From: an uncultured Planctomycetales bacterium
Lineage (GTDB): Bacteria; Omnitrophota; Gorgyraeia; Zapsychrales; JAHFFX01
Length of the DNA: 64,000 bases
Assembly: GCA_964464475.1 (NCBI GenBank)
Contig: CAYXGG010000005.1
Coordinates: forward strand, 33,143 to 97,142
Reading direction: 5' to 3'
In this document: positions 1 to 64,000 of the stretch, in pieces
Numbering within the stretch: position 1 is the first letter of the stretch
Layout: every line of letters starts with the position of its first letter
The notes under the pieces: model-generated
The model's input: only the letters and a program-made list of their open reading frames with translations
The model's database searches: none
What the model was told of the DNA's origin: nothing
Program-made: the position numbers and the translations under genes

Positions 1-609
1 AATGCCTTCTTGAGTCAGGATGGGGGCCAGGATAAAGTGTTCGACGTCAAATAATTGAGAAAGTCGATCTTTGCGTTGCTTAGGCGAACTCGCGGAAGAA
101 AAAGTATGTCCTTCTCTTAAAGCGGTACTTAGATTGCGATCCTTTTCCATCTGAGAAAGAATGTAGATGATTTCTTCTTTAGAAAATCCTGACTCAACGC
201 GACAATGCAGTTTTTTGTCGGCGTCGTACATCAGGATCAGGTTTTTCTCAAATCCTAATTCATTCATCAAGGGCTGGTCCAAGCGACGGAAAATCTCTTC
301 CTCATCGAGCGTGGTGGAGATGAGACGGGAGGTTTTTTGTAAGGCGTTAAGCCCATTAAGACGGCGATCGAGTTCTTCCTGAGCTTTGTTTAATTCTAAG
401 TCGGTTTTGACAATAAGTTTGGCCTGCTCATCGAGATCGTTAAATGAGCGGGTCATCTTTTGTACGGCGCGTTTGAGTTCGTTGACTTGCTCATTTTTGA
501 AAATAAGCAGGAAGATCAGCGTTCCGATCGTCACAAATAAAATAACACCCACAATGCTAAGTAGGTTAAAGACGTTGGACTTATCGAATAATTGCGTCAG
601 GACTTCCAT
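1..609 (-). CDS. Partial signal-transduction protein. The N-terminus has a TM helix, a coiled-coil and a GAF-like sensory domain. The C-terminus lies beyond the window edge.
   Basis: Reverse-strand reading frame is open from the ATG at 609-607 to the window start. The translation begins MEVLTQLFDKSNVFNLLSIVGVILFVTIGTLIFLL, a TM helix, followed by a coiled-coil and a GAF-like segment. The plus-strand ORFs 167-382 and 386-613 are its antisense shadow. Confidence 0.45.
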   Translation of the reverse strand, partial: MEVLTQLFDKSNVFNLLSIVGVILFVTIGTLIFLLIFKNEQVNELKRAVQKMTRSFNDLDEQAKLIVKTDLELNKAQEELDRRLNGLNALQKTSRLISTTLDEEEIFRRLDQPLMNELGFEKNLILMYDADKKLHCRVESGFSKEEIIYILSQMEKDRNLSTALREGHTFSSASSPKQRKDRLSQLFDVEHFILAPILTQEGI

Positions 610-1794
610 TTAGCCAATCCCTAGGATAACAATACTTTTGTTTTGTAACAAAACTTTACGCGTATTGTCGGCGTTGATCATGGGGGCGACCTCTCCGTGA
701 CAATACATGCCAAAAATGGGCACTTCATAACCCAGGATATTCTTGATGGCTTGGATTTCCTGGTGAGCGCTGCGTCCTAAAAGTTTGTGGCGCCCTAATG
801 ATTCAAAGATTAATAATAATTTTGGCTCCCGGTCGCCGAGCTGCTCTTTGACTTGTTGGGCGGCCAAGATGGCCGCCTGTCGACAGGCATCTTTATTGCT
901 GATCATTATATGAACTTCGCTGTCTTCTGGGATTTCTCCCTGGCAAGTCAGGCTCCCATCGCTTCCGACACCGATCGGGTTTTTAATAAGATAATGCCTT
1001 TCTTCCGGTAGTGCAATACCTAAAGGATAAAGAATGGCGAGCTGATCAATTAACGTGGTCGGCAATTGCTGCTGCGCGCCAAAAAAATCTTCGTAGATGG
1101 CGACGGCTTTTTTTTGGTCGATGCTTTTTATGATATTGCCGCTGGCTTCGGTAATAAAGCGGGGTTTGCCTAAAGGTTTCCAACCGTGCTGGAAACCGAC
1201 CGCGCAGCGAAAGTTCCCACCGAGCATGAGGCCGACGGCGGAATCGTTGGCGAATTTATCTTGGTGATATTGCCAGGTTTTGCGAAAATGAAAATCGTCA
1301 CTACTGCCGGCGCCAACGACGGGAAAAACATTGCCCATCATTTCCTGCATGCCTTTGACGAACGCGGCGTTCTCCGCCATCAGCCCGTCCATAAAAAAGA
1401 GCATGAGATTACGACGGTATTGGCCGAAGTCATTTAGGATGGAACGTGTTAGCGCGATTCCCGCTTGGCGTCCATCCTGGCTAGAAAGATTGGCAATCGA
1501 GCCTGTGCCAAAATGGAGTTCATCGGAAGAGATGGCCAAGACGCCCACGCCCCGCAAGGAAACTAGTTCTGAAAGAATAACCCCTGCGGTGGAGCTCCCA
1601 ATGAGCCGGTCCGTGGCCAGAGTTTTGCGAACAGTCAGTAAGGTCTCCAGGGGACTATAGTGGATAGTATTGAAAACGATGGCGAGATCAATTTTGTCGG
1701 ACTGGAGTTGTTCCTGCGCTTGCTGGGCGGCCTGTTGGGCGGCTTGAGCTGCGGAGCCGTCCTGACTAAAGCCGATTCCGATACTGGTAGGCAC
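610..1794 (-). CDS. FIST-domain sensory protein (FIST_N and FIST_C)
   Basis: 394-aa ORF. Its domain organisation and conserved Gly-rich segments are typical of FIST sensory proteins. It is translationally coupled to the downstream GAF gene: stop at 612-610, next start at 609. Confidence 0.6.
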   Translation of the reverse strand: MPTSIGIGFSQDGSAAQAAQQAAQQAQEQLQSDKIDLAIVFNTIHYSPLETLLTVRKTLATDRLIGSSTAGVILSELVSLRGVGVLAISSDELHFGTGSIANLSSQDGRQAGIALTRSILNDFGQYRRNLMLFFMDGLMAENAAFVKGMQEMMGNVFPVVGAGSSDDFHFRKTWQYHQDKFANDSAVGLMLGGNFRCAVGFQHGWKPLGKPRFITEASGNIIKSIDQKKAVAIYEDFFGAQQQLPTTLIDQLAILYPLGIALPEERHYLIKNPIGVGSDGSLTCQGEIPEDSEVHIMISNKDACRQAAILAAQQVKEQLGDREPKLLLIFESLGRHKLLGRSAHQEIQAIKNILGYEVPIFGMYCHGEVAPMINADNTRKVLLQNKSIVILGIG

Positions 1795-2025
1795 TGATTA
1801 TCTCCTTTGCGGTGCAGGACTTGTTTCTTTTGGGAAGAGAAAACTTTTGTATTTTAGTGAGCCAGGAGAGTGGTGTCAAATATTTTATTGATTCCGAGGA
1901 GGATTGTGTTATTATTGGGGCGAATTTTTTGTTTAAAGTTTATCCTCATTTCCAAAAGTTCCTCCCCCGCAGCTTTCTTGGGAAACCATGAAGCGGGGTC
2001 GGAATCGAATTTACGAAGTAAATTC

Positions 2026-2099
2026 GGCCCCATCGTCTAGCCTGGTTAGGACACCTGCTTCTCAGGCAGGGAACACCGGTTCAAATCCGGTTGGGGCTA
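2026..2099 (+). tRNA. tRNA-Glu (anticodon CTC)
   Basis: Cloverleaf drawn by hand. Acceptor is GGCCCCA/TGGGGCT. Anticodon stem is CCTGC/GCAGG with loop TTCTCAG, giving anticodon CUC. T-arm is ACCGG-TTCAAAT-CCGGT. No CCA is encoded. Confidence 0.8.
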
Positions 2100-2103
2100 T
2101 TCT

Positions 2104-2142
2104 ACTTCGCCCCACAACTCAAACCTTCGGTTTGGTTGGGGG
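2104..2142 (+). repeat. Left copy of a roughly 40-bp direct repeat 'cttcgccccacaactcaaaccttcggtttggttgggggc'. It contains a hairpin.
   Basis: Identical 39-nt string at 2104-2142 and 2523-2561. Similarity extends about 6 nt further upstream. The two copies flank the GIY-YIG ORF. Confidence 0.85.
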
Positions 2143-2264
2143 CTTCGTAGGAATAAATTTTGGCGAAGTAGAATAGTTCCTGCGAAGCTCAAACACGAAA
2201 GTATTTGAGCGTAGCAGAACTAAACGGTTCTCCCTCCGAGGTCAATTTTTACCGGGGGAATCGT

Positions 2265-2507
2265 ATGTACATTGTGTATATTCTAATCAGTCAAAAAGAT
2301 CCGCAGCGATATTATATCGGATTTACTCAGAACCTTAATCAAAGAGTTATCGATCATAATTTAAGGAAATCGTGGTATTCAAAGCGTTATTCTCCTTGGA
2401 AATTAAATAGCTGGGTTGTTTTCGAGAATCATTCTAAAGCGCTTGAGTTCGAAAAGTATTTAAAAAGTGGTTCTGGATTCGCCTTTCTTAAAAAAAGACT
2501 AATCTGA
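2265..2507 (+). CDS. GIY-YIG nuclease family protein (UPF0213/YhbQ-like)
   Basis: Translation is MYIVYILISQKDPQRYYIGFTQNLNQRVIDHN, which matches the GIY-YIG core (YIVY...YYIG...R...H/N). A GGGGGAA RBS sits before the ATG at 2265. The ORF frame opens at 2205. Confidence 0.65.
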   Translation: MYIVYILISQKDPQRYYIGFTQNLNQRVIDHNLRKSWYSKRYSPWKLNSWVVFENHSKALEFEKYLKSGSGFAFLKKRLI

Positions 2508-2522
2508 CAAAGCAGGATTCAC

Positions 2523-2561
2523 CTTCGCCCCACAACTCAAACCTTCGGTTTGGTTGGGGGC
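2523..2561 (+). repeat. Right copy of the roughly 40-bp direct repeat. Its hairpin plus T-run looks like a terminator.
   Basis: Same 39 nt as 2104-2142. It is followed by 'atttttttta', giving a GGTTTGG...CCAAACC-type stem with a T-tract. Confidence 0.8.
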
Positions 2562-2664
2562 ATTTTTTTAGCAATCCACCAAAATTTATCAAAAAGAGCT
2601 TCAAAGATTTGTTATTTCCTTTCTTGATTGCTGCGCAAATCTCCGTACAATAAATTGTTTTTGA

Positions 2665-3642
2665 ATGCCTTTTGAATTCTGTGGAGATTTTGGTTTGTTA
2701 CTGACGGCTTCAGTGTTCGCACATTTGTTAATTCCGGGGAAAATGCGTCGGCCCCTAAAAGTGGCTGAGGAGTTCGGATCGGGTGGGCCACTTCATGTGG
2801 AAATTGGTTTTGGCATGGGCGAAATTTTGGCCCAAGAAGCGCGCTTGTTTCCAAAACAAAATTACCTGGGCATCGATTTGCACGGTAAGCGCACGCGCAA
2901 GGTTCTTAAAAAATTACTTAGGGAAAATATTCAGAATGTGCGCTTGGTGCAGGAAGATGCTTGGGTGGTTTTTAGGCATCTGCTGTCTGCCCGAAGCGTG
3001 CAGTCCTGCTGGAGTTATTTTCCTTGCCCCTGGCCGAAGCGGGCGCATAGCAAACACCGGCTTTTCTCGACGGAATTTCTGAAGTTGTTGAATAGCCGTT
3101 TGGTGGAACAAGGAGAGTTTCGATTAGTGACGGATTTTGTTCCGTTTCGTGATTGGATCCTTGAGCAAATTCCGGGGACGGGATTTCATTTTCAGACACA
3201 GGTGATCCCCCCGCAGTTCGATACTAAATTTGAGCGTAAATGGCGGGGATTAGGGCAGAACGAGTTTTATGAAATTTGCTTGCGCAAGCAAGAACACATT
3301 CCTTGGGAATGGATTGAGGATACCGCGGTGCAACATCTTTATGTAGATAAGTTTGATCCGACTAAGTTTGAGTTTTCAGATATCAACGCGCTTCCCGCCT
3401 TTATCCAGAAAGATTATTGGCATGACCCGCTTAAGAAACGATCCGCGGTGCATTTGCTGATTGCTGAAGATCAGTTAACGCAACATCTTTGGGTTGAAAT
3501 TAAATTCTTTGATGGTCGATGGCAGATTTACCCTCTGGAAGGGCAAGTATATCTTCCCACCCGCGGCATTCAGCGGGCACTCGAATTGGTGCAGGAAGCC
3601 TGCGCGCAAACCAACCGTGAGTCAAATGCCCCCTCTGTTTAA
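2665..3642 (+). CDS. trmB: tRNA (guanine46-N7)-methyltransferase TrmB with a C-terminal extension of about 100 aa
   Basis: Motifs EIGFGMGE (SAM binding) and SCWSYFPCPWPKRAHSKHRLFSTEFL (TrmB signature, cf. FPDPWxKxRHxKRR). The real start may be the internal Met at 2743. Confidence 0.7.
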   Translation: MPFEFCGDFGLLLTASVFAHLLIPGKMRRPLKVAEEFGSGGPLHVEIGFGMGEILAQEARLFPKQNYLGIDLHGKRTRKVLKKLLRENIQNVRLVQEDAWVVFRHLLSARSVQSCWSYFPCPWPKRAHSKHRLFSTEFLKLLNSRLVEQGEFRLVTDFVPFRDWILEQIPGTGFHFQTQVIPPQFDTKFERKWRGLGQNEFYEICLRKQEHIPWEWIEDTAVQHLYVDKFDPTKFEFSDINALPAFIQKDYWHDPLKKRSAVHLLIAEDQLTQHLWVEIKFFDGRWQIYPLEGQVYLPTRGIQRALELVQEACAQTNRESNAPSV

Positions 3643-4465
3643 TAAAACAATTTTAGTCGCGTTTTCGGTCGTTGTGGCGATTCATGCGTTGTCTCCGGCA
3701 GCGCTGGCGGCTAAGAAAAAGAAATCTCGCAGTACGAGTGTGTCGGCCCGCTCCGCTATTCTTTCCGATGCCACTAAACAAAAAAGATTGTATGGCAAGA
3801 ATGTGCATCAGCGCGTTAAGCCCGCTAGCACGACGAAAGTGATGACCGCGCTTTTGGTGCTGGAACATTTGAATTTAGATGATTCGGTGACGGTGAGCAA
3901 AGCTGCCACGTATGTTCAACCCAGTAAAATTAACCTTGTTCAAGGAGAGGTTTTTAGCGTTGAGGATCTGCTGTACGCGATTCTTCTTAATTCGGCCAAT
4001 GATGCTAGCGTTGTTTTGGCGGAAGCGGTGGCCGGATCAGAAGCAAAATTTGTGGCGTTGATGAACAAACGGGCGCGAGAACTAGGCGCAAAGAATACGA
4101 ATTTCGTAAACTCCAACGGTTTGCCGAGTAAACAATCTCAATACACGTCTGCTTATGACATGTATCTGATTTTTCGGCAAGCGCTTAACCACGATTTCTT
4201 TCGCCAGGCTGTACAGTTGAAGACGAAAACTATTGCCAGCGGGGATGGTCGCACGGTTTATTTAAAAAGTCATAATAAAATGTTGTTTACTAAATGGGGG
4301 AACCGGATTTTTGGGAAAACCGGTTACACGCGGGCGGCCCAGGCTTGTTTTGTGGGGTTTATTCAAAAAGGAAAATCTGTCCTGATTGTGGCAGTTTTTG
4401 GTTGCAGTCGCCGCTGGGAAGACATCCGGCATATTGTTAGAAACTACGGAGGCATAGCGCTTTAG
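3626..4465 (+). CDS. dac: D-alanyl-D-alanine carboxypeptidase, a low-molecular-weight PBP of the PBP5/6 (S11) family
   Basis: Signal peptide MPPLFNKTILVAFSVVVAIHALSPAALAA. SxxK motif in PASTTKVMTA, SxN in NSANDA, and a KTG motif in GKTGYT. It overlaps the trmB 3' end. Confidence 0.75.
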   Translation: MPPLFNKTILVAFSVVVAIHALSPAALAAKKKKSRSTSVSARSAILSDATKQKRLYGKNVHQRVKPASTTKVMTALLVLEHLNLDDSVTVSKAATYVQPSKINLVQGEVFSVEDLLYAILLNSANDASVVLAEAVAGSEAKFVALMNKRARELGAKNTNFVNSNGLPSKQSQYTSAYDMYLIFRQALNHDFFRQAVQLKTKTIASGDGRTVYLKSHNKMLFTKWGNRIFGKTGYTRAAQACFVGFIQKGKSVLIVAVFGCSRRWEDIRHIVRNYGGIAL

Positions 4466-4576
4466 GGCGGACCATCTGTCTTCGCGAAACAAGAAAAGCC
4501 ATTGCAATGTGTTCGGGTTTTCAGTAGAATGGCGCCAGTTGTGTGAGCTAAAAGGCTGTTAGGGCGAAAATATTTC

Positions 4577-4771
4577 ATGGATAACTTAGCGAAAGCCCTT
4601 ACGTTATTATTTATCGCGGCTGGTTTCGCGATTTTTGTTTTAGTGTTACTGTTTAAGTTGGACGTGGTTTCCAAAAAAGCCGAAGCCGAAGTCCAAGAGT
4701 CATCTTCAGAAGCCATTTGGGAAGCGCATCTTTATCACCAGGCCATTGAGGGGGCCATGAAGGCCAAATAG
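4577..4771 (+). CDS. Small single-pass membrane protein (hypothetical)
   Basis: 64-aa ORF with one TM helix, LTLLFIAAGFAIFVLVLLF. No recognisable family. Confidence 0.3.
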   Translation: MDNLAKALTLLFIAAGFAIFVLVLLFKLDVVSKKAEAEVQESSSEAIWEAHLYHQAIEGAMKAK

Positions 4772-4799
4772 AGAGTTATAGTTCAAGAAAGGACGCACT

Positions 4800-5615
4800 A
4801 TGAAAAATACTGTTTCTTTGATTGTAATCGTTGCGGTGGCTATTGCCATCGGCGTGGCGTTGGCGGTTCAGCTAAATCAGGCACCCATGGTGGCCCAACA
4901 GCTGGGTATGATCATTGAATCGCAAGCGAAGATTGATCAAAAAATGACTTCTATTGAAGAGCAGCAGAAAAAAATGTTGGAAATTTTTGAAAGTGCCAAA
5001 AAGTCCGCTGAGCGCTTTGCTCAGCAAGGAGGAGCGGGTGGTCAGCAAGCCCAGCGACAAATGCCACCGCCGGAAGATTTGAATAAAGTTTATGATATTC
5101 CCGTTGGGGCTTCTTATATACGCGGTAACCCCGAAGCAAAAGTTACTATCGTTCAGTTTACGGATATCCAGTGCCCATTCTGTCAAAGATTTTACACACC
5201 CATTTTGGAAGTGCTTAAAGCTTATCCTAATGACGTAAAGTTTATCGTTAAGAATTTTCCATTGAGTTTTCATCCCAGCGCCCGACCGGCTGCGAAAGCC
5301 GCGTTGGCTGCCGGTGAGCAGGGTAAGTATTGGGAAATGATGGATTTGTTGTTAGAGGCGGGTCAGCAGTTGACCGATGAGAATTATAAGACATTGGCTG
5401 GGAAAATAGGGATCAGTGTGGAGCAATTTACCGCTGATTTAAAGAATAATGACGCGAAGTACGAAAAAATCATTAATGATGATTTGCAGCTTGGGTCTTC
5501 GGTGGATGTTCGTGGAACCCCCGCCTTCTATTTGAATGGCAAGAAAACCAACGCACGTGAATTTTCCATGTATAAACAGGAAATTGACGCAATTTTGGGG
5601 AAAGCCGGCCAATAA
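4800..5615 (+). CDS. DsbA-family thiol:disulfide oxidoreductase, membrane-anchored with a thioredoxin fold
   Basis: N-terminal TM/signal anchor. CPFC active-site motif in FTDIQCPFCQRF. cis-Pro region VRGTPAFYLNG. Confidence 0.75.
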   Translation: MKNTVSLIVIVAVAIAIGVALAVQLNQAPMVAQQLGMIIESQAKIDQKMTSIEEQQKKMLEIFESAKKSAERFAQQGGAGGQQAQRQMPPPEDLNKVYDIPVGASYIRGNPEAKVTIVQFTDIQCPFCQRFYTPILEVLKAYPNDVKFIVKNFPLSFHPSARPAAKAALAAGEQGKYWEMMDLLLEAGQQLTDENYKTLAGKIGISVEQFTADLKNNDAKYEKIINDDLQLGSSVDVRGTPAFYLNGKKTNAREFSMYKQEIDAILGKAGQ

Positions 5616-5711
5616 GAGGTGCTGGTAAATTTTAGTTGCATTTTTTCCGTCTCAAGAGTAGCATAAGGCCTTTGTTTCTTAGGGCAAAAGTAGTATTTAA
5701 GGGAGGTTAGC

Positions 5712-5984
5712 ATGACCAAAGTCGGCGGTACAACAAAAAAATATTACAAAGAGACCCGGGGCATGAAAGTCTCTGGCGGCCAGAAAGTCAAAGCAGGTAC
5801 GATGTTGACCCGAGAAGGTCATCGTTGGCAACCGGGCTTGAACGTAATCGGCCGCACGCACCTGACGGCGGGCTGTGACGGGGAAGTTTATTTTACTCGT
5901 AAACGCAGCAATTATCGTCGGGGTATTACCTTGATTAATGTCCGGCCTGAGGGCACGGATACTAAAGTTAAGAAAACCAAGTAA
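5712..5984 (+). CDS. rpmA: 50S ribosomal protein L27
   Basis: The segment AGTMLTREGHRWQPGLNVIGRTHLTAGCDGEVYF aligns with the L27 core ([28 protein letters not shown].F). GGGAGG RBS. No rplU is adjacent. Confidence 0.6.
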   Translation: MTKVGGTTKKYYKETRGMKVSGGQKVKAGTMLTREGHRWQPGLNVIGRTHLTAGCDGEVYFTRKRSNYRRGITLINVRPEGTDTKVKKTK

Positions 5985-5999
5985 GCATCCTACCTTTCC

Positions 6000-7832
6000 A
6001 TGTGCGGTATCATCGGATACGTTGGTCATAAGCAAGCGGTTCCGATTCTCATCGAGGGCCTGAAAAAGCTTGAGTACCGAGGATATGACTCCAGCGGCGT
6101 TGGAGTCATATCTTTAGGTCAGGCCAAGATCGATGTGCGCAAAATGGAAGGCAAAATTCATAATCTGCAGGAATTAATCAAAACTCATTCCTTGCCGGAC
6201 GCCACGATCGGCATTTCGCATACCCGCTGGGCCACTCACGGGGTTCCCAATCGCGTTAATTCCCATCCTCATGGAGACAGCCAAGGAAAGATTTTGGTTG
6301 TGCATAACGGCATTATTGAGAATTATCAAGAACTACGTTCGTATTTGGAGAATAAAGGGGTTAAGTTCCTTTCCCAAACGGACACAGAAGTTGTGCCGCA
6401 TTTGATTGCTGCTTTTTACCAGGGAGATTTCCTGGCTGCCGTCCTGAAAGCGATTCAGCAGCTAAAGGGAGCTTTTGCTTTGGGGATCATTCACCGTGAC
6501 CATCCGGATACATTGATCGCAGCGCGCGTGGGCTCACCGTTAATTATCGGTATTGGAAAGGATGAGAATTTTATCGCGTCGGATGTCCCGGCCATTTTGG
6601 ATAAAACCAAGAAGGTCATTTATCTTAAAGATAATCAGTTGGCCGTCATCTCTCGTAAAGCGGTTAAAGTCTATGCTTTTACGGGGAAGGCTGTGCCGGC
6701 TAAAGTAGACACGGTTTCCTTTACCGTCGGATCGGTTCACAAAGATGGTTATCCGCACTTCATGCTCAAAGAAATTCATGAGCAGCCCAAAGTTTTGAAT
6801 CACATGTTTTCCAACCGGATGAAGGGCAACAATATTCATCTTGAGGGTTTAAATCTTAAAGAAGCGGACATTAAGAAAATTAAGCAAATTATGGTTGTGG
6901 GTTGTGGAACGGCTTACCACGCGGGGATGGTCGGGAAGTATATTATTGAACGCTTGGCGCGCTTGCCGGTTTTGACGGATGTTTCCAGTGAGTTTCGTTA
7001 TCGCGATCCGATTATTGATAAATCTACGTTGATTTTGGCGATTAGTCAAAGCGGGGAGACCGCGGATACCCTGGCGGCGGTCAAAGAGGCCAAAGCGATG
7101 GGTGCCAAAGTCATCTCAATTTGTAATGTGATGGGATCATCGCTAGCGCGGGAATCACACGGCATTCTGTATACGCATGCGGGTCCGGAAATGGGCGTGG
7201 CTTCTACGAAAGCTTATACCGCTCAGTTGGCGATGTTATATTTACTGGCCATCAAATTAGCGGCGATGCGTAAGGTTTTTTCGCGAGGACATTTGCAGAA
7301 GATTATTAAGGATCTCAAACATATCCCGGCTTTGTATCAGCAAATTTTACATCATACGCACACCATTTCTAAGATTGGCCATGATAACGCGCATTTTGGG
7401 TGCTTCTTATTTTTGGGGCGGAATATTAATTATCCTTCTGCTCTCGAGGGGGCCTTGAAATTAAAAGAGATTTCGTATATTCCCGCAGAGGGTTATGCCG
7501 CTGGAGAAATGAAGCATGGACCAATCGCGCTCATTGATGAGTATCGAGCCGTGGTCTGTATCGCTCCGCAATCGGAAACTTATGAGAAGATGGTTTCCAA
7601 CATGCAAGAAATCAAATCCCGCAAAGGGAATATCATCGCTATTGCTACCGAAGGTGATGCTGAAATCAAGAATCATTCCCACCACGTTATTTATATTCCG
7701 AAGACTAACCCCATATTGACTCCATTGTTGGTGGCGTTGCCTTTACAATTGATCGCGTACGCCATTTCCACTAAACGTGGTTGTGATGTTGATCAACCTC
7801 GTAATTTAGCCAAATCGGTCACGGTTGAATAA
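6000..7832 (+). CDS. glmS: Glutamine--fructose-6-phosphate aminotransferase (isomerizing)
   Basis: MCGIIGYVGH Ntn-amidotransferase N-terminus. Two SIS domains. C-terminal ...GCDVDQPRNLAKSVTVE. 610 aa. Confidence 0.95.
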   Translation: MCGIIGYVGHKQAVPILIEGLKKLEYRGYDSSGVGVISLGQAKIDVRKMEGKIHNLQELIKTHSLPDATIGISHTRWATHGVPNRVNSHPHGDSQGKILVVHNGIIENYQELRSYLENKGVKFLSQTDTEVVPHLIAAFYQGDFLAAVLKAIQQLKGAFALGIIHRDHPDTLIAARVGSPLIIGIGKDENFIASDVPAILDKTKKVIYLKDNQLAVISRKAVKVYAFTGKAVPAKVDTVSFTVGSVHKDGYPHFMLKEIHEQPKVLNHMFSNRMKGNNIHLEGLNLKEADIKKIKQIMVVGCGTAYHAGMVGKYIIERLARLPVLTDVSSEFRYRDPIIDKSTLILAISQSGETADTLAAVKEAKAMGAKVISICNVMGSSLARESHGILYTHAGPEMGVASTKAYTAQLAMLYLLAIKLAAMRKVFSRGHLQKIIKDLKHIPALYQQILHHTHTISKIGHDNAHFGCFLFLGRNINYPSALEGALKLKEISYIPAEGYAAGEMKHGPIALIDEYRAVVCIAPQSETYEKMVSNMQEIKSRKGNIIAIATEGDAEIKNHSHHVIYIPKTNPILTPLLVALPLQLIAYAISTKRGCDVDQPRNLAKSVTVE

Positions 7833-8044
7833 TTTGTGTTAAGTATAAAGAGTCAAGAGTTAAGGCTCGTCGCGATGAAGAGCTTATTGAGCTTTGCCCC
7901 CCACTCTCCTTTAAGGGTAGCCCTAAGCAAAGCTCTATACAAGTACGGCTTTGGCCGTACAGTACTGGGCCTTTGGCCCACGTATTGGCTACTGCAATAC
8001 CGTTTTGTCCAGGAAAACGGCAATAACACGTAACGCGTTTCCTT

Positions 8045-8731
8045 ATGCTTTACATTGTCTCCACTCCTATCGGTAATTTAAAAGACATTACGCTTCGCGC
8101 GTTGGAAGTCCTAAAAGACGTCGACCTTATCGCTGCCGAAGATACCCGCCACACTAAAAATCTTCTCAATCATTATTCCATTACGACTCCGCTGACCAGT
8201 TATTTTGAACATAATCAGGTTAAGAAATCCGATTATTTGCTTTCTTTATTACAAGAAGGAAAGAATATTGCGCTGGTGACGGACGCGGGCACTCCCGGCA
8301 TTAGTGACCCGGGTTTTTTGCTGATTCGTTTGGCGAAAGCTAATCAGATCCCGGTGACTGTTGTTCCTGGACCCACGGCGTGTATCGCCGCTTTGTCCCT
8401 CTCTGGCCTGCCTGCGCATGATTTTGTTTTTGAAGGTTTTCTACCGGTGAAATCTGCCGCGCGGCAGAAAAAATTGTTATCTCTTAAAGACGAGTTACGT
8501 ACAATTATTTTTTATGAGTCGCCGCATCGCTTGGTTAAGGCGCTAAAAGACATGGAAGTTGTTTGGGGTAACCCTGCGGTGACGGTCATTCGGGAGTTGA
8601 CCAAAAAGTTTGAAGAGGTTTTAGAAGGTGAAGCAAGTCAGCTTGTGGAATTTTTCTTAAAGAAGCCCCCGAAGGGTGAATTCGTGATTCTGGTTAATTT
8701 TTCTAACGGCAAAAGAGCTCTTCAGGAATAA
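8045..8731 (+). CDS. rsmI: 16S rRNA (cytidine1402-2'-O)-methyltransferase
   Basis: MLYIVSTPIGNLKDITLRALEVLKDVDLIAAEDTRHTKNLL is the tetrapyrrole-methylase-fold RsmI signature. Confidence 0.85.
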   Translation: MLYIVSTPIGNLKDITLRALEVLKDVDLIAAEDTRHTKNLLNHYSITTPLTSYFEHNQVKKSDYLLSLLQEGKNIALVTDAGTPGISDPGFLLIRLAKANQIPVTVVPGPTACIAALSLSGLPAHDFVFEGFLPVKSAARQKKLLSLKDELRTIIFYESPHRLVKALKDMEVVWGNPAVTVIRELTKKFEEVLEGEASQLVEFFLKKPPKGEFVILVNFSNGKRALQE

Positions 8732-8884
8732 TTACTGGCCTTTTCTCATCCAACAATGGTAAGGAAGCCAGCCCGCCTGCCGGACGGACAGGTATTAGAC
8801 CTTTCTTCTCTTAGAGAAAAGGCGGTACCTGCCTCGCCGGTAGGCGAGTTGACTACCTTAAATTCATCATTGGAAGTAGAAAGG

Positions 8885-9832
8885 TCAATAAGTTTTCTTG
8901 TCATTCGAGGGAGCAGTAAAGAGGGCTGCTTCGAGAGAAGCGCTTTTGGCGAGGAATCGACTGGATAGTGATTTTAGAGATAGTCGAATTCGATGTAAGC
9001 GCTGCTCACTGACAAAAAATACGTACCAGGTCAGCATCTGAGTTGAGAAGAAAATCAGTTTCTCCATAAAAAGAACGACTAAGCCCTGAAACGAAATTCC
9101 AAAGAAGATTCCCACCGGCCGCAAATACCGAATGCAGAACAAAATTGGGGCTGCTATTTCAAAAGTTAACGCCAAATATTGCAGTAAACTCCAAACCCCC
9201 AAGGGCAAAATGTCGAGGCATTGGGCGGCCAAATCAGTCATATAAAGGCCCTGCACGTGGCTCCATAAAACGTTGGGATTCTTTAGCCAGTCTCCCCGAA
9301 AAGCTTTCGCGTATCCCGCAAAAAAATAATGAAGAATTAAGGTCATTTGGAAAATTCTGACCGGCCAGATGGCTTGAGGGCGGGGTTCGGTGGAATGGAA
9401 TGACCAATAGGCATCATGTTTGGTAAAGAGCATTAACGTCATGGAGAGAGCAAAGAATTTATTGAGCGTGTAGGCGCTAAAAACATCCACATGATTGATG
9501 TATAAAACGCATGCCCAAAGCAAGGGGCAGGTGATTCGGGTGTAAAGTCCTAATGTCCAGGCTATGAGGCTTCCAAAGAAAAGAAAGCCGAAAAACGGCA
9601 GCCAGTCCGGCGGGAGGGCGGGCCATACTGGAATAGCAAGCAGTGCTTTTCCAGAAATGTGAAAGCTTTGTGTTGTCAGCCACTCCGTACTGTTCTGCCA
9701 CCAGACAATAAAGTAACTGAACATTGCCAAGCCGCTCAGAACTCGGTAGGTACACAATGCTATGGGGTCATGCAGTGCGAAAAAGAATTTGTATAGACGC
9801 CGCGATTGGTGGATAAAGAATTTTAAAATCAT
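8885..9832 (-). CDS. HTTM-domain-like polytopic membrane protein. This is the third HTTM paralogue in the block.
   Basis: N-terminus FFALHDPIALCTYRVLSGLAMFSYFIVWWQN resembles the HTTM start (L/F-DP-x-x-L-x-x-F/Y-R-x-x-x-G-x-x-M). About 8 TM segments. It overlaps the upstream gene by 4 nt. Confidence 0.45.
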   Translation of the reverse strand: MILKFFIHQSRRLYKFFFALHDPIALCTYRVLSGLAMFSYFIVWWQNSTEWLTTQSFHISGKALLAIPVWPALPPDWLPFFGFLFFGSLIAWTLGLYTRITCPLLWACVLYINHVDVFSAYTLNKFFALSMTLMLFTKHDAYWSFHSTEPRPQAIWPVRIFQMTLILHYFFAGYAKAFRGDWLKNPNVLWSHVQGLYMTDLAAQCLDILPLGVWSLLQYLALTFEIAAPILFCIRYLRPVGIFFGISFQGLVVLFMEKLIFFSTQMLTWYVFFVSEQRLHRIRLSLKSLSSRFLAKSASLEAALFTAPSNDKKTY

Positions 9833-10368
9833 GATTTTGGGGGAGTAAGGTAAGAAGAAATATACAAAACGTAGTATTGCTCAGGATTAAATTTTTCTAT
9901 CGGTTCATTTTCCCAATGCTTTTTGAAGCCATTCATTTTAAGATTCCGGTTTATTTGTAAGAATCGGACCGCGATGGGCTGTGGAGCGCGCGGATTCTTT
10001 TGCCGATAATTTTCTTTTAACCAGAGGGCCAGTTCAAAATGGGCGCGTTTATTGCCGCGATTGTTAAAAATCTCAAAATAGCGATTAAGACGATTGCGAT
10101 ATCCGAAAGGCCGCATTTTAAAATCTTCCTGTTGGTTATAGGTTATCCAGGGGCCATCAGGGAGGAATTGAAACTGGATAAAATACTGCGGCCAGGAACC
10201 AACTGAGTTGGTAAAAAGCGCAGAGCAGTTGTAGAGATTATTCAGGATAGGTGGCGAGTGAGGAAAAAATTTCCCGGTTAGTCCCATATAGGAGAAGGGA
10301 ATGACCCAAACAAATAAAAAAAGCGCGCAGCCAAAATAGTCCAGCTTGCTAGGCGAGGGCGTTTTCAT
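9829..10368 (-). CDS. Hypothetical N-terminally anchored protein, co-transcribed with the HTTM-like gene
   Basis: 179-aa ORF with an N-terminal TM helix, FGCALFLFVWVIPFSYMGL. No known motif. Translationally coupled to 8885-9832. Confidence 0.4.
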   Translation of the reverse strand: MKTPSPSKLDYFGCALFLFVWVIPFSYMGLTGKFFPHSPPILNNLYNCSALFTNSVGSWPQYFIQFQFLPDGPWITYNQQEDFKMRPFGYRNRLNRYFEIFNNRGNKRAHFELALWLKENYRQKNPRAPQPIAVRFLQINRNLKMNGFKKHWENEPIEKFNPEQYYVLYISSYLTPPKS

Positions 10369-10482
10369 GGAAAATTGTTAAAGGTCACTACGTGTCATCG
10401 ATTTTTGGTCGATAACCATAACTTTGGATGAGCGTAATCGGCGGTAATGATGGTTATAAAAATAATGAGCGGTGCTTATAAT

Positions 10483-11130
10483 CTATGGTCCGTAGGTAAT
10501 GAAATTCCAAGAGGCCGTTCCGGAGCCATCAGAAGTAAGAACTTTTCCTGAGGCTGGAGCGCCTCCACGAATACTGATTTGTCCATTTACGTCCAGTTTG
10601 GTGGCCGGATTCGTAGAGCCAATACCGACGTTACCGGTAGTAATTATCGTGTCGCCTCTTAATGTCGATGTCCCATTAACATCTAGTTTGGTGGCCGGGT
10701 TCGTAGATCCGATCCCAACGTTACCGGTGACAAGGGCATTGCTGCGAATATTGGCAGAGCCATTCACATCTAATTTGGCTCCAGGAGTAACGGTTCCAAT
10801 CGCCACATTCCAAGCCGTATTGTTAGGGTAAAGGTCGGTCCCGGATTGGGTCCAGGCGGAGGACAAGGTGCTGCCTGTCCAGGAGCTGGTGCTTCCACAA
10901 ACTTCTATCTGATAATTATCATTGCGAACATAAAATGTTCCCGGAGTGCAGGCGCCGGATTTTGCGGCTTGAGGAACCAGCAGCAATTCACTATAAGCGC
11001 CAATAGGGGAAGGATAATATGTCGTAAGCGATAATGTTTCTGCGGAAGCTTTAAAGCAATACCCTAAGGTGAAGACGATAACGCCGATAGTGATAATGTG
11101 GTTGGAAGAATTTCTCCTGAAGTGATCCAT
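10483..11130 (-). CDS. Secreted protein with tail-fibre-like beta-repeats (NVGIGSTNPATKLDVNG, three copies)
   Basis: Signal peptide MDHFRRNSSNHIITIGVIVFTLGYCFKASA from the ATG at 11130. Repeated G-N-V-G-I-G-S-T-N-P-x-x-K-L-D-V-N-G units as seen in phage tail-fibre and collar proteins. The longer ORF, open to 11265, overlaps the upstream gene. Confidence 0.55.
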   Translation of the reverse strand: MDHFRRNSSNHIITIGVIVFTLGYCFKASAETLSLTTYYPSPIGAYSELLLVPQAAKSGACTPGTFYVRNDNYQIEVCGSTSSWTGSTLSSAWTQSGTDLYPNNTAWNVAIGTVTPGAKLDVNGSANIRSNALVTGNVGIGSTNPATKLDVNGTSTLRGDTIITTGNVGIGSTNPATKLDVNGQISIRGGAPASGKVLTSDGSGTASWNFITYGP

Positions 11131-11255
11131 GAAAGGTTCAAAAGTATTTCTTAACATAGATTTAGTATATTTTATTTTTGCTGATAGAGCAACTAACCAG
11201 TTTAAAAATGAGAAATATTTGAAATAAGGCATTGCTTGTTGCTCCCCAAAAGGTT

Positions 11256-13670
11256 TTATAGGCATGGTGGATTGAGGGCTCCATAAGAATTACAGGCGCA
11301 TTCGGGTGGATCTGAGGGCCCTCCGGTGCAACTACCACTATTCCAACTGATGCATCCATAGACACAAGCAGGAAGTGCTTCGTCCACCTCATCGACTTCA
11401 TCAACGGGAGGTGTGACTGTTGGTGGCGTTACGGTCGGCGGCGATACCGTGGGTGGTGTGATCGTTGGCAACCCTTCATCTACCTCATCGACTTCATCAA
11501 CGGGAGGTGTGACTGTTGGTGGCGTTACGGTCGGCGGCGATACCGTGGGTGGTGTGACGGTAGGCGCTCCTTCGTCCACCTCGTCGACCTCATCAACGGG
11601 AGGTGTGACCGTTGGTGGCGTTACGGTCGGCGGCGATACCGTAGGTGGTGTGACGGTAGGCGCTCCTTCGTCCACCTCGTCGACCTCATCAACGGGAGGT
11701 GTGACCGTTGGTGGCGTTACGGTCGGCGGCGATACCGTAGGTGGTGTGACGGTAGGCGCTCCTTCGTCCACCTCATCAACGGCCACGCCGTTACATTCAA
11801 TACAGATTGAACAGACAGGTGTAATGCAGGCCCCGCCCATTTGGCACATAAATCCTCCCGGGTCAATAGAGCAAAAAGGGTTGGGAGAACCGTCACTAAT
11901 GACATTGTTATAAGTTTTGCAGCCTCCTTGAGAACTGCAGTCTAAGGAGGAAGGGCATCCTGTTCCGCAACTCGCGCTAGGTGATGGTGCCGCAACGGTT
12001 GGGGGCGTGACTGTTGGGGGCGTGGCTGTTGGGGGTGTCACGGTCGGTGGTGTTACTGTTGGAGGTGGAGTTACGGTTGGGGGGGTCACTGTGGGAAAGC
12101 AATTACCGCAATCTTCAGGTGCAGTATTGCAATCCTCGCCTCCTCCACAACATCCATCTCCCGGTGTTGAACTCGAGCAATCCGCTGGACAATTACAAAC
12201 ATTTTCGCCAACTTGACAGGTTCCATTAGGACAAGAGGTTCCTGATTGACAGCAATTGGATACAGGATAAAACCAAGTTCCTCCGATACAAATGGCCGAA
12301 CAGGCGGAGGTTCCATTAGAGGTAGTACCACTGGGACAACCGAGTACTTGAGGAAAACACATATCTGCCCCGCACCCAGGCATTTGAGCGGAATCCGCAG
12401 TACAGTCTTGTAGACAGTTTGAACAATCTTCCCCCGCACCACAAGTACCGTCGCCACAGTTTACTCCGCAGGCCGGCATGGGGCAGGCCTGGCTTGAGGG
12501 GCCGGCGCAATCGGTGCCTCCGCAGGCGGGCGTGGGATTGGTGCACGTACGTGTCTGAATACCGTCCTGGCCACATAATCCCGTACAAGTACTCCAAGCG
12601 CTCCAGCCTCCATTAACCGCAGGGGTACAGCAGTCTCCTGGACAGCTGACGGCATTTTCCGAAGCGCAGCAATAACCGTCGCCGCAGTTAGGGCAGCCAC
12701 TCACGCAAGTAACACTAGGATTGAAAGGATTGGGCGGAGAACAGGTTCCAGAGCATCCAAATAAAGCGCAAGAGACACAGGAACAGGTCGAATAATCCAA
12801 AAATGATCCATTCGGACAAGAATTTGTACAATAACAGGATGGACCAAAAGGCGTATCATTACACCCGGTTTGGGGTGCCGGACACGTATGTAAGGTGCAG
12901 GTTGTTGAGGGACAAAGAGTTGGCGGACAGTTTGCGAGATTACAAACAGTTATGTTGTTGCCCGGGCAATCGGTCGGCGCATTAGTGCAGTTTTCGCATG
13001 GAGTGTCACAAAAACCATCACCAACATTTAGTGAGCAAGAGCAATCTGCTGGGCAGGTGGCTACTGTTTCCCCCTGAGCGGTATCGCAGAACCCATCGTT
13101 ACATTGGGTCCCACAGTCTTGCGGGCACGTCGCTGAACTTTCAGTCGCTGAACAAAAACCATCACCGCAAGGACTACTACAATCTCCGGGGCAGGAAGCT
13201 GCTGTTTCGCTTCCGTTGCAAACACCATCACCACAGCACATGGCATTTTCCAGATTGACTCTAAGTTCGTTGAGATGGATCGCTTTTACGCGCGTGGAAC
13301 TGGCAGTGATGTTGCTGTCGGTATAGCTGGGATTAGGTCGACCCAGAGGAGCATAAAAATTGTTAATTGCCGTGCGAAGTTCGTCGATATGAATTTTGCG
13401 GATTTGGGTAACGCCGGCAGTGATGGTTTCAGACCAGGGATAAGCGCTTCCTCCGCACGCCGTTCTTTTGGCATCAATTTGAGCCCGAAGCTCAACGATG
13501 TGTGAGGCCCGAATGCTGGTTGACGTGGTAATATTCTCGCTCCAGGATATGGTGTAGCTGGCGGACTGAGCGTATGAATTTTGATTTAACGACAAAAAGA
13601 AGAAAAGGGTGATGGAAAAGAATAGCGTGGTTAAGTTTTTAAGAATCGGCAGCTGTCGGCAATAATCCAT
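11256..13670 (-). CDS. Giant secreted Cys-rich modular protein. It contains a thrombospondin type-1 repeat, GDGxC...CPxDC cysteine repeats, Pro/Thr linkers and C-terminal Asp/Glu-rich tandem repeats.
   Basis: 804 aa. Signal peptide MDYCRQLPILKNLTTLFFSITLFFFLSLNQNSYAQS. WSAWSTCTGLCGQDGIQTRTCT is a TSP1 consensus. More than 100 cysteines. Four copies of VDEVDEVDEG-APTVTPPTVSPPTVTPPTVTPP at the C-terminus. Confidence 0.75.
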   Translation of the reverse strand: MDYCRQLPILKNLTTLFFSITLFFFLSLNQNSYAQSASYTISWSENITTSTSIRASHIVELRAQIDAKRTACGGSAYPWSETITAGVTQIRKIHIDELRTAINNFYAPLGRPNPSYTDSNITASSTRVKAIHLNELRVNLENAMCCGDGVCNGSETAASCPGDCSSPCGDGFCSATESSATCPQDCGTQCNDGFCDTAQGETVATCPADCSCSLNVGDGFCDTPCENCTNAPTDCPGNNITVCNLANCPPTLCPSTTCTLHTCPAPQTGCNDTPFGPSCYCTNSCPNGSFLDYSTCSCVSCALFGCSGTCSPPNPFNPSVTCVSGCPNCGDGYCCASENAVSCPGDCCTPAVNGGWSAWSTCTGLCGQDGIQTRTCTNPTPACGGTDCAGPSSQACPMPACGVNCGDGTCGAGEDCSNCLQDCTADSAQMPGCGADMCFPQVLGCPSGTTSNGTSACSAICIGGTWFYPVSNCCQSGTSCPNGTCQVGENVCNCPADCSSSTPGDGCCGGGEDCNTAPEDCGNCFPTVTPPTVTPPPTVTPPTVTPPTATPPTVTPPTVAAPSPSASCGTGCPSSLDCSSQGGCKTYNNVISDGSPNPFCSIDPGGFMCQMGGACITPVCSICIECNGVAVDEVDEGAPTVTPPTVSPPTVTPPTVTPPVDEVDEVDEGAPTVTPPTVSPPTVTPPTVTPPVDEVDEVDEGAPTVTPPTVSPPTVTPPTVTPPVDEVDEVDEGLPTITPPTVSPPTVTPPTVTPPVDEVDEVDEALPACVYGCISWNSGSCTGGPSDPPECACNSYGALNPPCL
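11380..11790. repeat. 96-bp tandem repeat array of about 4.3 copies inside the giant Cys-rich gene
   Basis: The string 'cctcatcgacttcatcaacgggaggtgtgac...' recurs at 11387, 11483, 11579 and about 11675, with a 96-bp period. It encodes the VDEVDEVDEG...TPP protein repeats. Confidence 0.85.
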
Positions 13671-13819
13671 TCAGCCCCCCCAGGCGAGATGATTAGTGTT
13701 GCCAAATTTGAGTATAGATAACTTAATCCAATGGTTCAATTAAGAATTTATTTTTTGAGCAAGCGTTTTCAATCGTTTGAATTCTTTGTTTTGAATAAAT
13801 TGTATGCTTATCGGTGCCC

Positions 13820-16762
13820 TCATTGATGAAAATCAATAGTGGAGAAAATTTGAATACGGGTTTGCGCGTCCTTCCAGCAATCGTTGGGCAGCTTAGCTTT
13901 TTCGCTACACAACCGAGATAGAAAAGTTTCTTTATCCGGGATTTTAGACCAAACACTCGGTAAAAATATTCCTCGGTTTTTTCCTTTGCTGACAATAACG
14001 CCATGCCGGCGCGGTTGAATGATGGCCACATCAGAAATAACGCGAGGCGGGGTCAGAACGGAAATCTTGATTTTGCTTTTTTGAAATTCTTCTTTGGTTA
14101 AAGGAGGAAAGCGAGGGTCTTGGAAGGCGGATTCCCGGGCCATGACGGTTATTTCTTGCCAGAGGCTGCGGGTGGGGGTGGTGCTCCCTCGGCATCCGCG
14201 CAGACGACCTTCTAATTCAATCGTGACAAAAGCGCTGGCCGGCAGGTTTAAATAAGCGCTATGAGACAATGCGGCTGGGTCCAGCGGTTGATTGTCGAAT
14301 TGTTCGGTAATGGATTGGGCGGCTTGCTTAAGGAGCATTTGTTGTAATTCCGGATCATGCAGATAGCTTACGGGTTCGGGGCTCGGCGCGTCCTCTTTGA
14401 GGAAAGCGAGGGCCGCGTAGCCAACAACGCGGTTAATGTCTCCGGATGGGGCGTCTCCGGAGTTCGCGTAAGCCAGCGGGGTGACGTTAGTCGCTCCCAG
14501 TAGTTTGGCCGCGATAATTCCTGTTTGGACCGCGCCTTGGCCGCAAAGCGGGGTTTTAAGTTTATTCGCAAATTGTTTTTTTAAGAACGTGACGGTTTGA
14601 TTGACCAGACCTGCATCCATTTGTTGAATGGCGGATAGGGTGATGGGATCAATGCGCAATGCGGAGGCTTGATCCGGATAGTGAGCTAGGTCTGTTGAGA
14701 TAATAATGAGCGCGTTGTGCTTCTTGGCGACTTGGGCGATGGATTCCGCCATGAGCCGGCAAGTTTTAACATCGTCGGTACTGATCAGTAGTGGAACAAT
14801 TTTGAAATTGCTGAAACGGCGTTGCAGAAAAGGGAGTTGGGCTTCTAGCGAATGTTCTTGTTGGTGAGGCAGTGCTGAATCAACGAAAAGGGGGTTGCTG
14901 GTCAACAGTTCCTGGACGACGTCTTCGTTAACTGGGACTTTTCCTAAAGGGGTTTCAAAAAAACCCTTGGCCCAAAGCGCGCCGCCTTTAACGGGTACGC
15001 GATGAGCGGGTCCAATGAGGATAAAGGTGAGCGTGTCATTGTTCAGTTGGTGATAGCCATTGGCTGCTACTCCTCCTGAATATTGGTAAGCCGCGTGGGG
15101 AACCAGCAGCGCGACGATACTTCCGGGGAGCGTTTTTGAGGTCGACGCGTTGAGCAGTTGATCGACGGTGGAAGAAAGCGTTGCGGGGTCTCCGGGATAA
15201 AATTTATCAGCCACGGCGGCCGCTCGGATCCCGCCGCTGGGCACGATGGCTTTTGAGCTTGCAGAAGAATTGGGCTGAGAGGTTTTTTGTTTATGAGTCT
15301 TAGTGTTCTTGACGCAGGAATGTTTTAGCATTACGCGCTTGGTGTATTCCGCGACTTGTCCAGGCGGGGGGGTTTTCTTGGCCATAAAAATTAATTCCAG
15401 CGATTGCAGTCGCTGAGGTCCGGAATGGGTCGCATTCCAAGTGCGGCACAAATACTCTCCGTAATAGGGCCAGTAGTTTTTGTTTTTTCCGTAAGTATGG
15501 TTAAACAGGTAACGTCGCCAACGTTCGCTGGGGAACATCTGAGATGCGGATGGCTTAGTCCAGTCTAATTTCTTTCCGTCGCGGAATAAATCAACGGTGT
15601 TTCCATCGGCCAATTTGCCGGGAACCAGGAACCAGCCATTCGTCATGGCTGGCGGCGCGAACATGCGCCACGCCTGATTGATGTGTAAAAGATCGCAAAT
15701 GTTTTTTAATGGAGCCGGCATGCGATAGGTTTTTTGGGTAATTCGTTCGTAATTATAAAGCAGTACGCAGACCAGTGTCAGCGCCGCGGTCAAATTGGCC
15801 GCGGGGGAAGCGTGAATAGTCATGAACTTTCTGGGTAGACGTTCATAAATATGGCTGCCGGTTATGGCTGTGGTCACACGATCCCAGAGTTTAAGGCCCC
15901 CTATTTTGTCCCAGAATTCTTTGGGTAGAAAGAGAAGCAGGGCGGTGCTGCTAACCCAGGGAAACAACATTAAATGCAGGCAAAGATAAAAGCCCAAGTG
16001 CATCAATAGGAATCCAGCCACCAAAGGCGTCCGAATGTAGGCAGTTGCCCAGGGTAAAAAGAGAAGAATCGGCGCGATTAATTCAAACCAAAGCGTGGCG
16101 TGAGTGATAAAAGACAGCAAGTCAGGAAATTGTAAAAGCGTTAGCGCGAAATTTTTGGCGTAATTATCAATATTAAGTGCGTAATAAACCGCCGTGCCGT
16201 CTTGCCACATGGGCAGAGGCCACTTGTGAAGGGCGGCCATGAAATAGCCAACGGCGTTTTGAATCAACATGGCCGCCGTTCCGACGCTGAATATTTGTAT
16301 CGGAATTTCGTTTTTGTTTAAAGCGCGACTGCTATCAACAGAGAATTTGGCGCCCAACGGCAAAAATAGGCTCCAAAAAAGTAAGAGACGAAAATAATCG
16401 TCTCCGCCGCCCATAATCATCGGATTGCGACGGTGTAATGAAATCAGCAAGAGGTAGGAGAAGAAGGTCATCCAGCGAGTTTGGTACCCAAACATCAAAC
16501 CTAGCGCGCACAGTGCCTGCAAGCCCAGCAGTACGTATTGAACTTGCGGTGTTCCGTTCAACAGGTGAATTGATAGGGCCCAGGGACTGGGAGGTTGTTG
16601 AATGACAGCCATGCGGGGTAAGAGTCCTTCATCAGAGAAGTAAAGCGATACGTCCGGTAGATAATTAATCACATCGATTAAAATAATGAGTCCGATGCCG
16701 ATTCTAAAAATAGCTAGCGCGCGCGTATCAATGCCGAATAAATTTCTGAGTTTATTCATCAA
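13820..16762 (-). CDS. Tri-domain fusion. An N-terminal HTTM domain (vitamin-K-dependent gamma-carboxylase-like, with a VKGC-like C-terminal soluble region) is followed by a Memo-like domain (AmmeMemoRadiSam system protein B) and an AMMECR1 domain (AmmeMemoRadiSam system protein A).
   Basis: HTTM: FRIGIGLIILIDVINYLPDVSLYFSD...HRRNPMIMGGGDDYFRLLLFW. Memo: ALLVPHAAYQYSGGVAANGY, FILIGPAHR, QEHSLEAQLPFL, IISTDLAHYP, LCGQGAVQ, VVGYAALAF. AMMECR1: EGRLRGCRGS...QDPRFPPLTKEEF...HGVIVSKGKNRGIFLPSVW. 980 aa. Confidence 0.8.
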   Translation of the reverse strand: MMNKLRNLFGIDTRALAIFRIGIGLIILIDVINYLPDVSLYFSDEGLLPRMAVIQQPPSPWALSIHLLNGTPQVQYVLLGLQALCALGLMFGYQTRWMTFFSYLLLISLHRRNPMIMGGGDDYFRLLLFWSLFLPLGAKFSVDSSRALNKNEIPIQIFSVGTAAMLIQNAVGYFMAALHKWPLPMWQDGTAVYYALNIDNYAKNFALTLLQFPDLLSFITHATLWFELIAPILLFLPWATAYIRTPLVAGFLLMHLGFYLCLHLMLFPWVSSTALLLFLPKEFWDKIGGLKLWDRVTTAITGSHIYERLPRKFMTIHASPAANLTAALTLVCVLLYNYERITQKTYRMPAPLKNICDLLHINQAWRMFAPPAMTNGWFLVPGKLADGNTVDLFRDGKKLDWTKPSASQMFPSERWRRYLFNHTYGKNKNYWPYYGEYLCRTWNATHSGPQRLQSLELIFMAKKTPPPGQVAEYTKRVMLKHSCVKNTKTHKQKTSQPNSSASSKAIVPSGGIRAAAVADKFYPGDPATLSSTVDQLLNASTSKTLPGSIVALLVPHAAYQYSGGVAANGYHQLNNDTLTFILIGPAHRVPVKGGALWAKGFFETPLGKVPVNEDVVQELLTSNPLFVDSALPHQQEHSLEAQLPFLQRRFSNFKIVPLLISTDDVKTCRLMAESIAQVAKKHNALIIISTDLAHYPDQASALRIDPITLSAIQQMDAGLVNQTVTFLKKQFANKLKTPLCGQGAVQTGIIAAKLLGATNVTPLAYANSGDAPSGDINRVVGYAALAFLKEDAPSPEPVSYLHDPELQQMLLKQAAQSITEQFDNQPLDPAALSHSAYLNLPASAFVTIELEGRLRGCRGSTTPTRSLWQEITVMARESAFQDPRFPPLTKEEFQKSKIKISVLTPPRVISDVAIIQPRRHGVIVSKGKNRGIFLPSVWSKIPDKETFLSRLCSEKAKLPNDCWKDAQTRIQIFSTIDFHQ

Positions 16763-16766
16763 GGGT

Positions 16767-18257
16767 TTAATTCCTTTTATTTTTTTTGGTGCTGGTCGAT
16801 TCTGTGCACGATTGACTCCATAAGATTTTCTTTTGAGTGGAAGAGTCTTGTCCCGGCAGACGCGTCACTCTTTTGATGGTGACAATCTGCAGTGAAGCGA
16901 TTTGTTCGGGCGACGTATGCTTAGAATTCCAACTGCGGCATAAATAGCTCGCATAATGTTTCCACGCGCGTTCTTCATCTCGAATAAGAAAATTCATTTG
17001 AAATTTACGCCAACGTTCATTCTTGAACAGCTTGGCGGCCTCGGGTTTTTCCCAAATAAGCGAAGTGCCAGGTCGGGATGCGTCGACTTGAGTGCCGTTG
17101 TTGAGCGTGGCGGGCACCACCACCCAGCCGCTGATTTTGGAAGGATTAGGAGCAAACATTTTCCAGGCTTGGTCCAAATATAAGAATGTGCTGGCCGTGT
17201 TTAGGGCGGGGGAAAATTTTATTGTTTCTGGAACCAGTCGGGATAGGGTTAAGCCAAAGACAGCGATTAAACAGAGTGCCGCCGTCCCGTTTAGCAACGG
17301 ACTTAACTGGTATTTTGCTGAGTCGGAATTCAAGGCGGTGGGAGATTGGGATAATGCGGAGAACATCGGCAGTATTTTCTGGACTAAATGTGTTTCCCAA
17401 AACCAGGTCGGTAAAAAAAGCGTCATCGCGACAATGCTGATGGCGGGAAAAAGTTCCAAATAGAGGAGAGAATGAAAGCTCATTTGTAACACAATAAAGA
17501 TGAGGGCGGTGAACGTCCGAATTTTTTCATGCCACCAAGGGAGAAAAAGAAGAAAAGGTCCCCACAGTTCAAAATAAAGGATTGCGCGCGTCAGAACTGA
17601 CATGAGGTCGGGGTAATGTAGCAGCCATTCCGCTTGTGGGCGCGCGTAAAGCTCGACGTTGAACGCATAGTATAGGGCGCTTCCGTCATGCCAGGTTTCG
17701 CCCTTCCATTTATGGAGCGCTGTAAAAATATAAACGATAGCAGTTTGTAGCAGCGCGGCGGTTGTCGCCCAGTTAAAAATGCGGGAGGGCCGCTCTATGT
17801 TGTATTTGGACCGTAAGTTATCGAGAGAGAGCCGAATTCCCAACGGTAAAAAAAGACTCCAGAAAAGCATCATCCTTAAATAGTTATCCGCTCCTCCCAG
17901 AATGAGTGGGTTACGTCGCTGGAGAGAGGCTAATAGGATCCAGGATAAGAACGTCATCAGGCCGGTGCGATATCCGACCAGGAGCCCGATGGCGCACAAA
18001 GCTTGCAATAAAAATAGAATGCTTTGGACTTCCACTGTTCCGTTTAGCAGATGCCAGGACATGATTCCCGTGGAAGAGTTTCGCTCCAGAAGGGCTGCAC
18101 GTGGGAGCACTCCGTTATCGGTGTAAAACGCGGTAATGTCTCCGGCGCGAATGGCAAGGTCCCACAAAAGTACGATCGCTAGGCCACATCGAAATAGCAC
18201 TAAAGATCGAACATCAATACCGAATACCCTAGCGAAAAGAGAGGGCTTGTTTTCCAT
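16767..18257 (-). CDS. HTTM-domain protein (vitamin-K-dependent gamma-carboxylase-like). Paralogue of the N-terminal half of 13820-16762.
   Basis: FRCGLAIVLLWDLAIRAGDITAFYTDNGVLP...QRRNPLILGGADNYLRMMLFWSLFLPLG. The C-terminal region shares QAWKMFAP...GW.VVP...ERWRKF...YLCRSWN with the neighbouring gene. The genes are 4 nt apart, consistent with an operon. Confidence 0.8.
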   Translation of the reverse strand: MENKPSLFARVFGIDVRSLVLFRCGLAIVLLWDLAIRAGDITAFYTDNGVLPRAALLERNSSTGIMSWHLLNGTVEVQSILFLLQALCAIGLLVGYRTGLMTFLSWILLASLQRRNPLILGGADNYLRMMLFWSLFLPLGIRLSLDNLRSKYNIERPSRIFNWATTAALLQTAIVYIFTALHKWKGETWHDGSALYYAFNVELYARPQAEWLLHYPDLMSVLTRAILYFELWGPFLLFLPWWHEKIRTFTALIFIVLQMSFHSLLYLELFPAISIVAMTLFLPTWFWETHLVQKILPMFSALSQSPTALNSDSAKYQLSPLLNGTAALCLIAVFGLTLSRLVPETIKFSPALNTASTFLYLDQAWKMFAPNPSKISGWVVVPATLNNGTQVDASRPGTSLIWEKPEAAKLFKNERWRKFQMNFLIRDEERAWKHYASYLCRSWNSKHTSPEQIASLQIVTIKRVTRLPGQDSSTQKKILWSQSCTESTSTKKNKRN

Positions 18258-18433
18258 TCAATTATGGATTTGGTTAGTTTTTGGTCGACCCGTTGTTTAA
18301 GTTAGTGGCAACGGTAATTGATGCAACTATGAACATTATTGTTTAATAAATTTTAGTATAATTGCCCAGGGGAGGCGAGGTAATTGTCAAATTATTTGCT
18401 ATATGAAAGAGATTTATGTCAAAAAAGTGTGCC

Positions 18434-18462
18434 TTGACAAAAGCTTAAAGGCATTTTATAGT
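18434..18462 (+). promoter_or_regulatory. Sigma70-like promoter for the pyrR-pyrB-pyrC operon
   Basis: TTGACA at 18434-18439, 17-bp spacer, TATAGT at 18457-18462. Confidence 0.5.
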
Positions 18463-18481
18463 TGACGCAGTTAACCTTTAA

Positions 18482-19139
<658 letters not shown>

Positions 19140-19156
19140 CTGATTGAGGATGACCC

Positions 19157-20107
19157 ATGGAATGGAACCGAACCGATTTAATTGACCTTAAGGATCTTAG
19201 CCGAGAAGAAATCGAACTCGTTTTAGAGACCGCTAAATCATTTAAAGAGGTTTCTACCCGCGATGTTAAGAAAGTCCCGGCGCTGCGAGGTAAAACGGTC
19301 GTGCTGTTATTTTTTGAAGCGTCGACCCGTACCCGTGTTTCTTTTGAGTTAGCCGCGAAGCGTCTGTCTGCGGATACTATCAGCGTGACGGCCAGCGGCA
19401 GTTCCGCTTCGAAGGGTGAATCAATATTAGATACCGCAAAAAATATTGAAGCTATGCATGTGGATGCGATTGTGGTCCGGCATGGATCAAGTGGCGCGCC
19501 GCAAATTATGGCCGACGCTCTGGGGCCTTCGATTATAAACGCGGGGGACGGGTGTTGTGGTCATCCGACTCAGGCGCTGTTGGATCTGTTTACCATTAAA
19601 GAGCGATTGGGCCGTGTGGCTGGTTTAAAGATTGGGATTGTGGGCGACATTCTGCATTCTCGTGTGGCTCGGTCTAATATTTGGGGCATGACTAAGCTCG
19701 GCGCGGAAGTGACGGTGTGTGGTCCGGCGACCTTAATGCCTCGTGGTATTGAGCAGGCGGGGGTTAAAGTATCCTATGATCTCGTGGATACGATTAAACA
19801 ATGCGATGTTATTATGGCTTTACGGTTGCAGAAGGAGCGCCAGCAAGATAAATTACTTCCTTCCTTGCGCGAATACGCGAAAATGTTTGGGATCAATCAA
19901 GATAAATTAAAACATGCGAAGAAAGATATTCTGGTCATGCATCCCGGGCCCACCAACCGTGGCGTGGAAGTATCGGCAGAAGTCGCTGATGGGGACAAAT
20001 CTTTGATTCTGGAACAGGTGACCAACGGCGTTGCGGTTCGCATGGCCGTATTGTATTTGTTGCTGGGCGCAAAACCAAAACTTGTGGAAGAAGGATCGTC
20101 GATATGA
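19157..20107 (+). CDS. pyrB: Aspartate carbamoyltransferase catalytic subunit
   Basis: STRTR motif in FEASTRTRVSFE. HPTQALLD. 316 aa. Confidence 0.9.
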   Translation: MEWNRTDLIDLKDLSREEIELVLETAKSFKEVSTRDVKKVPALRGKTVVLLFFEASTRTRVSFELAAKRLSADTISVTASGSSASKGESILDTAKNIEAMHVDAIVVRHGSSGAPQIMADALGPSIINAGDGCCGHPTQALLDLFTIKERLGRVAGLKIGIVGDILHSRVARSNIWGMTKLGAEVTVCGPATLMPRGIEQAGVKVSYDLVDTIKQCDVIMALRLQKERQQDKLLPSLREYAKMFGINQDKLKHAKKDILVMHPGPTNRGVEVSAEVADGDKSLILEQVTNGVAVRMAVLYLLLGAKPKLVEEGSSI

Positions 20108-21387
20108 GTTTATTGATTAAGAATGCCATTATTGTTTCGGAGCAGGAGATCAGTGTCAAATCTCAGGATATTCTCATTGAGCACAATAAAATTGTTAAAA
20201 TCGCGTCGACGATTTCAACCCGCGCTGATCAGACCGTTGATGCGAAAAATAAATATGTTTTGCCGGGCTTGATTGATTTGCACGTTCATTTGCGCACTCC
20301 CGGACAGGAGCATAAGGAGACCATTGAGACGGGCTGCCGTTGTGCGGCTAAAGGCGGTTTCACATCGGTCTTTTGCATGCCCAACACGAATCCCGTCATT
20401 GATACGCCCAGCGTGGTGGAGATGATCACTAAAGAAGCGTCGCGGGTGGGACTGGTCAATGTTTATCCGATCGGTGCGATTTCTAAAGGGCAGAAATGCG
20501 AAGAGTTAACTGAAATGGCGGAATTAAAGAATGCCGGATGTGTGGCGTTTTCCGACGATGGAAAAGGCGTTCATAACAGCCAGTTAATGCGGTTGGCTTT
20601 GGAGTATTCGAAGATGCTGGGGTTGCTTTTGATTCAGCATTGCGAAGATCCTTGTCTGAGTAATCATGGGGTAATGAACGAAGGGTATCGTTCGACCGTG
20701 TTGGGGCTTAAAGGCTGGCCGGAAATTGCTGAGACCGTAATGATCGCGCGGGACATTGAACTGGGTCGCTATCTAAATGCACGCGTGCATTTTGCGCATA
20801 TTAGCTGCAAGCGTTCGGTCGAATTGGTTCGCTGGGCTAAGGCCCAGGGTATTCCGGTGACGGCCGAAGCCTGCCCGCATCACTTCACCTTGACAGATGA
20901 GGATGTAAAAAATTATGACACGAATTTTAAAGTCAATCCCCCGCTACGCACTGCAGCGGATGTTCAGGCCATCAAGGAAGGATTAAAAGATGGTACCGTC
21001 GATTGCATCACCACGGATCATGCGCCGCATGCTTTAGAAGAAAAAGAATTGGGATTTGATCAGGCGCCTTTTGGGATGATAGGGTTGGAGACTGCGTTGG
21101 GGTTGGCGGTTAGTGAATTGATCGAGAAAAAAGTTTTGACTTGGCCGCAGCTTGTTGATCGGATGTGTGTGGCTCCTGCCAGAGTGGGTGGTCTTGCGAA
21201 TAAAGGAATCATTAAAGAGGGTACGGACGCGGATGTGACGATCATTGATCCTCATCGCGAATGGACATTTGAGAAAAAAGATATTGCCTCAAAATCAAAG
21301 AATTCTCCCTTCTTGGGTCGGCGGCTCAAAGGATTAGTTGAAACCACCATTTGCGGTGGTAGAATTAGCTACCAAATTGGAAAATAA
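20104..21387 (+). CDS. pyrC: Dihydroorotase
   Basis: DLHVHLRTPG metal-binding motif. CMPNTNP. 427 aa. Overlaps pyrB by 4 nt. Confidence 0.85.
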   Translation: MSLLIKNAIIVSEQEISVKSQDILIEHNKIVKIASTISTRADQTVDAKNKYVLPGLIDLHVHLRTPGQEHKETIETGCRCAAKGGFTSVFCMPNTNPVIDTPSVVEMITKEASRVGLVNVYPIGAISKGQKCEELTEMAELKNAGCVAFSDDGKGVHNSQLMRLALEYSKMLGLLLIQHCEDPCLSNHGVMNEGYRSTVLGLKGWPEIAETVMIARDIELGRYLNARVHFAHISCKRSVELVRWAKAQGIPVTAEACPHHFTLTDEDVKNYDTNFKVNPPLRTAADVQAIKEGLKDGTVDCITTDHAPHALEEKELGFDQAPFGMIGLETALGLAVSELIEKKVLTWPQLVDRMCVAPARVGGLANKGIIKEGTDADVTIIDPHREWTFEKKDIASKSKNSPFLGRRLKGLVETTICGGRISYQIGK

Positions 21388-21449
21388 TTAGGCAAGAATC
21401 AGAAATCAGGTCCCAGAGCACCTCTGGGAAGCTTGTCTTTGAGGGCTGG

Positions 21450-22712
21450 GTGCAAAACAAAATGACATTCATCGCCGACTTCCACATTCATTCTAAGTAT
21501 TCCCGCGCTACCAGCAAAAATCTCGATGTCGAGAATTTAAGTCTTTGGGCCAAGAAAAAAGGGGTGCATCTTCTGGGAACGGGAGATTTTACTCATCCGC
21601 AATGGCTTAAGGAGCTTAAAGCAAAGTTAAAACCTATTGATGGTGATTTGTTTGAGTATAAAGGAACAAATTTCATTCTCACCTCAGAGCTAAGCAATAT
21701 TTATTCAAAGAACGGTCGCGTTTACCGTATTCATACCGTTTATTTGGCGCCCAGTTTTAAGACGGTAGATAAAATTGTGGCTGCGCTGGAAGCGCGCGGC
21801 GCAAATCTCAAGGCCGATGGTCGCCCGATTATCGGCATGGATGTCGAGGAGATGTCGAAGATCATCTTGGATGTTGATCCGCGCGTGTTTATTATTCCCG
21901 CGCATATTTGGACGCCGTGGTTTAGCATGTTTGGTTCCAAGTCGGGATTTGATACGATTGAAGATTGCTGGGGCAAGCTAGCTTCAAAAATTACCTGTGT
22001 TGAAACCGGATTATCATCTGATCCGGCGATGAATTGGCGGCTGAGCTGTTTAGATCGGATGACGTTGGTAAGTAATTCCGACGCACATTCGCCCTCGAAG
22101 ATCGGGCGAGAGGCGAATGTTTTTGATTGTGACATGACCTATGATGATATCGTGGACGTTTTGAGCCACAAAGATCCCAAGCGATTTCTGAAGACCATTG
22201 AATTTTTTCCTGAAGAAGGCAAATATCATTTTGATGGGCATCGAATGTGTCAGGTGTCGTTAGCACCTCCTGAATCAAAGAAGAATAAAAATCTTTGTCC
22301 GGTTTGTGGTAAGGAATTAATTTTGGGAGTCATGCATCGGGTTGAGGAACTTGCCGATCGGCCGGAAGGATATAAACCCAAATCGCCGATTCCTTTTGTT
22401 AATCTTATTCCTTTGGAAGAAATTATTGCTGACGCGCGTGGTCAAGGGGTGCATGCCAAGGGCGTACAGAATGAATATGAAGCCATCCTTAAGGTTCTGG
22501 GCCCCGAGTTGGGCGTGCTGATGGATGTCTCGGAGAAAGATTTGACAAAAATAGCTTCTCCTCGTATTGTGGAAGGCATTCTGCGGGTTCGACAAGGTAA
22601 GGTCAACATCGTGCCTGGGTATGACGGCGAATACGGTAAGATTAGTATTTTTCGTCATGAGCCTTCCAGCAAAAACTTGCCGAAAGATTCGCAGTTAAAA
22701 TTGTTTGCTTGA
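21450..22712 (+). CDS. PHP-domain protein of the TIGR00375 family (endonuclease Q-like)
   Basis: N-terminus FIADFHIHSKYSRATS is a PHP His motif. C-terminal CPVCGKELILGVMHRVEEL is a Zn-ribbon. Confidence 0.45.
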   Translation: MQNKMTFIADFHIHSKYSRATSKNLDVENLSLWAKKKGVHLLGTGDFTHPQWLKELKAKLKPIDGDLFEYKGTNFILTSELSNIYSKNGRVYRIHTVYLAPSFKTVDKIVAALEARGANLKADGRPIIGMDVEEMSKIILDVDPRVFIIPAHIWTPWFSMFGSKSGFDTIEDCWGKLASKITCVETGLSSDPAMNWRLSCLDRMTLVSNSDAHSPSKIGREANVFDCDMTYDDIVDVLSHKDPKRFLKTIEFFPEEGKYHFDGHRMCQVSLAPPESKKNKNLCPVCGKELILGVMHRVEELADRPEGYKPKSPIPFVNLIPLEEIIADARGQGVHAKGVQNEYEAILKVLGPELGVLMDVSEKDLTKIASPRIVEGILRVRQGKVNIVPGYDGEYGKISIFRHEPSSKNLPKDSQLKLFA

Positions 22713-22924
22713 AGAATTTAAGTTTTGTCCCTGTGGCCCGGCTGCCCGTCTCACCGATGGCGAGCCGAGGCGGACCGTTAAGTAGGCTCAACGGCTCCGA
22801 TGTTTGCATGTTAATTTAAAGGTAGTCGGAGTCCCGACTACCACAATATTTTTAGAAGACGTCGGGCATAGAGCGCGGGAACTTTACTCTAAGCAGATGT
22901 TCTCAGAGGCCTACTAAAAATTAT

Positions 22925-23010
22925 GCCCCCGTAGCCTGCCTGACGGAAGTCAGGCTCAACAGATAGAGCACGTGAGCCTTTCTCTAGGCATGGTGCTCTT
23001 AGAGGTTTCT
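22925..23010 (+). pseudogene. Degenerate tRNA-like sequence (pseudo-tRNA-Arg) with a 20-nt hairpin inserted in the D-arm region
   Basis: GCCCCCGTAGC-[ctgcctgacggaagtcaggc]-TCAACAGATAGAGCAC parallels the 5' half of the adjacent tRNA-Arg (GTCCCCGTAGCTCAACGGATAGAGTAC). The 3' half cannot form an anticodon or T arm. Confidence 0.5.
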
Positions 23011-23040
23011 TGAAATAAATTTTTTTGAAAATACATTTAA

Positions 23041-23112
23041 GTCCCCGTAGCTCAACGGATAGAGTACCAGCCTCCGGAGCTGGTGGTACAGGTTCGATTC
23101 CTGTCGGGGACG
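23041..23112 (+). tRNA. tRNA-Arg (anticodon CCG)
   Basis: Acceptor GTCCCCG/CGGGGAC. Anticodon stem CCAGC/GCTGG with loop CTCCGGA gives anticodon CCG. T-arm ACAGG-TTCGATT-CCTGT. Discriminator G. Confidence 0.8.
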
Positions 23113-23273
23113 TATATAAGAACCTCCAAGAGTACCAAAATAAAGAAATAGGCTCACGCCTCCGGAGCTTGGGGTGTAAGCATAGGTTCGGCCTGGCTCT
23201 CCAAAATTAAACTATTGGAAATAGCCAGGGCAGTCCTCATTGTATCTCGCTGGTCTTTTGTTTTTGGAAAATG

Positions 23274-23295
23274 GGGACGATTCCTGTCGGGGGCG
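23274..23295 (+). repeat. Partial direct duplicate of the tRNA-Arg 3' end ('ggggacgattcctgtcgggggcg')
   Basis: 17 of 22 nt match tRNA-Arg 23089-23112. A copy of the anticodon arm ('gcctccggagc') also occurs at 23158-23168. Confidence 0.55.
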
Positions 23296-23523
23296 TAAAT
23301 TTAATGAAGGATGAGGACGATTTTCCAGAATGACGTATTAGTTGGCCCTGTGAATTATTCATCAGGGCCTTATTTACGGTTAGATAGCTAGCGAATTTCT
23401 TTATACGCTAAAGTGATTGTTATTCTTAGAGTTTAGGTCGAGCTTAAAAAAAGTGAACACTAGGGATAGTGGTTATCCACAATTGCTGCACAAGATGTGG
23501 ATAAATTTGTGAAAGGAGCGACG

Positions 23524-24012
23524 ATGAATCAAAAAATCACTATATCTGTGATTGGCGGCCACGACGTAGATGAAGAAGTGGGTGGATTTGCTGAGAAAGT
23601 TGGAAAATTGGTAGCAGAAGTGGGTGGCATTCTTGTTTGTGGCGGTCTTAGGGGAGTAATGGAGGCATCTTGCCGCGGGGCCAAGAAAGCAAAAGGCATG
23701 ACTATTGGGTTATTGCCGGGTAAGGATAAAAATGAAGCTAACCCTTACGTAGATATAGCTTTACCAACTTCTATCGGCTACGCGCGCAATGCGATGGTGG
23801 CTTGCTGTGCGGATATTATCCTAGCGCTACCAGGAAGTAACGGAACTTGCTCGGAAATTTGTTACGGGTTGGTTTATGGACGTCCGGTTTTGGATCTGGG
23901 GGGGTGGAATATGAAGGGAATGATCCCCGTCAAGGATTTAAAAGACGCGCGTCGAAAACTTAAGCATCTAATTAAGCTAATTGAGAGTAACCGAAAAACA
24001 TTGCAGGAATAA
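23524..24012 (+). CDS. TIGR00725-family protein with a LOG/SLOG-type Rossmann fold, related to lysine-decarboxylase-like and DprA-like proteins
   Basis: ITISVIGGHDVDEE...GGILVCGGLRGVMEA...ALPGSNGTCSEI fits the LOG/TIGR00725 pattern. Start taken at the Met preceded by GGAG. Confidence 0.5.
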   Translation: MNQKITISVIGGHDVDEEVGGFAEKVGKLVAEVGGILVCGGLRGVMEASCRGAKKAKGMTIGLLPGKDKNEANPYVDIALPTSIGYARNAMVACCADIILALPGSNGTCSEICYGLVYGRPVLDLGGWNMKGMIPVKDLKDARRKLKHLIKLIESNRKTLQE

Positions 24013-24020
24013 TTTACTTT

Positions 24021-25676
24021 ATGTTTAAGAAGGCTTGGTTCCTTATTGCTTTAATCGGATTCATTATTTATTCAAATTCTTTGGGCAATGAGTTTTGTAA
24101 TGATGATTATAAATTTATTGTTGAGAATCCGTCGATTAAATATTGGAACGATTGGGGTTTTCTGGCCCGAACGTTTAACACACGATTTTTGTTGGGATTG
24201 AGTTTTGCCGCCAACTACGCCGTTGGCCAATTGAATGTTTTTGGTTACCATTTAGTCAATATTTTCATCCACATTCTCAATGCGATTCTGGTTAAGGCGT
24301 TGGTTAGTTTACTTTTTCAAACTTCCCTATTAACTCAGCATCCGTTAAGGTCTAAATCGAATACCGTTGGGTTATTAACGGCACTATTATTTTTAACTCA
24401 TCCGATCCAAACAGAAGCGGTAACTTTTGTCACTCAGCGGGCGGTCTCGCTCGCATCTTTCTTTTACTTGTTATGTTTGGTGTGTTATTTAAAAAATAGA
24501 ATCGCTCGCGATGATCGGTTCTATCTGGCTGCCTTCGGGGCGCTTTTCTTAGGGATGTTAACCAAGGAAATGTTGATCACCGCACCTTTGGCCCTCGTGG
24601 CGCTGGAGGCGTTTTTCTTTTGTCCGCGCGCCCGAGATTTAGTCGCGCCCTGCCGGAAATTGTTGCCATTTTTAGTGATGTTGGCTTTTATTCCGATCTT
24701 GATGTCTCAGGCGACGTTTAATTCGATTCTAAATCTAAAATTTCAAGTCGCTAAAGAATTTAGTTGGGATTATTTTTTTACAGTCATCAATGTCGTTCGC
24801 AGTTATTTAGGTTTGCTGATTTTTCCGCTCAATCAACAGTTGCATTACCTTTATCCGATCGCCAAGGGATTTTCCGAACCGAAAACCTGGTTTTCGTTAT
24901 TGCTAATATTGTCCATCGGCGTTTACGCGTTTAGAAAGTTCCGACAAGATCGGCTGGTCAGCTTTTCTATTCTTTGGTTTTTTGGCACCATGGTGCTGGA
25001 GCTAGGTCATGTCTGCTGGGTTAAGGCGGGAGTGATGTATGACCACTGGCTGTATTTGCCGATGGTGGGGTTTGCTTTACTGTTGGTGCTTTTTGCGGTT
25101 AACGCCGAAATTTTAGGTAACATTTGGATAACCAGAAGTCTTTTGGTCATCGTTGCTTTGTGGTCGGTCTTGACGTATCAGCGTAATTTTGATTGGAAAG
25201 ATGAAATTACGCTATGGTCTGATGGGATTGCAAAGTCTCTCCAAAACTCAACTGCTTATTATGGATTGGCTTCAGCTTATTCTCGACGAGGGGATTACCC
25301 TCGAGCGATGGCGTTGCTTGAAAAAGCTATTGAATATAACCCCAAATATTTAAAGGCGATCGTAGGGCTGGGATCCCAGTATGAGCGTCAGGGCGATTTT
25401 GTTGCCGCGCGCGCACAGTATCGCCGGGCCTTAGATATTGATCCCAATTTTTTTACGGCTTATCTATATACAGGGCAAAGTTTCTTGGCTCAGGGAGATC
25501 CGGCCACGGCCGTTACGTTTTATCAAAAAGCGTTGGCGTGTGAGCCGAATTATTTTTATTCGCATCTTTTGCTGGCCTCGGCCTATAGCGCTATGGGTCG
25601 GGTGAAAGAGGCCGAGGACGCTTTAAAGAAAGCCTATAAGATTAATCCCGATTTATCAAAGTATTTGCCGGGTTAA
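24021..25676 (+). CDS. TMTC-like membrane protein. The N-terminus is a DUF1736/PMT_2-like polytopic glycosyltransferase-like domain and the C-terminus carries TPR repeats.
   Basis: N-terminus IYSNSLGNEFCNDDYKFIVENPSI matches the bacterial TMTC-like start (YxNSLxNxFVxDD). Roughly 10 TM helices. C-terminal TPRs: AYYGLASAYSRRGDYPRAMALLEKAIEYNP...AYLYTGQSF.... Confidence 0.6.
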   Translation: MFKKAWFLIALIGFIIYSNSLGNEFCNDDYKFIVENPSIKYWNDWGFLARTFNTRFLLGLSFAANYAVGQLNVFGYHLVNIFIHILNAILVKALVSLLFQTSLLTQHPLRSKSNTVGLLTALLFLTHPIQTEAVTFVTQRAVSLASFFYLLCLVCYLKNRIARDDRFYLAAFGALFLGMLTKEMLITAPLALVALEAFFFCPRARDLVAPCRKLLPFLVMLAFIPILMSQATFNSILNLKFQVAKEFSWDYFFTVINVVRSYLGLLIFPLNQQLHYLYPIAKGFSEPKTWFSLLLILSIGVYAFRKFRQDRLVSFSILWFFGTMVLELGHVCWVKAGVMYDHWLYLPMVGFALLLVLFAVNAEILGNIWITRSLLVIVALWSVLTYQRNFDWKDEITLWSDGIAKSLQNSTAYYGLASAYSRRGDYPRAMALLEKAIEYNPKYLKAIVGLGSQYERQGDFVAARAQYRRALDIDPNFFTAYLYTGQSFLAQGDPATAVTFYQKALACEPNYFYSHLLLASAYSAMGRVKEAEDALKKAYKINPDLSKYLPG

Positions 25677-25710
25677 GTTTTTCTCAAATTAAGGATAGAA
25701 AATTATAATT

Positions 25711-26535
25711 ATGCCTGAACTTCCGGAAGTTGAAACCATGCGTCGTGATTTGGAGCGGTTGCTCCAGCAACAAATTTTTTCTCAGATTCGGGTCATCGAT
25801 GATCGGGTGATCCGGGGAATTTCTGGCCAGAAGTTCAGGGACGCTTTGCTCGGTGAGCGGATCCAAAGCGTTGGCCGCCGGGGCAAAGCGCTCATCTTTA
25901 ATTTGCGCCAGGACAAGTTTTTGTTGATGCAACCGATGATGACGGGGCATTTTATTTATTTTGCTGCTGGGAAACCCGTTTCGTTTAATCCCGCAACTAA
26001 AATAATTTTTGATTTTAATTCCGGTGACACGATGGTTTATAACGATCACCGGTTGTTTGGGCGGATTTCGCTCGTCAAAGATCTTAGTGAGGTTAAATTT
26101 TTACGAGACATCGGGCCTGAGCCTTGGGACCTGACGTATCAGCGGCCTTGGCTTGCGGCAGCGTTGGGTAAGCGCACGGTACCGATCAAAACACTTTTGA
26201 TGAATCAGCAGTTTTTGGCCGGAATCGGGAATATTTACGCGTCGGAGATTTTGTTTAAGTCCGGTATCAAACCCCAGCGGCGCGCGCAGACACTGAAAGC
26301 ACAGGAAATTGACCAGTTATTTTCCTGGATTCCTAAAGTTTTGGAAGAAGCCATTGCGTTGCGCGGGACTTCCATGTTAACGTATCGGGACACGGCGGGC
26401 GAAAGAGGAAATTTTAGCTCGCGGGTCCAGGTTTATGGGCGGGAAAATCAAGACTGCTACCGTTGTGCCGGCAAGATTCGTAAGATCGTGCAGGCCGGTC
26501 GCAGTACGTTCTTTTGCGCTACTTGCCAGAAATAA
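25711..26535 (+). CDS. mutM: Formamidopyrimidine-DNA glycosylase
   Basis: MPELPEVE N-terminus with catalytic Pro2 and Glu3. H2TH. C-terminal zinc finger CYRCAGKIRKIVQAGRSTFFCATCQ. Confidence 0.85.
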   Translation: MPELPEVETMRRDLERLLQQQIFSQIRVIDDRVIRGISGQKFRDALLGERIQSVGRRGKALIFNLRQDKFLLMQPMMTGHFIYFAAGKPVSFNPATKIIFDFNSGDTMVYNDHRLFGRISLVKDLSEVKFLRDIGPEPWDLTYQRPWLAAALGKRTVPIKTLLMNQQFLAGIGNIYASEILFKSGIKPQRRAQTLKAQEIDQLFSWIPKVLEEAIALRGTSMLTYRDTAGERGNFSSRVQVYGRENQDCYRCAGKIRKIVQAGRSTFFCATCQK

Positions 26536-26604
26536 GATTGCGCGGCCTTAGGGTTCTGTTAGAAAAACACGAGTTGAATTTAGCCAGATCACTCTGGAAG
26601 CATT

Positions 26605-27315
26605 ATGAAAACACGGATCAAAATCGATAGTTCCATCCTTTCCTTCATCATTATTCTGACGGGATTTCTGTATCTGTTCCCGTACCTCTATTCTCCGCAA
26701 ACGCCGTGGCTGGAGGTGATTTTGGATTTCTTTGGCGTTATCGTTTTGCTTTCGGGAACCTATTTGCGCATGGTGGCCCGCGGGCATAAGAAGGCCAACT
26801 CCGGGCAGGGGCATGCGCTGGTCAAGGATGGCGTTTACGGTTTCGTACGAAATCCGATGTACTTAGGAAGCTACTTGATGGGGGTTGGGTTTATTTTGTT
26901 GGTCTGGCCGTGGTGGACGCTCCCGCTATTTACCATTCTTTTTTATAATCGATTCATGATACAGGTGAAGGGCGAAGAAGCGCATTTATTGAAGATGTTT
27001 GGTCAAGGGTATGAAGATTATTGCCTTAAAGTTCCGAGGATATTTCCAACGGTCAGCGTTCTGCATCAGGTTAATTTTGTCAAAACTTTTCCCGTTCAGG
27101 AAGCACTTAATACCAAGGACCGTCGGGGAATATGGGTGTGGCCGCTGGTGGCGTTGGTGCTGGAAACTTTTCAACAAAAGATGGTTTTTGGAATTTTTGA
27201 TTTAACGAATAATATTCCAACTTTTATGTTCGCAATCTTTGTTTTTACGATGGGGCTCTGGGTTTTGTACTTGACTGCTCCGGAAGCGGAAAATTATGTC
27301 CAAGATTCAAAATAA
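26605..27315 (+). CDS. Isoprenylcysteine carboxyl methyltransferase (ICMT) / phospholipid methyltransferase family membrane protein
   Basis: GVYGFVRNPMYLGSYLMGVGF...EEAHLLKMFGQGYEDYCLKVPRIFP is the ICMT/PEMT C-terminal signature (RHPxY..G, EE..L...FG..Y..Y). Confidence 0.55.
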   Translation: MKTRIKIDSSILSFIIILTGFLYLFPYLYSPQTPWLEVILDFFGVIVLLSGTYLRMVARGHKKANSGQGHALVKDGVYGFVRNPMYLGSYLMGVGFILLVWPWWTLPLFTILFYNRFMIQVKGEEAHLLKMFGQGYEDYCLKVPRIFPTVSVLHQVNFVKTFPVQEALNTKDRRGIWVWPLVALVLETFQQKMVFGIFDLTNNIPTFMFAIFVFTMGLWVLYLTAPEAENYVQDSK

Positions 27316-28066
27316 ATTTAAGGTTATTGCCAATAAAAGATTATGTCCGCGGTTTTTTTGCCTGTCGCTGGATGCTAAGTCTATTTTAAAAAGCATTAAG
27401 CCAGGGCAGTTTGTGCACATTAAAGTTAATGAAGGGCTGGAGCCGTTCTTTCGTCGGCCGTTTAGCGTGTATCGCGCCCAGAAAACACTGGATGTTTTTT
27501 TTGAGCCGGTGGGGCCGGGGACAAAAATTTTAAGCCAAAAAAAGCCGGGTGATGTCTTGGATGTCTTGGGGCCATTAGGGAATTCGTTTAGTTTGCCTCC
27601 TAAAGGAACAAAACAAGTTGTCATGATCGCTGGTGGAATTGGGGTGGCGCCCTTTTTGCTGTTGACAGATCAGCTGAAGAGTAGAGGGTTGGAATTGATT
27701 TTGCTGTTCGGGGCACGGACCAAAGAACACACCTTTCCGATGACTGAATTTAAGAAAAATGGCGTGAAGGTTTATGTCTCAACTGACGATGGGAGTGTCG
27801 GTGTCAAAGGAAGGGTTTCGGAATTATTTGATAAGATCAAGTTAGATTCGAAGACCACACAACTTTATACCTGCGGTCCGCATCCGATGATGCACGCGGT
27901 GCAGCGTTTTGCCAAGGAACATGATTTGCGTTGTGAGGCGTCATGTGAAGAAGTGATGGCTTGCGCGTTAGGCGCTTGTCTGGGCTGTTCGATTAAAACG
28001 ACCAAAGGTTATAAGACGGTTTGCTATGATGGGCCAGTCTTTGATGTGCAGGAAGTGGTTTTTTAG
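27296..28066 (+). CDS. pyrK: Dihydroorotate dehydrogenase electron-transfer subunit (FAD/[2Fe-2S])
   Basis: FHIKVNEGLEPFFRRPFSV (FAD binding). C-terminal cysteine cluster CEASCEEVMACALGACLGCSI. 256 aa, immediately upstream of pyrD. Confidence 0.8.
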   Translation: MSKIQNKFKVIANKRLCPRFFCLSLDAKSILKSIKPGQFVHIKVNEGLEPFFRRPFSVYRAQKTLDVFFEPVGPGTKILSQKKPGDVLDVLGPLGNSFSLPPKGTKQVVMIAGGIGVAPFLLLTDQLKSRGLELILLFGARTKEHTFPMTEFKKNGVKVYVSTDDGSVGVKGRVSELFDKIKLDSKTTQLYTCGPHPMMHAVQRFAKEHDLRCEASCEEVMACALGACLGCSIKTTKGYKTVCYDGPVFDVQEVVF

Positions 28067-28130
28067 AGGTCACAAGGACACCAGTCACAAGACACAAAAA
28101 TTTGTGACTTGTGTCGTGTGTCTTGTGACA
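28067..28130. promoter_or_regulatory. Compound dyad element built of GTCACA/TGTGAC half-sites, between pyrK and pyrD
   Basis: 'gtcacaaggacaccagtcacaagacacaaaaatttgtgacttgtgtcgtgtgtcttgtgac'. GTCACAAGACAC pairs with GTGTCTTGTGAC. A similar element occurs at 50090-50160. Confidence 0.5.
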
Positions 28131-28134
28131 ATGG

Positions 28135-29049
28135 GTGCTTAATATGAATATCTCCATTCAAATAGGTTCTGTTAAATTTAAAAATCCGGTGACGGTGGCC
28201 TCGGGGACGTTTGGTCATGCCGAGAAGTATTATGACTTGGAGGAAGTTAAGAAGCTCGGCGCGATTGTGCCCAAGACGGTGATGCTGCATCCGCGGGAGG
28301 GCAACCCCCCGCCGCGGATCCTGGAAACGCCGTCAGGGATGTTGAATGCCATTGGGATCGAAAATCCCGGAGCTGATGGCTTCATTGAAAAGAAATTGCC
28401 GGGGTTTCGTAAGATAGGAGTCCCTTTAATCATTAGTATTTTAGGCCACACGGATGAAGAATTTGAAGAGCTTGTGCGCAAATTTAACGCGGCCTCCGGG
28501 GTGAGCGCTTTAGAGTTGAATCTTTCTTGCCCAAACTTAAAGCAGAAATTATTGGTGGCTCAGGATCCTGAGGCAACCCAAAGGGTTGTCCGTAAAGTGA
28601 AGGCGCTTTCTAAATATCCCGTTATTGCGAAACTTTCACCTAACGTGACGGACATTGCGGCGATCGCGTTAGCCGCCCAGCAGGGTGGAGCGGACGCGGT
28701 GAGCTTAGTTAATACCTTTGGCGCGATGGCGATTGATATCAAAACACGAAAGTCTCGATTGGGAAATTTTACGGGCGGACTGAGTGGTCCTGCCATCCGC
28801 CCGATCGCAGTTAGGATGGTGTATGAGGTGGCTCAGGCGGTCAAAATTCCTATCGTGGGTATGGGAGGAATTTTAACTGCACGAGATGCTTTGGAATTCA
28901 TCATCGCCGGGGCCACGATGGTGGCGGTCGGGACCGGGAACTATTTAAATCCCCGCGCACCCATGGAGGTCTTGGAAGGCATTGTGGGCTTTATGAAAGA
29001 AAATAAAATACAAGATTTAAGTGAGTTGCGAGGAAGTATAAAAAGTTGA
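28135..29049 (+). CDS. pyrD: Dihydroorotate dehydrogenase catalytic subunit (class 1B)
   Basis: FKNPVTVASGTFG. LNLSCPN with active-site Cys. GGIxTA. 304 aa. Confidence 0.9.
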   Translation: MLNMNISIQIGSVKFKNPVTVASGTFGHAEKYYDLEEVKKLGAIVPKTVMLHPREGNPPPRILETPSGMLNAIGIENPGADGFIEKKLPGFRKIGVPLIISILGHTDEEFEELVRKFNAASGVSALELNLSCPNLKQKLLVAQDPEATQRVVRKVKALSKYPVIAKLSPNVTDIAAIALAAQQGGADAVSLVNTFGAMAIDIKTRKSRLGNFTGGLSGPAIRPIAVRMVYEVAQAVKIPIVGMGGILTARDALEFIIAGATMVAVGTGNYLNPRAPMEVLEGIVGFMKENKIQDLSELRGSIKS

Positions 29050-29115
29050 TTGTAAACCCCTGGTGGGTGAGATATACTTTCGTTAAACGTTTTTATGATC
29101 GATCGGAGGATTGGT

Positions 29116-29322
29116 ATGTATACTGTCAAAGTCTCACCCAAATATCAAGTTGTCATCCCGCTAGGGATACGAAAGACCCACAAGGTAGTTCCGGGAGAGA
29201 AATTTCAAGTGTTGCCTTATGAAGGACGGATCGAGTTGGTGCCCGTACGTGATATTAAAAAAATGCGAGGATTTCTTAAGGGTATTGATACCGAAGTGGC
29301 CCGCGATAAAGATCGGTCATGA
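29116..29322 (+). CDS. vapB: AbrB/MazE-family type II antitoxin (VapB-like)
   Basis: MYTVKVSPKYQVVIPLGIRKTHKVVPGEKFQV is a swapped-hairpin AbrB-type fold. Overlaps the downstream PIN gene by 4 nt. Confidence 0.65.
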   Translation: MYTVKVSPKYQVVIPLGIRKTHKVVPGEKFQVLPYEGRIELVPVRDIKKMRGFLKGIDTEVARDKDRS

Positions 29323-29690
29323 ATTTAGTCGACTCTTCAGGCTGGTTGGAGTATTTTGCCGATGGTCCCAAGGCTAAATATTTTCAATCACCGATCCATG
29401 ATACTCGCCGTTTAATTGTTCCAACCATTAGCTTATATGAAGTGTTTAAGAAAGTTTTATTGGAATTTGGAGAAGATAAAGCTTTGCAAGCTATTGCTTT
29501 GATGGAGAAGGCGAAGGTGATTGATTTGGATCTAGAGTTATCTTTAAAAGCGGCTAAATTAAGTCATCAATTAAAATTACCAATGGCGGACAGTATTATC
29601 TTAGCAACGGCCAGAATGAATGATGCTATGCTTTGGACCAAGGATGCTGATTTTAAAGGGATGCTGAATGTTAGGTATTTGGGTGATTAA
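29319..29690 (+). CDS. vapC: PIN-domain toxin VapC
   Basis: LVDSSGWLEYF has the N-terminal D of the PIN fold. Conserved acidic residues ...TKDADF. 123 aa. Confidence 0.7.
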   Translation: MNLVDSSGWLEYFADGPKAKYFQSPIHDTRRLIVPTISLYEVFKKVLLEFGEDKALQAIALMEKAKVIDLDLELSLKAAKLSHQLKLPMADSIILATARMNDAMLWTKDADFKGMLNVRYLGD

Positions 29691-29709
29691 CATTTCTTTT
29701 GGGAAATAA

Positions 29710-30411
29710 GTGAGATATATGAATAAGCTTATCGTCGCGTTGGATGTCGAATCTGGTGAAGAAGCCAAGCGGTTGGTAAAATTGTTAGCGCCGGAGGTGG
29801 AAGTTTTCAAAATCGGCTCACAAATTTTTACGGCGTTGGGGCCGGAAATCGTTCGTTATGTTGAAAATTTAGGAAAGAAAGTTTTTTTAGATCTGAAATT
29901 TCACGATATACCAAATACCGTTGCCAACGCGGTGACCGCGGCGGTGGAGATGAGCTCGGGTGGTCTGTTGATGTATACGATGCACACGGTGGGGGGTGCA
30001 CAGATGTTAAGTCAAGCCGTGGCCGCGGGGAAAAAACGCGCCCAACAAAGAGGTTTTACGTCTCCATTGGCCCTGGGGATTACCGTCTTGACAAGTGAGG
30101 CCGCCACCGATAACATATCCGCTCTTGTGATGGAGCGGGCTAAGCTTGGCTTAGAAGCGGGCTGCGATGGGGTTGTTTGCTCGGCTGAAGAAGTGGGGAG
30201 TCTAAAGAAAAAATTTGGCAACCGATTGAAATTAGTGACACCCGGCATTCGTCCGGCTGGTGAGGCTGCCGGTGATCAAAAACGTACCGCAACCCCGGCG
30301 CAGGCTTTAAAAAATGGCAGCGATTACTTAGTTGTGGGGAGACCCATCGTTAAGGCCGCCGATCCTTTAGAAGCGACAAGAAAAATTTTGGAAGAGATCC
30401 GTTCTTTGTGA
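29710..30411 (+). CDS. pyrF: Orotidine-5'-phosphate decarboxylase
   Basis: LIVALDV. DLKFHDIPNT (catalytic Lys). LVVGRPI. Start may be the Met at 29719. Confidence 0.85.
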   Translation: MRYMNKLIVALDVESGEEAKRLVKLLAPEVEVFKIGSQIFTALGPEIVRYVENLGKKVFLDLKFHDIPNTVANAVTAAVEMSSGGLLMYTMHTVGGAQMLSQAVAAGKKRAQQRGFTSPLALGITVLTSEAATDNISALVMERAKLGLEAGCDGVVCSAEEVGSLKKKFGNRLKLVTPGIRPAGEAAGDQKRTATPAQALKNGSDYLVVGRPIVKAADPLEATRKILEEIRSL

Positions 30412-30415
30412 ATTT

Positions 30416-30523
30416 GGGCGGTTAGCTCAGTTGGCTCCGACGTTTTCTAGATTAGTGTAAAGGAGGTCGGAGTCCCGCCTACATTTTGAATATTTAGGAA
30501 TGGCGGGAGAGCACTAAGATTCT
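30416..30523 (+). pseudogene. Pseudo-tRNA. A tRNA 5' half (GGGCGGTTAGCTCAGTTGG...GAGCAC) is interrupted by a roughly 70-nt double-hairpin module.
   Basis: The D-arm sequence is interrupted after AGTTGG by 'ctccgacgttttctagattagtgtaaaggaggtcggag' plus 'tcccgcctacattttgaatatttaggaatggcggga'. No anticodon or T arm follows. Confidence 0.55.
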
Positions 30524-30597
30524 GGACGAATAGCTCAGTTGGTTAGAGCACTTGATTTACATTCAAGGGGTCGTAGGTTCAACTCCTACTTCGTCCA
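30524..30597 (+). tRNA. tRNA-Val (anticodon TAC)
   Basis: Acceptor GGACGAA/TTCGTCC. D-arm GCTC-AGTTGGTTA-GAGC. Anticodon stem CTTGA/TCAAG with loop TTTACAT gives anticodon UAC. T-arm GTAGG-TTCAACT-CCTAC. Discriminator A. Confidence 0.8.
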
Positions 30598-30705
30598 TAA
30601 ATTATTGTTAGTTCAACTGGGGGTCAGAGGTTCGTCCCAACCTTTCCTTAAAATAATATGAGGAAGGTGGGACGTCCTCTATTGCCCATTTAAATTTTTT
30701 GATGC

Positions 30706-30960
30706 GAATAGCTCAGTTGGCTCCGACGCTTTCTAGATTAGTGTAAAGGAGGTCGGAGTCCCGCCTACATCTTAAAATATTAGGGATTGGCGGGAGAGCA
30801 CTTGATTTACATTCAAGGGGTCGTAGGTTCGCCCCAACTCTCCTTAAATTGTTAAGAAATTCTGGAAGAAGTTGGGGCAGTCCCTGTTTTATTCTGGAAT
30901 TTATTGAAAGAAAACAGGGACGACTCCTACTTCGTCCATTAAAATTTAGGTTTAAGAATT
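30706..30960 (+). pseudogene. Mosaic pseudo-tRNA-Val carrying a roughly 70-nt D-loop insert and a roughly 90-nt T-loop insert
   Basis: Contains exact copies of tRNA-Val segments: GAGCACTTGATTTACATTCAAGGGGTCGTAGGTTC, and ACTCCTACTTCGTCCA at 30942-30957. The first is separated by the same double-hairpin module seen at 30437-30507. The second is separated by a new two-hairpin insert (ccccaac...gttgggg, then cagtccctgtttt...aaaacagggacg). Positions 1-2 of the acceptor stem cannot pair. Confidence 0.55.
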
Positions 30961-30978
30961 AAGAGTAAAGAATTAAGA

Positions 30979-31341
30979 ATGGATGAACCGAATTACAGAA
31001 AGCTTATTGTTTGGCAAAAAGCACATCAAAACGCGCTTCTTATTATTAAATTGTTGGACGAAACTTCTGTTAAGTATTCTAGAATTATTAGTCAATGCAT
31101 TAGTTCAGCAACTTCAATCGGAGCCAATATTGCAGAAGGAAATTCAGCATCCACAATCAAGGGGAAGAAGAGATATTTTGAAATTGCCATTAATTCGGGT
31201 TACGAGTTTGATAATTGGTTGCAAATTTTGAAAGATTCTGATAGTATTTGTCCCAATAAATTTCCACTTGCTGAAGTTGAAATGCGAAATATTGAAGTTA
31301 TCAAGATGTTAAGTAAATTGATAATGGGTCTTAAATCTTAG
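30979..31341 (+). CDS. Four-helix-bundle protein (TIGR02436 family; rRNA-intervening-sequence / Avd-like)
   Basis: WQKAHQNALLIIKLLDETS...ATSIGANIAEGNSASTIKGKKRYFEIAINSGYEFDNWLQI matches the IVS-encoded and DGR accessory (Avd) four-helix-bundle family pattern. Confidence 0.55.
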   Translation: MDEPNYRKLIVWQKAHQNALLIIKLLDETSVKYSRIISQCISSATSIGANIAEGNSASTIKGKKRYFEIAINSGYEFDNWLQILKDSDSICPNKFPLAEVEMRNIEVIKMLSKLIMGLKS

Positions 31342-31367
31342 TTCTTTTTTTCTCTATTCTGTTTTTT

Positions 31368-31445
31368 GGGGACGTGGTGTAGCCTGGTTAACATGTCAGA
31401 TTGTCGATCTGAAGATCGCGAGTTCAAATCTCGTCGTCCCCGCCA
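31368..31445 (+). tRNA. tRNA-Asp (anticodon GTC), CCA encoded
   Basis: Acceptor GGGGACG/CGTCCCC. Anticodon stem TCAGA/TCTGA with loop TTGTCGA gives anticodon GUC. T-arm GCGAG-TTCAAAT-CTCGT. Discriminator G then CCA. Confidence 0.8.
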
Positions 31446-31447
31446 AA

Positions 31448-31487
31448 TAAAAAAACACTCACTATTTAAACAGTGAGTGTTTTTTTA
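31448..31487. terminator. Bidirectional intrinsic terminator
   Basis: AAAAAAACACTCACT-atttaaac-AGTGAGTGTTTTTTT is a perfect 8-bp stem flanked by A and T runs. Confidence 0.7.
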
Positions 31488-31703
31488 TTTGGCGAGGCTC
31501 GCCCTTCCCAAATTGGGAATAGTGAAGGGCGGCCCGCTCCATGTACTCGTACAAAAACCTCGGTACCCTTTGGGTCGAGGTTTTTTGATTTTAATAGGAA
31601 AGACGCGGGATGCCCCGAGAGGCGTCCCTGCCCAACGGGGCCCCGCTGAGAAATTGAAATGCGGTCCACCTAGGCGCATCCTTCTAACCTCCTAGTTAGA
31701 AGG

Positions 31704-32078
31704 ATGCTTTACAAGATATCTTATCTTTCTTATTGTTGGATAAGGATTCCCGGTTATCATAAACATCTAGGATGTTTCGTAACCCGGAGGTGTGCTATTA
31801 ATCCTGATCCGTTTTCAGTTAATTCTCTCACCAATTCTCTGCAAGAAATGCTCCCTGCCGGCGCTAGTTCCGGATTCTCAATGGCCAATATTGTTTTTGG
31901 TTTAATTTACGGCGCTATTGGTTTTATCGCGTTTTCCTACGGCAAAAGTAACAGCAAAATGAAACCGTTGATTCTGGGGATCGCTTTGATGGGGTTTCCC
32001 TATTTTGTTTATAACACGACGGGATTGCTGTTGATCGGCCTGGGCCTGATTGCCGCGTTGTATTTCTGGCGGGATTAA
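31704..32078 (+). CDS. Small two- or three-TM membrane protein (hypothetical)
   Basis: C-terminal hydrophobic segments IVFGLIYGAIGFIAFSY and LILGIALMGFPYFVYNTTGLLLIGLGLIAALYF. Start uncertain; an internal Met lies near 31857. Confidence 0.4.
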   Translation: MLYKISYLSYCWIRIPGYHKHLGCFVTRRCAINPDPFSVNSLTNSLQEMLPAGASSGFSMANIVFGLIYGAIGFIAFSYGKSNSKMKPLILGIALMGFPYFVYNTTGLLLIGLGLIAALYFWRD

Positions 32079-32100
32079 TTAGTTATTTAACCACCAAAGA

Positions 32101-33729
32101 TTAATTCAGAAAATTACGACGTTTCAGAATTACCGTGCCATGATTCCACGCCCAGCCGGGTTCGTTTTGCCAGTCTCCGAATTGCGCGACGGGCGCGAAG
32201 TTGTCTTCCAAATATTTCCCAATCAACGGACAGTAGGTCTTTCCTAGGACTCCCAGTCCCGGTTCTTGGGTCGCGTTCATGCGGCTGGAGGCGAGGACCC
32301 AATTCACTTTATTCTTTTCTAATTCCGAGATAACGCTACGTTCTTGTTCCGGAGGGATTTTGATATGATCAAAAAAGATCAACTGACGGGTGGGGGTTTT
32401 TTTGCCGGTCAAATAGTAATAGAGGCAGTCGTAGGGCAGAGCGAAAAATAATTCATCACGGGTGAGATTCTTTTGTAAATAATCTGTGGTCAGGTTGACC
32501 GTCTGGGCCCAGCTGGGATGGTTGGTGGTGTAAATCTGCAGCCGAGAGTTTGTAAGGAATTGCTGCGGATTTCTTATTTTGGCTAATTCGTTTAAATTGG
32601 CCTGGTGGTTGTTGATGACGACGGACAAGGCACCTACCAAAAGGGCTCCAGCAATCCAGCGGGGTAAATTAATGACTGCAAAAGCGATTAACGAAACGAT
32701 CAAGGTTAATTGAAAGGGTTTGATCCAAAAATGGCGATAGAAGACGCCACTAACCAGGAATTCGTGAAAGTTTAAGATAATGAGAAGGACCAGCCCTCCT
32801 AAAAAAAGACCGAAGGTGCGTTTGGTTGTCGATGGAGTTTTGATGGTGGTTAATTGATAGATGCTCTGAATGATTGCCAACACTAACAGGACGGCCGTGA
32901 TTTTGTTGGTCAAGGTAAAGAGAATGTTTTGTTTGGTGAAGTCCGCGAACATGGACAGCGCTTGCCAAGGGGTGACGCTGTAGGGCTGGTCGCCCTTGAC
33001 GTAAGGGAAGCATTGACGGATTTCCATGATGCTTAAGCCGCGCACGCACCAAATGTAAATAGCCGCAGTGCAAGCTAATAAAGCGAAGCCGCCGATAAAA
33101 AGCGGGGGCAACCATTCTTTAATGGGGCGGCGGTGAACGAGGTTGGTAACGATGACCATGGCCCCGAAGCCCGCGAGGGTCGCCAGGCCGATGTTGATTT
33201 TAACGAGCCCAAGAAGAAAAATCGCTCCTAATCCGGCCCAAATGAAGGCCCCACGCTGCGTGAGGATATGTTGGGTCAGGCAATAAAGGGTGGCCGCCAA
33301 CAACGTGATCCCGGCGGCATTGTTATATGTATAAAAGAAATCGGGATTAAAAGCCCAAAACCATAAGCTGCCAATAAGACCCAGCCACGGAGAGCGCAGT
33401 GCGGTCAGCGTTAGGAAAATAAATATTCCGGAACAAAGATTAAAAAACATCTTCACCAGTAAAACATTTTTGATGCTAATTCCCAGAACACTTAACACCG
33501 GCGCGTAAATGTAAGGCATCAAGGGGCCGTAGACCCACCAATAATCAAGGTAGGGGCGCTGGCCGTGCGCGGTTTGTTCAAAAGCGTAAAGGTCCCGTCC
33601 ATGGTCACCTTGAGAAAGCATCGCTTGGAAATCTAAAAAAGGGGACAAGATAATGGCGCCGCCAACGAGTGAAGCCGTTAGGCACAGCCAAAACCAAAAT
33701 TGTGGGAGGTGATCGTTAGGTTTGTTCAA
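32101..33729 (-). CDS. Large polytopic membrane protein, putatively a GT-C-fold glycosyltransferase, with a C-terminal periplasmic domain
   Basis: 542 aa. About 12 predicted TM helices followed by a soluble C-terminal domain of about 150 aa. No catalytic motif can be called by eye. Confidence 0.45.
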   Translation of the reverse strand: MNKPNDHLPQFWFWLCLTASLVGGAIILSPFLDFQAMLSQGDHGRDLYAFEQTAHGQRPYLDYWWVYGPLMPYIYAPVLSVLGISIKNVLLVKMFFNLCSGIFIFLTLTALRSPWLGLIGSLWFWAFNPDFFYTYNNAAGITLLAATLYCLTQHILTQRGAFIWAGLGAIFLLGLVKINIGLATLAGFGAMVIVTNLVHRRPIKEWLPPLFIGGFALLACTAAIYIWCVRGLSIMEIRQCFPYVKGDQPYSVTPWQALSMFADFTKQNILFTLTNKITAVLLVLAIIQSIYQLTTIKTPSTTKRTFGLFLGGLVLLIILNFHEFLVSGVFYRHFWIKPFQLTLIVSLIAFAVINLPRWIAGALLVGALSVVINNHQANLNELAKIRNPQQFLTNSRLQIYTTNHPSWAQTVNLTTDYLQKNLTRDELFFALPYDCLYYYLTGKKTPTRQLIFFDHIKIPPEQERSVISELEKNKVNWVLASSRMNATQEPGLGVLGKTYCPLIGKYLEDNFAPVAQFGDWQNEPGWAWNHGTVILKRRNFLN

Positions 33730-33860
33730 AATGATCCTTTGTCAACGCGCGTTCATTCTAAGGAAGGGGTTCATGCTTGTCAAAGCCCAATTGAAATATA
33801 CTAAATTCTCCTGCGTCGCTATTCGCAAAGGTGTTACAATTTTTTATCTTAACTGAATAA

Positions 33861-35546
33861 TTGATCATGGGCCCACGATTTAAATATTTCCTGACTTTCT
33901 TTTTTATTTTGCTGCTAAACCTTTCCGTGTATTTTCCTGCTTTTTTTCAAATGGCCCGGGCCGATCAGCTGGTGTATTTGACGGAAGTGGCTGACCAATA
34001 CGAATTTGGTGAATTATTTCAGAACACCTATTCTTATAACCGCACGCGTCATTATAACCAGGGCGACGAATTGGGGTTTCGGCCGATATTGTTCGCGTTA
34101 TTGGCCTTTCAAAAAAGTTATTTTGGTTACAATTTTGTGCTTTGGCAGCTGGTCGGGTTTGTGTTGCACGCGCTGCTGTTGGCGCAGCTGCTGCGCTTGC
34201 TTAATTTTATCCGTTGGGATTTCCTGGGGGCTTTACTGGTGGCCAACTTTTCCGTGTTGACCATTGCTTCCGAAATGGTCAGCTGGCACCACATTCACGC
34301 GTACATTTTATTTTTGGTGTTAGTGCTGGAGGCGTTGTTGCAAGTGGCGCGATTCTTCCATCCGCCTACGCCTGAAACCACGGCTTTAGCCGTGGGGCTC
34401 CATGATCCGGTCCGGGACGAAAAAAGATTGGGCCTAGCGCTTATTTGGTTGACGTTGGCCTGTTACATTCAGGAATTTGGAGTTATTACGTGCGTGGTGC
34501 TGGGGATTTTTACGCTGTATTGGGGGAAGAAAAATAAATCCCCTACTGCTTGGCGGGACGCTCTAATTTTTGTGGTGCCGGTCGCGAGCTACGTTATCAT
34601 CAGCCTAGCGGACTATTGCTTGCGGAATATTGTTCCTCGTACTTTAGGTGCGATTGACTTAAAGTTCATGCTGATGAACTTGCCGGTCATTATGTTTACC
34701 TATCTACGCGGCGCGTTATTGCCTTGCTGGACCACCATTTATCCCGAAGAGCGCGCGAGCATTGATCCTTTTTCGTTGACGGTCACCTGGCAGAGCATCC
34801 AATGGGACAATTGGCTGCATCAGTTAAACCTGTTACTGGTCGTACTGTTTGCTTTAGGGTTACTGTCAGTGATCGTGAATTTCTTTTGGCGGCGGTTCCG
34901 TCCGGTGGTGCAGACAGATGTTGCTTCAAATCATGACTCGCGGTTTTGGTCCATCTTTTCCTGGCTGTGTTTGGCTCTAGCCGGGCTTTACATGGCGTTG
35001 GTCATGATGGGGCGATTAACGACGCAGGAGATGGATTATATTTATTTGAGTTTGTATCAATTTTACATGGTCGGGGCCTTTCTGGTTGTTGCCATCTATG
35101 CCGAGCTGGCCGCTCATCATCCACGTTTATTTTCGGGACGGTCGTTTTTGCGATGGGGTGTCATTTTGTTTTTGGTCGTATCTATTCTGGTCAACGCCGT
35201 GCAGACCTATACCCAAAATCGATTACGTATGAAACTCGAATCCGGAGCGCTGGCCATGGTGAAGACACTCGAACGATTTGTGCAGGAGCATCGTCGAGAA
35301 ACAGATTTTTCATTCTGGATGGTGGGGGCTGAACATGATTTAATAACGGGTATGTTTGAAGGGCATTCGTGGGACGGGAATCTTTGGGTGGGTTCGGTTT
35401 CTAACTTTTTATTCCGTCCGTACGTCCGGACGGAAAACGCCAAGTATTACTTAGTGTATTCCACTAAAGAGGGATTGGTGGTGTTTCGGGATTTAACCGC
35501 AGCAGAATACTTCTTAGAACAACTGCAAGAGAGCACGCATGACTGA
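33861..35546 (+). CDS. Polytopic membrane protein, paralogue A of a tandem pair (GT-C-like, function unknown)
   Basis: 561 aa. Conserved N-terminus with its neighbour: YFPAFFQMARADQLVYLTEVADQYEFGELFQNTYSYNRTRHYNQGDELGFRP. Confidence 0.6.
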   Translation: MIMGPRFKYFLTFFFILLLNLSVYFPAFFQMARADQLVYLTEVADQYEFGELFQNTYSYNRTRHYNQGDELGFRPILFALLAFQKSYFGYNFVLWQLVGFVLHALLLAQLLRLLNFIRWDFLGALLVANFSVLTIASEMVSWHHIHAYILFLVLVLEALLQVARFFHPPTPETTALAVGLHDPVRDEKRLGLALIWLTLACYIQEFGVITCVVLGIFTLYWGKKNKSPTAWRDALIFVVPVASYVIISLADYCLRNIVPRTLGAIDLKFMLMNLPVIMFTYLRGALLPCWTTIYPEERASIDPFSLTVTWQSIQWDNWLHQLNLLLVVLFALGLLSVIVNFFWRRFRPVVQTDVASNHDSRFWSIFSWLCLALAGLYMALVMMGRLTTQEMDYIYLSLYQFYMVGAFLVVAIYAELAAHHPRLFSGRSFLRWGVILFLVVSILVNAVQTYTQNRLRMKLESGALAMVKTLERFVQEHRRETDFSFWMVGAEHDLITGMFEGHSWDGNLWVGSVSNFLFRPYVRTENAKYYLVYSTKEGLVVFRDLTAAEYFLEQLQESTHD

Positions 35547-37221
35547 AAAACATTTATCGTCGGGAGCCCCGCGTTTTGTTTATTTGTTGATTATTTTGGC
35601 ACTCAATTTTATTGTTTATTTTCCTTCTTTCTTTCACGCGGCCCGTGCCGACCAACTGGTGTATCTGACGGAGGTCGCAGAATACCGTTCGTTCCCTGAG
35701 CTGGTGGGTAATACCTATTCTTATACTCGCCAGCGACAGTTTAACAAGGGTGATGAATTTGGTTTTCGTCCCTTGCTTTTTTTCTTCATTGCTTTGGAGA
35801 AACAGCTGTTTGGTTTTAATTTTACGTTATGGCAAGCGACGGGATTGATGTTGCACGGTTTGCTCATCTGTCAGCTGGTTCGGTTTATGGGGCTGTTGGA
35901 GATAGGGCTTCTAGGTTATCTGTTCGTTGGTTTATTTTCAGTTTTAACGATGAGTATGGAAATGGTCATCTGGCACCACATCAGTGGCTATATGCTTTGT
36001 CTTATATTATTTTTGGAGGCGTTTTATCGATTGGTTGTTTTTATTGGTCAGGGTTTCCGGAAGCAACGTGATTTAGGCCTAGCCATTGGGACGTTAACGC
36101 TGGCTAATTTTACGTATGAGTATAGCGTCGTGGGCTCCGGGGTGTTGTGGCTGGCCGTTATCCTAGCGGCAGGGCGGAAGTTGCGTCAGGAAAACCACTC
36201 ATTGAGCGCGCCAGAAATAATTTACTTAAAAAGAATTAAATGGCAGCTTTTGATTCCACTCGTACTTTATTTCTCCATCAACGCAGCAGACTATATTGGG
36301 AAAGTGGGTTTTTCCGCTAAACAATTAGCTTTTTCAGGCTCGGTTTTTCAGACGGGGGTAGGGTATCAGTTGGGGTTAGCTGGAGCGACTTTCGTGGCCA
36401 GTATCCTTTTCCCGTTTTTGCTAAGTGTTGAATATTGGGAAAGAACCATCATTTATCCGATTAATGAAGAGTGGTGGCAGCAAGTCGCGTATCCAAATTG
36501 GGGGCAGGCTGCCAATATTTTGGTTGTTTTGGTATCTTTAGGCATTATTGTGTATTGGTTTGTGAAGGTCAGGCGCAAACAGTTGCGCACGCGTCCTTCT
36601 ATGTTGACGTCGGATTTAGGAATTCGGAGTCAAGTCAATTTTATTGGAGTGGTAAGTGCGATTTTAGGTTTTGGGTATTTTCTTTTTCTTTTAGTGGTGC
36701 GGTTAAATAAGCATGGTTTGTTGGACTACGTCTACTATAGTTTGTATCATTTTTACATCATCGCGCTCTTTTTGCTGATCGCCTTAGGTGCTTGGATTAA
36801 GCGAGTCGAATTCCTGAATTTGCAGCCACCCGTTTGGCTTAAAGGGACGATTTGCATTCTGGTGGCGGGATTGATATTCTTTAATGGCTTACGAACTTGG
36901 CAAATCAATCAGCAGCGGAGAGAAAATGAAGTGGGCTTTTCCCGACTCGTGGGAACACTGAATGATTTTGTGCAGGCCCATCGGAGCGAAGAAGGTTTTT
37001 CTTTTAACATTGTTTGGGCGGAAGACGACGTGCCCACAGGAATGTATTTAGGATATCCTAATGACCGTGATAATTTTGTGGGCGGTTTTGGGACCGGATT
37101 TATATTTCGGGCTTTTAACGAGAGGGAACGTTCTAAATATTTTGTGGTTTATACGCGTCGTCAGGGATTGGTCTCTTTTTCCAGTCCTGGGGCGGCAGAG
37201 GAATACTTAAGGAGATTGTAA
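35539..37221 (+). CDS. Polytopic membrane protein, paralogue B of the tandem pair
   Basis: 560 aa. YFPSFFHAARADQLVYLTEVAEYRSFPELVGNTYSYTRQRQFNKGDEFGFRP. Collinear with the upstream gene, overlapping by 8 nt. Confidence 0.6.
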   Translation: MTEKHLSSGAPRFVYLLIILALNFIVYFPSFFHAARADQLVYLTEVAEYRSFPELVGNTYSYTRQRQFNKGDEFGFRPLLFFFIALEKQLFGFNFTLWQATGLMLHGLLICQLVRFMGLLEIGLLGYLFVGLFSVLTMSMEMVIWHHISGYMLCLILFLEAFYRLVVFIGQGFRKQRDLGLAIGTLTLANFTYEYSVVGSGVLWLAVILAAGRKLRQENHSLSAPEIIYLKRIKWQLLIPLVLYFSINAADYIGKVGFSAKQLAFSGSVFQTGVGYQLGLAGATFVASILFPFLLSVEYWERTIIYPINEEWWQQVAYPNWGQAANILVVLVSLGIIVYWFVKVRRKQLRTRPSMLTSDLGIRSQVNFIGVVSAILGFGYFLFLLVVRLNKHGLLDYVYYSLYHFYIIALFLLIALGAWIKRVEFLNLQPPVWLKGTICILVAGLIFFNGLRTWQINQQRRENEVGFSRLVGTLNDFVQAHRSEEGFSFNIVWAEDDVPTGMYLGYPNDRDNFVGGFGTGFIFRAFNERERSKYFVVYTRRQGLVSFSSPGAAEEYLRRL

Positions 37222-37577
37222 TGATGAATGATGTCAACGGACAACAAGGAGTAGGTATGATTACGATTGATGATTTTAAGAAAATTGAGTTGGTCGTCGG
37301 GAAGATTCTGGAAGTGAAGGAGCATCCCAATGCCGACCGGCTTTATGTTCTCAAAGTTGATAATGGGAAAGAAGTCCGCCAGCTGGTCGCGGGTATTCGC
37401 AAAGCTTATACTCCTGACCAATTAGTCGGGCGGCGGATTGTGATGGTCAATAATTTACAGCCGACGGTCATTCGGGGGGAAGAATCGCAAGGCATGCTTT
37501 TGGCGGCATCGGATGAGCAGGCGTTATCGCTTTTAGGTATGGAGAAGGATATCGCCTTGGGAAGCATTGTAAAATAG
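37221..37577 (+). CDS. tRNA-binding protein with an EMAP/Myf OB-fold domain (CsaA-like)
   Basis: IDDFKKIELVVGKILEVKEHPNADRLYVLKVDNGKE...QLVAGI...VNNLQP is the tRNA_bind (MetRS C-terminal / CsaA) domain. Confidence 0.7.
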   Translation: MMNDVNGQQGVGMITIDDFKKIELVVGKILEVKEHPNADRLYVLKVDNGKEVRQLVAGIRKAYTPDQLVGRRIVMVNNLQPTVIRGEESQGMLLAASDEQALSLLGMEKDIALGSIVK

Positions 37578-37706
37578 TCTGTAGGGTCGCAGAGTCATTG
37601 CGTCTTTGGGGTCATTGAGTCGTTGGGTTTGCAGGTAAATGATGACGTCCTGACGCCACGACTTAATGGACTCCACGGACCCAAGAGACAAAAATCTTAA
37701 TTTAAA

Positions 37707-38228
37707 ATGTATTCTGATTTCCAACAATTCGTCCCCTCATCCGTTTGTTTAAACTGCGATGGTTGCTGCCGGTTTAAAGAGCCGGGTAGTGAATGGCGTC
37801 CGAAATTAACGCATGAAGAGCGACGCCAGCTAGCGCACAATCCGTTGGCGTCAGAAATTTTTTCTAGGCATGCGGACGATGAGCTGCTATCGGTTCCGGC
37901 CCGACAGATAGGTACGTCACCGTGCGAGTGTTCATTGTTTGACGCTGGGCGCAATGCCTGTCGGATTTATGGGGAACATCCGTTTGATTGCCAGCTGTAT
38001 CCTTTTGTGTTGGTTAAAAATGAGTCGCGCGTGGGCGTGTATGTTCATCAGCTGTGTCCGCATGTTCAAACGTATCGCCAGCAGACGGTGTTTGCCGAGT
38101 ACGTGGGTTTTTTACAAAATTATTTTCAACGTCCAGAGGTGACGTCGATGCTTGCCGCCAACCCGCATCTCGCGGGGGAATATCGTTCCTACTTGTCTGA
38201 ATTGGAATTTTTATTTTTTCTATCTTAA
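37707..38228 (+). CDS. YkgJ-family cysteine-cluster protein (UPF0153)
   Basis: CLNCDGCCRF CxxCxxCC motif, plus downstream Cys pairs (CECSLF...C). Confidence 0.5.
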   Translation: MYSDFQQFVPSSVCLNCDGCCRFKEPGSEWRPKLTHEERRQLAHNPLASEIFSRHADDELLSVPARQIGTSPCECSLFDAGRNACRIYGEHPFDCQLYPFVLVKNESRVGVYVHQLCPHVQTYRQQTVFAEYVGFLQNYFQRPEVTSMLAANPHLAGEYRSYLSELEFLFFLS

Positions 38229-38245
38229 GTAGTTCAGCCTCTTCC

Positions 38246-39142
38246 ATGTTTGCCGACTTCTTAAAGAACCATGCCAGAGTTAATGAGGTGTTAACACAGA
38301 GCCCTAGTCGTTTGTCTTCGGCTTCGCTGACTAACTTGGCGCTGTGGCAGGATTTTTTTGAGTTTGAATGGAGAGAAATTCAGGGATGCGGTTGCGTCTG
38401 GGTCCACAGCGGCAAAAGCAGTTTTGTCTATTGGCCGCCACGGGGAAATAAGATGTCGGTGGCTGTAGTCGCGGAAGTTTTCGCGCAGTTAAAAAAGGAA
38501 AATGGCGATCGTCCCGTCGCGCGCGTTGAGAATGTTCCTCAAGAGGATTTAAATTTTTTCCCCGAAGCCGATTACCGATATTTTTCTAAAGGTGATGAAT
38601 TTATTTATGAGCGCGCGGCGATTGCAGAATTAAGAGGCAACGCGTATAAAACTAAGCGTAATGCGTACAATCAGTTTGTTAAAAATAACTCTTTTGAATT
38701 TCTTCCTTTCGGCGTTGACGATGGCCCCGCCTGTTTGCAGCTGTATGATCGCTGGGCCAAGGAAAAAGAAGAGAAAAATAACGATGATGCTTATCGCTTT
38801 ATGTTGCAGGACAGTCGGGTTGTTCTGGAGCGAGCGATTAAAGATTTTACTAAGCTGGACTTGGTGTGGCGTGTGGTGAAAATTCAAGGGAAGATAAGGG
38901 CCTTCACGTTCGGCTATCCGCTTACCACCGATACCTTTTGTGATTATTTTGAAATCGCGGATTTAAGTATTAAGGGATTAGCGGCCTATATTTTCTCGGC
39001 GTTGTGTCAGGACGAAGCCCTAAAGAGTTTTCGTTATGTGAATGTTATGGATGATTTTGGGATGCCCCATGTTGGGGTCACGAAGGAATCTTTTCGGCCG
39101 GTAAAAAAATTACCGGTGTATGTTGTTACCAAAAAAGATTAA
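38246..39142 (+). CDS. Hypothetical protein, possibly DUF2156 / GNAT-fold (LPG-synthase C-terminal-like)
   Basis: 298-aa ORF. No clear catalytic motif. The assignment is by overall pattern only. Confidence 0.3.
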   Translation: MFADFLKNHARVNEVLTQSPSRLSSASLTNLALWQDFFEFEWREIQGCGCVWVHSGKSSFVYWPPRGNKMSVAVVAEVFAQLKKENGDRPVARVENVPQEDLNFFPEADYRYFSKGDEFIYERAAIAELRGNAYKTKRNAYNQFVKNNSFEFLPFGVDDGPACLQLYDRWAKEKEEKNNDDAYRFMLQDSRVVLERAIKDFTKLDLVWRVVKIQGKIRAFTFGYPLTTDTFCDYFEIADLSIKGLAAYIFSALCQDEALKSFRYVNVMDDFGMPHVGVTKESFRPVKKLPVYVVTKKD

Positions 39143-39160
39143 AGTGGAACCCGCACTATC

Positions 39161-41362
39161 ATGTCGTTAATTAAAACATTTCCTTATCGGGGTGATGCGT
39201 TTGCGCTGCTTAAGTTTTTTGGGCGGGAGCGGCATGTGTTTTGGCTGGACAGCAGTTTGTCGCACAAGACTCGAGGACGGTATTCTATTTTGGGATTTGA
39301 TCCTTTTGACGTTGTAGCGATTAAAAGAGAGGATCCGTTTCCAATTTTAAAGAAAAAATTTGCGCGGTTTCAAGATGAAGGTGGTCCGCGTCCAGCGTGG
39401 CCTTTGGTTTCGGGGATGGTTGGGTATCTTGCGTATGATGCCGGATTATTGCTGGAGGATATTCCGCAACAAGCCCCCCATGATTTGAAGTTACCAAATG
39501 CGTGGTTTGGTTGTTATGACGTGATGCTGGTCGTGGATCATGGGGCGCACCAGGTACATTTGTGTTCCAGCGGCTTTCCTGAGTTGAATCGTTCCCGACG
39601 GCAACAGCGGGCCCAGGCGCGGCTTCATGTTTTACTCAAGCAGTGGAGAAGTTTTGTGCAAGAGGGCAATTCCTCGCAATCAGCAGTAGCGCCTATGGCG
39701 GTCACTTGGCGAAGTAATTTTACACAGAAGCAATTTGAAGCGGCGGTGCGCCAAGCCCAAGCCTTTATTCTCGCGGGTGACATTTATCAGGTGAATCTGG
39801 CTCAGCGATTTGCCGGAACTTTCGCGGGGCGTGGGCAAGTCAACCCGGTCGAACTTTATGGACGCTTACGAGCTCAGGCTCCGTCTTATTTTGGCAGTTA
39901 TTTAGATTGCGGTTCCTTTCAAATTCTTAGCTCATCGCCGGAAGAATTTTTGAGTCTACGCGGTCGAGAGGTGTTGACCTGGCCGATGAAAGGGACCCGG
40001 CCGCGCGGTGAGTCTAGGGCAGAAGACCAGCGCCTTAAAAAGGAATTGGCGCGAAGTGCTAAAGACCGGGCGGAATTGTTGATGATCACCGATTTGGAAC
40101 GCAATGATCTGGGGCGAGTGTGCGATTTTGGTTCCGTACGGGTAAGGAAATTGCGTACTGTAGAAACTTATCGCACGGTCCATCAAGGAACATCAACCGT
40201 GGCCGGCCGACTGCGCTCAGGGCTGGATGGTTTTGATTTATTGCGCGCGTGTTTTCCCGGTGGGTCGATTACGGGATGTCCGAAAATTAGGGCGATGAAA
40301 ATTATTGAGACGCTTGAGCCCGTCAAGCGAGGGATTTATTCGGGCGCTTTTGGTTATGTCGACTTTAGCGGGGATTTAAATTTTAATATTCTGATTCGAA
40401 CGCTTATCAAAAAGGAGCGTAACGTATTCTTTCATGTGGGTAGCGGGATCGTCGCAGATTCAACGCCGGATGGTGAATATCAGGAGACTTTGGTCAAGGC
40501 GCGATCGTTGTTCGGGGCTTTCGCGCCAACTAAAAAGGTTATTATTTTAGATAGTGAATTTATTGAAGCTGAGCCCGCTTTTCTTGATTCGTTGGCTCCC
40601 GGTAAGGTCGAGGGAGACGGTGTTTTTGAAACCATGCGCTCACAGCAGGGGCGGATTCTCTTTTTTGATCAGCACCAAAAACGTTTGGTCGCAGGGCTTA
40701 AGGCGTTGGGCATTAGACTGCCGGCTAACTTGGAGCAGATGGTCCGAAAAATTAAAGAGTTGCTGAAATTACAAGCCGGGGAAACCGCTCGGGTCCGTTG
40801 GTCGGTGTGGCGATGGCGTGGGAAAACGCATTGGGCGGCGGCCTCCTTTGCCTATCAGCCGCCGCCCCCATCCGTTTATCATCGGGGCTGGTCTGCGTGT
40901 CTGTTAACAGTTCCACCTGCCCAATTGACTTGTCGGGGAGAGATTAAATCGTTGCGTTATGCGGCGTATGCGCGAGCCAGCCAGTTGGCTGCTTCAAAAA
41001 AGGTTGATGAAGCCCTGTTTGTTTCACCGAAAGGTCATTTGATTGAAGGCAGTCGCGTTAATTTATTTTGGTTTCAAGGAAAAGAGCTGCGGACACCGGC
41101 GTTAACGACAGGTTGCTTAAACGGAGTGACGCGGCGTAGGGTGTTGGCCTTGGCTCGTCGAAAAGGATACGTGGTTCGAGAAGGAGCATGGGACGCTCAA
41201 GATTTACGGCGCGCCAACGAAGCCTTTGTCACCAACGCGCTTATTGGTTTGATGCCGCTTAGCCGTGTGAATGGGAAACCCATTGGTTCAGGGAAACTCG
41301 GGCGCTTGACCGCGGACTTGCGTCGGAATTATGAACGAATCACGGGTGCTGAAATTGTTTGA
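39161..41362 (+). CDS. pabBC: Aminodeoxychorismate synthase component I fused to aminodeoxychorismate lyase (a class IV aminotransferase)
   Basis: Chorismate-binding region: GAFGYVDFSGDLNFNILIRT...GSGIVADSTPDGEYQET. C-terminal 270-aa branched-chain/ADC lyase fold: EGSRVNLFW...NALIGLMPLSRVNG. Confidence 0.75.
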   Translation: MSLIKTFPYRGDAFALLKFFGRERHVFWLDSSLSHKTRGRYSILGFDPFDVVAIKREDPFPILKKKFARFQDEGGPRPAWPLVSGMVGYLAYDAGLLLEDIPQQAPHDLKLPNAWFGCYDVMLVVDHGAHQVHLCSSGFPELNRSRRQQRAQARLHVLLKQWRSFVQEGNSSQSAVAPMAVTWRSNFTQKQFEAAVRQAQAFILAGDIYQVNLAQRFAGTFAGRGQVNPVELYGRLRAQAPSYFGSYLDCGSFQILSSSPEEFLSLRGREVLTWPMKGTRPRGESRAEDQRLKKELARSAKDRAELLMITDLERNDLGRVCDFGSVRVRKLRTVETYRTVHQGTSTVAGRLRSGLDGFDLLRACFPGGSITGCPKIRAMKIIETLEPVKRGIYSGAFGYVDFSGDLNFNILIRTLIKKERNVFFHVGSGIVADSTPDGEYQETLVKARSLFGAFAPTKKVIILDSEFIEAEPAFLDSLAPGKVEGDGVFETMRSQQGRILFFDQHQKRLVAGLKALGIRLPANLEQMVRKIKELLKLQAGETARVRWSVWRWRGKTHWAAASFAYQPPPPSVYHRGWSACLLTVPPAQLTCRGEIKSLRYAAYARASQLAASKKVDEALFVSPKGHLIEGSRVNLFWFQGKELRTPALTTGCLNGVTRRRVLALARRKGYVVREGAWDAQDLRRANEAFVTNALIGLMPLSRVNGKPIGSGKLGRLTADLRRNYERITGAEIV

Positions 41363-41417
41363 AAAAAAAGACATTTTTATTTGCTCTGACCGCGTCAGGT
41401 CTTATAATATCGTCACT

Positions 41418-42479
41418 ATGCCAGCCAAAATCCAAATTCAGATTGTTTCTGTATTTTTTATCACTTTGTTCGTCGCATCGGTTGTTCGTGCTCAAGAGGC
41501 TGATATTGCTCCTACCTGGCGCGAGGCCGTCAATGAAGTGCAATCAAGCACCGAGCAAGCCGCTTCCCAAAATGAGCAGTTAAGACGAGAATATGAATCT
41601 TTACAATCCGAATTAGAGCAGCTTCAGCAAGCTGTAGACGCGGCTAGGTCGGACAAACAATTAAAAGAAAAGCAAATGGAAGAAATTAAGTCTTTCGTCG
41701 GGTCGCAGAAAAGTAAAGCGATGACGGCCGAGAAAGATTTGAAGAAATTACAGGAAGAGATTGATGGCATCAACCAGCAAAGTGTTTCCCTGAAGGAACA
41801 GTTGGATAGTTTGGATGACGCGTATCGTTTGTGGAAATTGAAAATTAGCGATTTGGACGCTCAGAAAAGCATGTTGGAATTAGACGGAAAACTGCAAGAA
41901 ACGTTTGCCGCTGAAGGCGTCGCGCTACCGGAAGAAATCAAAGAATTGCAAGCCCAGCTTGAGATGGAGCGGCAAAAGGAAGAGTCCTTACAGTCCCGCT
42001 TTGCCGAATCTCAAATTAAAGAAAAAGAATTAATGGAAGAATTGGAGAAAGTCCGCGCTCAGAGTGAAGCGATGGATGCGGACCTCGCTAAAATTCATTC
42101 CGATGTTGAGACCCAGCGACGGCATAATGCCGATTTGGAAACTAAATACCAGGGAGCGGAAAGCACCGCCGACGCGGATTTTAATAAGAAATTGGCTCAG
42201 AAAGAAAGCCTGGAAAAAGAAATTGATGCGTTGGAAAATCAAATCAAGAGTTTTGACGCTCAGCTGGATAACTACGCCCAGATTTCACAGCGCAAACGCG
42301 CTCTCTTAGATCAAATGATTGCGATGGACGAAGAGAATCAGGGTTTGCGTGACCAGATTACCCGCATCAAAGATGATATTGCCGCCATGCAGCAACAGGC
42401 AACGACCATGAATGATCGATTGGAAGCCGGTCGGGAGCGAGCGCCGAGTTTACCAATTCCTGCCACCAATAATCCTTAA
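41418..42479 (+). CDS. Secreted or periplasmic coiled-coil protein (hypothetical)
   Basis: Signal anchor MPAKIQIQIVSVFFITLFVASVVRAQEA followed by about 300 aa of Q/E/L-rich heptad repeats. A TATAAT box lies just upstream. Confidence 0.5.
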   Translation: MPAKIQIQIVSVFFITLFVASVVRAQEADIAPTWREAVNEVQSSTEQAASQNEQLRREYESLQSELEQLQQAVDAARSDKQLKEKQMEEIKSFVGSQKSKAMTAEKDLKKLQEEIDGINQQSVSLKEQLDSLDDAYRLWKLKISDLDAQKSMLELDGKLQETFAAEGVALPEEIKELQAQLEMERQKEESLQSRFAESQIKEKELMEELEKVRAQSEAMDADLAKIHSDVETQRRHNADLETKYQGAESTADADFNKKLAQKESLEKEIDALENQIKSFDAQLDNYAQISQRKRALLDQMIAMDEENQGLRDQITRIKDDIAAMQQQATTMNDRLEAGRERAPSLPIPATNNP

Positions 42480-42572
42480 GTTTACCTGTTCCGCTAGTTT
42501 TTGATCGGTTGACTTAATTTCATTCCAGTACTACAATTGGGGACTTTAAATTGAATTTTAAGGAGAGGGATC

Positions 42573-43058
42573 ATGGACGAAATTCTAGAATTGCTCAGTA
42601 AAGATGCCCGGTTAACCGCGGCGGAAATCGCCAAATTGACGGGGAAAAAAGTTGATTCCGTCAAGAAAGCTATTAAGCAGTACGAAAGTAATGGGACCAT
42701 CATTCAATATAAGACGGTCATTGATCAAGAACTGGTCAAAGATAACAGTAAGTATGTGCGCGCGTTGATTGAAGTTAGCGTGACGCCGCAGAAGGATGTG
42801 GGTTTTGATTACGTCGCGGAGAGAATCTATAGTTTTCCTGAAGTGATCAGTTGTTATCTCGTTTCGGGAACCTATGATTTACTTTTGGTGGTAGAAGGAG
42901 ATAATATCCAAACCGTTTCCAATTTTGTCGCCTCAAAGCTGTCCCCCATGGAAAATGTGCGTGCGACCACAACACACTTTTTACTTAAGAAATATAAAGA
43001 AGATGGCCAGGTTTTAAAAAAAGCCAATCATCGTAAACGTTTAAACATTTCTTACTAA
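42573..43058 (+). CDS. Lrp/AsnC-family transcriptional regulator
   Basis: ILELLSKDARLTAAEIAKLTG is an HTH motif. A C-terminal RAM domain is present. Confidence 0.75.
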   Translation: MDEILELLSKDARLTAAEIAKLTGKKVDSVKKAIKQYESNGTIIQYKTVIDQELVKDNSKYVRALIEVSVTPQKDVGFDYVAERIYSFPEVISCYLVSGTYDLLLVVEGDNIQTVSNFVASKLSPMENVRATTTHFLLKKYKEDGQVLKKANHRKRLNISY

Positions 43059-44209
43059 TGAAAATTTCAGATAAGGTAGAACAATTAGCTCCTTCCGGCA
43101 TCAGGGCTTTTTTTGATTTAGTCCTAGGGATGCAGGATGTCATTTCACTAGGTGTCGGGGAACCTGATTTTATTACTCCCTGGCACATCCGTGAAAAGGC
43201 GATCTATTCACTAGAGCGAGGCTACACGTCGTATACATCCAATAAGGGTATGCCTGAATTACGTCGCGAAATCGCGGCATTTTTAAAGCAGCGTCATGGC
43301 TTGGAGTATGATCCGGACAATGAGATTCTAATTACGGTGGGGGTCTCACAGGCGTTGGATTTAGTAGCGCGGACCTTGATTAATCCGGGTGATAAAGTTA
43401 TTGTTCCGCAGCCCTGTTATGTGTCCTATGGCCCGGTCGTGGATTTAGCGGGGGGTGTGCCGGTGTTCGTGCAAACGTCTATTAAAAATGGTTTTAAATT
43501 GACCCCGCAAGAATTGGATGAGGCCGCAAGCTCCGGAGCGATTGCGGTGTTGTTGAATTATCCCTGTAATCCTACCGGCGCTTCGTACACTAAAAAGGAG
43601 TTGACGGAGCTCGCCAAGGTGGCCACCAAGCACAATTTAATTGTCGTCAGCGATGAGATTTATGATGAATTGACTTATGATTTTGCGCACACGGCTTTTC
43701 CCACTCTTAAAGGCATGCGGGACAAAGTCATTTATCTCAATGGATTTTCGAAAGCTTACGCCATGACGGGATTCCGCTTAGGCTATGCTTGCGGTCCGGC
43801 AGAAATCATCGCCGGCATGACCAAGATTCATCAATATACAATGCTTTGCGCCCCTATTACGGCGCAAATTGCGGCAATCGAAGCCCTTAAGTCTGGGATG
43901 AAAGATGTTCAGGATATGAAGCGTGAGTATGCGCGCCGCCGAAGGTTTATGGTGGACGCTTTGAACGCGATTGGGATGTCTTGTCATAATCCGGAAGGGG
44001 CGTTTTATGTATTCCCGTCGATAAAATCGACCGGAAAGAAATCTTTGGATTTTGCGAAAGAATTGCTGCATCAACAGAAAGTGGCTTTGGTGCCAGGAGT
44101 GGCGTTTGCTTCCGGGGCCGAGGGCTTTGTCCGCATGTCGTACGCTTCCAGTTATGATAATTTAAAGGAAGCCGTCAGCCGCATTAAAGCATTTCTTGGA
44201 AAAAAATAA
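43058..44209 (+). CDS. Pyridoxal-phosphate-dependent aminotransferase, class I (aspartate/aromatic aminotransferase-like)
   Basis: NPTGASYTKKEL. SKAYAMTGFRLGYACG contains the PLP Lys. 383 aa. Confidence 0.8.
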   Translation: MKISDKVEQLAPSGIRAFFDLVLGMQDVISLGVGEPDFITPWHIREKAIYSLERGYTSYTSNKGMPELRREIAAFLKQRHGLEYDPDNEILITVGVSQALDLVARTLINPGDKVIVPQPCYVSYGPVVDLAGGVPVFVQTSIKNGFKLTPQELDEAASSGAIAVLLNYPCNPTGASYTKKELTELAKVATKHNLIVVSDEIYDELTYDFAHTAFPTLKGMRDKVIYLNGFSKAYAMTGFRLGYACGPAEIIAGMTKIHQYTMLCAPITAQIAAIEALKSGMKDVQDMKREYARRRRFMVDALNAIGMSCHNPEGAFYVFPSIKSTGKKSLDFAKELLHQQKVALVPGVAFASGAEGFVRMSYASSYDNLKEAVSRIKAFLGKK

Positions 44210-44320
44210 AGACTTCCGGAAATTTTCGCGATAAAATATTATCAGTTTTTTGGGCAGAGTGATCAGTTGAGGCGGTGTTCACTCAACTGTTTACCCACAA
44301 CCTTGAAAAAAGGGGGCGCT

Positions 44321-44716
44321 ATGAAGAAAAACAAAAAGCTCGAGGAGGAGATGGCTTTTGAGATTCGTTTTTATGAAGGGATCTTGCGGCACGCTCCGGA
44401 TTTCATTGAAGCTTTGATGGCCCTCGGCGATTTGTATACCAAGCGCGGTTTGTATGAACAAGGATTGAAGGTGGACGAGAAACTATCAGCCCTGCGGCCG
44501 GACGATCCTTGTATTCTTTACAACTTGGCCTGTAGTTATTCGTTGGTCAATAATATTCCGTTGTCGCTGCGCACGATCAAATGCGCCATCCGGCAAGGGT
44601 ATGAGTACTTGGACTATCTGGAACAGGACCCTGATTTAAATAATTTGCGTCAGGACCGCCGCTTTCAAACGTATATCTCGCGACTCAAGAAAAAAATGGT
44701 CGCTCAGCCGAGCTGA
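44321..44716 (+). CDS. TPR-repeat protein
   Basis: IEALMALGDLYTKRGLYEQGLKV...ILYNLACSYSLVNN are TPR-like helical repeats. Start taken at the Met of MKKNKKLEE. Confidence 0.5.
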   Translation: MKKNKKLEEEMAFEIRFYEGILRHAPDFIEALMALGDLYTKRGLYEQGLKVDEKLSALRPDDPCILYNLACSYSLVNNIPLSLRTIKCAIRQGYEYLDYLEQDPDLNNLRQDRRFQTYISRLKKKMVAQPS

Positions 44717-44734
44717 GTCGTCGGTTATTAAAAA

Positions 44735-45844
44735 ATGCCCCAGTCTGCCGAAGCAAGAGAGTATCATCGAATTAAAAATATTCTCTTCTTCGTCGAACTG
44801 GGGCTGTTCTTTGTGGGTTTAGGATATTTCGCTGTCAGCGGTTGGTCAGCGTGGCTGTCGGATTTCGCAGCTCAACAGACTGAATCTATCTGGTGGCAGC
44901 GAAGCATCTACCTGACGCTTTTGGGGGCGCTACTTTTTTTAATCCCTTTGCCCTTGCATTGGTATTCCGGTTTCTTTTTAGAACATCAGTTTAAACTTTC
45001 CAATCAGACGTTCCTCAAATGGCTTATTGAACATGTTAAAAGTTCTTTACTGGGATTAATGCTGGCGTTTATCTGCACGCTGGGTTTATATTACCTGCTT
45101 GATCATGCGGGACCTTTTTGGTGGTGGTGGGCCGGGCTTTTTTGGTTGTTGTTAAATTTGGGTTTAGCGCGTATCATGCCCAGTATTATTGTGCCGCTTT
45201 TTTTCAAATATGCTCCGATCCAGGATGAAATGCTCAAATCCGCCGTGATCAATATTTTTAAAAAGGCTCAAGTCGAGATACAGGACGCGTACCTCATTGA
45301 TTTTTCTAAGAAAACTAAGAAAGCTAACGCCTTTATCTGTGGATTGGGGAAAAGTCGTCGGGTGGTATTGACGGATAATTTAGTGGCAGAGTTTACGATC
45401 CCCGAAATTGAAACTGTGTTAGCGCACGAGTTGGGGCACTATAATCATCATGATATTGTGAAAATGACGTTGCTGCAGGCAGGGCTGACGTGGGGAGGAC
45501 TTTATGTGCTTAGTCTGTTGGCCTCAAGTTTGCTTCCTTGGGTTGGGGTTCAATCGTTAGCTGATATCGCTGGGCTGCCGGTGGTGATGTTGCTTTTTAT
45601 GGTTTTTAGTTTGCTGACGATGCCGATTACTAACGGATTTAGTCGTGCTTGTGAAGTTGCAGCGGATCGATACAGTTTGGAGTTAACCGGTCGCCCGCAA
45701 GATTTCTTGTCGATGATGGATAAACTGGGAGCCAAGAACCTCGCTGAGTTTGATCCGCATCCGCTTAAAGAGTTTTTATTTTATAGTCATCCGTCGCTCG
45801 CTAAACGATTGGCCTTCGCGCGGCAGTTTATGCAAAAGAGGTAA
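44735..45844 (+). CDS. M48-family zinc metallopeptidase (HtpX/Ste24-like), membrane-bound
   Basis: HExxH in VLAHELGHYNHHD. Multiple TM helices. Confidence 0.7.
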   Translation: MPQSAEAREYHRIKNILFFVELGLFFVGLGYFAVSGWSAWLSDFAAQQTESIWWQRSIYLTLLGALLFLIPLPLHWYSGFFLEHQFKLSNQTFLKWLIEHVKSSLLGLMLAFICTLGLYYLLDHAGPFWWWWAGLFWLLLNLGLARIMPSIIVPLFFKYAPIQDEMLKSAVINIFKKAQVEIQDAYLIDFSKKTKKANAFICGLGKSRRVVLTDNLVAEFTIPEIETVLAHELGHYNHHDIVKMTLLQAGLTWGGLYVLSLLASSLLPWVGVQSLADIAGLPVVMLLFMVFSLLTMPITNGFSRACEVAADRYSLELTGRPQDFLSMMDKLGAKNLAEFDPHPLKEFLFYSHPSLAKRLAFARQFMQKR

Positions 45845-45942
45845 ATAGTACAAAATTGCGGCGACAGACTGAAGAACGAATATTATGATGAAGGTCTTCA
45901 ATTTGTTCAGTCGTGTCGCTATGTTCAATCCATGAGGCAATC

Positions 45943-48774
45943 ATGAAAAAAACATGTTGGTGGTTTTTGTTCCTACTGCTGGTGAATTTTTATCGCGTCG
46001 TTCCCGCGATCGCCGCGGATGTCTTCTCCCATTACCGGATTAACGCGACGTTGGATACTTCTGGGAAAATGCTGACGGGTTACCAAAAAGTAACACTGGT
46101 CAATACGTCGGGTAATGCGATAAGCGAGGTCTATTTTTACATTTATCCCAATCGGGAATATTCCCCTCAAGAAAAGCGTTTTATGCTGCGCTACGGCGGC
46201 TATTTTAAAGTCAATCCTTTCCCGGCCGGCTATCAGAAGCCTGATTATGAAATTGCGAATGTTAAAGCTGGTGGTCAAGCGGCGGCGTTCAGCATTGAAG
46301 GCGAAGACAAAACCTTACTCAAAATTAATTTAGCAAAGCCGTTAAGCCCGGACGAATCCATAGAGATGGAGATGAATTTCTCGGCTAAGATTCCGCACGC
46401 GTATGGACGTTTTGGCTGGCACGATGACATTTTCGCGCTGGCTCGGTGGTATCCACTTTTGGCGGTACTAGATGAGCAGGGGTGGCAGTTAAATCCGTAT
46501 TATCCTTTTCACCGTCCGTTTTTTTCGGAAGCGGCTCATTATGACGTGACGTTGACGGTTCCCCAGCAGGTGACGGTCATTCATTCCGGTTTGGAAAAAT
46601 CGGTGACGTCGGTGGGGGGAGAGGCAAAAGAAATCGTCATGTCCTCCGAACAACCCATTCGCGAGTTTACGCTCGCGGCGAGTTCGCGCTATCAGGTCAA
46701 AGAATCCCAAGGGGAGGAAGTTAAGCTTAAAGCGTACTATCTGCCCGGTGATGAGCGGCACGCGCAGCTGGCGCTGGATAACGCGCGAGGAATGATGGCG
46801 TATTACGTGGAGCTTTTTGGTGGTTATCCTTATCGGGAGTTTAGTATCGCTCCGGTTCATTTGGGGTATGGCGGCGAACAAATGCCCAACTTGATTTTTA
46901 TCGACGCGCGGGCCTTTCGGCTGCCGGGGATCTTGGACCGCTATTTTGATTTTCTCATTAGTCATGAAACCGGACATCAGTGGTTTTACAACCTCGTGGG
47001 GGTTGACGCTTTCACGGAAATGTGGCTCGAGGAAGGTGTCAACTCGTATTTCCTGTTGCAGTATCTTGAGAAGAAATATGGAAAGAACGAAGGCATCATT
47101 GATTGGCCTAAGAAAATGGAATGGCTGTTGCCTAACTTTTCTTTTCGATCGGCACGCGCGACGCGTTATCACCTCATCGCGCGCACCAACCTGGATCGTC
47201 CTATCTCCGGCAAGCTCTCCAGCTTTCAAGAACCCAGCAGTATTTTTTCGTTAACCTATGGCAAAGGCGCGGGCATTACCGACATGTTGCGGTATCTTTT
47301 AGGAGATGAAGCTTTCTTTAATGTGTTCAAAAGACTTTTTAAGGAGTATCAATTTAAGAATGTGACGCGCGCTGATTTGCTCCGGCTCTGTAACGAAGAA
47401 ATGAAACAGGATTACACGTGGTTTTTTGATCAATGGTTGGATACAAATAAGAAAGCTGATTTTGCTGTGGCGGGAGTCAGGGATAATGAGATTTTCTTGG
47501 TTAACAAAGGCGGTGTAGAAATGCCCCGCGATTTGAAAGTAACGTTTAAAGACGGCAAACAAAAAACCATGCGGGTCGAACGCTGGAACGAAAAGTCTGA
47601 AGCTCTGGAGATGGAAAGTTTCTATGGCGGCATCAAGGAAGTTGTGTTGGATCCTGATGAACGGATTTTGGATATTGACCGGACTAATAATGTCTGGCCC
47701 CGACGCGTGAACAAACAAATTGTCCCGCTGTATTTGCCGGTGTATGAAATCCCGGTTTTTATTCCGGAAGACGCGTATAGCTGGATCACCGGGCCGGAGT
47801 TGGCTAATGGGGGGTTGGGTGTTAAATCATCATTCCAAAAGCCCTACGATTGGAATTTGTACGGCGCGGTGGATTATGAATTCGGAGAATCTTTGACGCA
47901 TTCGCGGGCGGGTTTCTTATGGAAGAATTTATTTAAAACGCAGACGGCGGCGGGGGTGGAATTGTTTCATGTCACGGATAATGACGGTGGCGAAGAGGAT
48001 TTGGCCGGGGGTAAATTATTTTTGCGCAGGGAATTGTGGCCGGCGGCGTATGGACTCGGCGATATTAATGATCATGTCACGTTGTATTTATTGCGGGATC
48101 GCAGCCTCAGCGGTGATTTAACCGGGGGCGGCTTAGAAGATTCCCGCAATGTTTCGTATCTGAAAAAAGATGAAGCGATCGTGGGGACGGCCTTACATTT
48201 AAGCAACAACGGTCCTTATCCGGATCCGGTCGAGGGGTATCAGCTGGATGCTTTGCTGGAAAGCTCCGGTCATTTTCTCGGGGCGACACAGTATTTTTAC
48301 CGTTCGTCGCTGGACGGCAGCCATTATCAGCCGGTGACGCCACGTACCCGATTGGCTTTTCGAGGCAAATACGGTTGGGGCTTTCCCGACGATAAAAATT
48401 TGTATGAACTCGGCGGGATGAACGGCTTGCGGGGGTTTGACCGAAAAACAATTCGCGGCGCAAACATTTGGCTCGGCAGTGTTGAATATCGCTTTCCGAT
48501 CATTGAGGATATTAAAGTGGGACGCCGGTTCGGGGTTAGTCATTGGCTGGATTTGGAATCCATTAGTGGTGTTGCGTTTTTTGATGGGGGGACAGCCTGG
48601 CGTGAAGACTATGAGGACGCCAAATTTCGGCGAGACGCGGGTTTTGGTTTACGAGCTAAAGTAAACGTTGGCTCACTTTTGGAAAATGCCTTGTTGCGTT
48701 TGGATGTGGCGGAAGCGATTGGGGATGGGGAGCGCGATCCCCACGTGTGGTTTGGCGTAAACCAAGCCTTCTGA
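45943..48774 (+). CDS. Secreted M1-family (gluzincin) metallopeptidase domain fused to a C-terminal outer-membrane beta-barrel-like domain
   Basis: Signal peptide MKKTCWWFLFLLLVNFYRVVPAIAADV. HExxH...E in LISHETGHQWFYN...MWLEEGVNSYF. The C-terminal roughly 300 aa have alternating-hydrophobic beta-strand character and end ...WFGVNQAF with a terminal aromatic. Confidence 0.6.
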   Translation: MKKTCWWFLFLLLVNFYRVVPAIAADVFSHYRINATLDTSGKMLTGYQKVTLVNTSGNAISEVYFYIYPNREYSPQEKRFMLRYGGYFKVNPFPAGYQKPDYEIANVKAGGQAAAFSIEGEDKTLLKINLAKPLSPDESIEMEMNFSAKIPHAYGRFGWHDDIFALARWYPLLAVLDEQGWQLNPYYPFHRPFFSEAAHYDVTLTVPQQVTVIHSGLEKSVTSVGGEAKEIVMSSEQPIREFTLAASSRYQVKESQGEEVKLKAYYLPGDERHAQLALDNARGMMAYYVELFGGYPYREFSIAPVHLGYGGEQMPNLIFIDARAFRLPGILDRYFDFLISHETGHQWFYNLVGVDAFTEMWLEEGVNSYFLLQYLEKKYGKNEGIIDWPKKMEWLLPNFSFRSARATRYHLIARTNLDRPISGKLSSFQEPSSIFSLTYGKGAGITDMLRYLLGDEAFFNVFKRLFKEYQFKNVTRADLLRLCNEEMKQDYTWFFDQWLDTNKKADFAVAGVRDNEIFLVNKGGVEMPRDLKVTFKDGKQKTMRVERWNEKSEALEMESFYGGIKEVVLDPDERILDIDRTNNVWPRRVNKQIVPLYLPVYEIPVFIPEDAYSWITGPELANGGLGVKSSFQKPYDWNLYGAVDYEFGESLTHSRAGFLWKNLFKTQTAAGVELFHVTDNDGGEEDLAGGKLFLRRELWPAAYGLGDINDHVTLYLLRDRSLSGDLTGGGLEDSRNVSYLKKDEAIVGTALHLSNNGPYPDPVEGYQLDALLESSGHFLGATQYFYRSSLDGSHYQPVTPRTRLAFRGKYGWGFPDDKNLYELGGMNGLRGFDRKTIRGANIWLGSVEYRFPIIEDIKVGRRFGVSHWLDLESISGVAFFDGGTAWREDYEDAKFRRDAGFGLRAKVNVGSLLENALLRLDVAEAIGDGERDPHVWFGVNQAF

Positions 48775-48777
48775 TGT

Positions 48778-48805
48778 TTGACAAATGTTAGACATGTGTT
48801 ACTAT
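48778..48805 (+). promoter_or_regulatory. Sigma70-like promoter of the phd-vapC toxin-antitoxin operon
   Basis: TTGACA at 48778-48783, 16-nt spacer, TACTAT at 48800-48805. GGAGG RBS at 48813. Confidence 0.55.
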
Positions 48806-48822
48806 TTTTGCGGAGGTGCCCT

Positions 48823-49050
48823 ATGATAAAAATAACTATGCGAGAATTCAGTCATCATATTTCAGAGTACGTTCAGCGTGCTGAACAGGGAGAAAAGGTC
48901 GTGATTACTAAACGCAATAAACCTAGTGTGCAATTATCTCATTATCGAGAGAATGCCTCATCTCCTTCCTGGAAGATGTCATTCGATCCTATCAAAATTA
49001 AAGGAGAACCTTTCTCGAAGACTCTGGCCAAGATGAGAAAAGATCGATGA
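48823..49050 (+). CDS. Phd/YefM-family type II antitoxin
   Basis: MIKITMREFSHHISEYVQRAEQGEKVVITKRNKPSVQL matches the Phd/YefM N-terminal fold. Overlaps the PIN gene by 4 nt. Confidence 0.65.
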   Translation: MIKITMREFSHHISEYVQRAEQGEKVVITKRNKPSVQLSHYRENASSPSWKMSFDPIKIKGEPFSKTLAKMRKDR

Positions 49051-49460
49051 CGTCTTTCATTGATACATCTAGTCTGATTAAAAGATATGTCTTAGAAGCT
49101 GGTTCTCAGAAATTCCTGCAGATACTAGTTGGCTTAAATAATATTATTGTCTCTCCCGTTACATTGATTGAGCTCCATTCTTGTTTTAGGCGGCGTCTGC
49201 GCGATGGGGATCTTTCCTTGGGCAATTATCAAAAAATAGAAAAGGAGCTGGAGCGCAATTTTCAGGATTTTTCTGTAGTTGCTTGTGACGATAATTTGAT
49301 AATGACTGCAGTTATTTTGCTTAAAAAATATAATTTGAGAACTTTAGATGCAATACAATTGGCCTCTGCGGTCGTTGTCGATGCTCCTGAATTTATTACT
49401 TCAGATCATAAATTAGCGCTAGCCGCGAAAAAAGAAATTAATAAGGTGCTAATAATTTAG
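49047..49460 (+). CDS. vapC: PIN-domain toxin (VapC family)
   Basis: SFIDTSSLIKRYV. ...TLDAIQLASAVVVDAPEFITSDHKL carries the PIN acidic residues. 137 aa. Confidence 0.65.
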   Translation: MTSFIDTSSLIKRYVLEAGSQKFLQILVGLNNIIVSPVTLIELHSCFRRRLRDGDLSLGNYQKIEKELERNFQDFSVVACDDNLIMTAVILLKKYNLRTLDAIQLASAVVVDAPEFITSDHKLALAAKKEINKVLII

Positions 49461-49892
49461 GTGATTCAATTTATGAAAACCCATCGTGAAGAATTATGGT
49501 TTAACCTTCCGACTCGTCGGGGGTTCGTCAATATTTCGGATCAGGTCCAAAAGGCCGTGACGAAAAGTGGTATTCAGGAAGGGCTGGTTTTGGTCAATGC
49601 CATGCATATCAGCGCGTCAGTTTTTATTAATGACGATGAATCCGGTTTGCATCAGGATTATGAGAAGTGGTTGGAAAAACTCGCGCCGCACGAACCGATC
49701 TCGCAGTACAAACACAATGATACAGGTGAAGATAATGCCGACGCGCATTTGAAACGTCAAATCATGGGGCGCGAAGTGGTGGTGGCCATCACGAAGGGGC
49801 AATTGGATTTTGGGCCTTGGGAACAGATATTTTATGGGGAATTTGACGGTCGAAGGAAAAAAAGAGTCCTGATGAAAATTATTGGTGAATAA
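49461..49892 (+). CDS. yjbQ: Secondary thiamine-phosphate synthase enzyme YjbQ (UPF0047)
   Basis: [10 protein letters not shown]...[36 protein letters not shown]...[28 protein letters not shown] is the YjbQ signature. Confidence 0.7.
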
Positions 49893-50015
49893 GGCCGTGT
49901 CCTGCTTCGCCAAATTGCTTTTGCGCCTGCCTGCCGAAGGTAGGTTTGGCTTCGCAGGATCAATTCGGCCAAACAACTTACGTTACGATGCTCCGTAAGT
50001 TGTGGCCTCATTGAG

Positions 50016-50087
50016 GAACAGATTTTTTATGGTGAGTTTGATGGGAAGAGGAAGAAGAGAGTTCTTGTAAAAATAATTGGAGAATAA
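50016..50087 (+). repeat. Degenerate in-frame duplicate of the last 72 bp of yjbQ, including its stop codon
   Basis: 'gaacagattttttatggtgagtttgatgggaagaggaagaagagagttcttgtaaaaataattggagaataa' versus 49821-49892 'gaacagatattttatggggaatttgacggtcgaaggaaaaaaagagtcctgatgaaaattattggtgaataa'. Identity is about 80%. Confidence 0.8.
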
Positions 50088-50089
50088 TT

Positions 50090-50160
50090 TAGGTCACAAG
50101 TCACAAAGACACCAGACACAAAAAAGTTTATTTGTGTCGTGTGACTTGTGTCTGGTGACC
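50090..50160. promoter_or_regulatory. Second copy of the GTCACA/TGTGAC compound dyad element, upstream of the PfkB kinase gene
   Basis: 'ggtcacaagtcacaaagacaccagacacaaaaaagtttatttgtgtcgtgtgacttgtgtctggtgacc'. GGTCACCAGACACAAGTCACA pairs with its inverted partner. Related to 28067-28130. Confidence 0.5.
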
Positions 50161-50180
50161 AGCGTAGAAAGGAAATCGTT

Positions 50181-51083
50181 ATGAGTTTGTTGGTGCTAGG
50201 GACAGTTGCTTTAGATAATGTCAAGACCCCGCATGGTGCGCGACGGGATATGCTGGGGGGATCAGCGGCGCATTTTTCGATGAGCGCGCGGCTTTTTACT
50301 CATGTCAATCTGGTTGCGGTCATCGGTAAGGACTTTCCTCCGGAACACATCAAGTTTCTGAAAGCTAAAGGTGTTAATTTGACGTCGGTCCGGGTTGAGG
50401 AAGGTAAATCTTTTCGTTGGGATGGGGAGTATAAAAAAGAGGATTTAAATTCGGCATTAACACTGGCCACTGAACTGGGGGTTCTGGTGGGGTTCGCCCC
50501 ACAGGTTGCCGAGCATCAACGCGCGATTCCTAATGTTTTTTTAGCCAACATTGATCCGGATATTCAGATGGGTTTGTTGAATATGATGCGCAAACCGAAG
50601 TTCGTTGGTTTAGATAGTATGAATTTATGGATCAATCATAAAAAAGAATCATTGTTAAAGTTAATGAAGCGAGTGGACTTGTTTGTTGCAAACGATGGGG
50701 AAGCGCGTCTCCTGACGGGCGAACATAATCTGGTTCGAGCCGCGAAAGCCATGCGCAAGCTGGGGCCGCGTTTTATCGTGCTCAAAAAAGGAGAGCACGG
50801 CGTTTTGTTTTATAGTGACAAAGTCAAATTTGCGTTCCCGGCTTTCCCGGTGGATGAGGTCATTGACCCAACGGGCGCGGGCGATACTTTTGCCGGTGGG
50901 TTGATGGGATATTTAACCAGAGCTAATAAGTTTGATGCTAAGACCATCAAGCGTGCGGTTTTAATGGCGACTACGGTCGCGTCCTTTAACGTTCAGGGTT
51001 TTGGCATGGAGAAAACTTCCAAATTGACGATGCCGGTAGTGCTTAAAAGATTGAAAGAGTTGGAAGATTTTATCTCACTTTAA
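50181..51083 (+). CDS. PfkB-family carbohydrate/nucleoside kinase (ribokinase fold)
   Basis: DPTGAGDTFAGGLMGYL is the PfkB C-terminal signature. N-terminal Gly-rich LVLGTVALD. Start at 50181 follows an AGGAAA RBS. Confidence 0.7.
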   Translation: MSLLVLGTVALDNVKTPHGARRDMLGGSAAHFSMSARLFTHVNLVAVIGKDFPPEHIKFLKAKGVNLTSVRVEEGKSFRWDGEYKKEDLNSALTLATELGVLVGFAPQVAEHQRAIPNVFLANIDPDIQMGLLNMMRKPKFVGLDSMNLWINHKKESLLKLMKRVDLFVANDGEARLLTGEHNLVRAAKAMRKLGPRFIVLKKGEHGVLFYSDKVKFAFPAFPVDEVIDPTGAGDTFAGGLMGYLTRANKFDAKTIKRAVLMATTVASFNVQGFGMEKTSKLTMPVVLKRLKELEDFISL

Positions 51084-52084
51084 TGTCCATGAAGAAAAAT
51101 CAACAGTTTGAAAAGAATTTGTCCTTAGTGGCAGATTTGATCCGTCGCAGTCCACGGATTATTTTGGCTTGCCATATGAATCCGGATGGTGACGCTATCG
51201 GTTCGCTGTTGGCATTAGGTTTGGGGTTAAGAAAGATGCGTAAGTCGGTGGTCCTGCTGTGTCCGGATCCGGTGCCGGAACGCTATCGCACTTTACCGGG
51301 AGCGACGAGTGTTAAACAGGAGTATAAGGGGAAAGCCGATTTGGCCATCAGTGTTGATTGCGGCAGCTTGCAGCAGCTGGCTCGACTCGAAATGGCTTTC
51401 GGTCAATCAAAACGTATCATCGAGATTGATCATCATGAGTATCGGACGCGTTTCGGTGATTTGCAATTGATTAGCGATCAGGTTTCCTGTGTCGGGGAAA
51501 TAGTTTTGCAGCTGTTGCAGTCACTCAAGATTAAATTGGATGATCGTATCGGCGAGTGTTTGATGATCTCGACGCTCGTGGAGACTTCTTCTTTTAGTCG
51601 TCAGGAAGTCGGGCCGACGACGTTTGATTTTTGCTCGCGCTTGATGAAGCTGGGAATTGATTTTCAGAAAATTTCCGAACGTTATTATTGGCGCAAGCGG
51701 TTTTCTGCGGTTAAGCTTGCCGGGTTGTGTTTTACCCGGGTCACTTTAAGGGCGCATCGGCAACTTGTTTGGTCGATTGCTCGCGCGCGAGATTATCGAG
51801 AATGCCAAGCCCGCCAGGAGGACATCGATCACGTGGCGGATGAAATGATGATGATTGAAGGGGTCAAGGTGGCGTTGCTGTTTAGAGAAATTGACGGGAA
51901 TATGCTGAGAGTATCCTTACGATCTAAGGATCGTATCAACATCGGTTCGCTGGCGACGCTGTATGGCGGAGGCGGTCATCGGGACGTGGCGGGCTGCCGG
52001 ATTCATAATAATGATAAAACGCTGGAGCAGTTTATTGAACAGGCGAGTCAGCTTATTTATCGCAATCAAAAATACAAGGACTAA
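51083..52084 (+). CDS. nrnA: DHH/DHHA1-family phosphoesterase (NrnA-like oligoribonuclease / pAp phosphatase)
   Basis: ILACHMNPDGDAIGS. EIDHHEY. GGGHRDVAG is the DHHA1 GGGH motif. Confidence 0.7.
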   Translation: MSMKKNQQFEKNLSLVADLIRRSPRIILACHMNPDGDAIGSLLALGLGLRKMRKSVVLLCPDPVPERYRTLPGATSVKQEYKGKADLAISVDCGSLQQLARLEMAFGQSKRIIEIDHHEYRTRFGDLQLISDQVSCVGEIVLQLLQSLKIKLDDRIGECLMISTLVETSSFSRQEVGPTTFDFCSRLMKLGIDFQKISERYYWRKRFSAVKLAGLCFTRVTLRAHRQLVWSIARARDYRECQARQEDIDHVADEMMMIEGVKVALLFREIDGNMLRVSLRSKDRINIGSLATLYGGGGHRDVAGCRIHNNDKTLEQFIEQASQLIYRNQKYKD

Positions 52085-52086
52085 TC

Positions 52087-52365
52087 GTGCTGGATTTCTG
52101 GATTGAAAAGTTGGGCTTAGTGGCGGCCGTGGTGTTGCCTTTGTGGAATATTCCGTTGATCATCAGGATTATTCAGCGTGGTTCCTCCCAAGACATCAGC
52201 CTCTCGTGGGCTTTAGGCGTTTGGGTTTGTATTATTTTAATGGCGCCATCGGGGGTGAGATCAGCGGATTTAGTGTGGCGTACGTTTAATATTGTCAATC
52301 TCGTGCTGTTTACAGCCGTGATGGTCACGGTGGTTAAATATCGTAAAGGAACCAAACATGGTTAA
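52087..52365 (+). CDS. Small membrane protein (hypothetical)
   Basis: 92 aa with three hydrophobic helices. Lies between nrnA and era and overlaps the era start by 8 nt. Confidence 0.35.
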   Translation: MLDFWIEKLGLVAAVVLPLWNIPLIIRIIQRGSSQDISLSWALGVWVCIILMAPSGVRSADLVWRTFNIVNLVLFTAVMVTVVKYRKGTKHG

Positions 52366-53305
52366 AGAAAAGAAAGTTTTGCCAGTAAAGCCGACGGCTA
52401 GCGTTCTTCGTTCCGGGACCGTCGCTATCGTCGGACGACCGAACGTAGGAAAATCCACGTTGTTAAACCAAATTATTGGAGAGAAGGTCACGATCGTTTC
52501 GAAAGTCCCGCAAACGACGCGGCATTCGATTCGCGGTATTTACAGCGATGAACGCGGACAGATCGTCTTTATTGACACGCCGGGAATTTTGAAAGGCAAG
52601 GATCGCTTAGGTCGCATTCTCAACAGAAGTTCGCTGGATATGGTTGATCAAGTGGACTGTTTGATTCACTTGGTGGATTCCTCCGAACCCGTGGGGCTAG
52701 AAGAAAAGCACATTGTCGAGCAGCTGGTTAAAATAAAAGCGCCGGTCATTTTGGGGCTAAACAAAATTGACCTCAAGGGGAAATTCGTTGCTGAGTACAT
52801 TGTGCTTTGGGAAAAGGCATTGGGCAAGAAAATCAATGAAGTCACCTCGCCGGTGCTGTTACCTTTATCCGGAAAAAAAGGTAATAATGTTCCGGAATTG
52901 TTGGACATGCTTTTTAAATTTTTGCCGGCAGGAGAGCCGCTGTATCCTACGGATACGATTTCCGATATGCCTCAAAAGATGTTTGTCGCCGATATTATCC
53001 GTGAAAAGTTTTTGGAAGAATTGCGTCAAGAACTGCCTCATTCGGTCGCGGTGATCGTTGAAAAGATGGAACCCCGCAAGAATAAACTGCTCTATGTTTT
53101 GGCGGCTATTATTGTTGAAAGAGATTCACAAAAAGAAATTGTGATCGGTCGGGGTGGTGCTCTTTTGAAAAAAGTCGGAACGCTCGCTCGCCAGGAGTTG
53201 GAAAATATTATGGAGAAGCGAGTTTTTCTGGAGTTAAACGTTTTGCTTAAACGTAGCTGGCGCGAAGATCCGGAAATTTTGCACGAATTAGGCTATGAAA
53301 CATAA
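52358..53305 (+). CDS. era: GTPase Era
   Basis: G1 in VAIVGRPNVGKSTLLN. DTPG. NKID. C-terminal KH domain in VIGRGGALLKKVG. Confidence 0.85.
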   Translation: MVKEKKVLPVKPTASVLRSGTVAIVGRPNVGKSTLLNQIIGEKVTIVSKVPQTTRHSIRGIYSDERGQIVFIDTPGILKGKDRLGRILNRSSLDMVDQVDCLIHLVDSSEPVGLEEKHIVEQLVKIKAPVILGLNKIDLKGKFVAEYIVLWEKALGKKINEVTSPVLLPLSGKKGNNVPELLDMLFKFLPAGEPLYPTDTISDMPQKMFVADIIREKFLEELRQELPHSVAVIVEKMEPRKNKLLYVLAAIIVERDSQKEIVIGRGGALLKKVGTLARQELENIMEKRVFLELNVLLKRSWREDPEILHELGYET

Positions 53306-53954
53306 AGTGCTGACCGCGGCGTCGGCGCGGCGGTTAGACGAGTGGGCCATTAAGCGGATTGGCATTCCCTCGCTGGTGCTTATGGAAAATGCGGGCCGCG
53401 CGGTCACTCAAGAAATCTCTAAAAGAATTAAAACTTTTAGGTCTGCAACTGTTGTAATTGTGTGTGGACTGGGCAATAACGGCGCTGATGGGATGGTGGT
53501 GGCGCGACAAGTGTTAGCGGCCGGAGGTCAGCCGCGCATATATTTAGCGGGACGAACTGGAGCGCTTAAGTCCGAGGCGGCCATTCAGGCTCGAATTCTT
53601 AAGAATTTGCGGATCAAGATAGGTCATTGCTTAAAAGATAAAGAGAATTTTATTAAAGATTTAAATAAGGCGGATATTGTGGTGGATGCGCTGTTTGGCT
53701 GTGGTCTCAATCGTCCTCTGGGGGAAGAAGCGCAGACGGTCATTCAACTCATGAATCGCTCAAAGGGTTTTCGCCTTGCGGTGGATGTGCCCTCTGGGCT
53801 TGACGCGACAACGGGAAAAGTTTGGGGATGCGGTGTTAAAGCCGATATGACCGTGACTTTTACGGCTTACAAACGTGGATTGCTCCTGCGAGAGGGACCA
53901 CGCCTCGCCGGCAAGGTGATGGTGGCCGATATCGGAATTCCAAAAGTAAATTGA
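53295..53954 (+). CDS. nnrE: NAD(P)H-hydrate epimerase (YjeF N-terminal domain)
   Basis: LMENAGRAV...VVIVCGLGNNGADGMVVAR is the YjeF_N signature. Confidence 0.7.
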   Translation: MKHKVLTAASARRLDEWAIKRIGIPSLVLMENAGRAVTQEISKRIKTFRSATVVIVCGLGNNGADGMVVARQVLAAGGQPRIYLAGRTGALKSEAAIQARILKNLRIKIGHCLKDKENFIKDLNKADIVVDALFGCGLNRPLGEEAQTVIQLMNRSKGFRLAVDVPSGLDATTGKVWGCGVKADMTVTFTAYKRGLLLREGPRLAGKVMVADIGIPKVN

Positions 53955-53960
53955 AGCGCC

Positions 53961-54623
53961 ATGGCTGTAAATAAAATTGATATTGATAAGGTGGTCGCCG
54001 CGCTTAAGCTGGCCACGAAAAAATTACCAGACCCATCGGTCACGCTGGTGGGGAAAAAATGGAAAAGCCCGTTTCTCGTTTTAATTTCCTGCATCTTAAG
54101 TTTGCGCACCAAAGACGAAACGACACTTCCGGCATCGGAACGACTTTTTAAACTGGCGGACAATCCAGCGGCTATGCTTAAGTTAAGCGTGGCGCAAATA
54201 GAAAAAGCGATTTATCCGGTTGGGTTTTATCGCACCAAAGCGCGGAATATTTTATCTATCTGCGAAGATATCTTGCAACGTTTTGCCGGTCAGGTTCCTG
54301 ATGACATTGACCAGTTGCTGACGATGCGCGGGGTGGGACGTAAGACCGCTAATCTCGTCTTGACGGAAGGCTTTGGTAAATTGGGTGTGTGTGTGGACAC
54401 GCATGTGCATCGTATTTCAAACCGGTTGGGTTATGTGAAGACAAAAAATCCGGAAGAAACCGAATGGGCCTTAAGAAAAAAATTACCCCAAAAATATTGG
54501 ATTGAGTATAATGCTCTCCTTGTGTTGTGGGGCCAAAATATTTGTAAGCCGGTTTCGCCGTTATGTTCTAGTTGTCCGATTGATCGGATGTGCCCGAAGT
54601 TAACCGTTGGAGTACGTCGTTAA
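53961..54623 (+). CDS. nth: Endonuclease III (DNA glycosylase / AP lyase)
   Basis: HhH-GPD in LLTMRGVGRKTANLVL. [4Fe-4S] cluster in CKPVSPLCSSCPIDRMC. Confidence 0.8.
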   Translation: MAVNKIDIDKVVAALKLATKKLPDPSVTLVGKKWKSPFLVLISCILSLRTKDETTLPASERLFKLADNPAAMLKLSVAQIEKAIYPVGFYRTKARNILSICEDILQRFAGQVPDDIDQLLTMRGVGRKTANLVLTEGFGKLGVCVDTHVHRISNRLGYVKTKNPEETEWALRKKLPQKYWIEYNALLVLWGQNICKPVSPLCSSCPIDRMCPKLTVGVRR

Positions 54624-54649
54624 CCAAAAGTGTTGTTCGTGCAAATCTT

Positions 54650-55570
54650 ATGTTAAAGCGTTTTAAAATAAATGATGGGAAGCTGGTCGAGAATGATACT
54701 CAAGATTCACCGGTATTGCTTTATACGAATCCCGATGAGACGGAGAAGCGATACCTGATCGATGCTTTGCAGATCGATGAGCACACACTAAATTCAGCGT
54801 TGGATCCGGATGAGTTAGGTCGTGTGGAGTTTGAAACCAACCACGCCGCGGTCATTATCAAACGCCCAAAACGTTATTCTTCCGAAGATAATTTTCTGCT
54901 CAAGATTTCCTCGGTCGGTTTATTTCTTTTTAACGATAAGATTGTGATCGTTCTATCGGAAGACGCGATGCTATTTGACGGTAAACATTTTCAACGACTG
55001 CGTTCGGTACAAGATGTTTTGTTAAAAGTGATTCAAAAATGTATTGTGCATTTCGAGCAACATTTGCACGTCATTCAGCAGATTTCCGATGAGTTGGAGC
55101 GTGAAATCAATAAGGCCATGGCCAACAAAGATTTGCTGCACATGTTTAATTTAGAGAAAAGTTTGGTTTATTATTTGAAGGCGATCGGTTCTAACGGCAA
55201 GGCGATCGAAAAATTAAAACTCAACTCGGCCAAGATCAATTTTACTGTTGAAGAGAATGAATTTTTGGAAGACGTTTTAATCGAAAACAGTCAGTGTTAC
55301 GACGAAGCGAATACCTATTCACAAGTTTTGTCGAGTATGATGGACGCGTGGGTATCGATCGTCAGTAATAATTTGAATATTTTAATTAAAAATCTGACGA
55401 TCGTGATGATATGCATTATGTTGCCGACGTTGGTCATTGGTATTTTTTCAATGAATTTGAAATTACCGCTCCCGCAGGATGGAACCCTGTTTTCTTTCTG
55501 GATCGTCATGTTGATGGCGTTGTTTTCGGTCGCACTGACGGTGATAATTTACAAAAGGATGAAGATTTAG
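54650..55570 (+). CDS. corA: CorA-family Mg2+/Co2+ transporter
   Basis: Two C-terminal TM helices. GIFSMNLKLP is a GMN-like motif between them. Start taken at the second Met to avoid overlap with nth. The ORF frame opens at 54590. Confidence 0.6.
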   Translation: MLKRFKINDGKLVENDTQDSPVLLYTNPDETEKRYLIDALQIDEHTLNSALDPDELGRVEFETNHAAVIIKRPKRYSSEDNFLLKISSVGLFLFNDKIVIVLSEDAMLFDGKHFQRLRSVQDVLLKVIQKCIVHFEQHLHVIQQISDELEREINKAMANKDLLHMFNLEKSLVYYLKAIGSNGKAIEKLKLNSAKINFTVEENEFLEDVLIENSQCYDEANTYSQVLSSMMDAWVSIVSNNLNILIKNLTIVMICIMLPTLVIGIFSMNLKLPLPQDGTLFSFWIVMLMALFSVALTVIIYKRMKI

Positions 55571-55812
55571 TGTAGGTGATTGGGCTGTGGATAAATTTTT
55601 TTGCGTTTAGATTGGACATTGTGATTAATAGTTTCGTCGAGACTTAACTGATTAGAAATAAAGATGTTAAATTTTTGAAAAAACTTAAGCAAATTTCTTG
55701 ACATTGATATATGTGTATGTTAAAAATCAAATCGAAGTTTGAGAATTTTTAAAAATAAATTATTCGCAAAGGGGATTTAAGGAATTGACAAAGTTTTAAA
55801 AAATTTGAATAG

Positions 55813-55850
55813 GAACCCAACTATTGCAGCGGGGTTCCTATTTTTTTTGG
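55813..55850 (+). terminator. Intrinsic terminator after corA
   Basis: GGAACCC-aactattgcagc-GGGGTTCC followed by TATTTTTTTT. Confidence 0.7.
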
Positions 55851-55860
55851 AACATAACTT

Positions 55861-56919
55861 ATGGGAAAAATAATAGGACTCACTTACGATTTAAAACAGG
55901 ACGTTACGCTCAACGCGGATGATCCAGCGGATTTCACCGCCGAGTTGGATAAGCCGGCGACCATTGATTCCATTGCGCGAGCCTTGGAAAGCGGCGGCCA
56001 TACGGTTAAGCGCATTGGCCACGTCTGGAATCTTTTGGAGCAGATTAACACGTTGGATGTCGATATCGTGTTTAACATTTGTGAAGGGCATGCCGGGCGA
56101 AATCGGGAATCGCAAGTCCCGGTCATTCTCGAGATGAAAGGGATTCCTTTTATTGGCGCGGACGCGTTGACTTTGGGCGTAACGCTGGATAAAATTGTCG
56201 CCAAAAAGTGCTTTATCGCTGATGGTATCCGTACCCCGCGGTATTTTGAAGCATGGGGAACGGAACATTTGCGTAAAATTAATAAAATCGGTTATCCCTT
56301 GATTGTGAAACCTTCTCACGAGGGGTCATCGAAGGGTTTGTCCAAGAAATCACGCGTGACCAATTTGAAAGAATTGCAGGCGCAGGTGGAATTAATCAAT
56401 AAATCTTATAAGCAGCGGGCGATTGTGGAAGAATTTATCAGCGGGACGGAATTTACCGTCGGCGTTATTGGCAATGATAAGCCCCAGGCCCTGCCGGTGG
56501 TGCAAATCCAGATTGAAGGAAAAACCAAACTGGGGGATGACTTTTATACCTTTACCCGTCTTTCCCAGCAGGCTGATCAAATTGTGTATTTGTGCCCGGC
56601 CAAGATTCCTAAAAAATTATTTAATGAGTTGCAGCAAATGGCTGTGGCCGCGTATCGCAGCGTGGACTGCCGGGATTTTGGGCGTGTTGATTTTCGCGTT
56701 GATGCTAAAGGTCGACCGTATGTGCTGGAAATTAATCCGTTGCCGTGTTTGGCCGAGGAAGATACGTTTACCTTTATGGCTCAGGCGATGGGGATGAATT
56801 ATAACCAGATTGTGAATCGAATTCTCGAGGAAGGATTAAAGCGGTACGGTTTGTGGGATAGTCCCTCGGGAAAAAGGAAGAGTTCCGCGCTTAAGGCGGA
56901 AGCGGCGTCTGTCCGATAA
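55861..56919 (+). CDS. ATP-grasp ligase of the D-alanine--D-alanine ligase family
   Basis: ATP-grasp fold. IGYPLIVKPSHEGSSKGLS (Lys and Ser-rich loop). EEFISGTEFTVGVIG. VLEINPLPCL. The N-terminus is atypical for canonical Ddl. Confidence 0.6.
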   Translation: MGKIIGLTYDLKQDVTLNADDPADFTAELDKPATIDSIARALESGGHTVKRIGHVWNLLEQINTLDVDIVFNICEGHAGRNRESQVPVILEMKGIPFIGADALTLGVTLDKIVAKKCFIADGIRTPRYFEAWGTEHLRKINKIGYPLIVKPSHEGSSKGLSKKSRVTNLKELQAQVELINKSYKQRAIVEEFISGTEFTVGVIGNDKPQALPVVQIQIEGKTKLGDDFYTFTRLSQQADQIVYLCPAKIPKKLFNELQQMAVAAYRSVDCRDFGRVDFRVDAKGRPYVLEINPLPCLAEEDTFTFMAQAMGMNYNQIVNRILEEGLKRYGLWDSPSGKRKSSALKAEAASVR

Positions 56920-56934
56920 CCCTTCTAAAGGAGG

Positions 56935-58161
56935 ATGAACATGAACGAGTCTCAGACGGGAGTTAAAGAAGTAAACGTATCGGAAGTTGCCGGTGCGGCG
57001 TCAGGGACTGTTTCATCGGTTAGTCAACCGAATGTAAAGTTGACCCCTAAAGAAAATCGGGTCATTAATTTTTTTCAGGATGCGACTCCCTTTGATTGGG
57101 AAGATTGGCGTTGGCAGATTCGTAATCGCATCCGCACGAAGGAAGTGCTGGCTAAGATCGTTAATTTGACGGCCGAAGAAGAGCGGGGCGTTGATGGCTG
57201 CAATGATAAGTTAACGATGTCAATTCCGCCTTACTGGGCCAGTTTGATGGACCCAGAAGATCCTGCCTGCCCTATTCGTTTGCAGACGATTCCTCGAGAA
57301 CAGGAGTTAATCACGTCACCCGAAGAAATGGCTGATCCGTGTGGTGAAGACAAACACATGCCGGTGCATGGGTTGGTGCATCGTTATCCGGACCGGGTTT
57401 TGTTTTTGGTCAATGAAATGTGCGCGATGTACTGCCGCTATTGCACGCGTTCGCGCATGGTGGGTGATGGTAACCGGACGTTGCGACCCTCCACTTATGA
57501 AGCGGCGTATGATTATATCCGTTCCAATAAAAAGATCCGCGATGTTTTGATTTCCGGCGGGGATCCTTTGACTTTAGGGGATAATATGCTCGAGAGCATT
57601 ATCAAGAACATTCGTTCGATTCCCCATGTTGAGTTCGTGCGTATCGGTAGTCGTGTTCCCGTTACCTTACCGCAGCGGATTACAACGGAGTTGGTGAATA
57701 TTCTTAAAAAGTACGGTCCGATTTGGCTGAGTATTCATTTTAACCATCCTAAGGAAGTGACCAAGCGGGTTAAATTTGCCGCGGATTTACTGGCCGATAA
57801 TGGCATTGTTATGGGCAGCCAGACGGTCTTGCTGAAAGGGGTTAATGACAAGCCGGCGACCATGAAGAAATTGTTTCATGAGTTGCTGAAAATACGGGTG
57901 CGTCCTTACTATATTTATCAGTGTGATCCTATCACGGGGTCGCGGCATTTCCGCACGCCTGTGGCTACCGGGGTCAATATTATAGAAAAGCTGCGTGGGC
58001 ACACGACGGGTTATGCGGTCCCAACCTATGTTATTGACGGTCCAGGCGGGGGCGGCAAGATCCCGATTTCGCCCAACTATATTGTGTCTGTGGAAAACGG
58101 CATTTACAATTTGCGCAATTTTGCCGGTCAGAGCTTCCAATACGTGGATCCGATCGCGTAA
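56935..58161 (+). CDS. kamA: Lysine 2,3-aminomutase (KamA-family radical SAM enzyme)
   Basis: CAMYCRYCTRS is a CxxxCxxC radical SAM motif. The KamA-family core LISGGDPL and the C-terminal Zn/PLP region are present. Confidence 0.8.
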   Translation: MNMNESQTGVKEVNVSEVAGAASGTVSSVSQPNVKLTPKENRVINFFQDATPFDWEDWRWQIRNRIRTKEVLAKIVNLTAEEERGVDGCNDKLTMSIPPYWASLMDPEDPACPIRLQTIPREQELITSPEEMADPCGEDKHMPVHGLVHRYPDRVLFLVNEMCAMYCRYCTRSRMVGDGNRTLRPSTYEAAYDYIRSNKKIRDVLISGGDPLTLGDNMLESIIKNIRSIPHVEFVRIGSRVPVTLPQRITTELVNILKKYGPIWLSIHFNHPKEVTKRVKFAADLLADNGIVMGSQTVLLKGVNDKPATMKKLFHELLKIRVRPYYIYQCDPITGSRHFRTPVATGVNIIEKLRGHTTGYAVPTYVIDGPGGGGKIPISPNYIVSVENGIYNLRNFAGQSFQYVDPIA

Positions 58162-58191
58162 ATGGTGAAGTTATAGGCTGTTAGGAATGGA

Positions 58192-58240
58192 GTAGGGCCC
58201 ATCCGACGCTTCAGCGTCGGATGGGCCCTACTGCTTTTCC
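58192..58240 (+). terminator. Intrinsic terminator after kamA
   Basis: GTAGGGCCCATCCGACGCT-tca-GCGTCGGATGGGCCCTAC is an 18-bp perfect stem, followed by TGCTTTTCC. Confidence 0.7.
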
Positions 58241-58329
58241 ACCTTCAGAAGTGAGAGAAACAGCAATTGACGTTTGGGAGGGTTTTTGTTATCATACCCG
58301 CCTTCAATTCAGCTTCACGGAGGAAACCT

Positions 58330-58632
58330 ATGAAAAAAATTGAAGCGATTGTCCGCAAAGAAAGATTTCAAGAAGTTTATGATGTTTTGGTGGATTCGGG
58401 AATTGGGGGTATGACCATTACCGAAGCCCAAGGCTTTGGGCATCACCGTAACGGGCTTAAAGAAAAAATTAAGATCGAAATTTACGCCGATGAATTTCAG
58501 GTCGATAAGGTTGTTGACATGATCTGTCGGACTGCTCGTACGGGAGTCACGGGCGACGGCAAAATCGCCATTATTCCTTTAGAAACCATTTATCGCATTC
58601 GCACCGGGGAACAAGGGGCGATTGCTATTTAA
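58330..58632 (+). CDS. P-II (GlnB-like) family nitrogen regulatory protein
   Basis: MKKIEAIVRKERFQEVYDVL...GMTITEAQGFG...GDGKIAIIPLETIYRIRTGE is the PII fold signature. The ORF frame opens at 58267. Confidence 0.7.
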   Translation: MKKIEAIVRKERFQEVYDVLVDSGIGGMTITEAQGFGHHRNGLKEKIKIEIYADEFQVDKVVDMICRTARTGVTGDGKIAIIPLETIYRIRTGEQGAIAI

Positions 58633-58668
58633 CGTAGTACCAAAACTAACGAAAGGGTGTGATTAGAC

Positions 58669-58830
58669 ATGGTAGAAGTAAAAATCGGCGACAAGCATAA
58701 TTTCGAGAAAGCCATCCGTATTTTCAAGAAGCAATGCCAGAAGGAAGGATTTCTCGTTGAAGCTAAAGAACGTCGCTATTATACCAAGCCTTCCGAGCGC
58801 AAGCGTCGTAAGGGAACCGGCGGCCGTTAA
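58669..58830 (+). CDS. rpsU: 30S ribosomal protein S21, a short 53-aa form
   Basis: Hand translation gives MVEVKIGDKHNFEKAIRIFKKQCQKEGFLVEAKERRYYTKPSERKRRKGTGGR, which matches the S21 core (..FE.ALRRFKR.C.K.G.L.E.+.R..YEKP...RKR+). It is not in the supplied ORF track because it is shorter than 60 aa. Confidence 0.65.
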   Translation: MVEVKIGDKHNFEKAIRIFKKQCQKEGFLVEAKERRYYTKPSERKRRKGTGGR

Positions 58831-58851
58831 TTTTTTAGTTATATAAACCGT

Positions 58852-59376
58852 ATGGCTAAGAAAATTAAGAAAGTCGCAATCCTTGTCGAGGATCTTTACC
58901 AGGTGTTAGAGGTGTGGTATCCGCTTCTCCGTTTAAAAGAAGCGGGTATCGCGCCCATAACTGTCGGCACCGGTACGAAAGAAACTTACGGAAGTAAAGA
59001 AGGTTATCCCTGCAAAGTCGATACCTCCATCGACAAAATCAACCCTCAAGAATTCGCTGGTGTTGTGATCCCCGGAGGATATGCTCCGGATATCTTGCGT
59101 CGTTTTGCCAAAATAAATGAATTCGTCCGCGTGATGTACGAGCAGAAAAAAGCGGTCGCGTGTATTTGTCATGGCGGCTGGGTGCTGGTTTCGGCCGGCA
59201 TTCTCAAGGGTGTTAAAGCCACTTGCTTTTCGGCGATCAAGGATGATTTAATCGCGGCGGGCATTCAATATCTTGATCAGGAAGTGGTGGTGGATGGTCA
59301 TTTGATTACTTCGCGCAAACCCGATGATTTGCCTCGTTTCACCGAAGAATTAATTAAATACGTCGAACATAACTAA
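58852..59376 (+). CDS. DJ-1/PfpI-family protein (class I glutamine amidotransferase-like)
   Basis: VVIPGGYAP...ACICHGGWVL carries the nucleophile-elbow Cys. Confidence 0.7.
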   Translation: MAKKIKKVAILVEDLYQVLEVWYPLLRLKEAGIAPITVGTGTKETYGSKEGYPCKVDTSIDKINPQEFAGVVIPGGYAPDILRRFAKINEFVRVMYEQKKAVACICHGGWVLVSAGILKGVKATCFSAIKDDLIAAGIQYLDQEVVVDGHLITSRKPDDLPRFTEELIKYVEHN

Positions 59377-59399
59377 GTCCCCCGTATCTAAATTTCTCC

Positions 59400-60956
59400 A
59401 TGATAAAAGTTAAAAGAGCGTTGCTAAGTGTTTCCGATAAAACTGGATTGCTGGAGTTTGCCCGAGGGCTGGTCGCGTTAGGAATTGAAATTCTTTCCAC
59501 GGGAGGAACAGCTAAGTTATTGCTTTCTAATGGCATTGCGGTGAAGGAAGTTGCCGATTACACCGGTTTTCCGGAAATGCTTGATGGGCGTGTAAAAACG
59601 TTGCACCCGATGATTCATGCGGGCCTTCTGGCGTTGCGCGATAAGCCAGAGCATCTCGAGCAACTCAAACACCACCATATCAATCTTATCGATATGGTGG
59701 TGGTTAATTTGTATCCTTTTGAAAAAGTTACTGAAAAAAAGAACGTAAGTCTGGAAGAAGCGATTGAGAATATCGATATCGGCGGACCGTCCATGCTGCG
59801 CTCCGCCGCTAAAAATTATAAGAGTGTCGCGGTGATCGCTAATCCCCTCCGCTACAAAGAAGTGCTTAAAGAATTGGAAACAAATAGCGGCATTCTGCCC
59901 GACGCTGTCTTAAGTAACTTAGCGATGGAGGCCTTTCAGCACACCAGCCGTTATGACGGCATCATTTATAATTTCTTAAACCAGCGGATGCGCTCGGGTG
60001 ACTTCTCTGGTTTCCCTAAGGAACTAACACTCCGTTTTGCTAAATTGCAGGATTTACGCTACGGAGAGAATCCGCATCAAGCCGCGGCGTTTTATAAAGA
60101 TGTCGATATTAACGGAGGGTTGCCGAAATTAAAACAGCTGCATGGTAAAGAATTAAGTTTCAATAATATTCTGGATTTGGAAGCGGCTATTAATGTCGTT
60201 CGGGAATTTGATCAGCCGGCGGTCGTGGTGATTAAACATAATAACCCGACGGGCGTGGCGCAAGATAAGGTGCTAAGTAAAGCGTATAAAGCGGCCTTCG
60301 CGGCAGACAAGCTTTCTGCCTTTGGAGGCATTATCGGTTTAAATCGTCCGGTCGATGGTGCAACTGCGCAGTTGATCGCCAAAAGTGGATTCATGGAATG
60401 CGTGGTGGCCCCGGCGTTTGAAGCGTCGGCGATCAAGCTTTTGACGCAAAAAAAGAATTTGCGTTTGTTAGAAATAGATTTGAATCATCTCCCGCGTTCA
60501 TCCCGCGATTACAAAAAAGTGGAAGGCGGGTTGCTCGTTCAGGACGCGGATTTAAAACAATTAAATCCGGCGGATTTAAAAGTTGTCACCAAACTGAAAC
60601 CGACCAAATCCCAATTGGAGTCTGTGCTTTTTGGTTGGAAAATTGTGAAGCACGTCAAATCTAACGCGATTGTTTTGGTGAAGGGCTTAAAAACCGTTGG
60701 GATTGGGTGCGGTCAAACCAGTCGTGTAGATAGCGCCCTGCATGCCATTCGTAAGGCTGGAAAAGATGTTAAGAATGCCGTTTTGTTCTCTGAAGCTTTC
60801 ATTCCCAAAATAGACACCATTCAAATCGCCGCCAAGGCGGGCATTAAGTTGGTGGTTCAGACCGGCGGTTCCATTGCCGATGCCGAAGTTATCCAAGAAG
60901 CCGATCGCCGTAAAATTGCTATGGTTTTTACGGGTCTCCGGCATTTCAAACACTAA
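59400..60956 (+). CDS. purH: Bifunctional AICAR transformylase / IMP cyclohydrolase
   Basis: MIKVKRALLSVSDKTGLLEFARGL...GGTAKLL is the MGS-like N-terminus. 518 aa with the AICARFT domain. Confidence 0.9.
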   Translation: MIKVKRALLSVSDKTGLLEFARGLVALGIEILSTGGTAKLLLSNGIAVKEVADYTGFPEMLDGRVKTLHPMIHAGLLALRDKPEHLEQLKHHHINLIDMVVVNLYPFEKVTEKKNVSLEEAIENIDIGGPSMLRSAAKNYKSVAVIANPLRYKEVLKELETNSGILPDAVLSNLAMEAFQHTSRYDGIIYNFLNQRMRSGDFSGFPKELTLRFAKLQDLRYGENPHQAAAFYKDVDINGGLPKLKQLHGKELSFNNILDLEAAINVVREFDQPAVVVIKHNNPTGVAQDKVLSKAYKAAFAADKLSAFGGIIGLNRPVDGATAQLIAKSGFMECVVAPAFEASAIKLLTQKKNLRLLEIDLNHLPRSSRDYKKVEGGLLVQDADLKQLNPADLKVVTKLKPTKSQLESVLFGWKIVKHVKSNAIVLVKGLKTVGIGCGQTSRVDSALHAIRKAGKDVKNAVLFSEAFIPKIDTIQIAAKAGIKLVVQTGGSIADAEVIQEADRRKIAMVFTGLRHFKH

Positions 60957-60961
60957 TTCTT

Positions 60962-62326
60962 ATGCTTTCAGGTGCGGCCGCGTATCTGGACAGTTTTGTT
61001 AATTTGGAATTGTCGTTGGCGTCTCTGCCTCGCGATTCGTTTAAGCTGGAACGTTTACGCGCTTTGCTAGCGAGTCTGGGAAACCCTGAACGTCAATTGC
61101 GTTGCCTGCACGTGGCGGGCTCAAAGGGGAAGGGCTCGACCTGCGTGATGGCAGCGACCATGCTGGCCTGCGCGGGATACCGGGTCGGATTATATACGTC
61201 ACCTCACCTGCATGACTATAAAGAACGTTTGCGCATTTTGAGTCCGCAGGATTTTTGTTCTCATGACCCAAAGGAATTTGCGGGTATGATTTCTGAGAGG
61301 GCTTTGACGCGATTAATTCAGGAGATTGAGCCGCACCTTGAATCTTTTCGTACCCACCGGAAGTTTGGTCGCCTGACTTATTTTGAAGTGATGACGGCGA
61401 TAGCGTTTTATTTTTTCTTTCGTCGTCGGGTCGATTTTGCAGTTTTGGAGGTAGGACTAGGCGGACGGTTGGACGCAACCAATGTCATCAGCGCGCTGGT
61501 GTGCGCGATTACGCCGATCAGTTTAGAACACACTCAGATTTTGGGAAAAACGTTGTCTAAAATTGCGCGGGAAAAGGCCGGGATCATTAAATCGTCTCAT
61601 TCCGCGGTAGTGTTGGCCCAACAGCGACCTGCTGCTTTAAAAGTTTTACGACAACATTGCACGGCTTTAGGGATTAAACCAGTTGAAGTGGGAAAAGACC
61701 TGACAATAAAAGGTGTGCGTCCGTCATCTTTGGAGACAGGATTTTTGTTGCATTCAAAGAGAGGCGCAAACGGACGTTGGCGATTGCCGTTTGTTGGAGA
61801 GCACCAAGTGCAGAATGCCGCTGTCGCAATCGGCATGTTGAATGAACTTCGAAAAAAGGGGTTTGTCATTTCAGAACAGGCCATGCGTCGAGGTCTTAAG
61901 TTAACGCGTTGGCCTGGCAGGTTTGAGATAGCGTCCCGAAAGCCAGTCTGGATACTCGATGGCGCTCACAATCCAGAATCAACGGAATTATTGGTCCGGA
62001 CCTTCCGTCGTGTTTTTTCTCGATTTAAGGTAGTTTTGATTTGGGGTGTTTCAGAAGATAAAGACCGCGCAGGAATGGCGCGCCAATTACGGAAGATTTC
62101 TCGAGTCGTGATTGCCACTCGAGCCCGGCATCCACGCGCGCACACGTTTTCTGTCGCCGAGTTGGCTCAATGGTTTAGTGGACAAGAAATAATTTTGGAA
62201 CCCGACGTCGCGAGAGCGGTGGCGTTGGCACAGCAAAGTGTGGGTCCCCAAGAGATTGTTTTGGTAACAGGTTCTTTATTTGTCGTTGGAGAAGTGAGGA
62301 AGTTATGTATCAATACAAAGGTTTAG
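60962..62326 (+). CDS. folC: Bifunctional folylpolyglutamate synthase / dihydrofolate synthase
   Basis: Mur-ligase P-loop HVAGSKGKGST. DGAHNPES. Confidence 0.85.
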   Translation: MLSGAAAYLDSFVNLELSLASLPRDSFKLERLRALLASLGNPERQLRCLHVAGSKGKGSTCVMAATMLACAGYRVGLYTSPHLHDYKERLRILSPQDFCSHDPKEFAGMISERALTRLIQEIEPHLESFRTHRKFGRLTYFEVMTAIAFYFFFRRRVDFAVLEVGLGGRLDATNVISALVCAITPISLEHTQILGKTLSKIAREKAGIIKSSHSAVVLAQQRPAALKVLRQHCTALGIKPVEVGKDLTIKGVRPSSLETGFLLHSKRGANGRWRLPFVGEHQVQNAAVAIGMLNELRKKGFVISEQAMRRGLKLTRWPGRFEIASRKPVWILDGAHNPESTELLVRTFRRVFSRFKVVLIWGVSEDKDRAGMARQLRKISRVVIATRARHPRAHTFSVAELAQWFSGQEIILEPDVARAVALAQQSVGPQEIVLVTGSLFVVGEVRKLCINTKV

Positions 62327-63714
62327 ACGATACGATTGCGGCCGTGGCAACTGCTCTTGGGGCGGGAGGCATTGGGGTGGTGCGTTTAAGTGGCCCGCGG
62401 GCGGTGGAGATGGTGGACGGGATTTTTAATGCGCGTTCTCAGAAGCGTCTTTACAACGCGCGAAATTTTTCTCTCACTTATGGGTGGATTATGGCCCCGG
62501 AGAAGGCCGACGTAAAGCGGTTGGTGGTCGATGAAGTTTTGGTTTCGGTGATGCGGGCACCGCATAGTTATACGAAGCAGGATGTGGTGGAAATAAGTTG
62601 TCACGGTGGTCCAGTCGCTCAACGAACAATATTAAAATTAGTTTTGGAGCAGGGAGCGCGCTTGGCCGAGCCGGGTGAATTTACCAAGCGTGCTTTTTTG
62701 AACGGTCGGATTGATTTGGCCCAGGCGGAAGCGGTGTTGGATATCATCAACGCTAAGACGGATTCCTGCTTGCGCGTGAGTTCGCATCAGCTTAAAGGCG
62801 AGCTTTCTTTGAGATTGGATTCGTTACGTGAGCAACTCCTGAGCATTTATACGGAAATTGAGGCCATTGTGAATTTTCCGGAGGATGAAATCAACGCGTC
62901 CACTTTGGGGCAGATTGCCCAAAAAATTAATGACGTTCTTAAAGACGTTCAGCAGTTATTGGCGGCGAGTGAGCAGGGAAGAATTTTGCGGGACGGCGCT
63001 AAAATTGTTTTGTGCGGACGCCCCAACGTAGGGAAATCTTCGTTATTGAATGTTCTGTTAAGGCAGCCGCGAGCGATCGTCAGTGCGATGGCCGGAACAA
63101 CGCGGGACACGATTGAAGAGACCGCGCAGATTCAGGGCGTGCCGCTACAGTTGGTAGATACTGCGGGCATTCTTGAGCCGCGCGATTTGGTGGAAGAAGA
63201 AGCGATCAAACGCAGTCGGCTAAGCATTGAGAGCGCGGATTTGGTTTTATTGGTGATGGATGCCAGTCAGTCGTTGACCCCTGATGATGTGTCGCTGGCG
63301 CAGGCCTTAGTGGGTAGACCAACATTACTAGTGTTGAATAAATGTGATTTACCCGTCGTCGTTGCTCCACAGGATCTAGAGAAATCACTTCCGGGCCAGG
63401 AATATGTTAAGGTGTCGGCCCTGCAGAATAAATCAGTTCATCATTTGGAGCAGGCGATCGTGCAGCGCGTGCTGCAGGGAAAAACGCTCGAGCCGGGAGC
63501 GATCCTCGTGAGTAATTTGCGCCACATTCAATGTTTGCGGTTGGGATTGGCCGCGATTGAGCGAGCCAGCGAAACGTTAGATCGGAAAATTTCTTTGGAA
63601 TTTGTATCCGAAGACATAAAGTCGGCAGTTAATGAATTGGATGCGATTACCGGGCGTAATGTTGATCAGGATTTGCTGGACAAGATTTTTTCCGATTTCT
63701 GTATTGGAAAATAG
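62305..63714 (+). CDS. mnmE: tRNA modification GTPase MnmE
   Basis: G-domain CGRPNVGKSSLLN. DTAG. NKCD. C-terminal ...FCIGK is the conserved CxGK tail. Confidence 0.85.
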   Translation: MYQYKGLDDTIAAVATALGAGGIGVVRLSGPRAVEMVDGIFNARSQKRLYNARNFSLTYGWIMAPEKADVKRLVVDEVLVSVMRAPHSYTKQDVVEISCHGGPVAQRTILKLVLEQGARLAEPGEFTKRAFLNGRIDLAQAEAVLDIINAKTDSCLRVSSHQLKGELSLRLDSLREQLLSIYTEIEAIVNFPEDEINASTLGQIAQKINDVLKDVQQLLAASEQGRILRDGAKIVLCGRPNVGKSSLLNVLLRQPRAIVSAMAGTTRDTIEETAQIQGVPLQLVDTAGILEPRDLVEEEAIKRSRLSIESADLVLLVMDASQSLTPDDVSLAQALVGRPTLLVLNKCDLPVVVAPQDLEKSLPGQEYVKVSALQNKSVHHLEQAIVQRVLQGKTLEPGAILVSNLRHIQCLRLGLAAIERASETLDRKISLEFVSEDIKSAVNELDAITGRNVDQDLLDKIFSDFCIGK

Positions 63715-63828
63715 TTTTTATTGGTCTTTTCCTTGCTAATAGAAATGCGGAAGCCCAATATAACGACCTTTGTCCTCTAGAGAAAAGACCTAATATTGAC
63801 TTCCATTTTTTCTTTGGTAGTACAAAGG

Positions 63829-64000
63829 TCAATAGCGAGGAGCGCTTGGTGGCGTGGGGTGTTCGGGAATTGCCGGACTGTCTTGAAGCATCTTCTGCTG
63901 TAATCCCATCATTTTTTTCAATAGCTCTTCGTTTTGCATTAATTCTAATACTTTAGGATTGGTTAAGAGCTTGGTGAAATCTTTGCTTTGAATCTGTTTG
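63829..64000 (-). CDS. C-terminal fragment of an unknown protein; the gene continues beyond the window end
   Basis: Reverse-strand frame is open from the window edge to a TGA at 63831-63829. It translates ...KQIQSKDFTKLLTNPKVLELMQNEELLKKMMGLQQKMLQDSPAIPEHPTPPSAPRY*. Confidence 0.3.
   Translation of the reverse strand, partial: KQIQSKDFTKLLTNPKVLELMQNEELLKKMMGLQQKMLQDSPAIPEHPTPPSAPRY

Follow-up and report, generated by a model that had tools for sequence, protein, structure and literature searches.

The Val locus of the 64-kb stretch of DNA analyzed here (the window) probably consists of a single working tRNA-Val gene amid the debris of earlier tRNA-Val copies, and the same favored explanation takes the 73-nt two-hairpin module that interrupts the D-loops of two such copies for a selfish element, not an intron. 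The two copies, pseudo-tRNA X and unit 3, are non-functional. Similar modules elsewhere adjoin small GIY-YIG nuclease genes, and the Val locus, together with an Arg locus in the same window, is most likely an ORF-less, decayed cassette of this nuclease and the module.

The intact tRNA-Val(TAC) gene (30524-30597; acceptor GGACGAA/TTCGTCC) lies on the forward strand, as do all tRNA parts, modules, and inserts of the window described below, and was recognized by ARAGORN and by the Rfam tRNA model (75.1 bits). Upstream of it, inspection of the sequence delimits the 5′ part of X (30416-30434), which corresponds to tRNA positions 1-19 and comprises the acceptor strand GGGCGGT, TA, the D-stem strand GCTC, and the D-loop sequence AGTTGG; this acceptor strand is identical to that of the intact tRNA-Val in the syntenic locus L021. 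Module copy 1 follows (30435-30507; hairpins CTCCGAC..GTCGGAG and TCCCGCC..GGCGGGA; 101.7 bits with model R1 and 71.8 bits with model R2), and then a stub (30508-30522) with (A)GAGC A CT, representing the D-stem 3′ strand and the start of the anticodon stem, and 7 nt of unrelated leader; aligned with unit 3, the homology of the stub stops after GAGCACT. The 3′ part of X is found at 30620-30688 and contains the variable loop GGGGTC, the T-stem AGAGG/CCTCT, and the acceptor 3′ strand ATTGCCC followed by A. Since this part lies beyond tRNA-Val and its acceptor strand pairs at all seven positions, two of them G-U, with GGGCGGT at 30416-30422, tRNA-Val sits between the two halves of X; the minimum-energy fold of X likewise pairs 30416-30422 with 30681-30687. 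X has no anticodon arm, and joining its halves in silico yields arbitrary anticodons.

Unit 3 begins with a 5′ part (30702-30720) that is homologous to tRNA-Val only from tRNA position 4 onward (CGAATAGCTCAGTTGG), with 30705-30720 matching tRNA-Val 30527-30542 at 100%; unit 3 therefore never had positions 1-3. Module copy 2 (30721-30793; 105.3 bits with R1, 76.8 bits with R2) is followed by the body of the unit (30794-30830), identical to tRNA-Val and made up of the D-stem 3′ strand, the anticodon arm (TAC), the variable loop, the T-stem 5′ strand, and TTC. The unit ends at 30923-30938 with ACT, the T-stem strand CCTAC, the acceptor strand TTCGTCC, and A. Five of its seven acceptor pairs form, 1-72 and 2-71 being mismatched. 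The original prediction had reported two interruptions of a tRNA D-loop by the same module, which was confirmed with refined boundaries, and a second unit with exact tRNA-Val anticodon and T-arm sequence split by a two-hairpin insert and closed by an exact duplicate of the tRNA-Val 3′ end, which agrees with the 36 nt shared at 100% between 30795-30830 and tRNA-Val 30545-30580 (anticodon arm, variable loop, and T-stem), the insert at 30831-30922, and a duplicate of 16-17 nt. It had, however, treated the first unit as a 5′ piece and considered the acceptor stems unpaired; the 3′ part that it missed restores full pairing in X, and its statement stands for the two failing pairs of unit 3. The whole array measures 520 nt, and no ORF of at least 40 aa spans the region. 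An ORF for an IVS protein (PF05635; 30979-31341) lies directly after unit 3 and 26 nt before tRNA-Asp; exact-protein look-ups with the IVP and PyrF proteins of the window gave no identical record, and the relatives of PyrF identify the host as bacterial.

The pattern CTCCGACG(T/C)TTTCTAGATTAGTGTAAAGGAGGTCGGAGTCCCGCC has exactly two matches (30435-30479 and 30721-30765), with none expected from 100 shuffles. Module copies 1 and 2 are approximately 93-95% identical over their full length, fold into two hairpins (-26.3 and about -21 to -24 kcal/mol), and are both flanked by ..GCTCAGTTGG and GAGCAC, which places them at D-loop position 19/20. Their host units, in contrast, have different acceptor strands, and the tract of identity is bounded by D-arm sequence. 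A model search of the window added a third copy (22795-22867), which is diverged and interrupts a D-loop next to tRNA-Arg. It belongs to unit P of the Arg locus (22785-22880; 52.7 bits with R2), which consists of the D-arm fragment GGCTCAACGG, the module, and then ATAGAGCG; compared to the Val copies, it has C7 replaced by U (a U.G pair) and CCCGCC/GGCGGG replaced by CCCGAC/GUCGGG. The intact tRNA-Arg(CCG) (23041-23112; ARAGORN and Rfam tRNA model) lies between the two parts of an outer pseudo-tRNA, Q. The 5′ part of Q (22925-22978) reads GCCCCCG TA GC, a D-stem insert, TC AACAGATA GAGC A CGTGAGCC, with a 20-nt GGAA-loop hairpin in the D-stem (22936-22955). The 3′ part (23151-23295) contains GGCTCACG, an anticodon-arm relic, the T-stem ATAGG/CCTGT, and the acceptor strand CGGGGGC, which pairs 7/7 with 22925-22931. 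The tRNA-Arg gene is flanked by an imperfect inverted repeat of ~45 bp (22971-23017 and 23117-23158), with a duplex energy of -47.7 kcal/mol compared to -23.8 +/- 4.1 in shuffles.

T-loops in both loci carry inserts as well: a 40-nt hairpin in X (30634-30673; z = -5.9), a 90-nt two-hairpin insert in Q (23190-23279), and the 92-nt insert of unit 3 (-38 kcal/mol, z = -6.2), in which hairpin A (CCCCAAC..GTTGGGG, 30831-30878) and hairpin B (GTCCCTG..CAGGGAC, 30880-30921) repeat the two-hairpin architecture of the D-loop module. Model R2 gave a weak match to the insert of unit 3 (18.9 bits, E = 0.006), and the element family of the D-loop module may include the T-loop inserts as divergent members. 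When T-arms interrupted by hairpins were sought with a crude scan, which GC-rich loci made too noisy, the three cases of the window were recovered and nothing new of note.

The module proved not to be unique to the Val locus, uniqueness being the observation that the original prediction had named as refuting a repeat element. A pattern scan of public metagenomes gave 30 loci, ~26 of them with the full two-hairpin architecture beyond the bases specified by the pattern; altogether, three modules in the window and ~34 elsewhere are known. By length, there are three copies in the 64-kb window and none in 43 kb of related loci, a background of ~3 per 107 kb; a weak model match at 16249-16305 was rejected as a module. 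The scan modules share invariant basal stems (CTCCGACG..GTCGGAG-T-CCCGAC..CGTCGGGA), with apical hairpins free to vary. The unit of the element is a hairpin in which the basal stem, YYCCGAC / GTCGGRR, is fixed and the apical part is free, and the module is usually a tandem pair of such hairpins with 7-8 bp inverted ends (CTCCGACG ... CGTCGGGA). These terminal inverted repeats, perfect in L046 (TCCGACG/CGTCGGA), are a feature shared with MITEs. In the module alignment, 94.6% of the cells are paired compared to 84.2% in shuffles and at most 59% in slid-alignment controls, 17 pairs have changed on both sides compared to 10.6 expected, a value reached by none of 500 shuffles, and all 27 modules fold (mean z = -5.3), which together indicate that the structure is maintained.

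Sixteen of the scan loci have the module within the 5′ portion of a sequence resembling a tRNA (Val, Arg, Ala, Phe, Thr), a share that, like the apparent target site, is biased by the search pattern, which forced GG in the left flank and a single orientation. The D-loops occupied by these modules belong to partial tRNA copies representing at least five isotypes, each beside an intact copy, and an intact copy of the same tRNA lies downstream of the module in L021, L022, L032, L033, L013, and L028. Most module-bearing copies elsewhere are 5′ parts truncated after positions 19-52, and the module usually sits at 18/19, with 10/11, 15/16, 13/14, 2/3, and 3/4 also represented. We found no consistent target-site duplication at the module loci and no transposase with the module, a GIY-YIG nuclease being the only recurrent partner gene. 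In the nearest named relatives (L001-L005), compared through PyrF-based synteny, pyrF is not followed by a tRNA and modules are absent, the scan of genome contigs with AGGAGGTCGGAGTCCCGCC returned only three chance matches in unrelated taxa, and the scan of viral contigs returned none.

The module also occurs inside protein genes, namely in ORFs encoding GyrB, DnaG (twice, at the same site), a ComM-like protein, an oxidoreductase, and a 4073-aa protein. The frame is always kept in either orientation of the module, and ~10 ORFs run through it with no stops, encoding the peptide APT..VGVPT..VG, an insertion relative to the solved structures of GyrB and DnaG. The GyrB module is absent from 19 close Berkelbacteria homologs. 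With in-frame copies in ORFs in either orientation, the module is a DNA-level element.

These observations bear on whether the inserts are introns, or the units split genes, with X and unit 3 giving rise to functional tRNAs similarly to archaeal genes with non-canonical introns at 20/21 and 56/57. The likeness to archaeal non-canonical introns and to split and permuted tRNAs, all dependent on a bulge-helix-bulge (BHB), lies in the inserts at D-loop 19/20 and T-loop 56/57, which match known archaeal intron sites, and in one tRNA enclosed by the halves of another; moreover, when both inserts were removed from unit 3 in silico, ARAGORN called a tRNA-Val(TAC). However, the host is bacterial, removal of the inserts gives no functional tRNAs, since unit 3 lacks positions 1-3 and fails in two of seven acceptor pairs and X lacks an anticodon arm, most relatives are truncated, and the module is also present in ORFs in both orientations, where a spliced intron would not need the open frame that is kept. 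ARAGORN with intron and relaxed-score options reported only tRNA-Val in 30380-30980. Inspection and folding of the junctions revealed no BHB: the module ends are fully paired in 7-bp stems (CUCCGAC/GUCGGAG and UCCCGAC/GUCGGGA), with no staggered 3-nt bulges. A BHB reading of the CGAC/GUCG 4-mers was dropped as loose resemblance only, as were integron attC-like sites, DNA-uptake sequences, and tmRNA/Y-RNA-like tRNA mimics. With regard to group I or II introns, Rfam detected no intron family in 30300-31100 at the gathering threshold or at E <= 10, the latter returning only chance microRNA-like matches to long hairpins, and the inserts measure only 40-92 nt. We regard functional introns or split genes as extremely improbable, in line with the earlier judgment that the inserts are not self-consistent introns.

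The selfish-element reading draws further support from the nuclease. Among the pattern-scan loci, a GIY-YIG ORF adjoins a module-bearing tRNA copy in L029, L030, L037, L023, and L025. We then considered eight distinct loci sampled solely by the identity of the GIY-YIG protein, independently of the module pattern, and in all eight a module match (20-52 bits) lies within ~120 nt of the ORF. In all 13 loci, the PF01541 GIY-YIG ORF adjoins or lies within a conserved gene, usually in the order tRNA 5′ part, module, stub, GIY-YIG ORF, and intact tRNA. The intact tRNA is located at the GIY-YIG stop or a few nt from it in six of the eight protein-sampled loci (Lys three times, Ile, His, and Ala), with a gap of ~65 nt in L039, whereas L042 has a tRNA-Ala 1.4 kb downstream and L041 has no tRNA. 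The ORFs encode 86-98 aa, comprising the catalytic domain and no obvious DNA-binding domain, and show weak matches to SegE_GIY-YIG and T5orf172. The GIY-YIG nuclease may mobilize the module. Both ORF-containing and ORF-less versions are seen at tRNA loci; no strictly allelic empty tRNA site was recovered. Against this reading, neither the Val nor the Arg locus itself contains a GIY-YIG ORF, and the only one in the window (2265-2507) adjoins tRNA-Glu, with no D-type module, so that loss of the ORF from these two loci is inferred. The preference of the original prediction for a small structured repeat element hitting tRNA-like targets is supported by the third D-loop copy, the ~26 metagenome modules, and the eight protein-sampled loci.

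Its second suggestion, relics of an integrative element, holds insofar as the tRNA debris derives from mobile-element activity. As to att-site relics left by integrase-mediated integration and excision of an island or prophage at tRNA-Val, duplicated tRNA ends beside a tRNA gene are a classical signature, and the exact 17-nt repeat of the tRNA-Val 3′ end fits it. Nevertheless, this origin is very unlikely: no integrase or island lies between the repeats of so short an array, the duplicate that recurs across loci is the promoter-proximal 5′ part of the tRNA with no att-type 3′ repeat, and the partner gene encodes a GIY-YIG nuclease.

The modules could also be independent elements, similar to REP, RPE, or MITE sequences and moved by another enzyme, which merely accumulate with GIY-YIG genes in dispensable tRNA debris and have no functional link to them. 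Modules with no GIY-YIG gene nearby exist in protein genes and at the Val and Arg loci of the window, and the most closely related literature, a survey of CGTC-tagged REPs and Rickettsia palindromic elements (PMC3733652), describes intragenic in-frame elements with CGTC ends for which no dedicated transposase is known. The module resembles this class in its short, often paired, repeated palindromic units, its translated in-frame copies in genes, notably those of replication and repair (here GyrB and DnaG), and its CGTC outer ends (CGTCGGGA; left end as reverse complement, CGTCGGAG). It departs from the published unit architecture of CGTC REPs, with stems of 8-9 bp that begin with A/T pairs, loops of 4-5 nt, and a CCA tail (PMC3733652), by its stem YYCCGAC/GTCGGRR, a long variable apical hairpin, and a different tail, and also differs from REPs and RPEs in its low copy number and strong link to tRNA genes and the GIY-YIG ORF. 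Against a background of ~3 modules per 107 kb, the eight and the further five GIY-YIG loci with a module within ~120 nt in a repeated order speak against such unlinked elements, a reading that we regard as improbable. Searches of the literature by sequence strings and by topic returned no description of the module or the cassette; besides the REP survey, the closest item is a remark that GIY-YIG genes are exchanged from Patescibacteria.

Alternatively, the tRNA 5′ fragment with its module could function as a cis-acting RNA leader, kept at the RNA level by selection on the host or the cassette, with a role in processing, stability, or translational control of the downstream tRNA or ORF, or in preventing a decoy 5′ half and the real 3′ half from forming an RNase P substrate. 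Sigma-70-like promoters (10-11 of 12 matches) occur just upstream of the fragment in L028, L032, L033, L030, L023, and L025, so that the fragment and module would start the transcript in these six loci. The sense strand folds better in 12 of the 16 tRNA contexts, and G-U pairs number 28 in sense compared to 10 in antisense, an asymmetry that is modest and comes from a sample with orientation biased by the search pattern. Between the module and the ATG of the GIY-YIG ORF lie 12-35 nt, and GGAG/GGGAG is present in the 3′ arm of the module. The order pyrF, Val 5′ fragment with module, and intact tRNA-Val is common to the window and L021, and fragment and module persist across lineages with a PyrF identity of roughly 55-60% (read by eye); orthologous loci with intact tRNAs of only 72-73% identity show 97-100% conservation of the basal stems. 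This conservation and persistence at pyrF suggest constraint in situ, which would be compatible with a cis-acting function too. On the other hand, modules lie in either orientation within protein genes, where a leader function is impossible, their position in the tRNA varies, the apical parts are unconstrained, and no promoter-like site precedes the copies in the window. We consider a leader function unlikely.

Under the favored explanation, the element is part of a composite cassette nested in tRNA genes of Omnitrophota and CPR/Patescibacteria (ultra-small bacteria), which consists of a promoter-proximal tRNA 5′ part, the module (mostly after G18/G19), a stub, a ~90-aa GIY-YIG ORF, and a regenerated intact tRNA. 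The GIY-YIG protein may cut the tRNA gene or the module, and repair would then copy the cassette; the module may serve the cassette by breaking the repeat, by disarming the decoy tRNA fold, or by holding down translation of the nuclease. The nuclease gene would have disappeared from the Val and Arg cassettes as in the usual life cycle of homing endonucleases. X would represent an older GGGCGGT-type tRNA-Val allele, as in L021, split around the current tRNA-Val, and unit 3 an incomplete duplicate of the current gene, limited to positions 4-76, for which the conserved D-arm flanks probably mediated the gain of the module by recombination or gene conversion. The regenerated intact tRNA also restores a tRNA-internal nuclease target, which is awkward for a simple homing model. 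We tentatively propose, as a possibility that falls short of being probable, that the GIY-YIG nuclease and the module form a previously undescribed intron-less mobile element of tRNA genes, present in at least two phyla (Omnitrophota and CPR), in which a replacement 5′ part regenerates the tRNA, a module-marked decoy fragment is left behind, and the nuclease also spreads ORF-less modules in trans, to further tRNA copies and, with the frame kept, to essential protein genes.

Free-standing GIY-YIG homing endonuclease genes, such as the Seg genes of phage T4, are similar in that a small PF01541 ORF lies in or against conserved genes, including tRNAs, with no intron, and ORF-containing and ORF-less versions coexist, consistent with a cycle of invasion, degeneration, and loss; SegB targets the tRNA gene region of T4. 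In contrast, a duplicated tRNA 5′ part in the cassette allows an intact tRNA to be restored, the palindromic module is always in the displaced copy, and the hosts are cellular Omnitrophota and CPR genomes, with ORFs of 86-98 aa whose nuclease activity is predicted. Intervening sequences (IVSs) of 23S rRNA, associated with the IVS protein (PF05635), are likewise hairpin inserts in a structured RNA gene, sometimes with a small ORF. IVSs are excised by RNase III from rRNA that remains functional in fragments, whereas the module-bearing tRNA copies are defective or truncated and function is provided by a separate intact tRNA.

The finding explains puzzling tRNA-like sequences of ultra-small bacteria that are missed by tRNA finders and read through by gene callers. 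It connects pseudo-tRNA debris, small orphan GIY-YIG genes beside tRNAs, and in-frame palindromic inserts in GyrB and DnaG, which are usually handled separately. If the nuclease mobilizes modules in trans, the missing enzyme for CGTC-ended REP/RPE-like palindromic elements would be supplied. If the link between nuclease and module is functional, the cassette would be a compact selfish system able to occupy essential tRNA genes without killing them, which may move between phyla, would bear on genome annotation and on horizontal transfer in groundwater communities, and could be a source of structure- or sequence-specific nucleases.

In the window, the Val region lies after pyrF (stop codon ending at 30411), whose product has its best named relatives in Candidatus Omnitrophica/Omnitrophota (56-59% identity) and its closest non-self match at 62%. 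The sole tRNA recognized in this region by ARAGORN and Rfam is tRNA-Val(TAC) (30524-30597, 75.1 bits), with the acceptor GGACGAA, and two pseudo-tRNAs, X and unit 3, lie near it. The original observation that one module interrupts a D-loop twice was borne out exactly, at 30435-30507 in X (copy 1) and 30721-30793 in unit 3 (copy 2). Both copies fold into two hairpins, are ~93-95% identical (none expected by chance), and are flanked by GCTCAGTTGG and GAGCAC, i.e., they follow D-loop G19. Unit 3 also proved to be built from tRNA-Val sequence and a duplicated 3' end, as first described, with 100% identity to tRNA-Val both in a 36-nt stretch (anticodon arm, variable loop, and T-stem) and in the final 17 nt, and with the two-hairpin insert noted at first in its T-loop (30831-30922, 92 nt, z = -6.2). 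When both inserts are deleted in silico, ARAGORN calls unit 3 a tRNA-Val. Its identity to tRNA-Val starts at tRNA position 4 (30705-30720, equal to 30527-30542), and therefore an intact acceptor stem was never present.

The acceptor stems had been described as unpaired, which holds for unit 3, where only 5/7 pairs form, but not for X, whose 3' part (30620-30688) had been missed. This part, arranged as GGGGTC AGAGG TTC, a 40-nt hairpin, and GT CCTCT ATTGCCC A, lies beyond tRNA-Val, and its ATTGCCC strand pairs at 7/7 positions, two of them G-U, with GGGCGGT at 30416-30422, so that X, a pseudo-tRNA, encloses the genuine tRNA-Val between its halves. Exactly this stem appears in the minimum-energy fold of 30416-30692. 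X is devoid of the anticodon arm, its homology to unit 3 ending after GAGCACT and restarting at the 3' strand of the anticodon stem, and its halves yield arbitrary anticodons when joined in silico.

A search of the window, the 64 kb of this genome that the analysis covered, with a covariance model built from the two Val-locus modules (R1), a check proposed at the outset, identified a diverged third copy beside tRNA-Arg(CCG) (22795-22867; 32.8 bits with R1 and 52.7 bits with a broader model, R2). Copy 3 is also located in a D-loop, between GCTCAACGG and ATAGAGC, ~175 nt upstream of the tRNA, and differs from the Val copies with pairing retained (a U.G pair arising from C to U in hairpin 1, and A-U in place of C-G in hairpin 2). 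The nested design of the Val locus recurs at the Arg locus (22725-23375), where tRNA-Arg(CCG) lies inside an outer pseudo-tRNA, Q, whose acceptor halves (GCCCCCG, 22925-22931; CGGGGGC, 23288-23294) are paired 7/7 around the real tRNA. The D-stem of Q contains a 20-nt hairpin with a GGAA loop (22936-22955), the stem of which (CCTGAC/GTCAGG) looks similar to the module unit, and its T-loop contains a 90-nt, two-hairpin insert (23190-23279) sharing its layout with that of unit 3 (TTCG, hairpin A, C, hairpin B with AGTCC..GGGAC, GAYT). Judged by the stem CCCCAAC/GTTGGGG compared with CTCCGAC/GTCGGAG of the module, and by a weak R2 match (18.9 bits), the T-loop inserts look like diverged relatives of the module. 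tRNA-Arg is flanked by a leader and a trailer that together make up an imperfect inverted repeat of ~45 bp (-47.7 kcal/mol versus -23.8 +/- 4.1 in shuffles), to which nothing comparable was found at the Val locus, and a terminator-like hairpin is located at ~23343-23372.

Several neighboring features were also recorded. In the segment 30979-31445, an ORF located between unit 3 and tRNA-Asp (30979-31341) encodes an IVS protein (PF05635, 23S rRNA intervening-sequence protein, four-helix bundle), starting 40 nt past unit 3 and ending 26 nt ahead of tRNA-Asp, a layout of a small ORF abutting a tRNA as in the GIY-YIG cassettes described below. Directly upstream of pyrF (29095-29690) lies a toxin-antitoxin pair composed of a MazE/AbrB-like antitoxin and a PIN-domain VapC-like toxin; tRNAs are frequent cleavage targets of PIN toxins, and no connection between this pair and the tRNA debris emerged. 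Every 2-kb bin of the window (1-64000) has a positive GC skew and cumulative skew climbs monotonically, the entire window lying on one replichore arm with 4/4 tRNAs on the + strand.

In line with the initial preference for a structured repeat element over an intron or split tRNA, the module is not unique to one locus; besides copy 3, ~26 modules were found in metagenomes. Metagenome contigs were scanned with a pattern derived from positions conserved in all three window copies (GGCTCCGAYG, 16-34 nt gap, GTCGGAGTCCCG), which fixed the left flank (GG) and the orientation and thus biased target-preference and orientation statistics. Among the 30 loci obtained, ~26 have the full architecture beyond the specified bases (CTCCGACG, variable hairpin, GTCGGAG-T-CCCGAC, variable hairpin, CGTCGGGA), with module G+C contents of 40 to 73%; four or five (L015, L018 = L024, L019, L035) appear to be chance matches. 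In an alignment fitted to the model and including reverse-strand rows, 94.6% of cells are paired (84.2% in shuffles), and 17 pairs are changed on both sides (10.6 expected; reached by 0/500 shuffles), with at most 59% paired in slid controls. Good folds were obtained for all 27 curated modules (mean z = -5.3). The module is nearly its own reverse complement, its two variable parts pair mutually in some copies, and a description as two tandem copies of a single palindromic unit, YYCCGAC..GTCGGRR, suits it best. One metagenome locus (L038, 2059-2206) contains at least four hairpin units in tandem with an identical basal stem, showing that one hairpin unit constitutes the basic repeat and can form arrays.

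At 16 loci, a tRNA-like sequence (Val, Arg, Ala, Phe, or Thr) carries the module in its 5' part, mostly after G18/G19. The module-bearing copy, which ends after position 19, ~27, 38, or 52, is a pseudogene, and 10-110 nt downstream of it in L021, L022, L032, L033, L013, and L028 lies an intact gene for the same tRNA. L021 shows synteny with the window, reading from the 3' end of pyrF through a Val 5' fragment with module to an intact tRNA-Val; the two PyrF proteins share ~55-60% identity as read by eye. The acceptor of its intact tRNA-Val, GGGCGGT/ACCGCCC, is of the X type, not that of the working tRNA-Val of the window, and on this match X is best read as an older resident tRNA-Val allele. 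In ~six loci, strong sigma-70-like promoters (10-11/12 matches) precede the fragment, which together with the module forms the predicted transcript start. The module-bearing tRNA-Ala 5' fragments of L030 and L037 are 100% identical, whereas the downstream intact tRNA-Ala(CGC) genes share only 73%, and the L030 fragment is mismatched to its own intact tRNA, a pattern suggesting that the fragment travels with a cassette or that the tRNA was replaced. The main rival explanation is a cis-acting RNA role of the module-bearing fragment, which we retain because pure junk debris poorly fits the conservation of basal stems in orthologous Ala loci (97-100%, versus only 72-73% for the intact tRNAs), the Val-locus arrangement common to the window and L021, and a modest bias toward the sense strand in both folding and G-U pairing.

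A small GIY-YIG ORF (PF01541) adjoins the module-bearing copy in L029, L030, L037, L023, and L025, and in the first four it lies between the fragment and the intact tRNA. As a module-independent test, homologues of the L037 ORF, whose named matches include Omnitrophica WOR_2, Candidatus Omnitrophica, and Candidatus Microgenomates, were used to fetch eight distinct loci by exact protein identity. An R2 match (20-52 bits; E-values of the models built here are rough) lies at most ~120 nt from the ORF in 8/8, against a background of ~3 matches in 107 kb. In six of the eight, an intact tRNA closely follows the ORF, overlapping or starting a few nt from its stop in L044, L046, L047, L048, and L049 (Lys-CTT twice, Lys-TTT, Ile, His) and ~65 nt past it in L039 (Ala-CGC); in L042, tRNA-Ala is 1.4 kb downstream. 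The 3.3-kb locus L041 has no intact tRNA and contains three consecutive tRNA-Ala(CGC)-like copies (1380-2060), each with a D-loop module, one before the ORF and two after, the last being full length with a broken acceptor stem; this isoacceptor may be lost or encoded elsewhere. The parts recur in the order tRNA(1-18/19), module, TAGAGC.. stub reaching ~position 27, 12-35 nt, an ORF of 86-98 aa, and intact tRNA; other insertion points are 10/11, 15/16, 13/14 (reversed), 2/3, and 3/4. Iterated layouts are seen in L041, with its three module-bearing Ala copies, in L049, where the last 46 nt of the ORF and tRNA 1-19 are repeated, and in L044, which has two GIY-YIG ORFs. The window contains a GIY-YIG ORF just 3' of tRNA-Glu (2265-2507; PF01541, E = 8e-15). 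Direct repeats of 45 nt with 96% identity flank this ORF (2099-2143 and 2517-2561), and each consists of a tRNA 3'-end-like fragment (CTTCGCCCCA) followed by a hairpin, CCCCACAAC..GTTGGGGG, with a basal stem reminiscent of hairpin A in the T-loop inserts. The region also includes another long hairpin (2100-2176).

At ~10 loci, long ORFs host the module, which occurs in either orientation and in no case closes the reading frame. These ORFs encode GyrB of a Candidatus Berkelbacteria (CPR) member (L009, 499-554, in frame), DnaG at the same site in two organisms (L017, 2382-2441; L027, 4190-4250; reverse orientation), a ComM-like protein with two in-frame modules (L011, 617-676 and 935-994), a 4073-aa protein (L016, 10765-10833, in frame), and an oxidoreductase (L010 = L034); L014 and L036 also carry the module within an ORF. 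In L009, L017, L027, L011, and L016, it encodes ~20 extra residues, APT..VGVPT..VG, because CCG-ACx specifies P-T and GTC-GGx specifies V-G. Compared with solved structures of GyrB and DnaG, this peptide is inserted sequence, and it is absent from 19 close homologues of L009 GyrB (62-79% identity). One close GyrB homologue, P0131, contains a possible relic of the module (APRSSKSEVGPS). Such behavior matches that of REP/RPE-type palindromic elements, whose in-frame location in replication and repair genes is known (PMC3733652), and rules out splicing as the general fate of the module.

The closest known systems are free-standing GIY-YIG homing endonucleases and REP/RPE palindromic elements; 23S rRNA intervening sequences are close by analogy only. 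T4 SegB acts in a tRNA gene region. The REP/RPE elements include a CGTC-ended class with no known transposase (PMC3733652). No description of the module or of a tRNA-nested GIY-YIG cassette was found in the literature searched, whose coverage is incomplete. The simplest account is a composite selfish cassette that combines a nuclease gene with a palindromic module; it would reside in tRNA genes and regenerate the tRNA it interrupts. In this account, cleavage by the GIY-YIG protein, of either the tRNA gene or the module/cruciform, would start the process, the module would serve the cassette, and solo modules would be moved in trans. Recombination or gene conversion by way of the conserved D-arm may have distributed the module, in keeping with the near-identity of copies 1 and 2, which is bounded by D-arm sequence, within different tRNA bodies. 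On this view, both window loci, Val and Arg, would represent ORF-less, decayed stages of such cassettes, like L021 and L022.
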